A stretch of DNA of 63,317 nt, filler included. It is 5 parts of 5 records of this genome, joined end to end, with 100 filler letters (N's around TTAATTAATTAA, not from the genome) between each part and the next. Parts side by side here need not be neighbours in the genome. Positions count along the whole stretch, not along the records: positions 57,011 to 63,317 come from SRR20825006_1302; 4 more parts are not named here. One strand, 5' to 3'. Each line of letters starts with the position of its first letter. The first letter of the stretch is position 1. Below the pieces are notes generated by a model. The model saw only the letters and a list, made by a program, of their open reading frames with translations, made no database searches and was not told the DNA's origin. This document shows, one piece after another, positions 1 to 63,317 of this stretch. The translations under genes were made by a program, and so were the position numbers.

Positions 1-203
1 GAGAGTGATCTTTGGTTTCCCTCACTCCTTCTGCCAGTTTCCAAAACAAATATAGCACTGTGCAGTCGGACGCAATTCGGGTCGCATCCGAGATAAAACA
101 AATTATCCCAACATTTCTCACCTTAAAAATTTGTGAGTTCCGATTGATCGGGATAGAATAATCGCGACCTGTCAGGGACATAACTTCCAGGGGGAAATCG
201 CCA

Positions 204-875
204 ATGTCCGAAACGTTCCAGATTCTGATCGCTGATGACCATCCACTTGTTCGTGGCGCACTTAAGCAGGCATTATCTACAGAACTGGATAACGTGACAG
301 TCTATGAGGCCGGAAGCCTGTTCGAAGCCGTCGAACAGATTGAAGCCCATAAAGGCGAAATTGACCTTGTCCTGCTTGATCTGCATATGCCGGGCATGAA
401 CGGTTTTACCGGGTTATTTACCCTGCGTGCGTCTTATCCCGACCTTCCGGTATCGATTGTATCGGCCAGTCAGGAAATGCCGGTTGTCCGCCGGTCGATT
501 GAATATGGCGCATCGGCGTTCGTGCCAAAATCAGCACCCGTCGATCAGATCGGGCTTGCAGTTAAAACCGTTCTGGATGGGGGCATGTGGATGCCTGATT
601 GGGCGCGCGAAGCCATGGAACATGGTCCGGCCGATGATGTTGCCACCGGATTGGCGGAAAAAATCGGCCAGCTTACCCCGCAGCAGCTTCGTGTTTTGAA
701 CATGCTGACCGAAGGCAAGTTGAACAAGCAGATTGCCTATGAGCTTGATGTCACCGAAGCCACGGTCAAGGCCCATGTATCGGCCATCCTGCGCAAATTG
801 TCGGTCCATAGCCGCACACAGGCCGTGATCATTGCCCGCGAATTGCAGCTTCAGGAACCCGCAATCGAGACGTAA
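204..875 (+). CDS. NarL/LuxR-family response regulator (REC + LuxR HTH; CrbR/ErdR-like)
   Basis: N-terminal ILIADDHPL...LLDLHMPG receiver motifs; C-terminal LTPQQLRVL...NKQIAYEL...TVKAHVSAILRKL HTH. Confidence 0.92.
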   Translation: MSETFQILIADDHPLVRGALKQALSTELDNVTVYEAGSLFEAVEQIEAHKGEIDLVLLDLHMPGMNGFTGLFTLRASYPDLPVSIVSASQEMPVVRRSIEYGASAFVPKSAPVDQIGLAVKTVLDGGMWMPDWAREAMEHGPADDVATGLAEKIGQLTPQQLRVLNMLTEGKLNKQIAYELDVTEATVKAHVSAILRKLSVHSRTQAVIIARELQLQEPAIET

Positions 876-966
876 CCCGCCCCCTCCCTCGGTGAATCAT
901 ATCTTCTGCACTTCTGCGCAGTTTTCCCCTGATAACTTCTCAACTACTGACTTGCTTTGATCACTA

Positions 967-994
967 CTGATGTATAAGTATACTTATACATCAG
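967..994. promoter_or_regulatory. Perfect 28-bp palindrome CTGATGTATAAGTA/TACTTATACATCAG upstream of the OM protein gene
   Basis: Exact inverted repeat with no loop, ending 52 nt before the GTG at 1046; function inferred. Confidence 0.6.
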
Positions 995-1045
995 ATACTT
1001 CGCTGCGTCGAAGCCAGCTAAAACGCCAATTCAGGAGGAATGTAA

Positions 1046-1813
1046 GTGCGTAGTTCTACAGCGATACTCACCACCATTTTCACGGCTGCTATCAGCAGCA
1101 CATCTTTCACAGCTGTTGCTTTCGCCGATGAAACTGAAAAATGGCAGGGAATGTATGGCGGGATTGCACTTGGTGGCGCATATAGTGCTGCGATGCCTGA
1201 TTCTCGTGCGCTGGTAAACGATTATTTCGTGGATGATAATACTGGCAGCGATCCAGGTCAGCTTAACTCGCTCCTGAATCAAGATATTGAAGATCTGGAT
1301 TTCACCGCTGCCGCCCTTTTTGGTTACGACTTCCAATCGGGCAATATCGTTTACGGGTTTGAAGGCGACTTAAGCTTCATGTCCTTTTCCGAGACGGAAG
1401 CAATCAGCGGCATTTACAACACCAACAACAATCCGTTTAACAGCGAATTGAAAGTTGAAAGCGACTTTTCATTTAGCCTGCGTCCGAAGATTGGATATGC
1501 AGTTGATAACTATCTGTTCCATGCGTCTTTTGGGCCGTCCATAAGCCGGTTTAAAACAACCCATAAGTTCCGTGACAATGCAGAAAGCCTGTCATTCAAC
1601 GACACAAAGACCGTATTCGGCCTGTCGTCCAGCATTGGTGCGGGATATCAGCTTGATGACAGTTGGGTCCTGCGCGGCGACTATCTGTTCAGCTATTATC
1701 CAGGCATTGTAGATGGCTCTGGGTATCTTAACGCCGGAAGCAATCCGGATTTCGACTATGACGCTGATTTCATGTCACACAATATCCGCTTTGCACTGAT
1801 CAAGCGTTTCTGA
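1046..1813 (+). CDS. Outer-membrane beta-barrel protein (Omp25/RopB-like)
   Basis: Signal peptide ending AFA; W-x-G-x-Y-x-G start of barrel, GYDFQSGNIVYGFEGD motif, terminal Phe; AGGAGG RBS upstream. Confidence 0.8.
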   Translation: MRSSTAILTTIFTAAISSTSFTAVAFADETEKWQGMYGGIALGGAYSAAMPDSRALVNDYFVDDNTGSDPGQLNSLLNQDIEDLDFTAAALFGYDFQSGNIVYGFEGDLSFMSFSETEAISGIYNTNNNPFNSELKVESDFSFSLRPKIGYAVDNYLFHASFGPSISRFKTTHKFRDNAESLSFNDTKTVFGLSSSIGAGYQLDDSWVLRGDYLFSYYPGIVDGSGYLNAGSNPDFDYDADFMSHNIRFALIKRF

Positions 1814-1840
1814 TGATTTGACGACGGATAATCAAATCGG

Positions 1841-1872
1841 AACGGCGTCCAAATGGGCGCCGTTTTTGTTTT
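1841..1872 (+). terminator. Rho-independent terminator after OM protein gene
   Basis: AACGGCGTCC-aaat-GGGCGCCGTT hairpin followed by a T-rich tract. Confidence 0.75.
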
Positions 1873-1990
1873 CGAGTACGTCAGATTCACACCCACCCGG
1901 CATAATTTCTGGGTCTGAACTTCCCGAACGTTCAACCGTTATATGCATATCGTGAACGTGTCTTTGATCATCTCATCCAATCGGCAGCCC

Positions 1991-2569
1991 TTAAGCCTTA
2001 AGCAAATCCGCCGCCGACGTTTTGATCGCGTTTGATACGCCATCCACCGCGTCATCGTGCTGCATGGCGCGTGCCATCGTAAGCCCGCCAATCAATATCC
2101 CCAAGAATGCCCATGCCTTGGCAAGTTGCTGATCCTTCGGGAACTGGCTTAACCCCTTGGCAATCAGGGATGCGATTGTTTGCATTTTCCGATCATATAA
2201 AGCGCGCGTTTCATCATCGGCGCGGGCAATTTCCGGTGACAGGCTGGTCATGGCACAGCCGCACGCGACATCATCGCGATGGGCACGGCCCAGATAATAG
2301 TCGATAAAGGCATCGGTCCAGCCATCGCCATAATCGCGCTGAAAACGCGGCACGCCATCAATGACTTCATCCAAGCCAAGATCAAGGGCAGCCCGAAACG
2401 CACCGTCCTTTGACCCGAAATGGGCATAGAACGCGCCGGATGTTGCATTTGCCGCCTTGGCAATCCCGTCTACCCCGACACCGGCAAAGCCGTTTGCCCG
2501 GAAACCACGGCTTGCAGCATCAAGAATGTTCCGGCGGGTTTCTTCTTTGCGCGTCTGGTTTTTGACCAT
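1991..2569 (-). CDS. TetR/AcrR-family transcriptional regulator
   Basis: ILDAASRGFRANGFAGVGVDGIAKAA...GAFYAHFGSK TetR HTH. Confidence 0.92.
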   Translation of the reverse strand: MVKNQTRKEETRRNILDAASRGFRANGFAGVGVDGIAKAANATSGAFYAHFGSKDGAFRAALDLGLDEVIDGVPRFQRDYGDGWTDAFIDYYLGRAHRDDVACGCAMTSLSPEIARADDETRALYDRKMQTIASLIAKGLSQFPKDQQLAKAWAFLGILIGGLTMARAMQHDDAVDGVSNAIKTSAADLLKA

Positions 2570-2581
2570 CGGATCCTCAAA

Positions 2582-2655
2582 ATATATCGACCGTTATATT
2601 TTTAATTGACAGGACACCGATTGTCGATCATTCATTTATATAACGTACGTTATAT
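2582..2655. promoter_or_regulatory. Divergent promoter region with two related 18-bp operator-like sites
   Basis: Perfect palindrome ATATAACGTACGTTATAT at 2638-2655, a 15/18 copy at 2582-2599 and TTGACA at 2606-2611, between TetR and the divergent gene. Confidence 0.65.
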
Positions 2656-2678
2656 TTTTAACTTCTTGGACCACACAC

Positions 2679-3485
2679 ATGACACTCGATCCCAACCAAA
2701 ACCAAACCCTGCCCGCCGCCACCTGCGGCCATCCGGACCGACGGACATTTTTGAAACGCGCCAGCACAGGTATCGCACTGGCCGGATCTGCTTTGGTCGC
2801 ACCATCGATTTTGAACCACGCATCCGCATCACAAACAGGAACCTCCCCCATGTCACAGAAAGCTTTTGTCTATACCGAACTGCAAATTTCCGCCCCGTTC
2901 GACCAAGTTCCCTGGCAGGCGATCAATGACACGATCAAAAAGCAGCCCGGGTTCCTTAATAAAACCTGGCTTTCGGGTGTCGGCAACAATTCGGCCGGCG
3001 GTATTTATGCCTTTGACACGGTTGAAAATGCGCAAGCATTCGTAACGGGATATTTCCCGTCCGAAGCCCGCAATTTCGGCGTTGCCCAGACCACCCGCGT
3101 GTTTGATGCGGTTGCGACACAAGAAGCCAGTATCGATATGAATTCGGTGCATTACGGTGCGACCCCGAAAGCAAAACCGGGGGCCTATGTCTATACCGAG
3201 GTCCAGCTTCATGTTTTGCCGTTTGATAATGGCCCGTGGCGTGATTTTAACCCGGTTTTGAAACAGCAACCGGGTTTGCTGTCGAAAACCTGGCTCAGTG
3301 GCCTTCATACCGGAACACCGGGCGGTTTTTATGCCTTTGACACGATTGAAAATGCCACGCGGTTTGCCCTTGATTACTTCCCGGGCGAGGCAAAGGCGCT
3401 TAACGCGGCCTTCTATACCCGCGTCTTTGATGCCACGGTGACCGAAGCCGCCAGCCTTGATATGGCATCACCATTTTACGTGTGA
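2679..3485 (+). CDS. Tandem YdhR-like (dimeric alpha/beta barrel, putative monooxygenase) protein with Tat signal
   Basis: RRTFLK twin-arginine motif plus hydrophobic stretch; two ~100-aa repeats with QPG-x-L-x-KTWL and GG-x-YAFDT-x-ENA. Confidence 0.75.
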   Translation: MTLDPNQNQTLPAATCGHPDRRTFLKRASTGIALAGSALVAPSILNHASASQTGTSPMSQKAFVYTELQISAPFDQVPWQAINDTIKKQPGFLNKTWLSGVGNNSAGGIYAFDTVENAQAFVTGYFPSEARNFGVAQTTRVFDAVATQEASIDMNSVHYGATPKAKPGAYVYTEVQLHVLPFDNGPWRDFNPVLKQQPGLLSKTWLSGLHTGTPGGFYAFDTIENATRFALDYFPGEAKALNAAFYTRVFDATVTEAASLDMASPFYV

Positions 3486-3723
3486 TTGCCTGACACCAGC
3501 TTTATCCAGGCTTTGAACTTAGCAACCAAGGCGCATCATCATATCGATGGTGCGCTTTTGGCTTTTGGCATTTGGCGCTTGCTGTTTTTGGCAATGTGTC
3601 CGCATTGTTCAGCGTAATTTCCATGCGCATTCACCGCGGAACATCCCCGCAGCCGCCACGTTAAAGACAGGATGTCCTTTGCCGCGCAATCTTGCCCGGC
3701 AGCGTAAACCGAAAGCAACTTGC

Positions 3724-4935
3724 ATGAGCGATCCAATCGCGCCAGAGGCCACAGACGTGGCGGGTGTGCCCGCAGAAGACAACCCGGAAACCGAGCTTGA
3801 ACGTTCGCGCAATGCGACGGCCACATCACGCGCGCTGGTCTATCGCCGGGCACGCACGATATCGGTGATTGGAACCTTCGGGGTTTTGACCCTTGGCTGT
3901 CTTTATGTGGCGAAAAGCCTTTTGCTGCCGGTGATTATGGCGTTTTTGCTTTCGCTTGTTTTCTCCCCACTCGTACGCACGCTTTCGCGGTTCCACATTC
4001 CGCGCAGCATCACAGCGATTACCATTGTGCTCACACTGAGCGCATCCGTGATTGCCGGCATTTACGGGTTAAGCGGCCCGGTTTCAGGTTGGATTGATCA
4101 AGCCCCGCAAATCGAACAGCAACTGCGTCTGCGGCTTGCCGATTTAAGCGAACCGCTTGATAAACTTCGCGATGCGCAGCAAAAGGTGAGCGAGGCGACC
4201 GATCAGAACAATGGCAATGAAGACATCCAAAAGGTCGTCGTGACCGAACCCAACCTGATCAGTCAGGCTGCCCAAGGTGCGCCCGGCATGTTGGCCGGGA
4301 TCGCGATGGTGCTTGTTTTGTTGCTGTTTATCCTTTCGGCCGGTGATCTGGTCTATGAAAAGATGGTTCGTGCCCTTCCGACTTTTGGTGATCGGCGTAA
4401 GGGGCTTCGCATTGCCCATGACGTCGAACGCGAAGTCTCGCGCTATCTTGCGACCATATCGGCGATTAATATTGTTCTGGGGCTTGTGGTCGGCATTTCG
4501 ATGGCCGCCCTTGGCATGCCCAATCCGTTTTTGTGGGGGATTGCCGCTGCCGTCCTGAATTATGTGCCGATCCTTGGCGCCTTAACCGGGATTGCCATTG
4601 TCGGCATTGTCGCCCTTGTATCCATGCAAACCACCAGCCAGGCCCTTATGGCCCCGGCGGTTTATCTTGCCTGTACAGTGCTTGAAGGTCAGATCATTAC
4701 CCCTGCCCTTGTCGGCAATCGCATTCGCATCAATTCCATCGCGATTGTTCTTGCCGTCGCGTTCTGGGGATGGATGTGGGGCGTGGTTGGCATTCTGGTT
4801 GCCGTGCCGCTTTTGATCGTTACCCGGGTCATTGCCAATCATGTTGAAGGACTTGGCGGTTTGCGTGAATTGTTGGGCCCGCATGTGCATGGCACTGGCA
4901 AAAACGTGCTGACCCGGCCCAAACGGCAGTCTTGA
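3724..4935 (+). CDS. AI-2E family transporter
   Basis: Multiple TM helices; LNYVPILG, LEGQIITP and FWGWMWGVVG motifs; start at MSDPIAPE preferred over the track start 3547. Confidence 0.88.
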   Translation: MSDPIAPEATDVAGVPAEDNPETELERSRNATATSRALVYRRARTISVIGTFGVLTLGCLYVAKSLLLPVIMAFLLSLVFSPLVRTLSRFHIPRSITAITIVLTLSASVIAGIYGLSGPVSGWIDQAPQIEQQLRLRLADLSEPLDKLRDAQQKVSEATDQNNGNEDIQKVVVTEPNLISQAAQGAPGMLAGIAMVLVLLLFILSAGDLVYEKMVRALPTFGDRRKGLRIAHDVEREVSRYLATISAINIVLGLVVGISMAALGMPNPFLWGIAAAVLNYVPILGALTGIAIVGIVALVSMQTTSQALMAPAVYLACTVLEGQIITPALVGNRIRINSIAIVLAVAFWGWMWGVVGILVAVPLLIVTRVIANHVEGLGGLRELLGPHVHGTGKNVLTRPKRQS

Positions 4936-5007
4936 TATTCACAGTCCGCACGATAGTTGCCATCACACCCCATTGCCAAACCCGCGCAACGCTGCCACCT
5001 TTGACGC

Positions 5008-5844
5008 ATGTCGGATCAGATCGAAATCATTTCCCATGATTGTTTGGGTGTCGAAGCCATCATGGCCCAGACACGCCACAGCTTTGCCAAACACACCCAC
5101 GAGGCGTTCGGGATTGGCTATATGTATGCCGGTGCGCAAAAATCCGCATCCGGGCGCGGCATGGTCGAAGCCGGGGCTGGCAACATCATTACGGTCAATC
5201 CCCGCGAAGTACATGATGGTCATCCGATTGGCGAGGTTCCGCGCGGTTGGAACATGCTGTATTTCGAGCCAACCCTGATTGCCGATCTGACATCCGATAT
5301 GACCAATGGTGCGCATACGCACTATGAATTCACCGATCCGGTGATTGACAGTCCGCCAGTGCGCAACGGCTTCATCACGCTTTTTGATGCCATTGCCAAG
5401 GGTAATGAAAATGCGGCACGCTTACGGCGGGAAGAAATGCTTTTCTTGTTGCTTCATCACGCGCAAATCAACGCGGGTGCAGGCGCGCACGGATCAAACC
5501 ACGATACAGGCAAATCCGTTGCCCATGCCCGGATCAAACGCGCCAAATCATTGATCGATGATTGCCCAAGCATTGCACACGGCCTTCTTGATCTTGCCGC
5601 CGTGACGGGATTAAGCCGTTTTCAAACCCTGCGGGATTTCACCCGTGCGACGGGGCTTACCCCGCACGCCTATCTGATCCAGCGGCGCATTGATCTTGCC
5701 CGCACTATGATCAAGGGCGGTGCGCGCCTTGCCGATATTGCGCAGGATGCGGGATTTGCCGATCAAAGCCACCTGAACCGTCACTTTATCCGCGCCTTTG
5801 GCATCACACCGGGCCGCTATGCCAAGGCCATCAGGGCCAGATAA
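5008..5844 (+). CDS. AraC-family transcriptional regulator
   Basis: N-terminal ligand-binding domain (FAKHTHE...NPREVHDG); C-terminal GFADQSHLNRHFIRAFGITPGRY. Confidence 0.93.
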   Translation: MSDQIEIISHDCLGVEAIMAQTRHSFAKHTHEAFGIGYMYAGAQKSASGRGMVEAGAGNIITVNPREVHDGHPIGEVPRGWNMLYFEPTLIADLTSDMTNGAHTHYEFTDPVIDSPPVRNGFITLFDAIAKGNENAARLRREEMLFLLLHHAQINAGAGAHGSNHDTGKSVAHARIKRAKSLIDDCPSIAHGLLDLAAVTGLSRFQTLRDFTRATGLTPHAYLIQRRIDLARTMIKGGARLADIAQDAGFADQSHLNRHFIRAFGITPGRYAKAIRAR

Positions 5845-5925
5845 ACATCCTGCAATTCCGTTCAAGAATGCGTTGCTCCTGCCCCCTATATTTCGAGCAA
5901 CAGCACGCAACTGAACGGACCCGCC

Positions 5926-6540
5926 ATGATCACTTTTGACTATCTTCTAACCTCGCTCATCGTCATTGCCCTGCCCGGAACCGGGGTTATCTATACCCTT
6001 GCCATTGGGTTGGGACGCGGACGCAAAGCCAGCATATGGGCCGCGCTTGGCTGCACGCTTGGCATTGTCCCGCATATGGCCGCCAGCATCCTTGGCCTAA
6101 GTGCGCTTCTCCACACCAGCGCCATCGCGTTTGAATTTGTGCGCTATCTCGGGGTGGCGTGGCTGCTTTATATGGCGTGGGGGATGTGGCATGGCACGGG
6201 GGCGATGAAAGTCACGGCCAATGACACCCCGAACAGCATCCTTAAAACCCTCCGCGACGGGATTTTGCTCAACCTGCTTAATCCCAAACTATCCCTATTC
6301 TTCCTCGCCTTCCTGCCGCAATTTGTTAGCGCTAACACGCCCGATACAACTGGCGAAATGACGGTGCTTGGTTTGATTTTTATGGGGATGACGTTTGGGG
6401 TGTTTGTCGTCTACGGGTGTTTTGCCGCCACCCTTCGACACCGCATCATCGAGCGCCCGAATGTGATGCGATGGTTGGGCAAAGGATTTGCGGCTGCATT
6501 TGTTGCGATGGGTGTGAAATTGCTGACGGCGGGACGATGA
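5926..6540 (+). CDS. LysE/RhtB-family translocator
   Basis: PGTG motif, LNLLNPKLSLFFLAFLPQF motif, about six TM helices. Confidence 0.92.
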   Translation: MITFDYLLTSLIVIALPGTGVIYTLAIGLGRGRKASIWAALGCTLGIVPHMAASILGLSALLHTSAIAFEFVRYLGVAWLLYMAWGMWHGTGAMKVTANDTPNSILKTLRDGILLNLLNPKLSLFFLAFLPQFVSANTPDTTGEMTVLGLIFMGMTFGVFVVYGCFAATLRHRIIERPNVMRWLGKGFAAAFVAMGVKLLTAGR

Positions 6541-6546
6541 CCTGAA

Positions 6547-6670
6547 CAGAAATTAAATCTGTCCCCTTTTTGGTCGAAACGTGCGGAAGGGCAGAAAATA
6601 AATCTGTCCCCTTTTCTCGTGTCCCCTTTTCTCTCAGTCCCCTTTTCTCTCATGTCCCCTTTTCTCTCAT
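6547..6670. repeat. Cluster of five GTCCCCTTTT repeats (two long CAGAAAwTAAATCTGTCCCCTTTT copies plus three tandem short copies)
   Basis: Cores at 6561, 6606, 6621, 6637 and 6654. Confidence 0.9.
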
Positions 6671-6781
6671 TCTTATGAGTGCAAAACTAGCACTTACAAG
6701 TGGATGACTACGGCTAGCTCTCTAAGCTAGGGACCTAATGCTCTCTAGTTTCATCCGCTTCCGGCTAAACAACGGAACAGC

Positions 6782-7867
6782 TCAAGAGTTATCAGCAGAA
6801 TCCGTTGAGGAACCTAGAGTATGCGCAAACAACAAATCACGACAGTAGTCGTACTCCATTGAACTAGGTAGGTGTTCTGTGAATCCTTGTACAGACAACA
6901 TACCTTTGCAATGAAAGTCTTGATAAAAGGCGGTCCGATAACAAAGGTTTAGTTTGTCCGTCTGATTCGTGTCACACCACAAAAGCGGATTATCTGGCAG
7001 AGAAGATTTATAGCGTTTCACCCATTCGCTTACGGCAACAGGAATTTCAGAATTGGCATACTCGCTTGCATCGGCGCGCAGTTCATCGATTGACAAACGG
7101 TGCTTATGCTCAAGCTCCCAATGGTGCATCAACTCCGTCAAAAAAAAGTCCGATATCGGTGCAGGCTCAAGTGCATTGGCTGAGACAAAATCTTTCACAT
7201 GCTCGCATTCAATTTTTCCAAGTAAAACGAGCATTTGAGCGAACTCTGGTGTTAACCAAAAGTGCGCTGGATCAAGCGGTTCCGGTGCCGGTGGATTTTT
7301 AGTGGGGAACATCTTCGAGTAAAAACAAACAGTGTTCACGTGGTTAAGGAGTTGCCTTACTGCACTAAAGCGGGCTTCCCCGAACGGCTTTAGATTCTCG
7401 ACAAAGTTTCCTGCCCACTCCGTATCGTTAAAGAGGCCCCAATATGTAACATAAGTGCTTCCATAAAGGCTTCCCCGTTTCGCACTTTCAAACAGATATG
7501 AATACGTTCTTCGAACCTCATCGCCCGGGTTCATAGCCCCGTCAATAAATGCTTTACGTACGAAAAAGGCCTTGTAATAGCTATCAGCAGAACGCTCGGC
7601 ATCAGGTAGTGCCAGCTCAGCTAAAATTTCTTCTGGCTGCTCATGAAAGGTCCCCATCAAGGCACTCTGGAGATACGAGTGCCCCAACGACTCATCTATA
7701 CAATCGGCTGCCAACTCAGCAGCTTCATGTACTTGTGTATCAGGCATGAAGATTAACGAGGAGAGAACTGAGCAATCATTTGCGATAGATTTTTCGGCCC
7801 CCGCTACTGAGACAGCAGCAATCAGTGATAGAAAGACGGCGAAGCGGGAAATGAAAACCAATGCCAT
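6782..7867 (-). CDS. Hypothetical secreted Cys-containing protein
   Basis: 361-aa ORF with hydrophobic N-terminal signal; no recognised family; more AT-rich than its neighbours. Confidence 0.6.
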   Translation of the reverse strand: MALVFISRFAVFLSLIAAVSVAGAEKSIANDCSVLSSLIFMPDTQVHEAAELAADCIDESLGHSYLQSALMGTFHEQPEEILAELALPDAERSADSYYKAFFVRKAFIDGAMNPGDEVRRTYSYLFESAKRGSLYGSTYVTYWGLFNDTEWAGNFVENLKPFGEARFSAVRQLLNHVNTVCFYSKMFPTKNPPAPEPLDPAHFWLTPEFAQMLVLLGKIECEHVKDFVSANALEPAPISDFFLTELMHHWELEHKHRLSIDELRADASEYANSEIPVAVSEWVKRYKSSLPDNPLLWCDTNQTDKLNLCYRTAFYQDFHCKGMLSVQGFTEHLPSSMEYDYCRDLLFAHTLGSSTDSADNS

Positions 7868-7948
7868 ATCTAAACCCGATGAACGTTTTAAGTGTTTAGC
7901 GAAATGGTAGCAGGTGAACTACCCGTATCAAAAAAAATTATTAGGAAC

Positions 7949-8582
7949 TTACTCCGCCGCATCACTTCCCAGCCGGTTCAACGCACGCGTCATGAGCGCG
8001 CGCAATTTGGCCGGTCGGAGAGGTTTGTTCAGCAACGAGAACCCTTGCTCGCGGATCAGCTCTGCGGTCTCAGTCGAGCGGTCGGCGGTGATGATGACGC
8101 CCGGAACGTTAACGGCGTGAACATCGCGCAGGCGGGACAGGACTTCAAGGCCGGTTCGGCCGGAATCAAGGTGGTAATCGGCAAGGATGATGTCCGGGGA
8201 AAACGGCGGCTTGCCGTCTTCGGGTTTGGTCAGAAGGTTTTCGGCGAATGTGCCCGATTGTGCGGTTGCCACGACACATCCCCAGTTATCAAGCATGGCG
8301 CGCATGCCATCAAGGATGGTCGGTTCGTTATCAATGCACAGCACCCGTAATCCGCCCAACTCGCCCGCCATGCGGCGTTTGGGTTTCGGCGTGCTTTGCG
8401 TATCGGCAACACCAAGCGGGACTTCGACGGAAAAAACCGTGCCGCGACCGGGGCGCGACCGGACCGTTACCGGATGGCCAAGCGATTTGCCCAGACGATC
8501 AACGATGGCAAGGCCAAGGCCAAGCCCCTTTACATCGGTGGTTTCAGGGCCTTCAAGGCGATGGAATTCGCGGAAGATGATT
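7949..8582 (-). CDS. Hybrid sensor histidine kinase, C-terminal part (HATPase_c end + receiver), truncated by contig end
   Basis: Frame open to the contig edge: IFREFHRL...GLGLGLAIV...GRGTVFSV then VLCIDNE...ADYHLD...NKPLRPAKLRAL. Confidence 0.9.
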
Positions 8583-8682
8583 NNNNNNNNNNNNNNNNNN
8601 NNNNNNNNNNNNNNNNNNNNNNNNNNTTAATTAATTAANNNNNNNNNNNNNNNNNNNNNNNNNNNNNNNNNNNNNNNNNNNN
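8583..8682. other. Artificial contig linker (N44-TTAATTAATTAA-N44)
   Basis: Identical 100-nt spacer occurs four times; composition and gene content change across it. Confidence 0.98.
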
Positions 8683-10776
8683 AAATTGTACCGTTTGTAA
8701 ACCTGAACCAACTCTTCCGTTTAAAAGTGTTGCCACTTCTTGGCCAAGCATATTGAATACTTTCAAACTTACATTACCCGCTTGCTGCAAGGTAAACTGG
8801 ATGTTTGTTGTTGGGTTAAATGGGTTTGGATAGTTTTGTGAAAGCTCAAAGCCTTCAGGCGCTTCCATCACTTCTGTACCAACACCTAACTGACCTGTAT
8901 TAAACTCAACTTGTGTAGTAACATATTTGTCACCTTTGAATGCTTTGTAGGTCATTGGTGAAGGAGTTGCTTCGTCCACAATCCAGAAAAAGTGGCGTGT
9001 TTCAGGATCAAAAGTAGCTGAAGCTGGCATGTTTGTTACTTCAACTTCTGGGATAGTTAGATCATAATTTCTTGCACTCACATATAAACTAACCGTATCG
9101 CCTAGCGTTGCCAAAACCGGTCCATCATTAAAAATACCTAGGTATTCGTTATACACATTAATTGTTCTATTTATCGACTCCTCTCCGTTAAAGAAACTAC
9201 GATACGAAGTTTGATTGTAGTTCTGCCCCTGATCGTTGGTACTTTTTGTTCCATAAGCTCTATATGACTTAAGAATTAGTTTTTTTAATGTAAAATCCCA
9301 TTCAAAGCGAACTTCGCGGGTACTCCCATCTATAAGAACCTCCCTTTTTACTCTGTATCCATAGGTAGTGTCTCCTACAGCACTAAAGTTGAAATATGCG
9401 TTACCAATATATACTCCTTCATCAGAATAATTTGATTCAGAAACACTAGCTTTATAAAGTTCTTTGGTTGAAAAATCCTGTACATAGCTTGTTTGTTTTA
9501 CTTGCGTAAAATATCCTGGGCTAATTTCTCTAAATTCACGAACTGTTTTGGATTGAAGAGACAAGCCACCAGTAATATTTGTGTAGTTTCTAACTTCAAT
9601 TTGATTACCGTTTGCATCATAGTCCATTTCTGTTCTAATATTTACACCATCAAGCTCTCCCATGTTCGTTTCGGCGTTATATTTAACTTTATATACAACT
9701 ACTGAATCTACTACTACTTTTTCATTTGCTAGTGTCCTATTGTAACTATTGTACGCTTCAGACATTACCCACTTCGAGTCTAGCCAATCATATCCAACTG
9801 CTTCTACTAACTGGTCATTGTTTGAATACTTAAAGTGTAAACTATCTTTACCTACAAGTTGCTTTAAGTTTGAGTCAAATTGCTTAACTACCTGATATAT
9901 ATATCTATTATTGGCTTCTTTTTTGGTATAGCTCCAATTCCAGGTTGTAATCTCCTCTTCGTAACCAAAATATTTTTGTTCACTTAAATCAAAGGTTGGG
10001 GTCTGCTCTTGTTTACTCTCTGTGTACTTCCGCCCTTGGGTATAATATTCAGTTGCGTATAAATAATAGTTTTCTTCTTGACGAGATCGTGTAACCGAGC
10101 TAATCTGGTATTCTTGTGTTTCGCCATTATACTCAAACCTTTTTGAGAGTGTATCCCTTCCACTTTCGTTTCTATACGAAAGACCTCGCTCGTTCTTTTT
10201 CCAACCCTCTCCTACATTGTATGATTCTCTAAAATATTCGTAATCGGCTCCATCCGTAGCTACCTTAGGATACAACCCTTTAGCACCATAATATGGTTCT
10301 GGTTGATTGTAGTTATAATAATAAGAAATTATACTATCGCCATAAGCCTCATCTCGGAATGACGTTTGCAATTGTTTTGGCCCCCAACTGGCGCTATCAG
10401 GAATCCATGTGTATGTATCGTAATGCGAAGTATATTTCTCATTAGTTCCGCTAGATGAAGACATTATATACTCACTTGGAGTAAACATCGTATCTTGATA
10501 GCCTTTATATTCTGAAAAAGAGAAAGAAGTATCTCCTGCTAAATCTTGGGCTTCAACATTATCTAGAACTCCTTTGGACTTAGCCACTTTTTCGTATTCT
10601 TTCCGCAGATTAATAAGCCACTCATCAGAAATTCTATTTTCTGGAGAAACTTGATACATAAAGGCTTTGTGTGAGGCATTTATGTATTGTGAGTTTATAA
10701 CTTCATTGATGTCTTGCTGTGCCTGAGCAGCCACACTACATAGCATGGCCACTATTAGTAACACTATCTTTTTCAT
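8683..10776 (-). CDS. Secreted protein with Ig-like domain and T9SS type A C-terminal sorting domain (3' truncated)
   Basis: Signal peptide (AQA); C-terminal FELSQNYPNPFNPTTNIQF...LKVFNMLGQEVATL; Tyr-rich beta-type body of unknown function. Confidence 0.85.
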
Positions 10777-10908
10777 AACATGGATATTGGGTTGATATTT
10801 ATTGGAGCAAACGGTTACTGAATCTCTACACGTTTTACCATCATCAACTTCTATGTTATGAAGCTCTTTTTAAATCACCCGTTTGGAGTATTTTTGAATC
10901 AAACTTGC

Positions 10909-11577
10909 TTAAACGATGTTTCTCCGTAAAGCCAACCGTACGGCAGCGGCACGTGAATTAACATGCATTTTTTTGTAGATATTTTTGATGTGTGTTTTAA
11001 CGGTCCAAGGGCTAAGAAAGACTACTTCTGCAATTTCTTTGTTTGTTTTTCCCTCAATTACCTGCTCCAGAATGCGAATTTCGGCTGGGCTTAAATCAAA
11101 CGGTATTTCTTTCTTGTCTTCTTTTTTATCTGTTCTAGGTGTTAAAACTAAGTTCATTAGTTTACGCGCAATGATTGGAGATATAGGTGAGCCTCCCTGT
11201 TTTACTTCCTCAATGGCCTGCACAACATCGTCTATAGGAGTGTCTTTTAATAGGTATCCCGTTGCACCAACTTGAATAGATTCAAATATTCTCTCGTCAT
11301 CTTCAAAAACAGTGAACATGATGATATCAATACTTGGATATTTCTCTTTTGTTTGGAAAGTAGCCTCAATACCAGAAAGACCTGGTAGTTCAATATCCAT
11401 CAGAATTACATCTGGAATTTTATCTTCGCTACAACGCTCTAGTTTTTCAAAAAACTGTTCTGCACTTTCCGCGACAAAAACTAAATCCAAATCATCATAA
11501 AAAGAAAGTAATTCGCTTAGACGCTTTCTAAAAATGGCATGATCTTCAACTATACATACTTTAATTTTTTCCGCCAA
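10909..11577 (-). CDS. NarL/LuxR-family response regulator
   Basis: IVEDH...ILMDIELPG receiver; TNKEIAEVVFLSPWTVKTHIKNIYKK HTH. Confidence 0.93.
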   Translation of the reverse strand: MAEKIKVCIVEDHAIFRKRLSELLSFYDDLDLVFVAESAEQFFEKLERCSEDKIPDVILMDIELPGLSGIEATFQTKEKYPSIDIIMFTVFEDDERIFESIQVGATGYLLKDTPIDDVVQAIEEVKQGGSPISPIIARKLMNLVLTPRTDKKEDKKEIPFDLSPAEIRILEQVIEGKTNKEIAEVVFLSPWTVKTHIKNIYKKMHVNSRAAAVRLALRRNIV

Positions 11578-11646
11578 TGTTTCCCCATTTAATTTCTCTA
11601 AAATTCACATTTTGAGATTGAATTACCAATACCCCAAACGGTGTAT

Positions 11647-14600
11647 TTATAATCTAATTTTAACCCTTACTTCTGTTCCATTTTTTGTTACTACTTCGAC
11701 GCAACCGCCTAACTCTTCGGCTCTCTTTTTCATATTTCCTAGGCCATAGCCTCCTTCAAACCCTTTACTTTCCCCTTTAAAAGAGCCGTCGTCTTTTATC
11801 ACCAGTGTGAGTTCGTTATTTACTACACTCATTGAAATTGATAGCGACTTAGCATCTGCGTATTTGAGTGTGTTTTGTGCTGCTTCTTGTATAATTCTGA
11901 AAATATTAAGCGCTTGGGTTGATGATAACTTGGCTTTAACATCACCTTCTAAATTATAATGTATCTCCAACAGTTCAGCAAAAGTAGTTTGGCTTTTGAA
12001 GTAGCCTTTCAGGTGGCTCATAAATACTTCTAAATCCAACTCTTTTTGATTGAGCGCCCAAATAGTATCTCTTAATTGTGCAATGGTTGTTTGAGCATCT
12101 CCTTGCAAAGAGCTTACCAACCTATTCGCGTTCCCTTGATCTTTATTTTGATTATACTTATCAACCAAACTCAGCCCAGTTATTATATTTGCTAATTGTG
12201 CCCCAACATGATCGTGCAAATCTCTAGAAATTCTTTCCCTTTCACTTCTAAGCTTATTCTCCATTTCCATTTTTCGGACTTGCATCCTCAAATTCCGCTG
12301 TGATACAAATCGAATCGCAAGAATAAACACAACGACTAAAACAAATCCTGAAAGCGCTCTAAACCATATTGCCCCCCACCAAGGTGGTGAAATAACTACT
12401 GAAATTGAAGTGCCTTGCTCATTCCAAACACCATCACTATTTGCTGCTTTTACTTTAAAGCTATATTCCCCAGGCATTATATTTGGATAGCTAGCATAAT
12501 TTCTATTTCCAGAGTATACCCATTCAATATCTATACCAAGCATTTTATATGCATATTGGTTTTGGCTCGGGTTGTCATAATCTAACGCGGCAAATTCAAA
12601 CGAAATGAAATTCTCGTTGTAGTTTAGGTTCAGATTTTTTTTATACAGAACGGAAGAATCCGTTTTTATAGGGTCGTTAAACAAGTTTATGCCTGTTATA
12701 AAAACTGGCGGTTTATGAGTATTGATGGAAAGTTCTTGTGGGTGAATGACATTAAACCCATTTACTCCACCAAAAAGCAGGTCCCCATTGCTCAAAGATA
12801 GATAAGCTCCTGTATTAAACTCCAAATTTTGCAATCCGTCCGATTCATTAAAATTCGAGAATTTTTGCGTTTCAGAATCAAACCTGGCAATACCAGAATT
12901 TGTACTTATCCAAATAAAGCGCCCCGATTCATCTCCTAAAACGCCATATGTGCTGTTATTCGGTAGACCTTTTTCTTTTCTGAAGCGAGTAAATGTATTT
13001 GTGCTTTCAACCCACCTTGTTATTCCGCCACCATATGTTGCAAACCAAAAAGTGCTATCATTTTGCTGATGGATGCTTCTTGTGTCATCATATCCAATCG
13101 AGTTCTCATCAGTTTCATCATACTCAAACAGCTCAATCTGACCAAGTTTCTGTTCTGTTACTCGGATACGAACTAATCCTTTATCCATGGTTGCTAGCCA
13201 CATATTACCCGTATCATCCTCATAAACCTTTCGAATATTATCGCTACTAATTGCCCGCTCCTCCGAGCTTGAATTCATTTCTATAATACTTGCTGGTTCT
13301 CCTCTCTGCCAGCTTTCAACATTGGTTATAACTTGAATCCCCGCTCCTTCATAGCCTAACCAAAGCCAACCTCTGGTATCTCTGTATATTTGGTGAAGTT
13401 GACTTTCCTTCAAAAAACTATTTTGTGCATTGTAGTTAATTGCGGTCAACTCCTTTTTAGTTTTTAGTTGATTCGCGTCTATAAAATTCAAACCACCCTC
13501 AATCCCAGCCAACCAGAGTCCTTTTTCATCCCTTTCCATCGACCAAATTCCTGGCCCAACAAATCCTTTTATCTCTTCTTCATACGAGTGAACTTTATTC
13601 TTTTTACTATCCCAAAAAGCCAATCCTCTTGCTGTTGCAATCCAAAATCCATCTTTTTCTTCTTCAAAGCCTAGTATAAAATTCGATTTCAAAGCTTTAC
13701 CAAGTTGCTTCTTGTTTATCAACTCAATGCCTTTTTGTTCTTCTAGTAAATAAAGTCCAGCTCCCCAAACACCAACCCATACATTCCCTTTACAATCTCT
13801 AACCAAAATTGTTGCGCCGGTCGACTCATCCGCTTCATTAATTTTCTGATAGTGCTTTTTCTCTGTCCGCTTATTTATGGAAACTATTGCGCCATTTAGA
13901 TCACCCATGGTTAAATACTCATCACTCTCTATGAGCATACCCTTACTAGCACTTCCTTTTTTGCCTTTTGATATGCTTTTCAAAACATGCGGGGGAAGTT
14001 CCTGCTTTCCTACTTTTCTAAACCCCTCATTAACCTCTCTTATCCATAAATTTAATTCTTGGTCTAGGTATAAATCTGATGTATTCGGTTTTTGTAACCC
14101 TTTGGATAGAATAATTACAGAAATTTCAATAGTAGCGCCGACTGTGGGATTAGCTCTAAAAGTGGCTATTTCAGATTGCGAAATATAGTACAACCCAGTA
14201 AATGAAGAGACAATCATACTCCCGTCGTAAAGTTCTAGCAATCCATTTATGGAGCCAACTTCGAATTTGGAGTCTTTTTCAACTAATCTGGCAGGCGTAT
14301 ATATTTTTTTTCCTCTATCAAATATTCCAGTACTGTGGCCATCAAAGCTTAGCCAAAACACTCCTCTTCCATCTCTATATAGTACATTTATCGCCGCATT
14401 TGGAAAACGATTTTCATTGGAAGAACTACTACTAATTACCTCAACTTTATCCGTTTTGGGATTCAGAATATTTAAGCCTCCGTCACGAGTACTTATCCAA
14501 AGTTCCTCTTCACTATACTCATAAACACCATGAATAAAACCATTAGAAAGAGAGGTGCTGTCGTTATTAGAAGCGTTGTATATTTTAACGGATTTTCCAT

Positions 14601-14796
14601 CATATCGATTTAATCCATCGATAGTACTCACCCATAAGAACCCGCGGCTATCAAGGGTTACATTTGTTACGGTATTATGGCTTAACTCGACTTCTCCGTC
14701 AACTCGGGTAACTCTATAGGTTGGCGGTTGCGCCCACGCTACTCCCTGAATGACTGTTGCCAAAAGCCCCAACAGAATTAGTACTTTATTTACCAA
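11647..14796 (-). CDS. Ligand-binding sensor histidine kinase (beta-propeller repeats + Y_Y_Y + TM + HisKA_3/HATPase)
   Basis: Repeated D-x-x-G-x-x-W propeller blades, YAYKMLGID...PGEYSFKVKAANSDGVW, ERERISRDLHDHVG, GYGLGNMKKRA. Confidence 0.92.
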   Translation of the reverse strand: MVNKVLILLGLLATVIQGVAWAQPPTYRVTRVDGEVELSHNTVTNVTLDSRGFLWVSTIDGLNRYDGKSVKIYNASNNDSTSLSNGFIHGVYEYSEEELWISTRDGGLNILNPKTDKVEVISSSSSNENRFPNAAINVLYRDGRGVFWLSFDGHSTGIFDRGKKIYTPARLVEKDSKFEVGSINGLLELYDGSMIVSSFTGLYYISQSEIATFRANPTVGATIEISVIILSKGLQKPNTSDLYLDQELNLWIREVNEGFRKVGKQELPPHVLKSISKGKKGSASKGMLIESDEYLTMGDLNGAIVSINKRTEKKHYQKINEADESTGATILVRDCKGNVWVGVWGAGLYLLEEQKGIELINKKQLGKALKSNFILGFEEEKDGFWIATARGLAFWDSKKNKVHSYEEEIKGFVGPGIWSMERDEKGLWLAGIEGGLNFIDANQLKTKKELTAINYNAQNSFLKESQLHQIYRDTRGWLWLGYEGAGIQVITNVESWQRGEPASIIEMNSSSEERAISSDNIRKVYEDDTGNMWLATMDKGLVRIRVTEQKLGQIELFEYDETDENSIGYDDTRSIHQQNDSTFWFATYGGGITRWVESTNTFTRFRKEKGLPNNSTYGVLGDESGRFIWISTNSGIARFDSETQKFSNFNESDGLQNLEFNTGAYLSLSNGDLLFGGVNGFNVIHPQELSINTHKPPVFITGINLFNDPIKTDSSVLYKKNLNLNYNENFISFEFAALDYDNPSQNQYAYKMLGIDIEWVYSGNRNYASYPNIMPGEYSFKVKAANSDGVWNEQGTSISVVISPPWWGAIWFRALSGFVLVVVFILAIRFVSQRNLRMQVRKMEMENKLRSERERISRDLHDHVGAQLANIITGLSLVDKYNQNKDQGNANRLVSSLQGDAQTTIAQLRDTIWALNQKELDLEVFMSHLKGYFKSQTTFAELLEIHYNLEGDVKAKLSSTQALNIFRIIQEAAQNTLKYADAKSLSISMSVVNNELTLVIKDDGSFKGESKGFEGGYGLGNMKKRAEELGGCVEVVTKNGTEVRVKIRL

Positions 14797-14913
14797 AATA
14801 TTCTATTCAAACACGATCTACATTTTCACATATATAACCATATTGCTTTATTTATGCGAACTATTAGCTATTTATAATATTTTTGGGCGAGGCGGGGGTT
14901 CTATCCATCAGAT

Positions 14914-14953
14914 AAAAAAAGCCCATCAAAGTTTAAAGCTTTGATGGGCTTTT
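14914..14953 (-). terminator. Rho-independent terminator (possibly bidirectional)
   Basis: GCCCATCAAAG/CTTTGATGGGC 11-bp stem flanked by A7 and T4, downstream of the metalloprotease gene. Confidence 0.85.
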
Positions 14954-14989
14954 GTAAGTCTTTCTTAGAAATCGAAAAATCTATTCTAA

Positions 14990-17665
14990 TTACTTAATCA
15001 ACACCATTTGGCGAGTAAGAGTTTGAGCTGGTGTACTTAAACGATATAAATAAACACCACTGGCTAATCCCTCTGCATTAAATCTTGCTTTATAACTTCC
15101 TGCCGACATTTTACTATTCACTAAGGTCGCTACATTTTGCCCTTGAATATTGAATACTTCAAGTCGAACATTCGTTGCTTCTTTAATGCTATAAGAAATT
15201 ACCGTTTCTGGATTAAACGGATTCGGATAATTCTGGTTAAGCGTAATTTGCTTAGGACTTTCAGAGAGCTCTTCGTTAGATACCACAGTACTTACTTTTA
15301 AAGAAATCGGGATTTCTTTAACGCTGTTGTTAGGGTCGTTTGTTTGAACTTTTAACATTGTCTCATAATCCCCTGCAGCTATGCCTACAGTACTAAACTT
15401 CAAGTTTATACTCTGTGAGGCCCCAGGACTGATAACTCCACCATACGAATTCACTTTCAGCCAAGCATAAGACTCATCTAATTGTTTTACCGATACATTA
15501 TCTATATCGATAAAAGCCCCACTTTCCTCATTAAAATGTAAGAAGTTAATTTCGTCAGGAGTTCGGCCTTCAACATAATCGCTTTCAGCAATTTGTAGAC
15601 CTCCGTAATAGTAACTTACAACACCTGTATTATTATCAAATCTAATAGCGAGTTTTCTATACTGCCCTAGTAACACCGTAGCACTTGTCGAGAAGAAAGT
15701 TCCATCACCATTCTCATCTTTATCCCAAGCATAAATAGTGCCTCCTGTAATCACAATACCACCTGTAATCCCTCCATTCTTCCCATCGTAAATATAGACA
15801 TCAAAGCGCTCAGCTAAACCACCGGGCCCATTAACTGCTAAATCCATAGATACTTCATAGGTGCCAAAGGCTTGTGCCCCAAAAAATGGGGTCGAAACAA
15901 ATTGCGTGTTAGCACCGGATTCGAACGACAATCGTAGGTTATTGCTTCCTGACATGGCATTGGCGTTGGATATTTTAACCAAATTGCCACTGCTTAATGC
16001 CCTCCATTGGTTAATAGCAGAATAATTACCCTGGGTAAATCCTTCTGACGTTTCGAAAGAAGTACTATATACTACGGTTTCACCAACAGCACTTTTTTCC
16101 TTGCCTATTTGAGTGAATGAGGCATTTGCAGGATATTCTAATGCTTCAGTGGGGAGTTCAACTTTGAACTCTGAAGCTACTTTGGTACGCTTCTGTTTTG
16201 TAACTCCATTTGAGGCGAATTCAAAATCAGCATCCCACATTAATCTCGATGTTCCCGAGTTGGATAATGAAATAGGTATCGTTAGTTGATCTTCTCTATT
16301 CATTTCTATCGTTACCACATCTACAAATGGATCTAGAACAGGAGGAGTTACTTTTGTTGTTCTATAACTAGCAATAACTTTTTTAATCTCACTCATACTT
16401 GAAGCATTGTTCTCTGGAGTAACAGAGCTATTGGTACCAGTTGGTTTATCTTGATATGTGAGATTTGGGCTAGAAAAGATGGGCGCTTGAGTTAAGCCAT
16501 CAGGATATGCCATCACGGTATGAAAACCATTTACTTTGTCTTGATAACCTGCTGAGTAATGAAATAAACCGCCACTACCTTCAGCTGGAGAACTTAACTG
16601 TGTTCTTGAGTGCGAGTTGCCCATGTTGTGCCCTATCTCATGAATAAGCGTGTAACCTGATGATACTTGCTGAACTCTATTTAAAGAAAAGCCGTACTCT
16701 GGATTTCCTGAAGTATCTCCAAGCCTCCAACCAAGTCCACCAGTATCATTTATTCTTGCTATCAAAGCTACTATATCTGCTCCATACTGGTCTCTTAATG
16801 TATGAATATCGTCCATATAACCTATTGTACCGCTCCAATCATCACCTACTGGTCGATTACTTGGCGATGAGGTTAGGCGACGTAATCTTTTGTCTGAATC
16901 TACACCGTCAGTGGTTTCATCATATAAAGTTTTTACTTGATGAACTAATCGTAGATCAATTGCAATTTCGCTATTATCTAATGCAGCTTGTGAAAGCGCC
17001 ATAGTTTGGGCTATTAGTAGCTGAATTGAACCTACATTACTCTTTGCCCAATCTTCTGCAGCAACAGTATACACCAACATTACATCTATTGTAATACTAT
17101 CTTCTATCGCACCCACCATAGCATTTACAGTTGGAACTGAGGACTTTGATTTAAAAGCTATTTTACTTTTACCAGCTGGTGTTTTTGAGTAGTCTTTAGC
17201 AATTAGAGCATCATTTTTATCGCTATATATAGGATTGTCGATGCTCTTTCTAGATAGGTAGTTTAATTTCACTTCCTTTTCATATCCTACATTTAATACC
17301 TCATTCTCTGAACGGTGATAAATACCTTTAACATCACCATTCTGGTAACTAAGTATGAAACTGTTTCTTTGCTCACCCTTTTTTCGAGCTAGAATTGAAA
17401 CCGCTCCCTCTAGGTAATGCTCAACTCTAGTTATCTCTAACTCATCAATAACTCCGGGCTCACTTTCAAATAAAAAGAAACTGTTTTTTTTCAGCTCATT
17501 GCTTTCAAAAGCTTCGTTATTGAACTCCAAATATTGTAAGCCTTCTCCAGCGGAGGCTAGTTTAGCCTTCTCAAGGCTAATTGTATTTAGCTTTATTGGA
17601 TTCACCTGCTGCCCAAATACCGATACTGGTAGCAGTAACATTACTAAAAAAATCTTTCTCATCAT
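14990..17665 (-). CDS. Secreted zinc metalloprotease (metzincin, reprolysin-like M12) with T9SS sorting domain
   Basis: HEIGHNMGNSH (HExxHxxGxxH), Met-turn TVMAY, C-terminal QNYPNPFNP...LASGVYLYRL. Confidence 0.88.
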   Translation of the reverse strand: MMRKIFLVMLLLPVSVFGQQVNPIKLNTISLEKAKLASAGEGLQYLEFNNEAFESNELKKNSFFLFESEPGVIDELEITRVEHYLEGAVSILARKKGEQRNSFILSYQNGDVKGIYHRSENEVLNVGYEKEVKLNYLSRKSIDNPIYSDKNDALIAKDYSKTPAGKSKIAFKSKSSVPTVNAMVGAIEDSITIDVMLVYTVAAEDWAKSNVGSIQLLIAQTMALSQAALDNSEIAIDLRLVHQVKTLYDETTDGVDSDKRLRRLTSSPSNRPVGDDWSGTIGYMDDIHTLRDQYGADIVALIARINDTGGLGWRLGDTSGNPEYGFSLNRVQQVSSGYTLIHEIGHNMGNSHSRTQLSSPAEGSGGLFHYSAGYQDKVNGFHTVMAYPDGLTQAPIFSSPNLTYQDKPTGTNSSVTPENNASSMSEIKKVIASYRTTKVTPPVLDPFVDVVTIEMNREDQLTIPISLSNSGTSRLMWDADFEFASNGVTKQKRTKVASEFKVELPTEALEYPANASFTQIGKEKSAVGETVVYSTSFETSEGFTQGNYSAINQWRALSSGNLVKISNANAMSGSNNLRLSFESGANTQFVSTPFFGAQAFGTYEVSMDLAVNGPGGLAERFDVYIYDGKNGGITGGIVITGGTIYAWDKDENGDGTFFSTSATVLLGQYRKLAIRFDNNTGVVSYYYGGLQIAESDYVEGRTPDEINFLHFNEESGAFIDIDNVSVKQLDESYAWLKVNSYGGVISPGASQSINLKFSTVGIAAGDYETMLKVQTNDPNNSVKEIPISLKVSTVVSNEELSESPKQITLNQNYPNPFNPETVISYSIKEATNVRLEVFNIQGQNVATLVNSKMSAGSYKARFNAEGLASGVYLYRLSTPAQTLTRQMVLIK

Positions 17666-17717
17666 TAACCCCTATTTTTTATGATTTAAACAATACAAAT
17701 AAAGCTAATTTCTGCTT

Positions 17718-18851
17718 TTAAGCAAACCTATCTGCTAAACGGTTTATTAAATATCCACTTTCGTTTAAGGCTTGAGTTGCAAACTTTCCAAAAAAGTCAG
17801 TTACATTTTCAAATTCACGAATAAAACCTTCTCTATCATTCTTTTTTACCAATTCTGCTAACGCTTTATGATGCTCAAAGAAGTTCATAAGAAGTTCTCT
17901 TCGTTCCTCATTCGCAAAAACAATGTCAGCATACAACTCCGCACTTTGTGCAAAAATTCGTCCCGTCATCATCATTTCGGCTCTATAAATTGGGCTTGAG
18001 TACTCCAACATATCGGTTGGTTTTAAGTCGTAATGCTGCATAAAAGAGCCATGTAAAAGAGCCACAAAATGTCGCATCCCTTGCACCATATGCATCACAT
18101 GGTCGTGTTTCTGTGGATCTGCTTGAATCACTCTCATTCCCCAAAGCTCGCATTGCTCAATAAACCATGTAGCTTTATCCGCGTCTCTTCCAGCACAAAA
18201 AACCATTAACTGTTTCGAAAGATTTTGAACATCCGGGCCGTGCATAGGGTGCATACCAACAACGGGTCCGTCATGTGCCGCAAGCATCGCTTCTATCGGT
18301 GCAGTTTTGTTACTAGTAAAATCAGCTAGAATAGTATCTTTCTTCAGACGCCCCTTTAATCGTTTTATTACCGCTTCAGTGATATTAATAGGCACTGTTA
18401 CAATAACCATATCCAACTTTGGAGCGATTTCTTCTAGTTCATACCAATTAGATTTATCAATAGAGTGAACAATATGGCCGGTTTGCTCAGTCACTCTTTT
18501 GTACAAGCTACCCATTCCTCCATCACCACCAATAAATAAAATTTGCTTCGGTTCTGGCGTAGCAATGGGAAATCTCATTTGAGATTGTGTCGCCCGAGAA
18601 GCGGTCATTATCATTCTCAGAAAGTCTTCTGCCCATTCAGGATCTATGCCCTTCTCAATGGCTTTCTGCTTAAATGCTTCTGTTTTTTCTTCTTCTCTTT
18701 TAGGTACAAAAACGGGTAGCTGATTTTCTACCTTGGTTCGTATTACATTTTGTGCAACTTTTCCACGCTCTGAGAGCAATTCTAGTATTTGTTCGTCTAT
18801 TTCGTCGATTCTCAGGCGGTGGCCTTCAAGTCCATTTTTAGGGTGCGGCAT
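17718..18851 (-). CDS. tyrA: Bifunctional chorismate mutase/prephenate dehydrogenase
   Basis: AroQ domain RLRIDEIDEQILELLSER; GGDGGMG Rossmann motif, HPMHGP, HDHVMHMVQGMRHF. Confidence 0.92.
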   Translation of the reverse strand: MPHPKNGLEGHRLRIDEIDEQILELLSERGKVAQNVIRTKVENQLPVFVPKREEEKTEAFKQKAIEKGIDPEWAEDFLRMIMTASRATQSQMRFPIATPEPKQILFIGGDGGMGSLYKRVTEQTGHIVHSIDKSNWYELEEIAPKLDMVIVTVPINITEAVIKRLKGRLKKDTILADFTSNKTAPIEAMLAAHDGPVVGMHPMHGPDVQNLSKQLMVFCAGRDADKATWFIEQCELWGMRVIQADPQKHDHVMHMVQGMRHFVALLHGSFMQHYDLKPTDMLEYSSPIYRAEMMMTGRIFAQSAELYADIVFANEERRELLMNFFEHHKALAELVKKNDREGFIREFENVTDFFGKFATQALNESGYLINRLADRFA

Positions 18852-18938
18852 GATTACTAATTCAGTTTTGTTCTTACCCCTTAAGCTAAAGTATTTTTTC
18901 GTAGTTTATCACCTGTTTTCCTTCGATTATTAAAATTT

Positions 18939-20993
18939 ATGTCTCAATTTAAGCTCCATTCCCCGTACCAACCAGCTGGCGACCAGCCAAATGCCATCAA
19001 AGAACTTACTGAGGGCGTTTTAGCGGGGGATAAATTCCAAACTTTACTAGGTATTACCGGCTCTGGTAAAACACGTACCATTGCCAATGTTGTTGAGAAT
19101 GTACAACGCCCTACATTAGTAATGAGCCATAACAAAACGCTTGCCGCTCAACTTTTTAGAGAATTAAGTGACTTTTTTCCCGACAATCGTGTCGAGTTTT
19201 TTATTTCCTATTACGATTACTACCAACCAGAAGCTTATCTCTCTGCTCAAGATAAATACATCGAAAAAGATCTTTCCATCAATGAGGAAATTCAACGCCT
19301 TCGTTTGCGCGCTACTAGTTCATTACTTTCTGGGCGGCGAGATGTAATTATTGTTTCCTCTGTGAGTTGTATTTACGGTATTGGTTCGCCATCAGAGTAT
19401 GCAAAGCTTATCATTACGCTAGAAAATGGAATGGAGATTCCTAGAAATAAGCTACTGTATGACCTAGTAGATTTACATTATTCCCGTAACGATATCGACT
19501 TTAAACGTGGCGTATTTCGTGTACGTGGTGATGTAGTTGATGTTTTTCCTGCTTACTCTGATGAGGGATTGCGTATTTCTATGTGGGGAGATGAAATCGA
19601 AACGCTCCAACTTTTCGACCCAGAAACAGGAAACATCATTGAAACCGTTTCTGAGTTTAAGATTTATCCTGCTTCTCATTACGTAACAACAAAATCACGG
19701 CTTGACGAATCTGTTACGCAAATACGGGAAGAGTTAAGGTTTAGAAATGAAGTGCTTATTGACGAAGGTAAATTTCTGGAAGCTAAACGCCTTGAACAGC
19801 GCACTCTTTTTGATATTGAGATGATACAAGAAATTGGCTATTGCTCGGGTATTGAGAATTACTCTCGGTACCTAAGTGCCCGTAAACCAGGCGAGCGTCC
19901 TTACTGCCTCCTTGATTACTTCCCAGATGATTTCCTCACCGTGATTGATGAAAGTCATCAATCTATACCTCAAATTTCTGCAATGTATGGCGGCGATCGC
20001 TCTCGCAAAATTCAACTTGTTGAACACGGGTTCAGACTTCCTTCCGCAATGGATAACCGCCCTCTTACTTTTGATGAGTGGGAAGGAGTTATCAATCAGG
20101 CAATATTTGTAAGTGCTACACCAAGTAATTATGAACTTGAAAAAAGTGGCGGTGTTTATTCTGAGCAACTTATCCGTCCAACGGGGCTTACAGAACCTAT
20201 TCTTGAAGTTCGACCGCTTGATAATCAAGTAGATGATTTGATGGAAGAGATTCGAATTCGCATTGCAAAGAAAGAACGTGTTCTAATTATAACTCTCACC
20301 AAGCGATTAAGTGAGGAGCTAAGCGAATACCTCAAAAATGTAGGTATTTCTGCAGCTTATATGCATAGTGAGTTGGATGCCCTAGAACGTATTGAAGTGC
20401 TGTACAAATATCGTCGTGGCGACTTTGATGTGCTTGTTGGAATCAACTTACTTAGGGAAGGGATTGATATTCCAGAATTGAGTCTTGTTGCCATTATGGA
20501 TGCTGATAAAGAAGGGTTTCTTCGATCTGCTACTTCACTTTTCCAGATTGTTGGCCGTGCCGCTAGAAACTCCGAGGGTAGAGCAATCATGTATGCTAAT
20601 AAGATAACCGACAGCATGCAGAAAGTAATTACTGAAACTAATCGCAGAAGGGTTATTCAAGAAGCGTATAACAAGGAACACGGTATCACCCCGACAACTA
20701 TTGCCAAAGAATTGAAGCCTCTTGTTGATCCATCGTTAATTTCGAACAAGCAGATTGATTTCGGCGCCGAAGCAGGCAAGGCAGCAGAACAAGATTATCT
20801 AGAATCTATTCGCGTTGCCGATGGAGGCATAAAGTACAAACCGAGCCCAGCTATGCACGAAATCACTTTTGAAAGTAAAGATAAGCTTCTAGCTCATCTG
20901 CGCTCTACGATGTTACATGCAGCTAAGAATATGGAATTTGAGGAAGCAGGCCGAATTAGAGATCAAATTGGACAACTTACCGAAGAGTTATAG
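18939..20993 (+). CDS. uvrB: Excinuclease ABC subunit B
   Basis: GITGSGKT Walker A, FISYYDYYQPEAY, DESH, GINLLREG, C-terminal UVR domain. Confidence 0.98.
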   Translation: MSQFKLHSPYQPAGDQPNAIKELTEGVLAGDKFQTLLGITGSGKTRTIANVVENVQRPTLVMSHNKTLAAQLFRELSDFFPDNRVEFFISYYDYYQPEAYLSAQDKYIEKDLSINEEIQRLRLRATSSLLSGRRDVIIVSSVSCIYGIGSPSEYAKLIITLENGMEIPRNKLLYDLVDLHYSRNDIDFKRGVFRVRGDVVDVFPAYSDEGLRISMWGDEIETLQLFDPETGNIIETVSEFKIYPASHYVTTKSRLDESVTQIREELRFRNEVLIDEGKFLEAKRLEQRTLFDIEMIQEIGYCSGIENYSRYLSARKPGERPYCLLDYFPDDFLTVIDESHQSIPQISAMYGGDRSRKIQLVEHGFRLPSAMDNRPLTFDEWEGVINQAIFVSATPSNYELEKSGGVYSEQLIRPTGLTEPILEVRPLDNQVDDLMEEIRIRIAKKERVLIITLTKRLSEELSEYLKNVGISAAYMHSELDALERIEVLYKYRRGDFDVLVGINLLREGIDIPELSLVAIMDADKEGFLRSATSLFQIVGRAARNSEGRAIMYANKITDSMQKVITETNRRRVIQEAYNKEHGITPTTIAKELKPLVDPSLISNKQIDFGAEAGKAAEQDYLESIRVADGGIKYKPSPAMHEITFESKDKLLAHLRSTMLHAAKNMEFEEAGRIRDQIGQLTEEL

Positions 20994-21007
20994 TGTAGCT
21001 GCTCTTT

Positions 21008-21457
21008 TTATGAGTTATTTAAACCCAATTTCTTGCAAATTCGCGCTAAATCAGCTTTATCTTCGTCAGATAATACACTGAATTGCTCTATAATTAATGC
21101 AAGGTGCTTCGGAAAATAGCTTTCTATAAACTTCTTTCCTTTTGAAGTTAAACTCACAATAATCGCACGCCTATCCTTTTCGTCGGTCTTTCTTTGAACA
21201 AGATCACGCTTCGTTAAATTATCGATAACTAAAGTGATGTTTCCACCGCTTTTCAACAACTTCTTACCAATTTCTCTCTGATTTTGAGGTCCTAAATGAT
21301 GAAGCGTTTCTAGGGTACCAAATTGGCTTATAGTTAAGTTTTCTTTGGCTAAACTTTTACTTTGTATAGAATTTATACTCTCAGTGGCACGAACTAATTT
21401 AATATAGGCGTTGAGCGTATTTACTTCTTCTTCCGATCCATTAAAATGAGTGCCCAT
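21008..21457 (-). CDS. MarR-family transcriptional regulator
   Basis: LTISQFGTLETLHHLG...SGGNITLVIDNL...DRR winged helix. Confidence 0.9.
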   Translation of the reverse strand: MGTHFNGSEEEVNTLNAYIKLVRATESINSIQSKSLAKENLTISQFGTLETLHHLGPQNQREIGKKLLKSGGNITLVIDNLTKRDLVQRKTDEKDRRAIIVSLTSKGKKFIESYFPKHLALIIEQFSVLSDEDKADLARICKKLGLNNS

Positions 21458-21529
21458 AAGCTCTATTATTTTTAACTAATTGCAATATAAGGAAACGGCT
21501 CTACTTATTAGTATTAGTAAGAGTTTTCT

Positions 21530-22297
21530 CTATAAATCATAATCAATCGTAACTGGCGCGTGGTCAGATATATCCCATTCTTTTTCAATTACTGCGACTT
21601 TACCTTTCCCAGCGATATCTTTCGTTGCCATCTGATAATCAATTCGCCAGCCTTTGTTCCTCTCTTTTGAAGCAGCTCTATAACTCCACCAACTGTATAA
21701 GTCTTTTTCGTCTTCGTGTAAGTTTCTGAATACATCTTCAAACCCTACCTCTATAAAACTACTAACCCACAGACGCTCTTCAGGTAGAAAACCAGAGCTT
21801 TTGTGTTGCTTGTCTGGATTGTGGATATCAATCTCTTCGTGACAAATATTGAAATCGCCACAAACAATAGTTGGCTTACCGCTGGCAATAATCTTTTTCC
21901 CAAGCTTTAAGAAGTCTTCTAGAAACTTCATTTTCATAACTTGGCGAATATCTCCCGTCGTCCCACTTGGAAAGTACGCCGAAACAACATTGAACTTTTC
22001 GAACTCTAGAGTTAACACTCTTCCTTCAGCATCAATCCAATCTACACCAATTCCTTCATATACTTTTAAAGGCTCTTCTTTTGTGAGTATTGCTACTCCT
22101 GAATATCCCTTTTTTTGGGCGGTATGATAGTACTTATGGTAAGCTAGCTCTTTAAATTCGTTGGGCAACTGGCTTTCTTCTGCACGTAACTCTTGTATAC
22201 AGATTATATCAGGAGAAGAACTTTCCACCCAATCTACAAAGCCTTTTTTTACCGCTGCCCGCACTCCATTTATATTGTAGGAACTAATTCTTGCCAA
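21530..22297 (-). CDS. xth: Exodeoxyribonuclease III
   Basis: SYNINGVRA, CIQE, GDFNICH, GWRIDY and SDHAP motifs. Confidence 0.95.
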   Translation of the reverse strand: MARISSYNINGVRAAVKKGFVDWVESSSPDIICIQELRAEESQLPNEFKELAYHKYYHTAQKKGYSGVAILTKEEPLKVYEGIGVDWIDAEGRVLTLEFEKFNVVSAYFPSGTTGDIRQVMKMKFLEDFLKLGKKIIASGKPTIVCGDFNICHEEIDIHNPDKQHKSSGFLPEERLWVSSFIEVGFEDVFRNLHEDEKDLYSWWSYRAASKERNKGWRIDYQMATKDIAGKGKVAVIEKEWDISDHAPVTIDYDL

Positions 22298-22299
22298 GC

Positions 22300-23514
22300 T
22301 TACTCTCCTTTTAAAATACCGTAGTTTCTCTTTCCTACTTTGAGTATTGCTTCTTCGTCTTTTTCTAGTGTAAACACAAAGTTCATATCCTGAATCTTTT
22401 CGTCATTCAGACTAATTCCACCTTGCTTTACCATTCTTTTAGTCTCCCCATTGCTTGGAGAAAATCCCGTTTCAGCAATTATGTCCAATAGTCTAATTTC
22501 TTCACCAGCATTTACAGTAAAGGTTGGTGCATCGTCAGGAACTTGTTTATTGATGATCGTTTGCTCAAAGTGCTGTCTAGCGGCGTCCGCAGCGACTTTG
22601 CTATGGTACATTCTTACAAGAGTATGAGCTAAGTCATGCTTGGCGTTTCTCGGATCTTTTGAAGCTTTTTCTTTAAGAACTGGCAAATCTGCGCTTTCTA
22701 CATCCGTAACAAGTTCGTAATACGTGTAAATCAAATCATCTGGAATAGAAAGCGACTTTCCATACATGTCGTTAGGATTTTCATCTATCCCAATGTAATT
22801 ATCATACGATTTAGACATTTTAGCGGTTCCATCAGTACCAACCAAAAGTGGCATCATCAAACATATTTGAGGCTCTTGCCCATCGTCTTTCTGAAGCTGA
22901 CGACCTACCAATAAGTTGAACTTCTGATCTGTTCCACCTAACTCAACATCTGAGTTCAAGAAAACTGAATCTTGGCCTTGAGCTAGGGGGTACAAAAACT
23001 CATGAAGAGAAATGGGCTCATTATTCTGGAATCTCTTTGAGAAATCATCACGCTCAATCATTCTGGCAACGGTAAGCTTAGAAGCCAAACCAATCACATC
23101 CATAAAGCTCATTGTGCCTAACCAATCGTTATTATTAACCAAGGTTAGCTTATCTGTATCTAAAATCTTTTTAGCTTGATCAATGTAAGTTTTTGCATTC
23201 TCTTGTACTTCACTAAGTGTAAGCGGTGGACGAGTGTTATTCTGCCCTGTAGGATCGCCAATCATCGCTGTGAAGCCACCAATTATCAATATTGCCTCAT
23301 GGCCCAAGTCTTGAAACTGACGCAACTTTCTAAGGATTACCGAATGACCTAAATGAAGATCTGGTCGTGTAGGATCCACACCCAGTTTAATCTTTAGTGG
23401 CTTATTCTCTTTTCGTGATTTTTTTAGCTTTGCTACCAGTTCTTCTTCTGGTACAATTTCGATCGCGCCTCGTTTAATTATTTCGAGTTGCTCTTCTACT
23501 GTAGGGAATGACAT
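22300..23514 (-). CDS. tyrS: Tyrosine--tRNA ligase
   Basis: [12 protein letters not shown] and KMSKS motifs; C-terminal S4-like domain. Confidence 0.97.
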
Positions 23515-23515
23515 C

Positions 23516-24076
23516 TTAATTATCGTTTATAATGGGTAGGTTTTCTACCGGGTTGTATTTACTTAATGTGTTTTTCACGGTTTCCTTAAAACCCTCTGCT
23601 CCTGGATACAAGAATGTTGCGGCTTCATAGGTCCATGGACCTACATAGATAACATAAGGATATAAGTAGGATTCGTCTCTAGTTTGTTCTGCAGGAAAGT
23701 TAAACCCTGCTAATAGCAATAATGCAGTACTCACCATCATAGAAGCTTTTAAAGCACCGAATATTCCACCAAAGGTTCTATTCATAGCGCCTAAATTTAC
23801 AGCCTCTAAGAATTTTTTAGTGAGTGCGCCAATTACACCAATAACGATAAGTGTGCCTAGAAAAATTGCCCCGCCAGAAACGAAAGGAATATATGCTGAG
23901 TTGGTTTCAAAGAGAGGGGCAATAACCTCTCCGAGTAAATCCATGAATCTAAATGTTAGAAAAATGGCGAGTATTATTCCGACAATATTAAGAATTTCCT
24001 TAACCAACCCGTTTACAGCACCTTTATATGCAAAAAAGAGTAGTGGTATGGCGATAATAATGTCGAGAATGTACAT
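23516..24076 (-). CDS. cvpA: CvpA family membrane protein
   Basis: LDIIIAI...[10 protein letters not shown] start, [19 protein letters not shown]. Confidence 0.85.
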
Positions 24077-24077
24077 G

Positions 24078-24536
24078 CTACTTGTTTAATTCTTCTTTTA
24101 CGATAGAACTGATAAGTCCTCCATCAGCTTTACCTTTTAATGCGCCCATTAAAGCACCCATCACTTTACCCATATCTTGCGGTCCGGTTGCACCTAAAGC
24201 TGATATTTTTTTCACGATGATATTCCGCACTTCTTCTTCGCTCATCATTGCGGGCGTATAGTCTTCAATAATAGCAAGTTCTGCACGCTCTATTACTACT
24301 AAATCTTCTCTTCCACCATCACTAAATTGTGCTATCGACTCTTTTCTTTGCTTAGCTGCTTTTACTAAAACCTCGATATACTGTGCTTCAGAAAGGGTTG
24401 ATTCTCCCCCTTTCCTCTCACTAATCTCTTTTTCTAAGAATTTAGCTTTTAGAGAACGCAAGACTTTTAAGCGCTCTTTGTCTTGAGCTTTCATTGCTGT
24501 TTTTAAGTCTTCTAGAATTTGGTCTTTTATACTCAT
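24078..24536 (-). CDS. GatB/YqeY domain protein
   Basis: DLKTAMKAQDK, KQRKESIAQF, DMGKVMG...GKADG motifs. Confidence 0.93.
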   Translation of the reverse strand: MSIKDQILEDLKTAMKAQDKERLKVLRSLKAKFLEKEISERKGGESTLSEAQYIEVLVKAAKQRKESIAQFSDGGREDLVVIERAELAIIEDYTPAMMSEEEVRNIIVKKISALGATGPQDMGKVMGALMGALKGKADGGLISSIVKEELNK

Positions 24537-24567
24537 TATAAATGGGGTTTATCTTAGAAATTTAAGC

Positions 24568-24607
24568 AAAAAAAAAGGTTACACAATCAACTTGCGTAAC
24601 CTTTTTT
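24568..24607 (-). terminator. Terminator of the rpmB-rpmG-DUF4295 operon
   Basis: AAAAAAGGTTAC...GTAACCTTTTTT inverted repeat with a long A-tract on + (U-tract on -). Confidence 0.8.
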
Positions 24608-24628
24608 AAAATCTGATGAAAAAAGAAA

Positions 24629-24799
24629 TTACGCTCTTTTCGCCTTAATAAAGTCGTTTACTTGATCTTGCTCAATCATAACTTCGCCATAAGAGAATTT
24701 ACCACTAGCATTTTTTGTTGCAACAACAACTTTTGCCATGCGTTTTTGAGCAGCTTTTGCAGCAAGTGCGTCTGAACCGAATGTTTGTTTCTTAGCCAT
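24629..24799 (-). CDS. DUF4295-family small basic protein (56 aa; absent from ORF track)
   Basis: Manual translation MAKKQTFGSDALAAKAAQKRMAKVVVATKNASGKFSYGEVMIEQDQVNDFIKAKRA; directly after rpmG, the usual position in Bacteroidota-related genomes. Confidence 0.8.
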   Translation of the reverse strand: MAKKQTFGSDALAAKAAQKRMAKVVVATKNASGKFSYGEVMIEQDQVNDFIKAKRA

Positions 24800-24806
24800 G
24801 TCTCAA

Positions 24807-24971
24807 TTATTTAATTTCTTTATGAGTAGTGTGTTTCCGAAGAACAGGATTGTATTTTTTGAGTTCCATACGCTCTGTCTGTGTACGACGATTTTTCGTG
24901 GTCACATATCTTGATGAGCCCGGTTTCTCGGTACATTCCAAAATTACTTGAACTCTATTTCCTTTTGCCAT
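24807..24971 (-). CDS. rpmG: 50S ribosomal protein L33 (absent from ORF track)
   Basis: Manual translation [54 protein letters not shown]. Confidence 0.96.
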
Positions 24972-24975
24972 AGTT

Positions 24976-25221
24976 CTATACCTCTTTTAACAGGGTTCCT
25001 TTTCGACGCGCAGCCTTCAAGACTTCAGTAAGACCATTCTTATTGATAGTTCTTAATGTTTTAGCAGTTACTTTTAAGGTAACCCATCTGTCTTCTTCAG
25101 GGATGTAAAAGCGTCTTTTTTGTAAATTCAAGTGGAAGCGATGCTTGGTCTTATTATTCGCTTTTGAAGAACGGTAGCCGTTCATCGCTTTTTTTCCAGT
25201 TATATCGTCTCGTCGCGACAT
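24976..25221 (-). CDS. rpmB: 50S ribosomal protein L28
   Basis: [10 protein letters not shown]...[16 protein letters not shown]...LRTINKNG. Confidence 0.95.
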
Positions 25222-25480
25222 TGTAATATCAATTATTTCATGTGAAAATAGACGCCAAAGATATAGGTATTCTAACCAAACATCAACGCTTTTTACTGGA
25301 AAAAATCCTAAAACGTGAAATTATTCACAAAACACCTTAATTATCCACATTAAAAACAGTCTTTCCGTATGTCAAAAATCGCCTCAGAATTTTAATCTCT
25401 TATTTTTTTGATAATTAGCATGCCTTTTTTTGATTTTGCGCGTGTAAGCCCTATTTTCGAGCATTAAACATCTCATCTAA

Positions 25481-27439
<1,959 letters not shown>

Positions 27440-27478
27440 GAGCTCATTTACATACTTAAAGGATTTATTTAATTAGAT

Positions 27479-27560
27479 ATGGCTAGAGAAAAAATTGTAC
27501 ACGTAACCATCGAAGACGAGATGGAATCATCATACATCGATTATTCGATGTCTGTAATTG
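27479..27560 (+). CDS. gyrA: DNA gyrase subunit A, N-terminal fragment (contig end)
   Basis: MAREKIVHVTIEDEMESSYIDYSMSVI immediately after gyrB. Confidence 0.9.
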
Positions 27561-27660
27561 NNNNNNNNNNNNNNNNNNNNNNNNNNNNNNNNNNNNNNNN
27601 NNNNTTAATTAATTAANNNNNNNNNNNNNNNNNNNNNNNNNNNNNNNNNNNNNNNNNNNN
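27561..27660. other. Artificial contig linker
   Basis: N44-TTAATTAATTAA-N44. Confidence 0.98.
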
Positions 27661-27690
27661 CCCCCCGGAGTTTATCTGGCAAGATGAAGG
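27661..27690. repeat. Probable half of a Rhodobacteraceae REP-like intergenic repeat
   Basis: CCCCCCGGAGTTTATCTGGCAAGATGAAG resembles a dispersed repeat recalled from Roseobacter-group genomes; lies at the contig break; single copy here. Confidence 0.45.
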
Positions 27691-27822
27691 GTGGCGTGGC
27701 TTACGCTGCGTCGACCAAAGGCGGCTTTGCGCCTGATATGCTTGCGCAATTGCTTAAACCACCGCATCTTGTCAGGTAAGGAAAAAGCCACACGGGAGCG
27801 GTGGCGACAGGGAGGATATACC

Positions 27823-29721
27823 ATGACCTATGCAGGGATCGAAGACCGCAAGCGCATCGAAGCCGAAGGCCCGTGGGCGTCACGCGATGTGCCGGTGACG
27901 CTGTTTGGAATGCTCAGCGATACGGCTGCGAAATTTCCGGATCACAACGCGGTCAGCTACCAGATTTTCTCGGGCCCCAAAGACAAGGCCGAGACCTTCA
28001 CCTGGCGCGAGCTGAAGGCCAAGACGGCCCAGACCGCCAACATGTTGCGCAGCATGGGCATTGGTCCGACGGATGTGGTGGCCTATGTGCTGCCCAACTG
28101 CAACGAGGCGATCCTGACCATGTTGGGCGGGGCGACGGCGGGCATCGTGAACCCGATCAACCCGCTTCTGGATCCCGAACAGATCGCATCCATCCTGCGC
28201 GAGACCGGGGCCAAGGTCGTGGTGACGCTGCGCGCCTTTCCCAAGACGGACGTGGCCGACAAGGTCGCAAGTGCGGTGGCCCATGCGCCCGGCGTGAAAA
28301 CCGTGCTCGAGGTCGACCTGCTGCGCTATGTGACGCCGCCGAAATCGTGGATCATTCCCTTGATCCGCCCCAAGTCCGCACGCGCGTCCCATGCCGATTA
28401 CCTGAGCTTCAGCGCCGAGCTGAAAAAGCACAACACGAGCCTGGATTTCGAGGACGTGCAACAGGACCGCGTGGCCTGCTATTTCCACACCGGTGGCACC
28501 ACCGGCATGCCCAAGGTGGCGCAGCACCGCTATTCGGGGCTGGTCTACAACGGCTGGGTCGGGGGCGAGTTGCTGTTGAACGAGAATGACGTGCTTTTGT
28601 GCCCGCTGCCGCTGTTCCACGTGATGGCGGTGCATGTGATCCTGATGGGGGCCGTGTTCAGCGGTGCGCATGTGGTGTTCCCGACGCCGCAGGGCTATCG
28701 CGGTGAAGGCGTGTTCGACAACATCTGGAAGCTGACGGAACGGTGGAAGATCACCTTTATCGTGTCAGTCCCCACGGCCCTTGCCGCGATGATGCAGCGC
28801 CCGATTGATGCCGATGTCAGCACGGTGAAAACCGCCTTTTCCGGCTCGGCTCCGCTGCCTAAGGAATTGTTCAAACGCTTTGAAGAGGCCACGGGCGTCA
28901 CCATCGTCGAAGGCTACGGCATGACCGAAGCGACCTGTCTTGTGTCGGGCAACCCCGTGGACGGGCTGAAGAAAATCGGCAGCATCGGCATTCCGTTCCC
29001 CTATACGGACGTCAAGATCATCAAACAGACGAACGAGGGTCCGTTGGAATGTGCCGTGGACGAGATCGGCGAGATTTGCATTGCCAATCCCGGCGTCTAC
29101 ACCGGCCATACCTACACCGAAGCGGCCAAGAACAAGGATCTGTTCTACAACGACACCCACCTGCGCACGGGCGACCTGGGCCGTATGGATGCCGACGGTT
29201 ATCTGTGGATCACCGGCCGGGCCAAGGATCTGATCATTCGCGGCGGGCACAATATCGACCCGGCCGAGATCGAGGATGCATTGCAGGGTCACAAGGCCGT
29301 GGCCTTTGCCGGTGCCATCGGTCAGCCCGACGCCCATTCCGGCGAGGTGCCTTGCGCCTATGTCGAACTGGTGGACGGTGCGACCGTGACCGAGGCCGAG
29401 CTGGTGGATTATTGCAAGAAGCATGTCCACGAACGCGCCGCACAGCCCAAGCACATGACGATCATGGACGAGCTGCCAAAGACGGCGGTGGGCAAGGTGT
29501 TCAAACCCGACCTGCGCAAGAATGCGATCACGCGGGTCTATAACGCGGCCCTGTCGGATGCCGGTCTGAAGGCGCGGGTCACCTCGGTTCTGGATGACAA
29601 GAAACGCGGGCTGACCGCGCAGGTGGCGGCCAACGGCGACAGCCAGGAGGCCATCGGCAAGGTGCTGGGGCCATTCATCCAGGGCTGGGAACTGGAAACC
29701 CAGGCCGTCGCGGCGGAATAG
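27823..29721 (+). CDS. Acyl-CoA synthetase (AMP-binding enzyme)
   Basis: FHTGGTTGMPK, EGYGMTE, RTGDLG, GRAKDLIIRGG, PKTAVGK; GGAGGA RBS before the ATG at 27823. Confidence 0.92.
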   Translation: MTYAGIEDRKRIEAEGPWASRDVPVTLFGMLSDTAAKFPDHNAVSYQIFSGPKDKAETFTWRELKAKTAQTANMLRSMGIGPTDVVAYVLPNCNEAILTMLGGATAGIVNPINPLLDPEQIASILRETGAKVVVTLRAFPKTDVADKVASAVAHAPGVKTVLEVDLLRYVTPPKSWIIPLIRPKSARASHADYLSFSAELKKHNTSLDFEDVQQDRVACYFHTGGTTGMPKVAQHRYSGLVYNGWVGGELLLNENDVLLCPLPLFHVMAVHVILMGAVFSGAHVVFPTPQGYRGEGVFDNIWKLTERWKITFIVSVPTALAAMMQRPIDADVSTVKTAFSGSAPLPKELFKRFEEATGVTIVEGYGMTEATCLVSGNPVDGLKKIGSIGIPFPYTDVKIIKQTNEGPLECAVDEIGEICIANPGVYTGHTYTEAAKNKDLFYNDTHLRTGDLGRMDADGYLWITGRAKDLIIRGGHNIDPAEIEDALQGHKAVAFAGAIGQPDAHSGEVPCAYVELVDGATVTEAELVDYCKKHVHERAAQPKHMTIMDELPKTAVGKVFKPDLRKNAITRVYNAALSDAGLKARVTSVLDDKKRGLTAQVAANGDSQEAIGKVLGPFIQGWELETQAVAAE

Positions 29722-29725
29722 GCCT

Positions 29726-30661
29726 GTGCCCGATTATGACAAACTGATGGACGAAGAGGTCCGTGCCTTCATGGCGCGGACCGCGCGGCACTATCCGCCC
29801 GATGCGGTGGACCTGACCGTGGACGACCAGCGGCGGGTCTATAACGCGATGTGTGCCGATTTCGATGTGGGCTATCCCGATGATGTGACAGCGCAGGACC
29901 GGGCCTTTGGCGGCGTGACGTGCCGCGTCTACAGCCGTGCAGTCCCAGTTGCGGGCACAGTGTTCTATTGCCACGGCGGCGGTTTTGTCGTCGGCGGGCT
30001 GGACAGCCACGACAGCATCTGCGCCGAGTTCTGCGCAGGCACGGGGATGCAGGTGATTGCGGTCGATTACGGCCTGTCGCCCGAACGCCCCTTTCCCGGT
30101 GATTTCGAAGACGCCTGGGCTGCGTTCGAAGCGGTCTGTGCCGAGTCTGAAGGTGCCATCGTGCTGGCGGGTGACAGTGCAGGCGGCAATCTGGTCGCGG
30201 CGATTGCGCATCATGCGCGCGGTCGCATCGACGGGCGTATCACCGGCAGCCTGCTGATCTATCCCGGTCTGGGCGGCGACCGCACGCGGGGCAGCTATGT
30301 CACCCACGCCGATGCACCGGGGCTAAGCGTTCGGGACATGGCGTTCTATCAAACGCTGCGCTCCGGCGGGCAGGACTGCACCGGCGATCCGCGCTTTGCG
30401 CCGTTGCAGGACACCGACTTTTCCGGCCTGCCGCCCACCGTGATCCTGACCGCCGAATTCGACCCGTTGTCCAGCGATGGCGAGGCCTACCGCGATGCCA
30501 TTCAGGCCGCAGGGGGCCGTGCCGTGTGGATCGAAGAGGCGGGGCTGGTGCACGCGCATCTGCGGGCGCGACACATGTCGAAACGTGCCGCTACCAGCTT
30601 TGCGCGGATGATCCAGGCGCTGACCCTGCTGCGCGCGGGTCAGATCACCGATCTGGACTGA
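29726..30661 (+). CDS. Alpha/beta hydrolase, HSL-family esterase
   Basis: HGGGF oxyanion motif, GDSAGG nucleophile, DPL Asp and C-terminal His. Confidence 0.92.
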   Translation: MPDYDKLMDEEVRAFMARTARHYPPDAVDLTVDDQRRVYNAMCADFDVGYPDDVTAQDRAFGGVTCRVYSRAVPVAGTVFYCHGGGFVVGGLDSHDSICAEFCAGTGMQVIAVDYGLSPERPFPGDFEDAWAAFEAVCAESEGAIVLAGDSAGGNLVAAIAHHARGRIDGRITGSLLIYPGLGGDRTRGSYVTHADAPGLSVRDMAFYQTLRSGGQDCTGDPRFAPLQDTDFSGLPPTVILTAEFDPLSSDGEAYRDAIQAAGGRAVWIEEAGLVHAHLRARHMSKRAATSFARMIQALTLLRAGQITDLD

Positions 30662-30667
30662 GGCAGG

Positions 30668-31504
30668 TCAGGTCAGGAACGGTTTGGCTTTCATCGTGTC
30701 GGGGATTGGCGCACCCAGCCGCGACAGGATGGTGGGGGCCAGTTGCAGCTGGTCGATCACCGTATCCTCGTGGGGCCCTTCGGCGTCCCCGAAATAATAC
30801 AACGCCGCCTCTTGCTGCAAGGCACCGCGCCCGCCGTGGTGGCCGCGCTCGTCCTGTCCGTGATCGGCGGTCACGATCACCTCGTACCCCATCTGCCGCC
30901 AGCGCGGGATGAACGGGGCCAGCATTTCGTCCATGATGAAACAGGCGCTGTCCATTTCCTGGCTTTCATGGAAGAACCGGTGGCCCATGCTGTCCAGCGT
31001 ACAGGTGTGCAACATGCCATAGTTCAGCCCGAAGCGCAGGCACAGGTTGGTCAGCGTGCCGAACAGGTCCACGTCTGAGGGGGTCATCTGGTTGTTGTGC
31101 CCATAGCCGGTCATCGTGTGAAAACGGCCATGGTTGATGGTGTCGCTGTCGGCCTCGTCATATTCGATGTCGCGCACATAGTCGAAGGGGTGGCGGTTGA
31201 AGAATTCGGACCAAAAGCTGTGCGCGACCGCTCCCGTGACCCCACCTGCCGCGCGGGTGGCGGAGAAGACGTCGGGATGCGACAGGCGGAACACGTTCCC
31301 GTTGCCGGTGCAGCCATGTGCGGCCGGGGCCACGCCGGTGTGGATCGACGCATAGCACGAGGCCGAAATCGACGGCAGCACCGCGCGCAGTTTCCACACG
31401 CGGGCGTCACCTGAATCAACCCAGCCTTCCAGATTGCCGAACAGCCGCCGCCAGTTGCGCCACGGCACCCCGTCCAGAATGATCAGCAACAGTTTCTTGT
31501 CCAT
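30668..31504 (-). CDS. Alkaline phosphatase superfamily (nucleotide pyrophosphatase/phosphodiesterase-like) protein
   Basis: IILDG, LPSIS...IHTG, DSMGH and TADHG metal-site motifs; start at MDKKLLL preferred. Confidence 0.85.
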   Translation of the reverse strand: MDKKLLLIILDGVPWRNWRRLFGNLEGWVDSGDARVWKLRAVLPSISASCYASIHTGVAPAAHGCTGNGNVFRLSHPDVFSATRAAGGVTGAVAHSFWSEFFNRHPFDYVRDIEYDEADSDTINHGRFHTMTGYGHNNQMTPSDVDLFGTLTNLCLRFGLNYGMLHTCTLDSMGHRFFHESQEMDSACFIMDEMLAPFIPRWRQMGYEVIVTADHGQDERGHHGGRGALQQEAALYYFGDAEGPHEDTVIDQLQLAPTILSRLGAPIPDTMKAKPFLT

Positions 31505-31584
31505 ATGCGCCCCCTGTCTGTGCGCCTGCATCTGACCGCAGGTGGTGCGCGGGGGCAATGGGGGCTGTGCGATTTTTCTTGACG

Positions 31585-32343
31585 TCACGCCAAAGCGGCA
31601 AACCTTTGCGCCAGATCGGTGGTTGCGGTCCGATAGGCGCCGGGCCCATAGCTTGCACGCGACACGCCCATTTGCGCCGCATCATGCAGCGCGCTCAGGT
31701 TGCCCATCATCATGACATTGACGGGCAGGTCGGTGTTGTTTGCGATATGGGTGATATGGCTGTGCGCCGTCAGACCGGGAATAAAGAACCCGTCGGCACC
31801 GGCCCCTGCATAGGCATCTGCCCGCGCAAGCGCCTGGCCCAGCAGGTCTCCGTGGGTGTCCGGGACTGACCCCAGAAACAGGTCGGTACGCGCGTTGATG
31901 AACAGGGGGATGCCCTCAAGCTGTGCGGCCGCTCTGACAGCTTTCAGCCGCGCGACCTGCGCGTCGACTGGATACAGGCCACTGCCTTGCACAACTCTGT
32001 CCTCAATATTGATCCCGATTGCACCTGCGCGGATCACGCGACGGACATTCGTGGTGATGTCGGCGGGGGCGGTGGCATATCCGCCCTCGAAGTCTACCGA
32101 AACGGGCAGGGCGACCGATTGGGTGATCCGTTCGACAATTTGCAGGACGAAATCCAGCGGCATTGCCTCGCCGTCGTCAAATCCGTGGGCCGCTGCAACC
32201 GACCAACTGCCCGTGGCCACGGCCTTGGCACCCGCATTGGCAAGGGCCTGCGCCCCGCCTGCATCCCAGATGTTGTACAGCACCAGCGGGTCGCCCTTCT
32301 GGTGAAGGGATTTGAACAGGGCTGCTTTTTCCGACTGGGTCAT
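31585..32343 (-). CDS. Isocitrate lyase/PEP mutase family protein
   Basis: NIWDAGGA, ATGSWSVAAAHG, VSVDFEGGY, GINIED, FINARTD. Confidence 0.9.
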   Translation of the reverse strand: MTQSEKAALFKSLHQKGDPLVLYNIWDAGGAQALANAGAKAVATGSWSVAAAHGFDDGEAMPLDFVLQIVERITQSVALPVSVDFEGGYATAPADITTNVRRVIRAGAIGINIEDRVVQGSGLYPVDAQVARLKAVRAAAQLEGIPLFINARTDLFLGSVPDTHGDLLGQALARADAYAGAGADGFFIPGLTAHSHITHIANNTDLPVNVMMMGNLSALHDAAQMGVSRASYGPGAYRTATTDLAQRFAALA

Positions 32344-33416
32344 GGTTGGGCTCTTTCTTGTGGTGCGGGCAAATATTGACGTTCGATTTCAAGCAGTTTC
32401 TGTTTGCGCCACAGGCCACCGCCGTATCCGGTCAGCGCCCCGTCGGCACCGATCACCCGGTGGCAGGGCACCACCAGCGCAATCTGGTTGGCTCCGTTGG
32501 CGCGTCCCACCGCACGGGTGGCCTCGGGGCGCCCGATCTGCGCGGCAATCTGGGAATAGCTGCGGGTGACGCCGGGCGGGATGCGCCGCAGTTCGTCCCA
32601 CACCAGCTGCGCAAAGGGCGCACCGTGATAGGCCAGCGGAGTCGCGAAAACGGCAGAGGTTCCCGCAAAGAACGCTGCAAGCTCGGCCTTGAGCTGTTGC
32701 CCTGGTGCAGTCTGCCCGATACCAAGGCGACCCTTGCATTGCGCATCCAGCTTGCCCAGCTCGGTTTTCAACGCTTTGCGATCCGTGAACTCAAGCAGGT
32801 GCAGTTCGGTCTGGCTGGTGACGGAAATCATATCGCCCAGCGGGGTGCTGACCCAATCGGCAAACAGCAACGGCGCGCGGTCAAGCCGGCCAGGTGCACG
32901 CCCCAGCAATCTGGCAAAGGCAGCGCTGAACGCGCTGGCCGAGTCAAATTGCGCGTCGATCTGCGCCTCGATCACCTTGCCACCTGATGACATGGTTTCA
33001 AACCCGTCGCGCAGCCGCCGTTGTCGTGCCATTTCCAGAAATGTCATGCCGAACTGACGCTTGAAACTGCGCCGGATCGTCGAGGGATCAAACCCCATCC
33101 GCACGACATCTGTTTCCGACCAGCGAAACGCGGGCCGCTCATCCAGTGCTGCAAGCATGGCGGCAATCGCAGGGTCGCCCGAGGCCATCGGCTGCAAGGG
33201 ATGGCAGCGTTTGCAGGGACGAAACCCGGCTTCGATACAGGCGCCGACCGTGTCGTGAAACGTGCAATTCTCGCGCTTTGGTTTACGGGCGGGGCAGGTG
33301 AGGCGGCAAAACACACCGGTGGAGGAAACGCAGACAAAGGCATGCCCGTCATAGCGGTCATCGCGTGCAAGCAGGGCGCGGTACAATGTGTCGTGGTCTG
33401 GAAGGTCAAACAGCAT
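32340..33416 (-). CDS. ada: Bifunctional Ada regulator / O6-methylguanine-DNA methyltransferase
   Basis: Zn-binding FCRLTC...FRPCKRC, AraC-type HTH, VPCHRV active site. Confidence 0.93.
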   Translation of the reverse strand: MLFDLPDHDTLYRALLARDDRYDGHAFVCVSSTGVFCRLTCPARKPKRENCTFHDTVGACIEAGFRPCKRCHPLQPMASGDPAIAAMLAALDERPAFRWSETDVVRMGFDPSTIRRSFKRQFGMTFLEMARQRRLRDGFETMSSGGKVIEAQIDAQFDSASAFSAAFARLLGRAPGRLDRAPLLFADWVSTPLGDMISVTSQTELHLLEFTDRKALKTELGKLDAQCKGRLGIGQTAPGQQLKAELAAFFAGTSAVFATPLAYHGAPFAQLVWDELRRIPPGVTRSYSQIAAQIGRPEATRAVGRANGANQIALVVPCHRVIGADGALTGYGGGLWRKQKLLEIERQYLPAPQERAQP

Positions 33417-33496
33417 GTACCCACCTTATGCAGGTTCAATCCGTCGTGCCGCCTGTTTTCGGGCGTCTATTGGATTTTCACAGCGTCGGGGCGTTC

Positions 33497-33946
33497 CTAT
33501 GCCTGTGCCACCGCCATCAGCCCGTCGCGCAAATCTTGCGGGTCAATCGGGGCCAGCACTGCATCAATGGCGTCATGGGTGGCCCGCCAGGTGGGCAGCG
33601 CCTGTTTCAATACCGAACGACCCGCATCCGTCAGGCGCAGACGCCGTGCGCGGCGGTCGTTTTTATCGGGGGCCGAGGCGACGAATCCCTGCCGTTCCAG
33701 CGGCTTCAGCGCGGCCGTCAGCGTGGTGCGGTCCATGCCCAGTAGGTCCACCAGATCGCTGATCCGTGGTCCGTCGGGCCGGTTCAGCGACATCAGCAAG
33801 GAAAACTGCCCGTTGGTCAGACCAAAGGGGCGCAACGCATCATCAAAGCGCCGCGCAAGCACACGTGCCGCGCGCTGCACATACAGGCATAGGCAGCGGT
33901 CGCGAATTTCATGGGTGACCGAAAGGGGTAGGGAAGCATCCATCAT
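33497..33946 (-). CDS. MarR-family transcriptional regulator
   Basis: CLCLYVQRAAR...LTNGQFSLL...MDRTTLTAALKPLER...DRR. Confidence 0.92.
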   Translation of the reverse strand: MMDASLPLSVTHEIRDRCLCLYVQRAARVLARRFDDALRPFGLTNGQFSLLMSLNRPDGPRISDLVDLLGMDRTTLTAALKPLERQGFVASAPDKNDRRARRLRLTDAGRSVLKQALPTWRATHDAIDAVLAPIDPQDLRDGLMAVAQA

Positions 33947-33977
33947 TTATATATGTTGATATCAACGTATATAAATG
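33944..33977. promoter_or_regulatory. 34-bp near-perfect palindrome (probable MarR operator)
   Basis: CATTTATATATGTTGAT/ATCAACGTATATAAATG with one mismatched pair, between divergent marR and DUF1428 genes. Confidence 0.7.
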
Positions 33978-34013
33978 TCAATCTGAAAGACGAATCTAGC
34001 AAGAGGAGGTGAC

Positions 34014-34337
34014 GTGATGTCATATGTATCTGGATTTCTGCTGGCCGTGCCCGAGGCAAACAAGGCCGCCTACAAGGACATGGCCGAAAAGGCCTGGCCG
34101 CTTTTCAAGGAATACGGCTGTTTGTCGCTTCAGGAAAACTGGGGCGTCGACACGCCAGAGGGCAAGGTCACGTCCTTCCCGATGTCCGTCAAACGCGAAG
34201 AGGGCGAAGTGGTCGTGTTCTCGTGGATGATCTGGCCCGACAAGGCGACCGCCGACAAGGGCTTTGAGCAGATGATGAACGACCCGCGCATGCAGGAGAT
34301 GATGGAGATGCCCTTTGACGGGATGCGCATGATGTGG
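34014..34337 (+). CDS. DUF1428 (YbaA-like) family protein, 3' truncated
   Basis: YVSGFLLAVP...GKVTSF...EVVVFSW...MPFDGMRM. Confidence 0.88.
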
Positions 34338-34437
34338 NNNNNNNNNNNNNNNNNNNNNNNNNNNNNNNNNNNNNNNNNNNNTTAATTAATTAANNNNNNN
34401 NNNNNNNNNNNNNNNNNNNNNNNNNNNNNNNNNNNNN
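34338..34437. other. Artificial contig linker
   Basis: N44-TTAATTAATTAA-N44. Confidence 0.98.
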
Positions 34438-34486
34438 TTTTCCCTGACCTTTTTAAAAGAGACAGAGAAATCTTGAACTGTTTCCC

Positions 34487-34753
34487 TTGGAATCACTTTT
34501 TTGGGAACTTTCTCCAAGCAAGCAGCGTATCTTACTTATATCAATTAAACTAAGATTTGAAAGGAAAGAAAAAAATGTTAATAGTGAGGTCCAAATTAAT
34601 TTTTTAAATAAAACATATGAGGTGGTTTATTTGGGGAATAAAGTCACAAAAGTGTATGGCTATAAAATATTAGACTCTGAAATTAGTAAGCTAATAACAC
34701 TCATAGTTAGAGCTAATATGGAAGCTATCAAATCAATTTATAAGGATGAATAA
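34487..34753 (+). CDS. Hypothetical protein (AT-rich, possibly a gene remnant)
   Basis: 88-aa ORF only; no recognised motif. Confidence 0.3.
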   Translation: MESLFWELSPSKQRILLISIKLRFERKEKNVNSEVQINFLNKTYEVVYLGNKVTKVYGYKILDSEISKLITLIVRANMEAIKSIYKDE

Positions 34754-34857
34754 CTTTTTTAGGTTTAAAAATTCCTTTTTTTTATCCCCTCAGTCGTCCC
34801 CTAAAAATAAAAAACCCTCGCAAACTATTGATTTACAAGGGTTTTTACTTAGTAAAA

Positions 34858-34879
34858 GTGGTCCCACCTGGGATTGAAC
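34858..34879 (-). mobile_element. Isolated tRNA 3'-end fragment; probable integrase att site
   Basis: Minus strand reads GTTCAATCCCAGGTGGGACCAC (T-loop, T-stem, acceptor 3' strand) with no tRNA 5' half; flanked by 12-bp-period direct repeats and a hairpin at 34809-34846. Confidence 0.7.
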
Positions 34880-35197
34880 TATTTATGTATATTGCTCTTT
34901 TTTAGAGTTTTGTAAATATATTTTGGTTTTTACTCACCGAATAACTCACCAATGCAATGTCGGATTTCTAATGAACGTATTTGCTTTTAAATATAACCAT
35001 AATATATTTTAAGAGACATATTTAGGTAAATGTCGGTTTGATTTTATAATGGTATAATTGAACTTAATTAAGGCCATCAGCTATTATGTTTTCAAACATA
35101 AATGATTAATCAGGACGGTAGGGCGAGACGGGAGCTGATACCTTCTATGGATTGTGATAGGGGAATTTGTGTTCTTCTTTGATGGGAAGGATAAAAA

Positions 35198-35692
35198 AAG
35201 TTCATATTTCCTAAAACAACTACGGATTTACCTGTACCTATTATCAAAACACATAAACAAATTCATTGAAAAAGAATCTTTTCTGCAATAACCACCGACC
35301 ATTTTAAAAATGGGTATTGGATGAGCATCAGAGATTTAAATGGTAAAATTGTGTATGTCCACAATGTGGGAGCACCCGGCATTTCTGGTGAATTGGATAT
35401 GGTAATGGGAGAACCATTGATTATTGTCACATTGTCCAGTAGAAGCCTCATGGATGGGTGGGCACAAGTGAGAACAAATATTAGAAAGGCGTTTTTTGGT
35501 AGCACATCTCCAATCGAACAGTTCTTGAAAACTGAAAAGGTAATCAAAACTTATAGAGAGCATGGTTTGGAAAATTCGCACAAACTACTGGTCGAACTCG
35601 ACAATGATATCTCGGACAAAATTACTTACAGTTTTGCTGAAAAATATGCGAATAACAGTCAGCCTGAAAAGGCATCCAGATTCAATCTTTAA
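35198..35692 (+). pseudogene. Degraded fragment resembling the C-terminal part of a beta-lactamase-like serine hydrolase leading into a TPR region
   Basis: HNVGAPGISGELD...IIVTLSS resembles the H-x-GG-x-PG...IVLSN end of such enzymes; in-frame TGA at 35267; ends prematurely. Confidence 0.45.
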
Positions 35693-36425
35693 AAATCTAT
35701 GAACAGTATTATATGATTAATTTTTAGAAGACTGATCATAAAATGAGCATCCATATTTAAGCTTCCCCATGGTTTACAATATCTGTCACTTCCTATTGGT
35801 ACCACGATAATCACTTACTTGGAAATTCCCCATCAAACTAGGTAAATTCCAGAAGCATACCTTGGTACAACTGATGATATCCCTTTTGCTTGTAATTTTA
35901 ATTCTCGTGGATAGTGGCCTTCTTGATTGACCGCCCAAAAATGTCGTCAAAAAATAGTACTGAAAGAGTTCAAGTAAGAATGAATTTCAAAAAGCAAAAA
36001 GTAAAGATGATAATTTTAAATTATTGTCTCCAAGCTCTTATATTTCCCGAGTCTTTCCTTGATTACGCATAAAAAAGACCTAATCTGTGCCATTTCAATG
36101 GGACTATAACACTTGCAGTTTTTAAAATAATAAAACTAAAATCTCTGTCCTTAATTAGCATGTTTGTGTCACATTGATATGTCCTCCCTCAGGATAACAG
36201 CAATTTTCTGCTAAAACCAAATAATCCAGCATCAAATTCAAGTACAGCTTGAAATAAACGTTTTTTTAAATCACCTAGATTGATTTAAAAATCATATGGG
36301 TATTTAAGATAGTCCACCAACAAACATTAAAACTTGTTTTACAATGGCCTTGATAAATTCCAAAAAACTTTCAACAAAGATTTGTTCAAACCTACGCCCT
36401 ATCACAAAGCTGTCTCATAGACAAA

Positions 36426-36510
36426 GTGTTATCGTACACAAAAAATTAATGTGTACGTACACATTTTTTATTAAAATCCTTTGAAAATCCATATTCAACA
36501 ATTACATTAG
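36426..36510 (+). promoter_or_regulatory. susC promoter with LacI-type operators
   Basis: Perfect AATGTGTACGTACACATT at 36448-36465, second site GTGTTATCGTACAC at 36426-36439; TTTG(36480)-N19-TACATTAG(36503) fits the Bacteroidota -33/-7 consensus. Confidence 0.7.
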
Positions 36511-36788
36511 CAACTATAAGTATGTTAAAAACCCAATAAACAATATTTAAAAAACTGTTATTCAGACACTTGGTAACTCTTAAAGCAATTTTAAAATGGA
36601 ATACCTACCATCTTTCGATTGATATCCCTGACCAAGAAGTGACCGAGGCGCTTTATAAAGACTTGAACGTAGGCGTTCAAGCTACATGATCCAAACCAAA
36701 TGAAACTTTAAAATAAAACGTGCCGCTGTCGATTCAGCAAGCGTTGAACCAGATAAAACTTTTACTAACTAGCTAATTGAATTACAAA

Positions 36789-39700
36789 ATGGAAAAACCG
36801 ATAACTAGATTGTGCCATACCTCCCATAGGGGCACAAGAATTTTACGCCTTGGGGTTTATCTGTCCCTAATACTGGGTGTTTTGGTCCATACCAATGCCA
36901 ATGCCAAAATACCAGACCAAATCCAACAGGATAGGTCGGTTACGGGTACGATAGTGGATGAGAACGATCAACCGCTACCTGGTGCTACCGTTATGGTCTT
37001 AGGTACCAATCAAGGTACAACGGCTTCCTTTGATGGAGAATTTGAAATAACCGTTCCAAGCGGGTCCGATACCTTGGTCTTTTCCTACATAGGTTACATT
37101 ACCCAGGAAATCGTATTGAATGGACAAACTACACTGTCCATTAAGCTCTTACCGGACACGACCAACCTTAACGAGGTCGTGGTCGTTGGTTATGGAACCC
37201 AAAAGAAGAAAGATGTGGTAGGGGCCATTTCTTCTGTAAAAAGTGAGGAACTTGTCCTTTCTTCCACACCTTCGGTGGGCCAGGCCCTTCAAGGTCGTGT
37301 TTCTGGATTACAGATTGTACAGAACAGCGCACAACCCGGAGGTGGACAGGATTTTAGGATACGTGGTGCCGCATCTATCAATGCCAGCAACCAACCACTC
37401 ATTGTAGTAGACGGTTTTCCTATCACCGATTTTCAGCAACCTGACTCGGGAAACCGATATGATGGGGGTACACAGGGTATTCTCAACTCTTTCAACCCCA
37501 ATGATATCGAGTCCATTGAAGTCTTAAAAGATGCAAGTTCCACAGCGATTTATGGCGCACGGGCATCGAATGGTGTGATTTTGATTACGACCAAAAAGGG
37601 AAAAATGGGCAAAATCAGTGTCGATTACTCAACGTCCTATTCCTTCCAGGACTACATCAACAACTATGAGATACTTGGCCTGCAGGAATGGATGCAATTA
37701 CGCAACGATGCCGCATACGAAAACTGGGCCTTTCTCAATCGGGTCTACCCGTATAGCGACCGTACGTTGGAGGATGCCATAGCCAATCCGGTCAACGGAG
37801 TCGCGTTTACCCGGTTTTATTCCGATGAGCAGATAAGAAACGCTGGCCAAGGCACCGATTGGTTGGGTCTTGTCACCCGCGATGGGTCCATCCAACAGCA
37901 CAACCTCTCCGTAAGAGGGGGAAGTGAATCGACCCGGTACTTCCTTTCCGGTAACTTCTATGAACAGAATGGTATTGTAAAAAATTCCGGTTTCGAACGT
38001 TCTTCCCTTCGGATCAATATTGACCAGACCTTAAACAAATATGTCAATTTTGGATTGAACCTGACCACCAGCCGTATCAACAATCAAAACTCTCAATTGG
38101 GAGGTGATCAATATGAGAACTCGGGAATCATACGGGGAGCCATACAACAAGGGCCACATATCCAACCCATTGATGAATTCGGGAATTACCCTATCAACCC
38201 GGACAGTGCCTTGGAGCCCAACCCCCTTTCCTTGCTCACCATTTCAGATGAGGGGGTCATAGATAGGACCTTGGGGAACTTCTATTTGGAAGTAAAACCA
38301 ATTCCTGGATTGACCGCGCGTATGCAAGCAGGTTTCGACAAGGGCAACACCAGTAGGAACACCTATCTACCAAGGACCACTTTATGGGGAGAACTGGAGA
38401 ATGGAAGGGCATCGGTCGCCGAACAGGAAAAAAACGATCGATTGTTGGACCTGACCTTGAACTATACCACGACCATCGAGGAAGACCATAGCTTGAACTT
38501 CCTAATCGGTTATTCCTCTCAAAAATACCGCTCTGAAAGTACCTCCGCCGGAAACACGGATTTCATTTCGGATGCCTTTCTATGGAACAACCTGAATGCA
38601 GGGGCAGGGACAAAAATCGTAGGGTCTTCAAAAACCGAAAACAATTTCGTATCCTATTTTGCACGGGTCAACTACGTATACAAGGACAGATATATTCTTA
38701 CCTCTACGGTACGTAAGGATGGCGCAAGTGTATTTGCCGCCAATAACAAGTACGGTATATTTCCTTCCATTGCCGTGGGCTGGAACCTCAGTGAAGAGCC
38801 CTTTATGGAAAACCTTAAAGATGAAATATCCCAATTCAAGCTCCGAATCGGATATGGGGAAACAGGTAATGCCGATATCGGGGGTAATGCTTTTGCTGCC
38901 TATTACGCCCAACCCGCATATTTAGGTCCCGATGAATCCATTAATGTTGGGGTCTTTGCTTCAAGATTGGCCAATCCGGACCTTAAATGGGAAACCACCA
39001 AGGAAACCAACATCGGACTTGATTTTGGTTTCTTGAACCAACGTATTTACGGATCGGTCGAAGTGTTCAACAAAGAAATATCTGATTTACTGATGGAAAA
39101 ACCCATCAATTCATATAACGAGATCAATTCCGTTTGGGCCAATGTGGGAAGGACGCAGAGTAAGGGATTTGAATTGACCTTGAGTTCAGACATCATCCGT
39201 TCAGAAGATGTCCTCTGGAGAAGCACCCTGACCTACTCCCAATACCGGGACAGATGGAAAGAACGTGCCGAGGATTTCAGACCGGCCGTTTATGAGAACG
39301 ATACGGATCCCATCAGGGCCCGTTACACCTATATCTCAGATGGTATCATGCAAGCAGATGAAATCGTTGAGGCACAGCCGGACCTATTTCCCGGGCAGAT
39401 CAAGATAAAGGATGTCAATGGTTTTTCAAGGGATGCCGATGGCAACCCGGAAGTCGATGAGAACGGTCGTTTTATAAGAACAGGAGCTCCAGACGGTAGG
39501 ATCGATGAAGCGGACATTGTACTGATGGGGTCTACCGACCCGGATTTCATTGCCGGGTTTGCCAGTACCCTTCGCTATAAGAACTTTCAATTGAACTTTA
39601 ACTTCAACGGCATGTTCGGAAGACAGATTATCGACCAGACGGATTTCACCTACGGGATCACGGCGGTGGGTGTCGCGACCAATGGGCGAAATGCCCTAAG

Positions 39701-40016
39701 AAACGTGCTCAATCGATGGACCCCTGAAAATCCATCCACTACAAGGCCAGCCTCCCATTTTGGGTACACCCAATACGGTTCAGGCGATTTTTTCCTGCAA
39801 GATGCCTGGTTCATCCGATTGCAGAATGTATCCCTGTCCTACAACCTGCCCAAAAAATGGTTCGGATCGGTAATCAACAGTGCAGCCATTAGACTGGATG
39901 GACAAAACCTCTTTGTAATCACTCCCTATGATGGTATTGACCCGGAAACAGATGCGTACACCGCGGCCTACCCCAATGTAAGGTCATACACGCTTGGACT
40001 TGATTTAAAATTTTAA
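36789..40016 (+). CDS. susC: SusC/RagA family TonB-dependent transporter
   Basis: EVVVVGYGTQKK, IEVLKDASSTAIYGARASNGVILITTK, NPDLKWET, terminal Phe; ATG at 36789 preferred over track TTG at 36777. Confidence 0.96.
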   Translation: MEKPITRLCHTSHRGTRILRLGVYLSLILGVLVHTNANAKIPDQIQQDRSVTGTIVDENDQPLPGATVMVLGTNQGTTASFDGEFEITVPSGSDTLVFSYIGYITQEIVLNGQTTLSIKLLPDTTNLNEVVVVGYGTQKKKDVVGAISSVKSEELVLSSTPSVGQALQGRVSGLQIVQNSAQPGGGQDFRIRGAASINASNQPLIVVDGFPITDFQQPDSGNRYDGGTQGILNSFNPNDIESIEVLKDASSTAIYGARASNGVILITTKKGKMGKISVDYSTSYSFQDYINNYEILGLQEWMQLRNDAAYENWAFLNRVYPYSDRTLEDAIANPVNGVAFTRFYSDEQIRNAGQGTDWLGLVTRDGSIQQHNLSVRGGSESTRYFLSGNFYEQNGIVKNSGFERSSLRINIDQTLNKYVNFGLNLTTSRINNQNSQLGGDQYENSGIIRGAIQQGPHIQPIDEFGNYPINPDSALEPNPLSLLTISDEGVIDRTLGNFYLEVKPIPGLTARMQAGFDKGNTSRNTYLPRTTLWGELENGRASVAEQEKNDRLLDLTLNYTTTIEEDHSLNFLIGYSSQKYRSESTSAGNTDFISDAFLWNNLNAGAGTKIVGSSKTENNFVSYFARVNYVYKDRYILTSTVRKDGASVFAANNKYGIFPSIAVGWNLSEEPFMENLKDEISQFKLRIGYGETGNADIGGNAFAAYYAQPAYLGPDESINVGVFASRLANPDLKWETTKETNIGLDFGFLNQRIYGSVEVFNKEISDLLMEKPINSYNEINSVWANVGRTQSKGFELTLSSDIIRSEDVLWRSTLTYSQYRDRWKERAEDFRPAVYENDTDPIRARYTYISDGIMQADEIVEAQPDLFPGQIKIKDVNGFSRDADGNPEVDENGRFIRTGAPDGRIDEADIVLMGSTDPDFIAGFASTLRYKNFQLNFNFNGMFGRQIIDQTDFTYGITAVGVATNGRNALRNVLNRWTPENPSTTRPASHFGYTQYGSGDFFLQDAWFIRLQNVSLSYNLPKKWFGSVINSAAIRLDGQNLFVITPYDGIDPETDAYTAAYPNVRSYTLGLDLKF

Positions 40017-40027
40017 AAAACATTGTC

Positions 40028-41500
40028 ATGAATCGATTGAAAACATATATTTTCCTCACAGTCGCAATTGTATTGACCGGCTGTGACCCAGAATTGGAGT
40101 CCATCAATTATGATGAGATCAACCCCAGTATATTTCCATCCTCCGAGGCAGATGTGGAGTCCTTGGTCATTGCGGCCTACCACCCCTTGAGAGGAGCTTG
40201 GTCCGATGGTATCCATACCACTTCGGAAAACGGACTGATGTTCGTATTGGACGCCACCACTGAAATCCTCCAAGGAAACTATGCCGTACAGCAAGAGGCC
40301 ACTTTGCACCGGTATAATCCCACGACCACTGGGGTCACCCGTTTCTATGATACGTTTTACAACAAGATCAGTGCGATGACCTTGAGTATCGATAGAATCG
40401 CCAACTCCGATGTCAATGAGAACATCAAGGAACAGGGCATTGCTGAAATTCGCTGTGCACGGGGTCTTTTGGCCTATGAGCTCTTCGATATGTATGGTCC
40501 TTTGGTCATCGCTCCCTTGGAAATCCTTCAAAACCCACTGGAAGAGGCTCCACTGGCCAGACTTTCCCATGAAGAAATGGTCTCTTTTATAGAAACGGAC
40601 CTATTGGCTGCCATAGAAGGGCTACCAACACCGGAAGAGGCCACCTATGGGCGGTTCAGCCAAGGTTTGGCGCGTATGATCTTGATTCGCCTGTACCTGC
40701 ATGAAAAGCGTTGGGGCGATGTACTGGCTCAGGCCAATGCAATTTTGGATATGGGATATTACGAATTGGAAGATGATTACGTAGGGCTTTGGGACGTTGA
40801 GGCCCCGGTGGACAGTAGGGAGGTCATTTGGGCCATCCCTGCCGATTATGCAGGTACCAGCGAAAACCAATGGCAATTAATGGTGCTTCCCAGTAACTTT
40901 CCAGAACGTGGAGGGTGGGGAACCATCCAAAGTTCTTGGAAATTTTATGACTCTTTTGAAGAAGGGGACATCCGAAAAACCAATCTCATCGCAGAGTATA
41001 CAGGTACCGATGGAGTTACCTACAACCGTGAAAACCCGGCCAATTATATGCAATTGGGTCCATTGCCCCTTAAAATAGCGGCGGATGCCGATCGGAGCAC
41101 TGGACTGACCACAGTGGATATAATTCAATATCGCTTTGCCGATGTACTATTGTCCAAAGCGGAAGCCTTGGCCAATATGAACGGAGGGGGAACCCAAGAG
41201 GCCATTGACCTAGTGAACATCGTACGTGAAAGGGCCCAAATACCACCATTGGAATTGACAGGGCATACGGATATCGATAGTTTCAACACCATGATATTAG
41301 TGGAACGATCCCATGAGTATTGGTGCGAGAACGGGCAATACCGTTCCGACCTTATACGACATGGAAAATATGTGGAATATGCCAATGACCTGAATGGCGT
41401 ATCTAGTGAAAGCGCTCCCTACAAAGTATTGTTTCCCTTTTCGCTCGAACGTATCTCAGAGGGCAAAGGTGCTTTTCTCCAGAACCCAGGGTACAATTAA
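40028..41500 (+). CDS. susD: SusD/RagB family glycan-binding lipoprotein
   Basis: Lipobox LTGC, RFADVLLSKAEA, ERSHE...DLIRHG, QNPGY terminus; follows susC. Confidence 0.95.
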   Translation: MNRLKTYIFLTVAIVLTGCDPELESINYDEINPSIFPSSEADVESLVIAAYHPLRGAWSDGIHTTSENGLMFVLDATTEILQGNYAVQQEATLHRYNPTTTGVTRFYDTFYNKISAMTLSIDRIANSDVNENIKEQGIAEIRCARGLLAYELFDMYGPLVIAPLEILQNPLEEAPLARLSHEEMVSFIETDLLAAIEGLPTPEEATYGRFSQGLARMILIRLYLHEKRWGDVLAQANAILDMGYYELEDDYVGLWDVEAPVDSREVIWAIPADYAGTSENQWQLMVLPSNFPERGGWGTIQSSWKFYDSFEEGDIRKTNLIAEYTGTDGVTYNRENPANYMQLGPLPLKIAADADRSTGLTTVDIIQYRFADVLLSKAEALANMNGGGTQEAIDLVNIVRERAQIPPLELTGHTDIDSFNTMILVERSHEYWCENGQYRSDLIRHGKYVEYANDLNGVSSESAPYKVLFPFSLERISEGKGAFLQNPGYN

Positions 41501-41502
41501 AT

Positions 41503-42891
41503 ATGGAACAAACAATAAAATCAATGGGGCTTAGGACTATGGATTCGAGAAGAACATTTTTAAAAAAATCAACATTGGCGGGCATTGGACTCTCTATCGC
41601 CCCTTCCTTTACCTATGGACAGTGGGACCCCAGTGAAAAATTAAAGATAGGAATGATCGGCGTGGGACTTCGGGGCACCAATCACTTGAACAACTTGTTG
41701 ATCAGGAAGGACATTGAAATCGTTGCCATCTGTGATATCGATACTGCCCGTACCGCATTGGCCAATGAATTGATTGCTAAGGCCGGTTTCGCGCGACCTA
41801 AAGTGTTTGGAAAGGATGTGTATGATTACAGGAACCTGTTGGAAATGGAACAAGTGGATGCCGTTATCATCTCCACTCCATGGCTTTGGCATACCGTAAT
41901 GGCCAAGGACGCCATGAAAGCGGGAAAATATACCGGTCTCGAGGTATCTGCCGCCAATACCCTGGAGGAATGCTGGGATTTGGTCGAAGTCCATGAACAG
42001 ACGGGTACACAACTCATGCTTTTGGAAAATGTAAATTACCGAAGGGATGTACTGGCCGTTCTCAACATGGTCAAACAACAAGTTTTTGGCGAATTGGTGC
42101 ACTTTAGATGCGGCTATCAACATGACCTACGGGAGGTAAAGTTCAACAACGGCAAGCAACCCTATGGAGGCGGTGTGGAATTTGGTGAAAAGGCCATCTC
42201 GGAAGCCAGTTGGCGTACCAACCATTCCCTAAAAAGAAATGCCGATGTCTATCCAACTCATGGTGCCGGTCCCATCGCAGCCATGTGCGATATCAACCGC
42301 GGCAACCGCTTTTTGTCGATATCCTCCAATGCGACCAAAGGGATCGGACTCCATAATTATATTGTGCAACACGGCGGTAAGGACCATCCCAATGCCAAAT
42401 TGAAGTTTAAGCAAGGGGATGTCATTACTTCCACCATTGAGACCGCAAATGGGGAGACGATAATCGTGACCCATGATTGCAACTTGCCCCGCCCCTACTC
42501 CCTTGGGTTTAGGGTACAGGGTGCCAAGGGCCTCTGGGAGGTCGATGGCAATCGCATCTATATAGAGGGACAATCCGAACCGCACACTTGGGACGATGCC
42601 TCGGGTTGGCTGGAAAAATATAATCACCCGCTCTGGAAAAAGTATGGAAAATTTGCCGAGGGATCGGGGCATGGCGGTATGGACTTCTTTGTCATCAATG
42701 CCTTTGTGGAATCTGCAAAAAAGAACATCGCACCCCCTATCGACGCATATGATGCAGCTGCTTGGAGTGCAATTACCCCACTCTCCGAGGTCTCTATTGA
42801 AAACAATGGGGAACCGCAGGATTTTCCTGACTTTACCAGAGGAAATTGGATTAAAAGAACTCCCTATAATTGGATGAAAAACGACTTCTAA
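41503..42891 (+). CDS. GH109-type NAD+-dependent glycosidase (alpha-N-acetylgalactosaminidase-like; Gfo/Idh/MocA fold) with Tat signal
   Basis: SRRTFLKK Tat motif, IGVGLRG, TPWLWH, MLLEN, YPTHG, GHGGMD, AWSAITPLS, FPDFTRG. Confidence 0.88.
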   Translation: MEQTIKSMGLRTMDSRRTFLKKSTLAGIGLSIAPSFTYGQWDPSEKLKIGMIGVGLRGTNHLNNLLIRKDIEIVAICDIDTARTALANELIAKAGFARPKVFGKDVYDYRNLLEMEQVDAVIISTPWLWHTVMAKDAMKAGKYTGLEVSAANTLEECWDLVEVHEQTGTQLMLLENVNYRRDVLAVLNMVKQQVFGELVHFRCGYQHDLREVKFNNGKQPYGGGVEFGEKAISEASWRTNHSLKRNADVYPTHGAGPIAAMCDINRGNRFLSISSNATKGIGLHNYIVQHGGKDHPNAKLKFKQGDVITSTIETANGETIIVTHDCNLPRPYSLGFRVQGAKGLWEVDGNRIYIEGQSEPHTWDDASGWLEKYNHPLWKKYGKFAEGSGHGGMDFFVINAFVESAKKNIAPPIDAYDAAAWSAITPLSEVSIENNGEPQDFPDFTRGNWIKRTPYNWMKNDF

Positions 42892-44276
42892 TGAAAAAGA
42901 TAAAAATGACAAATCATTATATATTGGGCCTGATCTTCCTGGCCTTCAACTGGAACTGTCAAAGCGATGGCGGAGGCACGGAACCCACAGAAGAACCGGC
43001 GATCGAAGCGGGCGTCTCCCAAATCGATTATCAGGTCTCCCAGCAAGTATTTACCAATCCAGAACGTGGATTTATGCATACCTGGACGGTGTTTTCCGAA
43101 GGGAATGCGGTGGACCCTACGGCATTGGACAACCTGAAGAACCAAAATGTAAGCCTTATACTGCGATTGTATTATTTGGAGCAATTCAAGGACGGGCCGC
43201 TTAGTACGGCACAATTGGAACTGTTCCAGACCGATATGGAACGGTTTAGGGAGGCCGGGGTCAAATGCGTGCTCCGTTTTGCCTATACCAACGACCAGAA
43301 TGGAACCGATGCGCCTATTGATGTCATGGAGACCCATTTGGACCAATTGGCCCCACTTTTTGAAGAAAATGCCGATGTTATCGCGTTTGTACAGGCCGGT
43401 TTTATAGGTGCCTGGGGAGAGTGGTACTATTCATCTAATGGATTGGCCAATACGGAAGGTAGGGAAGCATTGCTTACCAAAATGCTGGAAGTCTTTCCGG
43501 AGAACATCAAAATACAGGTGAGGACACCATTGTACAAACAGGCGATTTTTGGGTATTCCACGGCCATGGGTTCGGATATCGGCTATGGAACAAGTGACCT
43601 GGCAAGGGTCGGCTTCCACAATGATTGCTTTATGGCCAGTACCACGGATTATGGGACCTATCAGGATATAGCGGCAGAAAAGGATTATATAAGCAAAGAA
43701 GCCCTTTATGTACCGACTGGTGGGGAAACCTGTCCGCCCGTAGACATCCCATTGGCCGACTGTACGACCGCGGAAACGGAAATGGAACTCCTGAAATGGA
43801 CGTACCTGAACCTGGATTATTATGGCCCTGTACTGGACGGATGGCGAAATGCCAATTGTTTTGAGGATTTCCAGCGCAGACTGGGCTATCGCCTGGCCCT
43901 CAGACGTGCCACCTTAGCGGATGAAGTTTCCAGCAGCCTTGAGCTTCGGTTGGACATGGAGAATCTGGGCTTTGCGCCCGTTTACAGTACCAAGAACTCC
44001 TATCTGGTACTACGGTCGACTGCGGACGGGACCCTATTCAAAAAACCATTGGAACTTGATATCAGAAGGCTTTTGCCGGATTCAACGTTCGAATGGGAAG
44101 AGACTCTGGATATCTCGGACGTACCCCAAGGCAGCTATGAACTGCTCTTGGAAATTGCAGATGCCTTCGAATCATTACAGGGCAGACCCGAGTACAGTAT
44201 ACGACTGGCCAATGCCAATGTTTGGGAAGCTTCCACCGGATTCAACGACCTGAACCATACAATTACAATCAATTAA
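42891..44276 (+). CDS. DUF4874 + DUF4832 domain lipoprotein (putative glycoside hydrolase)
   Basis: Lipoprotein Cys; NPERG, LRFAY, QAGFIGAWGEW, GFHNDCF, GGETC and RRLGYRL motifs; start overlaps the GH109 stop (TAATG). Confidence 0.82.
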   Translation: MKKIKMTNHYILGLIFLAFNWNCQSDGGGTEPTEEPAIEAGVSQIDYQVSQQVFTNPERGFMHTWTVFSEGNAVDPTALDNLKNQNVSLILRLYYLEQFKDGPLSTAQLELFQTDMERFREAGVKCVLRFAYTNDQNGTDAPIDVMETHLDQLAPLFEENADVIAFVQAGFIGAWGEWYYSSNGLANTEGREALLTKMLEVFPENIKIQVRTPLYKQAIFGYSTAMGSDIGYGTSDLARVGFHNDCFMASTTDYGTYQDIAAEKDYISKEALYVPTGGETCPPVDIPLADCTTAETEMELLKWTYLNLDYYGPVLDGWRNANCFEDFQRRLGYRLALRRATLADEVSSSLELRLDMENLGFAPVYSTKNSYLVLRSTADGTLFKKPLELDIRRLLPDSTFEWEETLDISDVPQGSYELLLEIADAFESLQGRPEYSIRLANANVWEASTGFNDLNHTITIN

Positions 44277-44298
44277 CCAACTTCTTAAAACGAATATT

Positions 44299-45162
44299 AT
44301 GAAAAATCTACAGCTAATTTTAGGGATGCTAACCCTTCTGTTCTGTATCGGGTGTTCTGATGACGACGGCAGTGCAGGGAATGGTACGGGCCCCGTGGCG
44401 GACTTTTCCTTTAGCAATGACGAAAGTACGTTCACCTTCACCAATCTCTCGGAGAATGCAACGGATTACCAATGGGACTTTGGGGACTTAAAGTTCTATT
44501 CCTATGAGGAAAGTCCGACTTATACTTATGACATAGGCGGTGAAATTACAGTATCACTGACCGCCACCAATGAAGCCGGGGAAAGCGATTTTATTTCGAA
44601 GACCATCACGGCGCCCGAGATCATCATCATCAATATTGACATTGATGGAGAATTCGAGGATTGGACGGATGTAGCGATTGCTGCTGAAAATACCTCGGGT
44701 ACAGGATCTATTCAACGTATGAAGGTATGGGCAGGAGGAGAAAACGTCAACATCTATTTTGAGGGAAATACCAGCATGCAAATGGAACTGGTGGATATGT
44801 TCATCAATAGTGATGGTGATCCCGCAACGGGATTCCTCCATGGTACTTGGCCAGAGAACTCAGGGGCAGAATTCCTGTTTGAAGGCCCTTTGGTCAGTAA
44901 TGGTTGGGGCAGTTTTTATGCACATGCAGACCCTGCTGGAGGATGGGCCTGGAACGCCATTGCAGGTTCGGCGGCCAATTTGACCTCCTCTGGGATCGTG
45001 GCCCTCGATGAAGAGACCAATGCCATTGAGTTCCAAATTCCCAAGACCCAGTTTGGGACATTGGGCGAGTCCTTCGGAATTGCTATAACCGAAATGACAG
45101 CGGGTTGGGCCCTAGTGGCCAATTTCCCCGAAGGAGGTTCCTTTGTCATCATTGAACCTTAA
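44299..45162 (+). CDS. PKD-domain surface lipoprotein (SGBP-like)
   Basis: Lipobox IGC; ADFSF...FTNLS...YQWDFGD...VSLTATN PKD; IDGEFEDW followed by a beta-sandwich-like domain. Confidence 0.8.
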   Translation: MKNLQLILGMLTLLFCIGCSDDDGSAGNGTGPVADFSFSNDESTFTFTNLSENATDYQWDFGDLKFYSYEESPTYTYDIGGEITVSLTATNEAGESDFISKTITAPEIIIINIDIDGEFEDWTDVAIAAENTSGTGSIQRMKVWAGGENVNIYFEGNTSMQMELVDMFINSDGDPATGFLHGTWPENSGAEFLFEGPLVSNGWGSFYAHADPAGGWAWNAIAGSAANLTSSGIVALDEETNAIEFQIPKTQFGTLGESFGIAITEMTAGWALVANFPEGGSFVIIEP

Positions 45163-45201
45163 ACATTCTTGGAAATAATTGAGTTAGTTTTATATTGATG
45201 C

Positions 45202-45243
45202 AAATGCCTTGGCCCGGTGGACTCCATTGGTCAGGGCATTTTT
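45202..45243 (+). terminator. Terminator-like hairpin after the PKD lipoprotein gene
   Basis: AAATGCCTTGGCC...GGTCAGGGCATTT followed by T residues. Confidence 0.6.
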
Positions 45244-45266
45244 GTTATAACCAAATATAACCGGCC

Positions 45267-46376
45267 ATGAAAAATACTGCCATTACAGACACCCCCAAGC
45301 GATTGCTGTCCATTGACGTGCTCAGGGGGTTCGATATGTTGATGATCATTTTTGCCGATCATTTTTTCTACAATCTCCACCAGGGGGCACAAACTGGGAC
45401 CACTGCATTTTTTGCCGAACAGTTTTCCCATCCTGATTGGTTTGGTTTTCATTTTTATGACATTATCATGCCTCTCTTTCTTTTTGTGGTTGGTGCGGTG
45501 ATTCCCTTTTCCATGGAGCGCAGGGTCCGTTCCACGCCGAATAAATTCAGTCTCTACCCCCACTTGATCAGAAGGTTTGTCATCCTGTTCATCCTGGGTT
45601 GGGTCGTTCAGGGCAATCTCCTGCACTTCGACCTACAAAAATTCCAGGTGTTCAGTAACACACTTCAGGCCATTGCGGTCGGTTATCTGTTCACCTGTAT
45701 CGCTTATATACATCTGGGGAAGAAGGGAAGATACCTCCTTTTTCTGGGTTGCTTACTGGTCTACACCCTGTTACTGGAATTCGCATATATCCCCGGTATA
45801 GGTTCCAGTGAGTTACTGCCCGACAGGAACATCGCCTTATATATCGACCGCTTGATCTTTGGCCCCTTCGATGATGGGTATCAATATACATGGCTACTGA
45901 CAGGACTGGGCTTTACAGCCACTACCCTATCCGGTCTTTTTGCCGGGGAGCTCCTAAAATCAAGGCCATTTGAGACCAGGACACTTTGGTTATTGACCAT
46001 CGTGGGCCTGGCCGGCATTTCCATGGCACTGGTGCTGCATTTATGGCACCCGATCGTTAAAAAGATATGGACCAGTTCCTTCGTACTACTTTCCTCCGGG
46101 ATCTGTTTTTTGTTACTGGCCCTTTTCTACTGGATCGTGGACATTAAAAAATATAGGCAATGGGCCTACCCCTTGAAGGTCATTGGCATGAATGCCATTA
46201 CGGCCTATGTACTGTCCCATGTGATCCACTTTCCTTCCATTGCCAAACAATTGTTATTTGGCCTTGAACAATTTGTAGGTCCGTACTATGATGCGCTGGC
46301 ATCGATTGGAGGATTTCTGCTCTTGTACCTCTTGTTTTGGTATATGTACAAAAATCAAACCTTTATCAAAATATAA
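45267..46376 (+). CDS. HGSNAT/NagX-like (DUF5009) membrane acyltransferase
   Basis: RLLSIDVLRGFDM, H-x-x-W-x-G, D-x-x-x-PLFLF-x-x-G, LQAIA, PIVKKIWTSSF, GMNAI; multiple TM helices. Confidence 0.85.
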   Translation: MKNTAITDTPKRLLSIDVLRGFDMLMIIFADHFFYNLHQGAQTGTTAFFAEQFSHPDWFGFHFYDIIMPLFLFVVGAVIPFSMERRVRSTPNKFSLYPHLIRRFVILFILGWVVQGNLLHFDLQKFQVFSNTLQAIAVGYLFTCIAYIHLGKKGRYLLFLGCLLVYTLLLEFAYIPGIGSSELLPDRNIALYIDRLIFGPFDDGYQYTWLLTGLGFTATTLSGLFAGELLKSRPFETRTLWLLTIVGLAGISMALVLHLWHPIVKKIWTSSFVLLSSGICFLLLALFYWIVDIKKYRQWAYPLKVIGMNAITAYVLSHVIHFPSIAKQLLFGLEQFVGPYYDALASIGGFLLLYLLFWYMYKNQTFIKI

Positions 46377-46412
46377 AGGGAACCGCCAGGCCTATCCGGT
46401 TCATGACAGTGA

Positions 46413-47792
46413 TCATGAACCGGATACGAGGTTCCGGATCTCGGTTATCATGGCCGCGAGACCGCTTGGCTCCCTATGCTCGGCATACAAGCGTACAATG
46501 GGTTCCGTATTTGATTTTCTCAATTGGATCCACCCATTTGGGTAATAGATCTTGAGCCCATCTTCCTCGTTTACCTGTATACCGGTATGGGAAGCCTTGA
46601 TCTTCGCGAACCATTGCTCCACCTGTACGTCCTCGGACAATTCCATTTTGGTCTTTTCCATAACGTACTTTGGCAATCGGTCCACTAAGGCCGATAGCGT
46701 TTGTCCTTCTTTGGCCAACAGGGTCAGTACGATCGCTATCCCTACCAACGCATCCCTTCCATAATGTAATTCGGGGCAAATGACCCCTCCATTGCCCTCT
46801 CCTCCGATAACCGCATGGTGGTTCTTCATCGCCTTCACTACGTGGACTTCCCCTACCGGGGACTCAAAAAAGGGCACGCCGTGCTTTTGGGCAATATCCT
46901 GTAAGGCCATGGTCGACGACATATTGGCCACCAGTGGCCCTGATTTTTGGGAAAGGATATGATCGGCAACAAGTACCAAGGTATTTTCCTCCCCAATGGG
47001 AACACCATTTTCTGCGACCAACGCCAATCGATCGACATCGGGATCGACGGCAATGCCCAGATCCAAACGATGTTCCCGAACAAGTTCCCCCAACCCTGTC
47101 AAATGCTCCGCCAAAGGTTCGGCCACACGCTGAAAATGGCCATGGGGCTCGTCATAGATCTGTTCGATACGGTCTACTCCCAATCTTTCCAAAAGCAGTG
47201 GTACGGCCAGGCTGCCAACGGAATTGACACTATCCACCCCAATGGAAAAATGGGCCTTCTTGATGGCTTCCACATCTACGATGGGCAACTTTAAAATAGC
47301 TGCAATATGCTGTTCCAAGGCATTTTGGTCCGTGCCATAGGTTCCCAATTCCGTGGACTCAGGAAAGCTAAGTGCGGTATGCTCCGCAAGTTCCATAATG
47401 GTCGCCCCTGCTTCCTTGGAAAGGAACTCCCCTTTGTCGTTCAACAATTTAAGGGCGTTCCAGTGCATCGGATTATGACTGGCCGTTAAAATGATTCCGC
47501 CCTGTGCCCTATGATGGACCACAGCCATTTCCACCGTGGGTGTTGTTGCAAGACCAAGATCCACAATATGGATGCCCATGCCCATCAGTGAACCGATGAC
47601 CAAATGGGAAACCATTTCACCGGATATACGCGCATCCCTGCCCACGATCACCGTAGGGCCGGTATCCGAGTTGTTCTTGACCCATGTGGCATATGCAGTG
47701 GCATATTTGACAATATCCATTGGGGTAAGCGAATTCCCTGGGGTCCCTCCTATGGTACCCCTGATTCCAGAAACTGAACTAATCAAAGCCAT
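46413..47792 (-). CDS. glmM: Phosphoglucosamine mutase / phosphohexomutase
   Basis: SGIRG, TASHNP, DPDVDR, GGEGNG, RKSNTEP. Confidence 0.88.
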   Translation of the reverse strand: MALISSVSGIRGTIGGTPGNSLTPMDIVKYATAYATWVKNNSDTGPTVIVGRDARISGEMVSHLVIGSLMGMGIHIVDLGLATTPTVEMAVVHHRAQGGIILTASHNPMHWNALKLLNDKGEFLSKEAGATIMELAEHTALSFPESTELGTYGTDQNALEQHIAAILKLPIVDVEAIKKAHFSIGVDSVNSVGSLAVPLLLERLGVDRIEQIYDEPHGHFQRVAEPLAEHLTGLGELVREHRLDLGIAVDPDVDRLALVAENGVPIGEENTLVLVADHILSQKSGPLVANMSSTMALQDIAQKHGVPFFESPVGEVHVVKAMKNHHAVIGGEGNGGVICPELHYGRDALVGIAIVLTLLAKEGQTLSALVDRLPKYVMEKTKMELSEDVQVEQWFAKIKASHTGIQVNEEDGLKIYYPNGWIQLRKSNTEPIVRLYAEHREPSGLAAMITEIRNLVSGS

Positions 47793-47793
47793 A

Positions 47794-49716
47794 TCAAAAG
47801 TCGTATTTTACAAAAGCTTCCATGGCCGCATAGCTGGCCAATCCCAATTTTTGATATTTCAGGGCGGTATCCTTATTACGATCTTCCGCCCGTACCCAGA
47901 ACTCACGTAGGTCCTCCCCTTGGAACATCACACCATCTTTCTGGGTCTGATGATAAAAGATGGCCTTCCTTTTGCGCAGGACCTGTTCAGGGCTCATGGG
48001 GACCGCCATCTCGATTTCATGGATATCCCATTCATGCCATGCGCCCCGATAGAGCCATACCCAGCATGCTTTCATAAAAGGCTTTTTCTTGAGCTCTTCC
48101 AATGAAGCAAAAAGTGCTTCCAGACATACCCTGTGGGTACCGTGCGGATCCGCCAGGTCACCCGCCGCATAGATCTGATGGGGCTTAATGGTTTCAATGA
48201 TCTGGTTCATGATCGCAATATCCTCGGGGCCCAATGGATTTTTTTTAATGGTCCCTGTCTCATAGAACGGAAGGTCCAAAAAATGTACCTGGTCATCAGG
48301 GATACCCATATAACGTGTTGCCCCGATACTTTCCGCCCGTCGGATAGTACCTTTTAGTTTTCTTACCAGTGAGGAGTCATAGTCCTCGGTTGTCTTTTGG
48401 CCGATGTCCTGAATGATCTGTTTAAACATGTTGCTCTCCCCCATGCTCTGCGCCACTTCGGCAACTTTGAGGGCCTCGTGATCGGCCACTGCGATATTTC
48501 CAGAGGTCTGGTAGACCACGTGGACCTCGTGCCCCTGGGCCACCAATCGGTCAAAGGTACCCCCCATAGAAATGACGTCGTCATCGGGATGTGGGCTAAA
48601 GATGATGACCCGTTTACATGCCGGTACTGCCCGTTCCGGTCTATGGGTATCATCGGCACTCGGCTTGCCCCCGGGCCAGCCCGTGATCGTATGTTGTAAG
48701 CGGTTAAAAGCCTTGATGTTGATCTCATAGGAAGATTGTTCCATACTGAGCAGGTCCGACATGCCCGAATCATTATAATCCTTGTCGGTCAACTGCAGAA
48801 TGGGTTTTTCCTTTTGCAAGCTCAGCCAGACCAGCGCCTTATGGGTCAGCTCACCCGTCCATTTACAATCGCCCACCAGCCATGGGGTATCGATACGTGT
48901 CAAATGGGCGGCAGATTCCCTATCGAGCACAAAAGTGGTATTTTCATGTTCTTGGAGATAGGTCGCGGGAACCTCCGGGCTCATGGCTCCCTCAATAGTT
49001 CCCTTGATGACCTCCGCCTTGTTCTGTCCCCAGGCCATAAGTACGATTCGCTTGGCTTTCCGGATCGTTCCAATCCCCATCGTAATCGCTTTTCTGGGCA
49101 CATTTTCCAGGCCTTTGAATGCCGGGGCTGCATCGACACGGGTAATATGGTCCAAGGTAATGTCCCTCGTGGCCGAATTAAAATGGGAACCCGGTTCATT
49201 AAATCCTATATGCCCGGTCCGTCCAATACCTAGAAGCTGAAAATCCAGTCCGCCGGCCGCTTCTATCGACTGTTCATAGGACCGACAATAGGCCTTAACG
49301 TTTTCGGAAGCGATCGTACCGTCCGGAATATGCACATTGGACGGGTCAATGTCCACATGATCGAACAAATGCTGGTGCATAAAGTAATGGTAACTCTGTA
49401 TATTACTTTTTTCCATATGGTGGTACTCATCCAGATTAAAGGTCACCACGTGCTTAAAGCTGAGGCCTTCCTCTCGATGAAGGCGTACCAATTCCTCATA
49501 GACCCTGATCGGTGAGGAGCCCGTTGCCAAGCCCAACACACAGGTTTTGCTCTGATTCGATTTCTTGCGGATCAAATCGGCCATCTCATGGGCCACTTGG
49601 ATAGCACCCTGTTTGGCGTCCTCAAAAATGACATTGTGTATTTTTTCGAATCGGGTCTCTTCAAACTGACCCGCAGGTTGATAGTCGATCGTATGGACCG
49701 GTATAAATGTTTTCAT
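47794..49716 (-). CDS. nagB: Glucosamine-6-phosphate deaminase, long form fused to a PIG-L/LmbE-like deacetylase domain
   Basis: GLATGSSP, FNLDEY, GIGRTGHIGFNEPG; C-terminal FSPHPDDD and DPHGTH. Confidence 0.92.
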   Translation of the reverse strand: MKTFIPVHTIDYQPAGQFEETRFEKIHNVIFEDAKQGAIQVAHEMADLIRKKSNQSKTCVLGLATGSSPIRVYEELVRLHREEGLSFKHVVTFNLDEYHHMEKSNIQSYHYFMHQHLFDHVDIDPSNVHIPDGTIASENVKAYCRSYEQSIEAAGGLDFQLLGIGRTGHIGFNEPGSHFNSATRDITLDHITRVDAAPAFKGLENVPRKAITMGIGTIRKAKRIVLMAWGQNKAEVIKGTIEGAMSPEVPATYLQEHENTTFVLDRESAAHLTRIDTPWLVGDCKWTGELTHKALVWLSLQKEKPILQLTDKDYNDSGMSDLLSMEQSSYEINIKAFNRLQHTITGWPGGKPSADDTHRPERAVPACKRVIIFSPHPDDDVISMGGTFDRLVAQGHEVHVVYQTSGNIAVADHEALKVAEVAQSMGESNMFKQIIQDIGQKTTEDYDSSLVRKLKGTIRRAESIGATRYMGIPDDQVHFLDLPFYETGTIKKNPLGPEDIAIMNQIIETIKPHQIYAAGDLADPHGTHRVCLEALFASLEELKKKPFMKACWVWLYRGAWHEWDIHEIEMAVPMSPEQVLRKRKAIFYHQTQKDGVMFQGEDLREFWVRAEDRNKDTALKYQKLGLASYAAMEAFVKYDF

Positions 49717-49749
49717 TGTAATCGAATGTTGTTGTTGATTTTAAATAGG

Positions 49750-51558
49750 TTATTCAATGATATTTTTAATTCGTTTCCACAAGAGGAGTAGTGCACCTCC
49801 TGCCAGTAGACTGATTCCCGTCCACGCCAAGGCATAGGTCCACCTACCGTATATCCAGTATCCCACGGCAAATAGGGCCGCATAGATAAAAACACTCCCC
49901 ACGAGCATCGCGAGTATACCACTGGGGACGCTCCAAGAGGTTTCGGCATCGGCCAGATCAGAACTGGGATGACGGTCTATAATTCGCTTCCATCCCGGTC
50001 CTCCAGGCCTGGTCTTTTGATAAAAACGGTACAATACCCCATCGTCCTCTGGCGGGGTCAAATAGGTTACGGCAAGCCAGGCAACAGTGGTCAAGGCGAC
50101 CACTACAATATATTCGGACCAATCGGGCAGGATTCCAACGTCCGTTGCGAACAGGTATGCGCCCATTGGTGTTAATTTGAACAACAGGGAAAGGGCGCCG
50201 GAAACGAACATGGCCGTGATCTCGCTCCAAGCATTGATACGCCACCAAAACCAACGGAGGATAAAAATAAGTCCCGTGCCTGCGCCAAAGACCAATAAAA
50301 CCTCGAACAATTGCAAAGCATTCTGTAGCACCAGGGCCAATAGGGCACTGACCAACATTAAGCCCACGGTGGCCATCCGGCCCACCCGGACCAATTGCTT
50401 TTCTGAGGCATCCGGATTGACCCTACGCTTGTAAAAGTCATATACGATATAGGAAGACCCCCAATTGAGCTGTGTGGAGATCGTGGACATATAGGCCGCC
50501 ACCAAGGAGGCCAGTACGAGTCCCAACAAACCGGCGGGCAACAAGGTGAGCATGGCCGAATAGGCCAGGTCATGCCCCAGTTTGTCCTCGGATACGATAG
50601 GAAAGGCCCGTTGAAGGCTATCCAGGTCCGGAAACACGACCAATGAAGCCAGTGCGACCAATATCCAAGGCCATGGGCGTATGGCATAATGCATGACGTT
50701 AAAGAAGAAAGTGGCCCCAATAGCGTGTTTTTCATTTTTGGCCGATAGCATCCGTTGTGCAATATATCCGCCTCCCCCGGGTTCCGCACCTGGATACCAT
50801 GAACTCCACCACTGGACCGCCAAGGGAATGACCAACAGGGGGATCCAGGAACGGGAATCGTCCATATCTGGTAGGATATCCAGTTTCCCTTTGACATTTT
50901 CATGGGCAAGGAGTACTTCAAGCCCTCCGACCTCCGGTAAGTTGACCAGGTAATACGCCGCACCTACCGCTCCGATCATGGCCACAAAAAAGAGTACGAA
51001 ATCCGTATAGACCACCCCCTTAAAGCCACCTATGGCACTAAATATCACTGTGATCAGTCCTGCGGAGACCACGGTCTGCCACGGTTCCAGCCCCAACATG
51101 ATACCCCCTATCTTAATGGCTGCCAAGGTTACCGCGGACATGGTGATCACGTTAAAGACCACACCGAGGTACAAGGCCCGGAACCCCCGTAAAAAGCGCG
51201 CCGGTGCACCGCCATAGCGCAATTCATAAAACTCTAGGTCCGTATTGACATTGGACTTTCGCCATAGGCGTGCATAGATAAAAACGGTCAACAGTCCTGT
51301 CAGCAGAAAGGCCCACCATACCCAGTTCCCGGACACCCCATTGGTCCGTACGATATCGGTCACCAGATTGGGCGTATCCGTGGAAAAGGTAGTCGCGACC
51401 ATGGACATGCCCAGCAGCCACCAGGGCATGGAACGCCCCGAAAGAAAATAGTCGGCACTACTACGGCCCGCACTTTTGGACACATAGATGCCAATGCCAA
51501 GCGTTACGGCAAAAAAAGAAAAAATGATGATATAGTCCCAGAATTCCAAAGCAATCAT
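49750..51558 (-). CDS. Sodium:solute symporter family protein
   Basis: DYFLSGRSMPWW, SMVATTF, QRMLSAK, AAYMSTISTQLN; many TM helices. Confidence 0.92.
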   Translation of the reverse strand: MIALEFWDYIIIFSFFAVTLGIGIYVSKSAGRSSADYFLSGRSMPWWLLGMSMVATTFSTDTPNLVTDIVRTNGVSGNWVWWAFLLTGLLTVFIYARLWRKSNVNTDLEFYELRYGGAPARFLRGFRALYLGVVFNVITMSAVTLAAIKIGGIMLGLEPWQTVVSAGLITVIFSAIGGFKGVVYTDFVLFFVAMIGAVGAAYYLVNLPEVGGLEVLLAHENVKGKLDILPDMDDSRSWIPLLVIPLAVQWWSSWYPGAEPGGGGYIAQRMLSAKNEKHAIGATFFFNVMHYAIRPWPWILVALASLVVFPDLDSLQRAFPIVSEDKLGHDLAYSAMLTLLPAGLLGLVLASLVAAYMSTISTQLNWGSSYIVYDFYKRRVNPDASEKQLVRVGRMATVGLMLVSALLALVLQNALQLFEVLLVFGAGTGLIFILRWFWWRINAWSEITAMFVSGALSLLFKLTPMGAYLFATDVGILPDWSEYIVVVALTTVAWLAVTYLTPPEDDGVLYRFYQKTRPGGPGWKRIIDRHPSSDLADAETSWSVPSGILAMLVGSVFIYAALFAVGYWIYGRWTYALAWTGISLLAGGALLLLWKRIKNIIE

Positions 51559-52502
51559 ACGCGCTGTTTTCCTAATAGTTGTTGTTCATAATACGTGATG
51601 GTCTCCATGAGCGCCCTATCCAATTCATAGATGGCGTTATAGCCCAAATTGGCAAAACGGGTCACATTGGCCCTGGAATGTTTGACGTCCCCTGCCCGTT
51701 CGTTCTCGAAAACTATCCGGGAACGCGAACCGGTAATGGAGATGATCTGTTGTGCCAGTTCCAATATAGAGGTACTTTGCCCCAGGGCCACATTGTACAT
51801 TTCCGTTCCCTGTTCCATGGCGAAAAGATTGGCCCCCACGATATCCTTGACATAGATAAAATCCCGTGTCTGATGACCATCCCCATAGATGACCAAGGGT
51901 TGGTCCGTCAATGCTTGTCGTATAAATATGGGAACTGCCGCCGCATAACTCGAGGAGGGGTTTTGACGTGGTCCAAACACATTGAAATAGCGCAAGGAAG
52001 TGGTCGGAACCCCCCACTGCTCCCGATACATCCGAAGGTAATATTCGCCATCCAATTTGGTCACGGCATAAGGGGTCATCGGTTCAGGGGCCATCCCTTC
52101 CTGTTTGAGCAGGGTCGGGTTGTTGCCATAAATGGCGGCCGAACTGGAAAGAACGACCTTACAGCCCTTGTTTTTTTTGGCAGCCTCCAGAATGTTCAGG
52201 GTCCCCTGAACATTTATAGCAAGACATTCTTCGATGCGTTCGAGGGATTCTGGGACACTCACCAAGGCCGCCAAATGAAAGATTCCCTTGGCACCATCAG
52301 CCAATGCGACCATGGTATCCCTGTCCCTGATATCGGCCTCTACGAATTCCACCGCCAAGTGTTCGATATTGGCCGGGAAACCTGTTCTCAAATTATCCAC
52401 CACGATGACCTTGTGCCCTTGCGAAGCCAAGCATTCAGCTATATGGCCACCAATAAAACCGGCGCCGCCCGTTACTACATATTTATCCATTCCATCACAC
52501 AT
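51555..52502 (-). CDS. NAD-dependent nucleotide-sugar epimerase (UDP-HexNAc 4-epimerase-like)
   Basis: TGGAGFIG, HLAALVSVPES, SSAAIYG, YAVTK, LRYFNVFGPRQNP, GDGHQTRDF. Confidence 0.88.
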   Translation of the reverse strand: MCDGMDKYVVTGGAGFIGGHIAECLASQGHKVIVVDNLRTGFPANIEHLAVEFVEADIRDRDTMVALADGAKGIFHLAALVSVPESLERIEECLAINVQGTLNILEAAKKNKGCKVVLSSSAAIYGNNPTLLKQEGMAPEPMTPYAVTKLDGEYYLRMYREQWGVPTTSLRYFNVFGPRQNPSSSYAAAVPIFIRQALTDQPLVIYGDGHQTRDFIYVKDIVGANLFAMEQGTEMYNVALGQSTSILELAQQIISITGSRSRIVFENERAGDVKHSRANVTRFANLGYNAIYELDRALMETITYYEQQLLGKQRV

Positions 52503-53384
52503 TTAGGCCCAATCCAGCACACTGTAATGCGCTTCCAGGTACTTTTTCACATCAACAATATCATCTTTGGCCGTTAGATCGGGAACGTGCTCCGAGAATG
52601 GCACCCCTATGGCGGATCGGGGGAACTCCCCCAACATGTTCAAAAAAGCGGTAGGGAGCTCCTTCTCATCACGCTCGGGATGGACGGGGCAATTCTTAAG
52701 ATAGGGATACATTTTTTCGCCATCAAAGGTGAACGCATTCATGCTCACTCGAAGTTTCCCCCATTGGTCCCTGTAGGCGTCCACTTGATCTGCCTTGGGC
52801 TTTTCTATAATATCCAGTAGATAACCCTCGTCATCCAATTTGGCCAGGGCAAAGCGTGAAATACGTTCTTCCGGGAAATCCATCGCACTACGATCATACG
52901 CGATGAACGCGTTAGGGACCTCCGTGACCCGCAGCGCACGAAAAGCTTCCACTGAATATAGATTATCACTGTTACAGACGGAAAAACGCTGCTCTTGCAA
53001 CTCGGGGTACTGGGTTACGGCCTGATACAGAGCATCTGCGGTACCGTAGGGTTTGATCCTGCCATCAGGTACAAATTGCACGGCAAAGTTGATTTCCAAA
53101 CCATGGAAATGATTGCCCGCACTTTGGGATCCATAAAAGTCTTGGAACAATTGGCCGTTTTCGCCCACAACGATATAAATATTGGTAAAACCGGCCGCTT
53201 TGGCATTATACAATACATAATCCAACATGGGCCGGCCTTGCTTGTCCACCCCAATAAGTCCTTTGCTACGTTCATTGGCCTGCTTGATATCCTCTTCGCT
53301 CAAACCATCTGAACGTGTGGCCTCTTTTTTCATTCTGGAGGAGGCTCCCCCAGCCAAGATCACTAAACTTGAAATTGCCTTCAT
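52503..53384 (-). CDS. Sugar-phosphate nucleotidyltransferase
   Basis: LAGGASSRMK, KPYGTADA, NSDNLY, IIEKP, EKELP. Confidence 0.85.
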   Translation of the reverse strand: MKAISSLVILAGGASSRMKKEATRSDGLSEEDIKQANERSKGLIGVDKQGRPMLDYVLYNAKAAGFTNIYIVVGENGQLFQDFYGSQSAGNHFHGLEINFAVQFVPDGRIKPYGTADALYQAVTQYPELQEQRFSVCNSDNLYSVEAFRALRVTEVPNAFIAYDRSAMDFPEERISRFALAKLDDEGYLLDIIEKPKADQVDAYRDQWGKLRVSMNAFTFDGEKMYPYLKNCPVHPERDEKELPTAFLNMLGEFPRSAIGVPFSEHVPDLTAKDDIVDVKKYLEAHYSVLDWA

Positions 53385-54511
53385 TTTGATTTATTTTGAT
53401 TAGCTGTTACGACATGGGTTCCCGGGTCGACATGGACCGCATACGCATCCCTGGCCCCGGCTTGCATCAATGCGTCGATGATCTTTTGCTGTTCGCCCGC
53501 TTTGGAAAGGACAACGATGCTCCCCCCCCTTCCCGAACCAACAATTTTGGCACCTAGGGCACCTGCAGCGTTGGCACTATCCACCATACGATCGATCAAG
53601 GGCAGGGTTATTTCCAAATAGTCCTTGAGAATATGGTGGTGCTCGTTCATTAGTTTTCCAATATGTTCCAGGTCGATTTTCGGTTTCCTGAATGCTTGCA
53701 AGGCCCTTTGGGTGATATCATGATTGCGCACGGCTGCCTCAAAATATACCCGTAGCCCGTCGTTCACATAAGGAACATATTGGGGAAAGTCTTGGATACT
53801 AAGTCCCTTGATATCAAACCCGGGAACTTTTTCCTTGACCCTATGGATGGCCAATAAAGCCTTTTCCTTCAATTCGCCCAGCACCCCTGTGGTCTCCTTG
53901 GGAATACCGGATTCCGCAACGATCAGACCGGGTATGTCCAGATCAAAGACCTCATAGCTCAAATCGTCGCCCGTCTCCAAATAGATGACATTGCCGAGCC
54001 CTATACTATACTGGTCCATTTTGCCTCCTGGAAAACCATGAAAGGCCACCTCTGCCTCATAGGCGATCCTGGAAATAAATTCCTTATCGATAGTGGCACT
54101 GCATCCATATGCCGTCACCAAAAATTGGATCCATGAAACGATTACGGCACTGGAACTGGAGGTACCTGCATTGATGGCAATATTACCGGTAATGGTGATA
54201 TCATAACCCTGATTGGGAACACATCCATAGTGCTCCAAGATATCCATGGCGGCCAAAAAATAATCCCCTCTTGGCACCGGGCCCTTTCTATCGATGTCGA
54301 TATATCGATGTCCTCCGATATCCGGAGTATCCACGAACAATCTTTTTTCACCATTCGGCTTGGCCCTTAAGGTAATGTGCCGATCAATGGCACAGGCAAT
54401 TACAGGCAATTCCAAATAATCTTGGTGGTCGCCGAACAAACAGGTTCTCCCAGGGGATTTCACAACGATTTCCCCGGTATCCAAAAACGGAACTATTGAA
54501 TTATCTATCAC
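53381..54511 (-). CDS. GHMP-family anomeric sugar kinase (galactokinase/GalNAc kinase-like)
   Basis: SPGRTCLFGDHQDY, NAGTSSSSA, GKMDQ, GAKIVGSGRGG. Confidence 0.88.
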   Translation of the reverse strand: MIDNSIVPFLDTGEIVVKSPGRTCLFGDHQDYLELPVIACAIDRHITLRAKPNGEKRLFVDTPDIGGHRYIDIDRKGPVPRGDYFLAAMDILEHYGCVPNQGYDITITGNIAINAGTSSSSAVIVSWIQFLVTAYGCSATIDKEFISRIAYEAEVAFHGFPGGKMDQYSIGLGNVIYLETGDDLSYEVFDLDIPGLIVAESGIPKETTGVLGELKEKALLAIHRVKEKVPGFDIKGLSIQDFPQYVPYVNDGLRVYFEAAVRNHDITQRALQAFRKPKIDLEHIGKLMNEHHHILKDYLEITLPLIDRMVDSANAAGALGAKIVGSGRGGSIVVLSKAGEQQKIIDALMQAGARDAYAVHVDPGTHVVTANQNKSK

Positions 54512-54581
54512 TTACTTACCATATTAAATACATAGGAACCACGATAGATTCCTTTCAATTCTGGTGCAATATATAAAAAAA

Positions 54582-54648
54582 TGTGTACGTACACACTAAA
54601 TTAGTGTTATCGTTAACACGAATAGATTTCCATTTTTGGATATATTTG
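54582..54648. promoter_or_regulatory. Divergent kinase-operon/lacI control region with LacI-type operators
   Basis: TGTGTACGTACACA at 54582-54595, GTGTTATCGTTAACAC at 54604-54619, TATATTTG -7 box at 54641-54648. Confidence 0.72.
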
Positions 54649-54654
54649 TCCGTC

Positions 54655-55683
54655 ATGAAGAAAAAAATCACCATTAAGGACATTGCCAAAGTGGCCAATG
54701 TATCCATAGGCACTGTGGACAGGGTCATACACAAAAGGGGGAAAGTTTCAGAAAAAGCACTTCTTAAAGTCAATGCGGCCCTTGAGGAGCTGAACTATAA
54801 GGCCAACCCCTTGGCACGTTCCTTAAAAAACAATGTGATTTATACCATTGCCATCTTGATTCCCGATCCCGAAAAAGATCTGTACTGGCTTCCTTGTCGA
54901 AAAGGTATTGAAGAGGTCATTTCGGAATATGAAGCCTTTGATGTGGATATCTCGGTACATTTTTTTGACCCTTCAAAACCCACGTCCTTTGTCCAAAAGG
55001 GCATGGAACTTATCGCTATGTGCCCCAATGCCTTTTTGTTCGTACCGTTGTTCGAACGGGAGAGCGACCGGCTCCTGGAAGCGCTGAACCAACGGGATAT
55101 CATCAAGGCCACCTTTAACAGTCTACCCCGAAACCATGTGGACCAACATGTTGGGCAGGACCTTTATCTAAGTGGCCGGGTCGGCGCCAAGCTTATTTAT
55201 GACTTTGTACGGCCCGCTTCAAAAATCGCCATTATCCATATTGACGAGGCGTTCAACAATGCCATCCATATGCAACAAAAAGAAGAAGGCTTCAAGTCAT
55301 TTTTTAAGGAAATGTCCCCTGGACATGAGATCCACACCAAAATTGTGGATACCGAACAAATACGGCAGACCTTATCCGACTTCATTCAGGAAAACCAGAT
55401 CACGATGTTCTTTGTGACCACCTCAAAGACCTACGAGGTAGCACGTACCTTGGAATCCTTGGACATGGCAGGTACCATTGTCGGTTATGACCTACTCCCG
55501 GAAAACCTCAGCTATTTAAAAAAGGGAAGGATACAGTTCCTGATCCATCAAGCACCGGGGCTTCAAGCTTCTTTATCTTTAAAAAGTTTGGTAGAAAAGC
55601 TCCTATTCGATAAAGAATCACCCAAAAAGCAATTATTGCCCATTGAGATCATCAATTCGGAAAATGTCGAGAGCTATCCGTAG
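54655..55683 (+). CDS. LacI-family transcriptional regulator
   Basis: TIKDIAKVANVSIGTVDRV HTH, Y-x-x-N-x-x-ARSL hinge, periplasmic-binding-like C-domain; ATG at 54655. Confidence 0.93.
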   Translation: MKKKITIKDIAKVANVSIGTVDRVIHKRGKVSEKALLKVNAALEELNYKANPLARSLKNNVIYTIAILIPDPEKDLYWLPCRKGIEEVISEYEAFDVDISVHFFDPSKPTSFVQKGMELIAMCPNAFLFVPLFERESDRLLEALNQRDIIKATFNSLPRNHVDQHVGQDLYLSGRVGAKLIYDFVRPASKIAIIHIDEAFNNAIHMQQKEEGFKSFFKEMSPGHEIHTKIVDTEQIRQTLSDFIQENQITMFFVTTSKTYEVARTLESLDMAGTIVGYDLLPENLSYLKKGRIQFLIHQAPGLQASLSLKSLVEKLLFDKESPKKQLLPIEIINSENVESYP

Positions 55684-55690
55684 GTCCCTG

Positions 55691-56317
55691 TCAGCCTAGT
55701 ATCAATTTCCCAAAAGCGGACTTTACATGAAAATCCGGGGTATCGGTCCCAGGGTCCACCCAAGTAATCCAATTAAAGCTGGGCGCTTCTCCGTTTCCGG
55801 TTCCAAGCCGCTGGCAATCTCCCCTGAAAATCCCTGCATTCAAATTCCCGTCTTTTAAAATACCCAGATCGGCCAAAGATTTTAAACTGATCTTTGCCTC
55901 TACCAGATAGCCATCCTCATGGACCTCGGCCCGAACGGACAATTCTTCCTGAGGCCAACACCAGGTATAGTCAAAATCCCTATAAAACGAGGCCCTGTAA
56001 TCCAAGATCCTACCAAGAGGGTCCAACTCCAGACAATAATAACGTTCCAAGTCCTCATCGGTCCTAAAAAAGATCTCTATCCTGTCCGAATCGGCAACAT
56101 CGAGTTTATGGTCCCTATCAGTGGAAACCAAAATTTCCCTATCCTTGACATCATACCTCAGGTATAGCCAATCCTCATCGTACAATGCCCTAAATAATGT
56201 ACGCTGTACAGCAGTGTCCGTCCAAGGTTGGATAAAATCTTTAAGGGTATCCGCCCTACTCCAGGCATCATTATCAAAGTCCTGCCCTGATAAGGACCTC
56301 ACCTGATACGTTTTCAT
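55691..56317 (-). CDS. CBM9-like (DOMON-like) sugar-binding domain protein
   Basis: ALYDEDWLYLRYDVKD, DRIEIF, YYCLELDPLG, PDFH motifs. Confidence 0.72.
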   Translation of the reverse strand: MKTYQVRSLSGQDFDNDAWSRADTLKDFIQPWTDTAVQRTLFRALYDEDWLYLRYDVKDREILVSTDRDHKLDVADSDRIEIFFRTDEDLERYYCLELDPLGRILDYRASFYRDFDYTWCWPQEELSVRAEVHEDGYLVEAKISLKSLADLGILKDGNLNAGIFRGDCQRLGTGNGEAPSFNWITWVDPGTDTPDFHVKSAFGKLILG

Positions 56318-56539
56318 GTTTTTTTGCTTTTATTGGGAGAAAAATGACCAGAGATATGTCGGTCAACCCCACTTTTTAATGAGATTACTAAATTAATAAA
56401 GGACATGGATTTCCTATTATAGATTGTCCATTTTATTTCACTGTTCTTTCTTTCAAATAAAAAAGCACAAGAAAACCATTAATAAGAAAATTGAAAATTA
56501 AGCTTTTCAATGGTCTATAACATTAGACAGGAATACTTT

Positions 56540-56756
56540 AAATATGCCAATGAGGGACAGCATGAAAAAAGCAATTGATATCTTAAAGTTTATTGTCCAG
56601 GCTTGTTCCAATCAATGGTATCCCTACAGTATTCTTGCAGAATTTCAATTACAGGCCGGGCAGAAGGATGAAGCCATCAAGAACTACAAAAAAAGTTTGG
56701 AACTGAATCCAAATAATGAGCAAACCATTCAACAACTGCAAAAATTGGAACATTAG
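56540..56756 (+). pseudogene. TPR-repeat C-terminal gene fragment with apparent +1 frameshift
   Basis: KYANEGQHEK then a shift in the A6 run (56565-56570) to AIDILKF...EAIKNYKKSLELNPNN. Confidence 0.55.
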
Positions 56757-56910
56757 CAATAAAGGAAAACCTTTCTCTAAACCAATTTAATAAATCGCGA
56801 CGCCTAAAAGATTATTTGATAACTTGTAAGAGAATTATCTAACACTGATCTAATGGCCATTAACTATAACAAATGGAACGTTCTTATGGGTTGGGGAGTG
56901 TTCCTTCTCA

Positions 56911-57010
56911 NNNNNNNNNNNNNNNNNNNNNNNNNNNNNNNNNNNNNNNNNNNNTTAATTAATTAANNNNNNNNNNNNNNNNNNNNNNNNNNNNNNNNNN
57001 NNNNNNNNNN
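56911..57010. other. Artificial contig linker
   Basis: N44-TTAATTAATTAA-N44. Confidence 0.98.
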
Positions 57011-59143
57011 CCGGTTTTCATCTATAGCCGCAAAGACATCGACATGGCCGGCGTGGCCTCCGTGCCTCAGTTCATTCAGACCCTGCCGCAGAACTTCGGA
57101 GGCGGACTTTCAGAGAGCACGTCGGGCCTGAGCGCGGAAAACAATGCAGACCTCAATCTCAATTCTGGATCGGGCATCAACCTGCGCGGCCTCGGGAACG
57201 ATTCAACCTTGGTGTTGCTGAACGGACGCCGGCTTGCGCCCGCTGGCCTTGGCAATTTTGTCGATGTGTCGATGGTCCCGCTGTCGGCGATCAACCGGGT
57301 CGAGGTTCTGACCGACGGGGCCTCGGCACTCTATGGCTCCGACGCCGTGGGCGGGGTGGTGAATTTCATCTTGCGGGAAGATTATGACGGTGCGGAAACC
57401 CGCCTGCGCTACGGCACCGCGACATCGGGGGATCTGGACGATATTCAGTTGGGTCAGACGTTCGGCACCGTGTGGGATGACGGCCATGCGCTGATATCCT
57501 ACGAATTTCAGACACGCGATCCACTTGATGCCGCCGACCGCAGTTTCTCGCAAGACGCACGTCCGCTCCATCAATTGTTACCCAAACAGAAACGGCATAG
57601 CGCCTTTCTGACGGTCGGACAGAATCTCAGCGATACCGTCATGGTTTTTGCCGATGGTTTCTTCAGCGTGCGCGACAGCAGACAGATCCGCACGAGCAGT
57701 TTCTCGCCTGCCAATTTTGACATCAGTGAAACAGAGCAATATGGCGGCACTCTCGGATCGACAATTGACCTGTCCCACGACTGGCAGGCTGAGCTTGTCG
57801 CTTCGCTCAATCAAAGCCGGACCACGCAAGAAAATAAGCTGCTGGACGAAACCGAACTTGCGGCTCCTCGCATCCGGAAGTCCGGCACCTGGTCCATTGA
57901 CGGCAAGGCCGACGGTGCTCTCTTTCGCCTCTCTGGCGGCAATGTCAAATTGGCGGCTGGTGGCCACTTTCGCCGTGACACCTATACCAATAGCGACGAC
58001 CTGAAGTTTAATCGGGATGTTTTCGCAGCCTTTGGTGAAATTTTCGCACCGTTCGTCAGTGAGGAGAACAGAGCCCCTGGCATCGAACGACTGGAGCTGA
58101 CCATCGCCGCGCGCTATGAACATTACAGCGATTTCGGGTCGAGCGTTGACCCCAAGTTTGGGCTCTTGTGGTCGCCCATCGAAGGGCTCAGCCTTCGAGG
58201 TACATGGGGTACCGCCTTCAGGGCACCGCTGTTCAGGGAACTGGACGAAAGCAGCGTGCAGGGTTTCCTGTTTGGTGACGTTCCAAACCCGGCCTCTCCG
58301 AACGGCAGCACCCTTCTCGCGCTGGCCCTCGGCGGCAATGCCGACCTGAAACCGGAAACGGCCACCACTTGGACGGCCGGGATTGGCTTCCAGCCCGTTG
58401 GGGTGCCGGGCCTCAGCCTCGACGTCACCTATTTTGACATCACCTACAAGAACCGGATTTCGTCGGTCATTGCCCTTTTCGATGTGTTTATCAATCCCCG
58501 CTTTGCATCCCTGCTCGATTTCGATCCCGACCCGGCCTTTCTCGCGCTTTTGGGCTCGCTGCCGACGTCCGGGAATTTTGCGCCGGGGTTTTCCTTCACG
58601 GATGCAGAGGTGTTGGCGGACGAGCGGGAGAGCAATCAGGCGAGCACCAAGGTCAGTGGCCTCGATTTTTCGGGTTCCTATAGGATTGACAGCGACGTAG
58701 GAGCCTGGACCTTCACTGTTGGCGGCACGTACCTGTTCAAAAATCTGGAGCAACTGCTTGAGAGCGAAGAAGCCGCTGACGTTCTGAATACGGTTGGGCG
58801 ACCGGTCGACTTGAAGCTGCGGGGCGGCATCTCATGGGGATATCAGGATTTCTCGACAAATCTGGTGATCAACTATGTCGATAGCTATCGCGACACTCGT
58901 GCCACCCCCGTTGCGGGTGTGGGGTCCTGGACAACCGCGGACCTGATTGTCAGCTATAACACAGGCGACCACACCGACAGCGCCTGGCTCAGAAACACCG
59001 TTTTTTCCGTGAGCGCCCTGAACCTGTTCGACCAGGACCCGCCCTTTGTAACCAGCAACTTTGGCCACAATATCAACTATGACCCCAACAACGCCAGCCC
59101 GGTTGGCCGGACGGTCTCTTTCCAGATTACCAAACAATGGTGA
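57011..59143 (+). CDS. TonB-dependent receptor (5' truncated), lasso-cluster associated (AtxF-like)
   Basis: Frame open from the contig edge; plug NLRGLG...TLVLLNGRR, RVEVLTDGASALYGSDAVGGVVNFIL; GNADLKPE; NLFDQDPP; terminal Trp. Confidence 0.93.
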   Translation, partial: PVFIYSRKDIDMAGVASVPQFIQTLPQNFGGGLSESTSGLSAENNADLNLNSGSGINLRGLGNDSTLVLLNGRRLAPAGLGNFVDVSMVPLSAINRVEVLTDGASALYGSDAVGGVVNFILREDYDGAETRLRYGTATSGDLDDIQLGQTFGTVWDDGHALISYEFQTRDPLDAADRSFSQDARPLHQLLPKQKRHSAFLTVGQNLSDTVMVFADGFFSVRDSRQIRTSSFSPANFDISETEQYGGTLGSTIDLSHDWQAELVASLNQSRTTQENKLLDETELAAPRIRKSGTWSIDGKADGALFRLSGGNVKLAAGGHFRRDTYTNSDDLKFNRDVFAAFGEIFAPFVSEENRAPGIERLELTIAARYEHYSDFGSSVDPKFGLLWSPIEGLSLRGTWGTAFRAPLFRELDESSVQGFLFGDVPNPASPNGSTLLALALGGNADLKPETATTWTAGIGFQPVGVPGLSLDVTYFDITYKNRISSVIALFDVFINPRFASLLDFDPDPAFLALLGSLPTSGNFAPGFSFTDAEVLADERESNQASTKVSGLDFSGSYRIDSDVGAWTFTVGGTYLFKNLEQLLESEEAADVLNTVGRPVDLKLRGGISWGYQDFSTNLVINYVDSYRDTRATPVAGVGSWTTADLIVSYNTGDHTDSAWLRNTVFSVSALNLFDQDPPFVTSNFGHNINYDPNNASPVGRTVSFQITKQW

Positions 59144-59266
59144 CGGCCTGAACTGTTTCGGCCGAGGCAGGTCTGTTCTGATCGTTCGAGCAAGTCGAAC
59201 GATCAGGGCCGACAAATCTGGGAATTCCACAAATATAGCCGGGACACAGGCTTAAGGGTGTGAAGA

Positions 59267-61462
59267 ATGCTACTGACAACAAATATGCTCTCCAAATATG
59301 CGCTTCTGGCAACATCGATGATGTTAATATTCTGGCTATTGCCCGGCGCCTCTGCTGCATCCGACGCCAAACGGGGCATAACCGCGGATGACTTGTTGGC
59401 CATCCGTGACATCAAAACCGTCGCAATATCGCCGGACGGCAACCATGTGGCCTTTCAGGTTTTTCAGGCCATCAGAGACCGGAATGACTATGACATCGGT
59501 TGGTATGTGGCGCCGATCACCTCAAACGCAGAGCCCATGCGCGTGGCCGATGGCGGCGATGCGGTTCTGCCGCCCTATCAAAATGGCCTCCGCGTAGGGG
59601 AGTTCTATGGCGACGACGCCGTATGGTCGCCCGATAGCCGGTCGTTTGCCTATACGCTCAAGAAAAACGGCGAGGTGCAGATATGGCGCAGCCAGTTTGA
59701 CCGGAGCGGCCAAGAGCAGTTGACCCACAATGCCGGAAACGTCGAGGGCCCGAAATATTCCGAGGACGGCTCACAGCTATTTTTTGCCGTGGGCCGGGAC
59801 CGGTCCGATATCGAGCACGCCAACCAACGAGACGCAGCCCGAGGCTATCTGGTGCAGGAGCCGGGTGTTTTCGACATTGAACAGGGGCCGCTGTGGCCGT
59901 CCTGCTCTGATGGACAGACAAGGCAGCGTTCAGAGATAAATGAGCGTCGGTTCTGCCGGTTGACGGTCTGGGTGCTCGACATCCAGACGGGTGTTGAACG
60001 CAAGGCAGACGCTGGTGAAACCAAGGCCTATTTTGCCGCACCGGATATGTCGTCGCATGCCCGCTTCGAACGAGGGAAACTGAAAGACCAGGTCAGAATT
60101 ATGGAAACGGCGTCACCAGACGGGATGCGCTCGACCTGGTTTGAGAATGAAGATCCGGCCATCTACACCGGCTATTATCCGCCGATGCGGGTGGCGGCCT
60201 CGGTCGGCAAAAAAATCTTTCACTGCCCAGCCGATGCCTGCCTGAGCACACGCCCCGAAAAATTATGGTGGCGTGTCGATGGCGCGGAAGTGATCTTCCT
60301 CGTTCGCAACGGCCCGCGTGAAACCTTGACCTCTCTCTATGGCTGGACCCCGGGCGACAACCATGTGCGAACGATCCTGAGCAGTGACGATACGCTCCAG
60401 CACTGTTCCATGGCCGGAGACCGCTTGATCTGCGGTCATGAAAGCTGGACGTCGCCCCTGAAAATTGTATCGGTCGACCTGCATGACGGCGCCATCACTA
60501 CCATCGCCGACATGAACCCGGAATTCAGGAATTTCAGCTTCACGAAGGTCGAAAAAATCCTCGGCGAGGACGCTTACGGCAACCCGGCTCATGCCCATCT
60601 GGTGTATCCCAAGGGCTATGGAGAAGGTCGGCGCTATCCGCTCATGATCGTCCAGTACCGGTCGCGCGGCTTTCTGAGGGGCGGGGTTGGCGACGAGGTG
60701 CCCATTCATTGGCTGGCACAGAATGGATTTGCGGTGCTCAGTTTCGATACACCCGAAGGAGACTATTACACAAGAACGCCCGATCCGCTGGAGATGCAGA
60801 TAAAATACCTGAAATATGTCGTAATCGAGCGTGGGCCGGCGACGGCGATTGAGCGCATGGTCGACAAGCTGGTAAGCCACGGTATTGTCGACCCGGCACG
60901 TGTGGCGATCACCGGATTAAGCCATGGCGCCTCCACGCTTGACAGTGCGCTCCTGGGCCGGAATTACGCGGCAGCCATAACGGCGGGTACGAGTATCAGC
61001 GCTCCCCCGAACACCAAAGTATCCGCATCCTCTTTCTGGGGCAAGAGCATGGACGGCGCTTTTGGCGGCTCCCCCTTCAGCAAGACGGGGTTCGAGACCA
61101 GGGCCAAATATTCGGTGGGGGTTCAGGCTTTCAGGATTGACACACCTGTCCTTTTTCAGGTTGCCGACCGAGAGTATTATAATGTCCTGCAGAATTATCA
61201 GGCCCTCCGGGACGCAGGCAAACCGGTCGAGATGTTTATTTATCCCGACGAATATCATGTCAAATGGCAACCGGCCCACAGATCTCGGGTTTATATACGT
61301 AACATAGATTGGCTGAATTTCTGGCTTCGGGACACTGAAGACGAGGATCCCGCCAAAGCCGCACAATATGAACGCTGGCGCAGCCTGAAGGCACAGCATC
61401 AAGCCAATCTGTTGAAATTGCGTGAGGGTGGTGGTGTCAAGGATGACAAACATTGGCCATGA
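59267..61462 (+). CDS. AtxE2-family lasso peptide isopeptidase (S9 prolyl-oligopeptidase fold), secreted
   Basis: Signal peptide, propeller WSPD repeats, QYRSRGFLRGGVGDE, GLSHG nucleophile, ADREY, DEYHVKWQPAHR...NIDWLNFWL, AAQYERW. Confidence 0.88.
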   Translation: MLLTTNMLSKYALLATSMMLIFWLLPGASAASDAKRGITADDLLAIRDIKTVAISPDGNHVAFQVFQAIRDRNDYDIGWYVAPITSNAEPMRVADGGDAVLPPYQNGLRVGEFYGDDAVWSPDSRSFAYTLKKNGEVQIWRSQFDRSGQEQLTHNAGNVEGPKYSEDGSQLFFAVGRDRSDIEHANQRDAARGYLVQEPGVFDIEQGPLWPSCSDGQTRQRSEINERRFCRLTVWVLDIQTGVERKADAGETKAYFAAPDMSSHARFERGKLKDQVRIMETASPDGMRSTWFENEDPAIYTGYYPPMRVAASVGKKIFHCPADACLSTRPEKLWWRVDGAEVIFLVRNGPRETLTSLYGWTPGDNHVRTILSSDDTLQHCSMAGDRLICGHESWTSPLKIVSVDLHDGAITTIADMNPEFRNFSFTKVEKILGEDAYGNPAHAHLVYPKGYGEGRRYPLMIVQYRSRGFLRGGVGDEVPIHWLAQNGFAVLSFDTPEGDYYTRTPDPLEMQIKYLKYVVIERGPATAIERMVDKLVSHGIVDPARVAITGLSHGASTLDSALLGRNYAAAITAGTSISAPPNTKVSASSFWGKSMDGAFGGSPFSKTGFETRAKYSVGVQAFRIDTPVLFQVADREYYNVLQNYQALRDAGKPVEMFIYPDEYHVKWQPAHRSRVYIRNIDWLNFWLRDTEDEDPAKAAQYERWRSLKAQHQANLLKLREGGGVKDDKHWP

Positions 61463-61669
61463 GACGGAAAACTGAAGGAAAATGATTGGGCCTCCCACGT
61501 CTGGCCGAGGTTACAGTTAAGCGCACCTCGAACAGCGGGGTTTCACATGTGCAGGATTTTTCCGCTCCAGATGCAAAAGGAGGTGCTTGACACGTTAAGC
61601 GCCAGACACCTCCCAAGGCTTTGCTGCAAACCACATTGGCATCTGGCCTATGCGGTTACCGCTTGACCG

Positions 61670-61753
61670 TCAGATCCGGGGCAGCCCGTTATCTTCCTTC
61701 GGGCTGCCTTCCTTGCCGGTCACTTCCGATACCTGTCCAAGTGCAATCATCAT
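61670..61753 (-). CDS. Putative lasso peptide precursor (27 aa; MMIALGQVSEVTG-KEGSPKEDNGLPRI); absent from ORF track
   Basis: AGGAG RBS at 61761-61757; leader motif I-x-LG-x-VS-x-x-T-x; acidic residues at core positions 7/8; co-oriented with and downstream of the lasso cyclase. Confidence 0.72.
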   Translation of the reverse strand: MMIALGQVSEVTGKEGSPKEDNGLPRI

Positions 61754-61971
61754 AGTCTCCTATCGATTTGCGGTTATGTCGGCTCATTCCGACCCGAGAA
61801 CGGTAGGACCAATCCAGACGCTCAGGTAACTATATAAAAACAATATAAAATCCGGCACTCCAGATGCATTCGAACCTGAACACCGTCACCAGACGATGCA
61901 GCCGCCCAAAGACTGTTTCTCTCGTCGGCTTTGAGGGTCCGAGCCGATCGACATCGTTGGAGAAGCGGCGG

Positions 61972-63317
61972 TCAGGCGACCGCACCGCGCGCAATATCGG
62001 GAAACGCTTTGCCGCGCCATTTGCGCGCCCAGATTTCTGCGTTGATATAATACATCAACCAATCGCCATCCTGGTTGCCGATGTTGTGATCCCGCGCCAG
62101 GGTCTTTTTCAGATTGGTTTTATTGACGACCTTGTCGCTGACGAGCACGCCGTCCAGCAGACATTCCCGGATGAAGCCGATATTTTCGTCGATGAAAGCT
62201 TTCTGGTAGGCCCCGGACGAGAGTTTCGAGGTGCGCCAGACGACATCTGCTGGCAGGTGATGCCGGAATGCCTTGCGCGCCAGCCCTCTGGATTTACCAT
62301 TGGCCGTCATCACCCAACTTGGGATACGAAGGCATGTCTCGATCACAGGCTGCGCCAGCAGGGGATAGATCATGGGCACATGCTCGCCCGGCCATGTGTT
62401 GTATTCCTCGTTATAAAATCCCCTCGTGTAGTGAAAGATATGGTCAAGCTTGCCGGGCACCATGCCCTTGCCCTGTTTGATCCATGGATGGACGGAGCCG
62501 TCCGGCTTGATCAGGTCCTGAATATCGTCATTCAGGAGCGTGGTCGTCCCCGGGTCGAATTCCGTGTAAAAGTCCCATTGTTTGCGTCCCAAGCCGTCCC
62601 GGAAGATTTTCGGCAAGATGGACCAGACAGAGAGATTCTGAAGCCTGGCAGCCTCCATGATCAGCCGAAGCAAAGGCCGGCGCAGACCGTGTGTTTTCAG
62701 GTAATCGATCGCGCCGTAGCTTGACTCTCGCGCATAGAGAATTTCATCTCCGCCCCAACCGTTAAACCGCGCCTGAAGACCGTTTTCCCGCGCCAGTTCT
62801 GGTATGTTACTCTCGAACTCAATCTGGCGGCCATAATAGATCGGTTTTGTCGTGAGCGGCAGCCGCTGCAGGGCATCCGCGTCCAACTTCACAATTTTCT
62901 TGTCATGTTCGATGAGCGGAACGCTGAGCTTTTCCGTCACTTGCCGCACATAATGACGCTCGTCCCCCATGGGGTTTGTTCGGTCGAAATTGGTGATACA
63001 GGTGATGTCGAGCGAAGCGCGCGCTTCCTTGAGGCAGGCAAGCAGGATCGACGAATCCAGCCCGCCGATCTCATGCAATATCCGGTCATAGGGCGCGGCG
63101 TGCGCGGCAACGGTGGTCATCAACACCTTGTGCAAGGTCGCCTCGGCTTCCGCGACGTCCTCGATCACATTGGTCTGGGATATTTTTTGCGGATCCCAGT
63201 AAAAGACGTTTTCCGTCGCCCAAGGGGTGATCGTGAGACATTGGCCGGAGAGAAGCTTGTCAACTTCTTTGAGCCCCGTTCGGGCCCCGCCCGTGGCATA
63301 CCTCAAATATCTGGCAA
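61972..63317 (-). CDS. Lasso peptide cyclase (asparagine synthetase-like, C protein), 5' truncated
   Basis: GGLDSS, DERHY, GWGGDE, PLLAQPVIETCLRIPSW, SRGLARKAF...LP...WRTSK motifs; convergent with isopeptidase and TBDT as in astexin-type clusters. Confidence 0.87.
   Translation of the reverse strand, partial: ARYLRYATGGARTGLKEVDKLLSGQCLTITPWATENVFYWDPQKISQTNVIEDVAEAEATLHKVLMTTVAAHAAPYDRILHEIGGLDSSILLACLKEARASLDITCITNFDRTNPMGDERHYVRQVTEKLSVPLIEHDKKIVKLDADALQRLPLTTKPIYYGRQIEFESNIPELARENGLQARFNGWGGDEILYARESSYGAIDYLKTHGLRRPLLRLIMEAARLQNLSVWSILPKIFRDGLGRKQWDFYTEFDPGTTTLLNDDIQDLIKPDGSVHPWIKQGKGMVPGKLDHIFHYTRGFYNEEYNTWPGEHVPMIYPLLAQPVIETCLRIPSWVMTANGKSRGLARKAFRHHLPADVVWRTSKLSSGAYQKAFIDENIGFIRECLLDGVLVSDKVVNKTNLKKTLARDHNIGNQDGDWLMYYINAEIWARKWRGKAFPDIARGAVA

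Follow-up and report, generated by a model that had tools for sequence, protein, structure and literature searches.

The window, i.e. the whole stretch of DNA analysed here (63,317 nucleotides, filler included), is a chain of separate contigs, with N runs flanking an all-frame stop linker at each join (positions 8583-8682, 27561-27660, 34338-34437 and 56911-57010). Genes on the two sides of a join, e.g., the sugar genes before 56911 and the lasso genes after 57010, therefore need not be neighbours in the genome. The lasso piece (57011-63317) starts with the gene for a TonB-dependent receptor (57011..59143, plus strand; Pfam Plug and TonB_dep_Rec), the 5' end of which is lost at the contig join; a biological truncation of this gene was considered and rejected, as the cut falls at the assembly join/contig end. 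The next gene (59267..61462, plus strand) encodes an AtxE2-family lasso peptide isopeptidase (E) of the Peptidase_S9 type. It matches the NCBIfam equivalog NF033523 ("Atxe2 family lasso peptide isopeptidase") with 599.7 bits (cut-off 400) over model positions 1-638 of 638, and the AtxE2 structure PDB 5txc with an E-value of 4.2e-85, the nucleophile stretch Gly-Leu-Ser-x-Gly-Ala being aligned. Convergent to it is the lasso cyclase gene (C; 61972..63317, minus strand; Pfam Asn_synthase, E 1.2e-17), which is cut by the end of the window and represented only by its 3' part.

The same locus is present on the public chromosome of a Kordiimonas sp. MAG (designated L001), with 24 differences over 6,307 shared bases, all within the receptor gene and 21 of them synonymous; the genome with the identical locus is 4.2 Mb in size. 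L001 supplies the genes beyond the window end, namely the full C (618 aa), B, D and genes for a GntR regulator, a LuxI-type synthase and a LuxR-type regulator. D, a 613-aa ABC_membrane plus ABC_tran protein, is encoded directly before B, and B, which has a transglutaminase-like domain, directly before C. The B protein reaches 61.9 bits against NCBIfam's lasso B2 model (cut-off 33). C stays under the NCBIfam lasso-cyclase cut-offs, and some of its homologues bear the name lasso cyclase. The reading frames of D, B, C and E are all intact. With the precursor gene (A) described below, the gene order is GntR-D-B-C-A, with E and the TonB receptor convergent; GntR and the receptor are conserved in related loci. 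Furthermore, LuxR and LuxI (acyl-homoserine-lactone synthase) genes adjoin the lasso locus at L001:1-1648, beyond the window end, with an 85-aa ORF without Pfam match between them (L001:754-1011, plus strand). Such a LuxR/LuxI pair is found beside the loci L001, L113, L118 and L124, and LuxR alone beside L114, L119 and L121, which suggests quorum-sensing control.

About 220 nt 3' of C, a minus-strand ORF of 27 codons is located at 61670..61753 (stop codon TGA at 61672-61670). The initial annotation had proposed a hidden, short lasso precursor gene of the form AGGAG-ACT-ATG-ATG here, between cyclase and isopeptidase, and both the sequence and the ORF listing bear this out, with the Asn_synthase-type gene upstream and the convergent AtxE2-family isopeptidase gene downstream. 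The Shine-Dalgarno sequence AGGAG (61757..61761, minus strand) is followed, after 3 bases, by two consecutive ATG codons; it lies 6 bases 5' of the second one (61750), from which the precursor has 26 codons (26 aa). An in-frame TAG just 5' of AGGAG means that neither the frame nor the leader can extend further upstream. In the closest relative (L113), the DNA 5' of the first precursor gene is nearly identical to that of the window, but ATA replaces the first ATG; hence the homologous start is the second ATG and the leader has 12 residues. The leader length of 12-13 residues given previously thus narrows to 12. The leader corresponds to 61715..61750 (12 codons, last residues Thr-Gly; no gaps are needed to align it with the relatives' leaders of 12 residues), and the predicted core to 61673..61714 (14 codons, minus strand as all features of A; Lys1, Glu7, Asp8 and Arg13), in the register with Thr at position -2 that the relatives share. 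The remaining motif matches in the 13-kb L001 locus, where we looked for other precursors, fall within larger genes or overlap them, and none has the family leader.

The relatives of this gene were approached through the cyclase. Its homologues with E-values of 1e-20 or better number 93, the nearest ones coming from Kordiimonadaceae, Emcibacter and Paremcibacter records; the closest cyclase relative (P0002) is 83% identical. DNA around relatives came from three sources: metagenomes provided 78 loci, 4 of the 45 genomes in the same family as the L001 genome had a match (that genome itself counted), and so did 48 of 401 in a sample of its order. A cyclase search among 401 genomes of the order around G001 gave no matches, and a control search of the L001 genome recovered the gene. 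An unbiased list of small ORFs from the first 450 nt 3' of C in the closest loci contained ORFs with the same short leader as in the window. A motif scan of 17 loci combined with manual picking yielded 35 ORFs, of which 34 are distinct; 16 of the loci contributed, and the 17th ends 210 nt after C. The search for homologous short ORFs near related cyclases that had been recommended as a check was thus positive. The leader has exactly 12 residues in 25 of the 34 family ORFs, with the consensus MIxLGKVSxxTK. Note that the scan motif demanded Gly and Thr and left the conserved Met, Leu, Ser and Lys free; the invariance of Gly and Thr is therefore partly circular. An SD-like site precedes 31 of the 34 ORFs.

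The position of the gene is conserved as well. Among the family ORFs, 24 are located after C and 10 before B, and of the eight loci whose C is at least 47% identical to that of the window, seven carry an ORF 63-225 nt downstream of C, the eighth being truncated by the end of its contig. The closest loci (L113, L114 and L004) have the same GntR-D-B-C-A arrangement, again with E and the receptor in convergent orientation. The position downstream of the cyclase, which had been called non-standard, is indeed so in comparison with the usual A-C-B order, and is shared by the relatives. D has a homologue in 10 of the 17 compared loci, and four of these ten (L001, L004, L113 and L124) also possess a full-length isopeptidase match. 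Two loci, L004 (1664-2356) and L117 (12500-13195), carry two B-C pairs each; in both, the upstream B lacks the catalytic Cys (Gly/Ser instead), and the downstream B keeps it. Up to six tandem precursor genes follow one cyclase in L117 (4057-7883, minus strand) and L007 (2433-3523), four of which are nearly the same and deviate from one another at single positions of the core.

Taken together, the window ORF appears to belong to a clade of marine alphaproteobacterial loci (relatives of Kordiimonas and Emcibacter) with a naturally minimal leader of 12 residues, which keeps only the Leu-Gly ... Ser ... Thr-x segment that ends the longer proteobacterial leaders. In the public protein collection, a profile of family members (with a 45-residue member first) retrieved 11 peptides, nearly all of them already found and none with Lys1; one was named (hypothetical protein), and none was named as a lasso precursor. 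The precursors are below the length limits of most gene callers and the public ones bear no lasso name, so they may be missed in annotation. Our search for lasso literature on Kordiimonas, Emcibacter, Paremcibacter and short, minimal or truncated leaders, with most subscription journals outside its coverage, gave no description of the clade. This clade represents a variant of the proteobacterial lasso loci that has not been described before, and it combines a minimal leader, A after C, a free residue 1, and D and E together. Within it, the peptide of the window is the oddest member.

The ORF, its conservation and its synteny are direct observations, as are the identities of the neighbouring genes. 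Further evidence for coding comes from a leader profile of 12 positions, for which only the other 33 ORFs were used and the window row was left out. In a search of all 2,243 stop-to-stop frames of at least 15 aa in the whole window, this profile ranked the window frame first (E 7.4e-4, 16.4 bits), the next-best frame having an E-value of 0.68. A family profile that included the window's own row matched one place in the 4.2-Mb genome with the identical locus and two places in G439, both beside its C; in G001, the nearest genome, which has no such locus, it found no match. Across the family, all four third bases occur in the codons for each of the conserved residues Gly, Ser and Thr. In the contig of run X12, two differences fall inside the ORF, both synonymous. 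A 21-kb contig of run X18 is about 5% divergent (38 differences per 699 nt), and no listed difference falls within 61661-61859 (ORF and upstream region) against ~10.8 expected; as 37 of the 38 differences are listed, at most one can lie there. Changes are dense in the adjoining upstream spacer (61860-61970), the most variable part in X18. In the X12 contig, the cyclase-precursor spacer (window 61793-61990) is replaced by 197 unrelated letters. The spacer between cyclase and precursor is a hotspot of change, and the precursor with its immediate upstream region is kept. One further run (X19), presumed to be RNA, covers only 61823-62047, which lies outside the ORF.

The precursor gene is flanked by several candidate signals on the minus strand. 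A hairpin with a 5-bp stem and a 6-base loop (61778..61793) is conserved in the 5'-UTR of family precursor genes: in 25 of these genes, 83% of the cells are paired as compared to 23-44% when the structure is slid, with compensatory, double-sided changes in all six pairs, the structure having been derived from the same sequences as the counts. Further upstream, an AT-rich, palindrome-like block of the type TATAw-N5-TTATA (61828..61852) forms invariant columns in a five-locus alignment (A5), in loci with just 38-62% cyclase identity, and is a possible operator or promoter. Downstream of the ORF, a strong hairpin followed by a U run (61578..61614; -45 kcal/mol for the 103-nt stretch, z -4.58, none of 200 shuffles as stable) is likely a terminator after the precursor. 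Between 61400 and 62100, a scan with the sigma-70 consensus revealed no promoter-like site, and Rfam gave no match at E-values up to 1. The terminator hairpin, the 5'-UTR hairpin and the AT-rich block together suggest that the precursor transcript may be separately controlled or separately stabilised.

Where the leader ends determines what the core is. In the MAFFT alignment, no gap separates the leader of the window from those of the relatives with 12 residues; in the ungapped leader block of alignment A2 its Thr shares a column with that of 18 relatives, which places the window Gly in the -1 column. The Thr is thus present by alignment as the penultimate leader residue, and is a true -2 residue only if the predicted cut holds. 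A role of Thr(-2) in leader cleavage is established for the lasso class. If the cut is set two residues after Thr, Asp or Glu occurs at core positions 7-9 in 29 of the 34 family cores, and for the multi-copy peptide of L117 and L007 (Ile1, Asp9) a ring of 7-9 residues is possible only in this register. In the precursors L008:6997-7119, 7374-7487 and 10025-10138, in L117:4060-4164 and in those of L034, L078 and L022, the only suitable Asp is at core position 10 under Thr(-2), which implies 10-membered rings or a different cut site; we know of no described lasso ring of 10 members.

In the same register, residue 1 of the 34 family ORFs is Gly in 16, Ile in eight and Val in four cases, and Ala, Leu, Trp, Phe, Ser and Lys once each; a lasso peptide with Trp1 exists (fusilassin/fuscanodin). 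The -1 residue is Lys in 27 leaders, Arg in three, Met in two and His in one, with Gly only in the window. A wider profile search of 109 loci (41 rows, six of them mis-registered second matches) revealed no second Lys1 peptide. The window core in the Thr(-2) register contains Glu7 and Asp8, and its 14 residues make it the shortest of the family except for one 11-residue, probably decayed copy. The acceptor of the nearest relatives is at position 8; Asp8 of the window would keep their 8-membered ring, and MAFFT pairs Glu7 of the window with their Glu8. The register proposed at the outset, with Thr(-2), a 14-residue core starting with Lys1 and Glu7 or Asp8 as acceptor, is thus favoured by the leaders of the relatives, by their gene placement and by their non-Gly first residues, and we consider Lys as ring residue 1 of a 14-residue core moderately probable. 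In this favoured register residue 1 falls outside the Gly/Ala/Ser/Cys rule, and Asp and Glu are found among core positions 7-9, as they also are in the register starting with Gly. A second suggestion, that the epsilon-amine of Lys offers an alternative cyclisation, found no support, and no extra enzyme for such chemistry was seen in the locus.

The register that starts with Gly had been named as the alternative. Cleavage directly after Thr would give a 15-residue core with a conventional residue 1, Thr at -1 and a Gly1-Glu8 (or Gly1-Asp9) ring. Compared to its closest relative (L113:10062-10145), the window peptide is one residue short between Thr and a shared Lys, and it is this shortening at the leader/core junction that keeps Gly1-Glu8 a live rival: a core begun at Gly matches the 15-residue core of L113 without gaps, with six identical positions including the Glu at position 8 and the Arg near the end. 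Moreover, Gly is the commonest residue 1 of the family, and the window is alone in having Gly before the predicted cut. On the other hand, all 33 other leaders have one residue between Thr and a core with a plausible acceptor, the gap-free alignment assigns Gly to the leader, and a shifted Thr would depart from the role of Thr(-2) in cleavage across the class. A lasso clade lacking Thr(-2) has been reported (PMC12070363, in the portion available), in line with a cut at Gly. On balance, we regard the Gly1 core as rather unlikely and prefer the Lys1 core. The cut may also follow the Lys that occupies position -1 in most family leaders, i.e. after Thr-Gly-Lys, leaving a 13-residue core with Glu1 and a ring on Asp7. 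This would put Thr at -3 and create a 7-membered ring as opposed to the position-8 acceptors of the nearest relatives, and a change of ring size by one residue is reported to lower production strongly (PMC13352647, as far as the available part of this review goes), so that we consider this cut very improbable.

The two remaining rivals question the gene rather than the register. The precursor may be decaying or unprocessed, with a deletion at the junction, B and C no longer maturing the peptide, and the locus silent or being lost. The atypical residues at -1 and +1, the shortest core and the residue missing in comparison with the closest relative would all fit decay; furthermore, the locus L122 carries an 11-residue copy without a usable acceptor, and the locus is absent from G001, the nearest genome. 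However, the gene is the sole precursor in its genome, the frames of D, B, C and E are intact, both variants within the ORF are synonymous, the 5%-divergent strain has no listed changes in the ORF and its upstream region, and an acidic residue stands where an 8-membered ring needs it, which makes decay improbable. That the ORF is a chance, non-coding frame in an intergenic spacer could be argued from its size, as it has just 27 codons and similar sizes are common (148 ORFs of at least 20 aa in 9.3 kb). Against this stand the match to the leader profile, the syntenic homologues in 16 of the 17 loci, the codon-level conservation, the SD site and the synonymous-only variants; the ORF appears not to be a chance one, and we rate this explanation as extremely improbable. 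The 27-codon ORF is very probably a genuine lasso peptide precursor gene, with a product that is a prediction.

The enzymes of the locus allow a pathway to be proposed. B keeps the Cys and His motifs of its protease domain. In an AlphaFold model (pLDDT 85.2, 18-row alignment), its N-terminus consists of strands 13-18, 21-26 and 31-34 and helices 37-47 and 61-70, and the best Foldseek matches of this part are the leader-bound lasso B1 proteins 6jx3_B and 5v1v_A (TM 0.60-0.61 on the target, probability 0.99-1.0), with E-values that are weak for this RRE match (0.05-0.2). At E-values up to 10, Pfam gave no PqqD match for the N-terminal third of B or for the corresponding part of two relatives. 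The 12-residue leader would bind as a strand to the putative RRE-like sheet in the N-terminal domain of the fused B, and B would cut two residues after Thr, i.e. after Thr-Gly, freeing Lys1. C would then adenylate Asp8 (less likely Glu7) and couple it to the Lys1 alpha-amine, so that the ring forms around a tail folded beforehand; Arg13 is the likely plug. The expected product is a 14-residue, strongly charged lasso, which D would export; the TonB receptor may take it back up, and the isopeptidase would linearise it. This re-uptake and opening step follows the siderophore-like idea (PMC9266682 and PMC11006600, in the sections available). We infer the cleavage site, the ring residue, the threading and the physiological cycle from the comparisons above. 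The reading as a whole, i.e. a single A gene encoding a Lys1-Asp8 lasso in a clade with 12-residue leaders, export by D and recycling through receptor and isopeptidase, seems to us somewhat more probable than otherwise.

A conserved clade with natural leaders of 12 residues would reveal what the minimal recognition element really is, and would provide B/C pairs whose whole substrate (26-45 residues) suits chemical synthesis. Ring position 1 is usually the most restrictive site in lasso engineering, and the clade appears to be tolerant there (Ile, Val, Leu, Ala, Phe, Trp, Gly, Lys). That genes for an exporter, a receptor and an isopeptidase share one locus, often next to LuxR/LuxI, is relevant to the role of isopeptidase-linked lasso peptides. 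As a tentative and rather doubtful extension, a leader of 12 residues might suffice together with almost any residue 1, including Lys, and the Lys1-Asp8 lasso might be exported by its own ABC pump, re-imported via the TonB receptor and opened by the isopeptidase, with LuxR/LuxI possibly tying this cycle to quorum sensing; the peptide would then be a recyclable signal or scavenger rather than an antibiotic.

Among known systems, the locus is most readily compared with the astexin-type AtxE2 clusters of Alphaproteobacteria. As described in the accessible parts of PMC9266682 and PMC11006600, these clusters likewise comprise a fused B with a transglutaminase-like protease, an Asn-synthase-like C, a GntR regulator and an AtxE2-family isopeptidase in convergent or divergent orientation together with a TonB-dependent receptor; the astexin-type leaders also end in Leu-Gly ... 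Ser ... Thr-x. The differences concern the gene order (D-B-C-A rather than A-C-B), residue 1, which is rarely Gly in the nearest relatives of the window, and the leader length of 12 (or 13) residues instead of ~20-40; a 2026 review gives, in the part available, 20-40 residues for lasso leaders and 13-33 for cores (PMC13352647). Furthermore, an ABC exporter is present here, and no sigma/anti-sigma pair was seen within the 13-kb L001 locus. In a two-clade model, isopeptidase lasso clusters are described as lacking an ABC exporter, rubrinodin being the one exception in the available text of PMC9266682, whereas D and E co-occur in the four loci named above. The rubrinodin cluster thus resembles the present one in combining isopeptidase, ABC transporter and TonB-dependent receptor, and differs in its FecI/FecR-like regulators, in place of which GntR and LuxR/LuxI are found here (a comparison by the description of gene content only, from the same excerpt).

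Metanodin (2025), with Asn1, is presented in the accessible part of PMC12670498 as the first observed case of a residue 1 outside Gly/Cys/Ser/Ala, assigned, as in this study, via Thr(-2). In contrast to metanodin and similar cases, residue 1 varies widely here within one enzyme clade; no Lys1 lasso peptide was met in our non-exhaustive search of the literature. A departure from the long-leader rule is also known for the leaderless, triculamin-type lasso peptides, which, according to the available portion of PMC12070363, have no leader and no B, a follower peptide and a truncated cyclase, unlike the present locus with its B with a putative RRE-like domain, its full-length C and its minimal leader. 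Finally, in microcin J25 a short C-terminal piece of the leader can suffice for processing (PMC11212047, citing Cheung, Pan and Link 2010, in the part accessible). Those truncations were engineered and inefficient, whereas the 12-residue leader of the loci described here appears to be the natural and conserved state of a whole clade.
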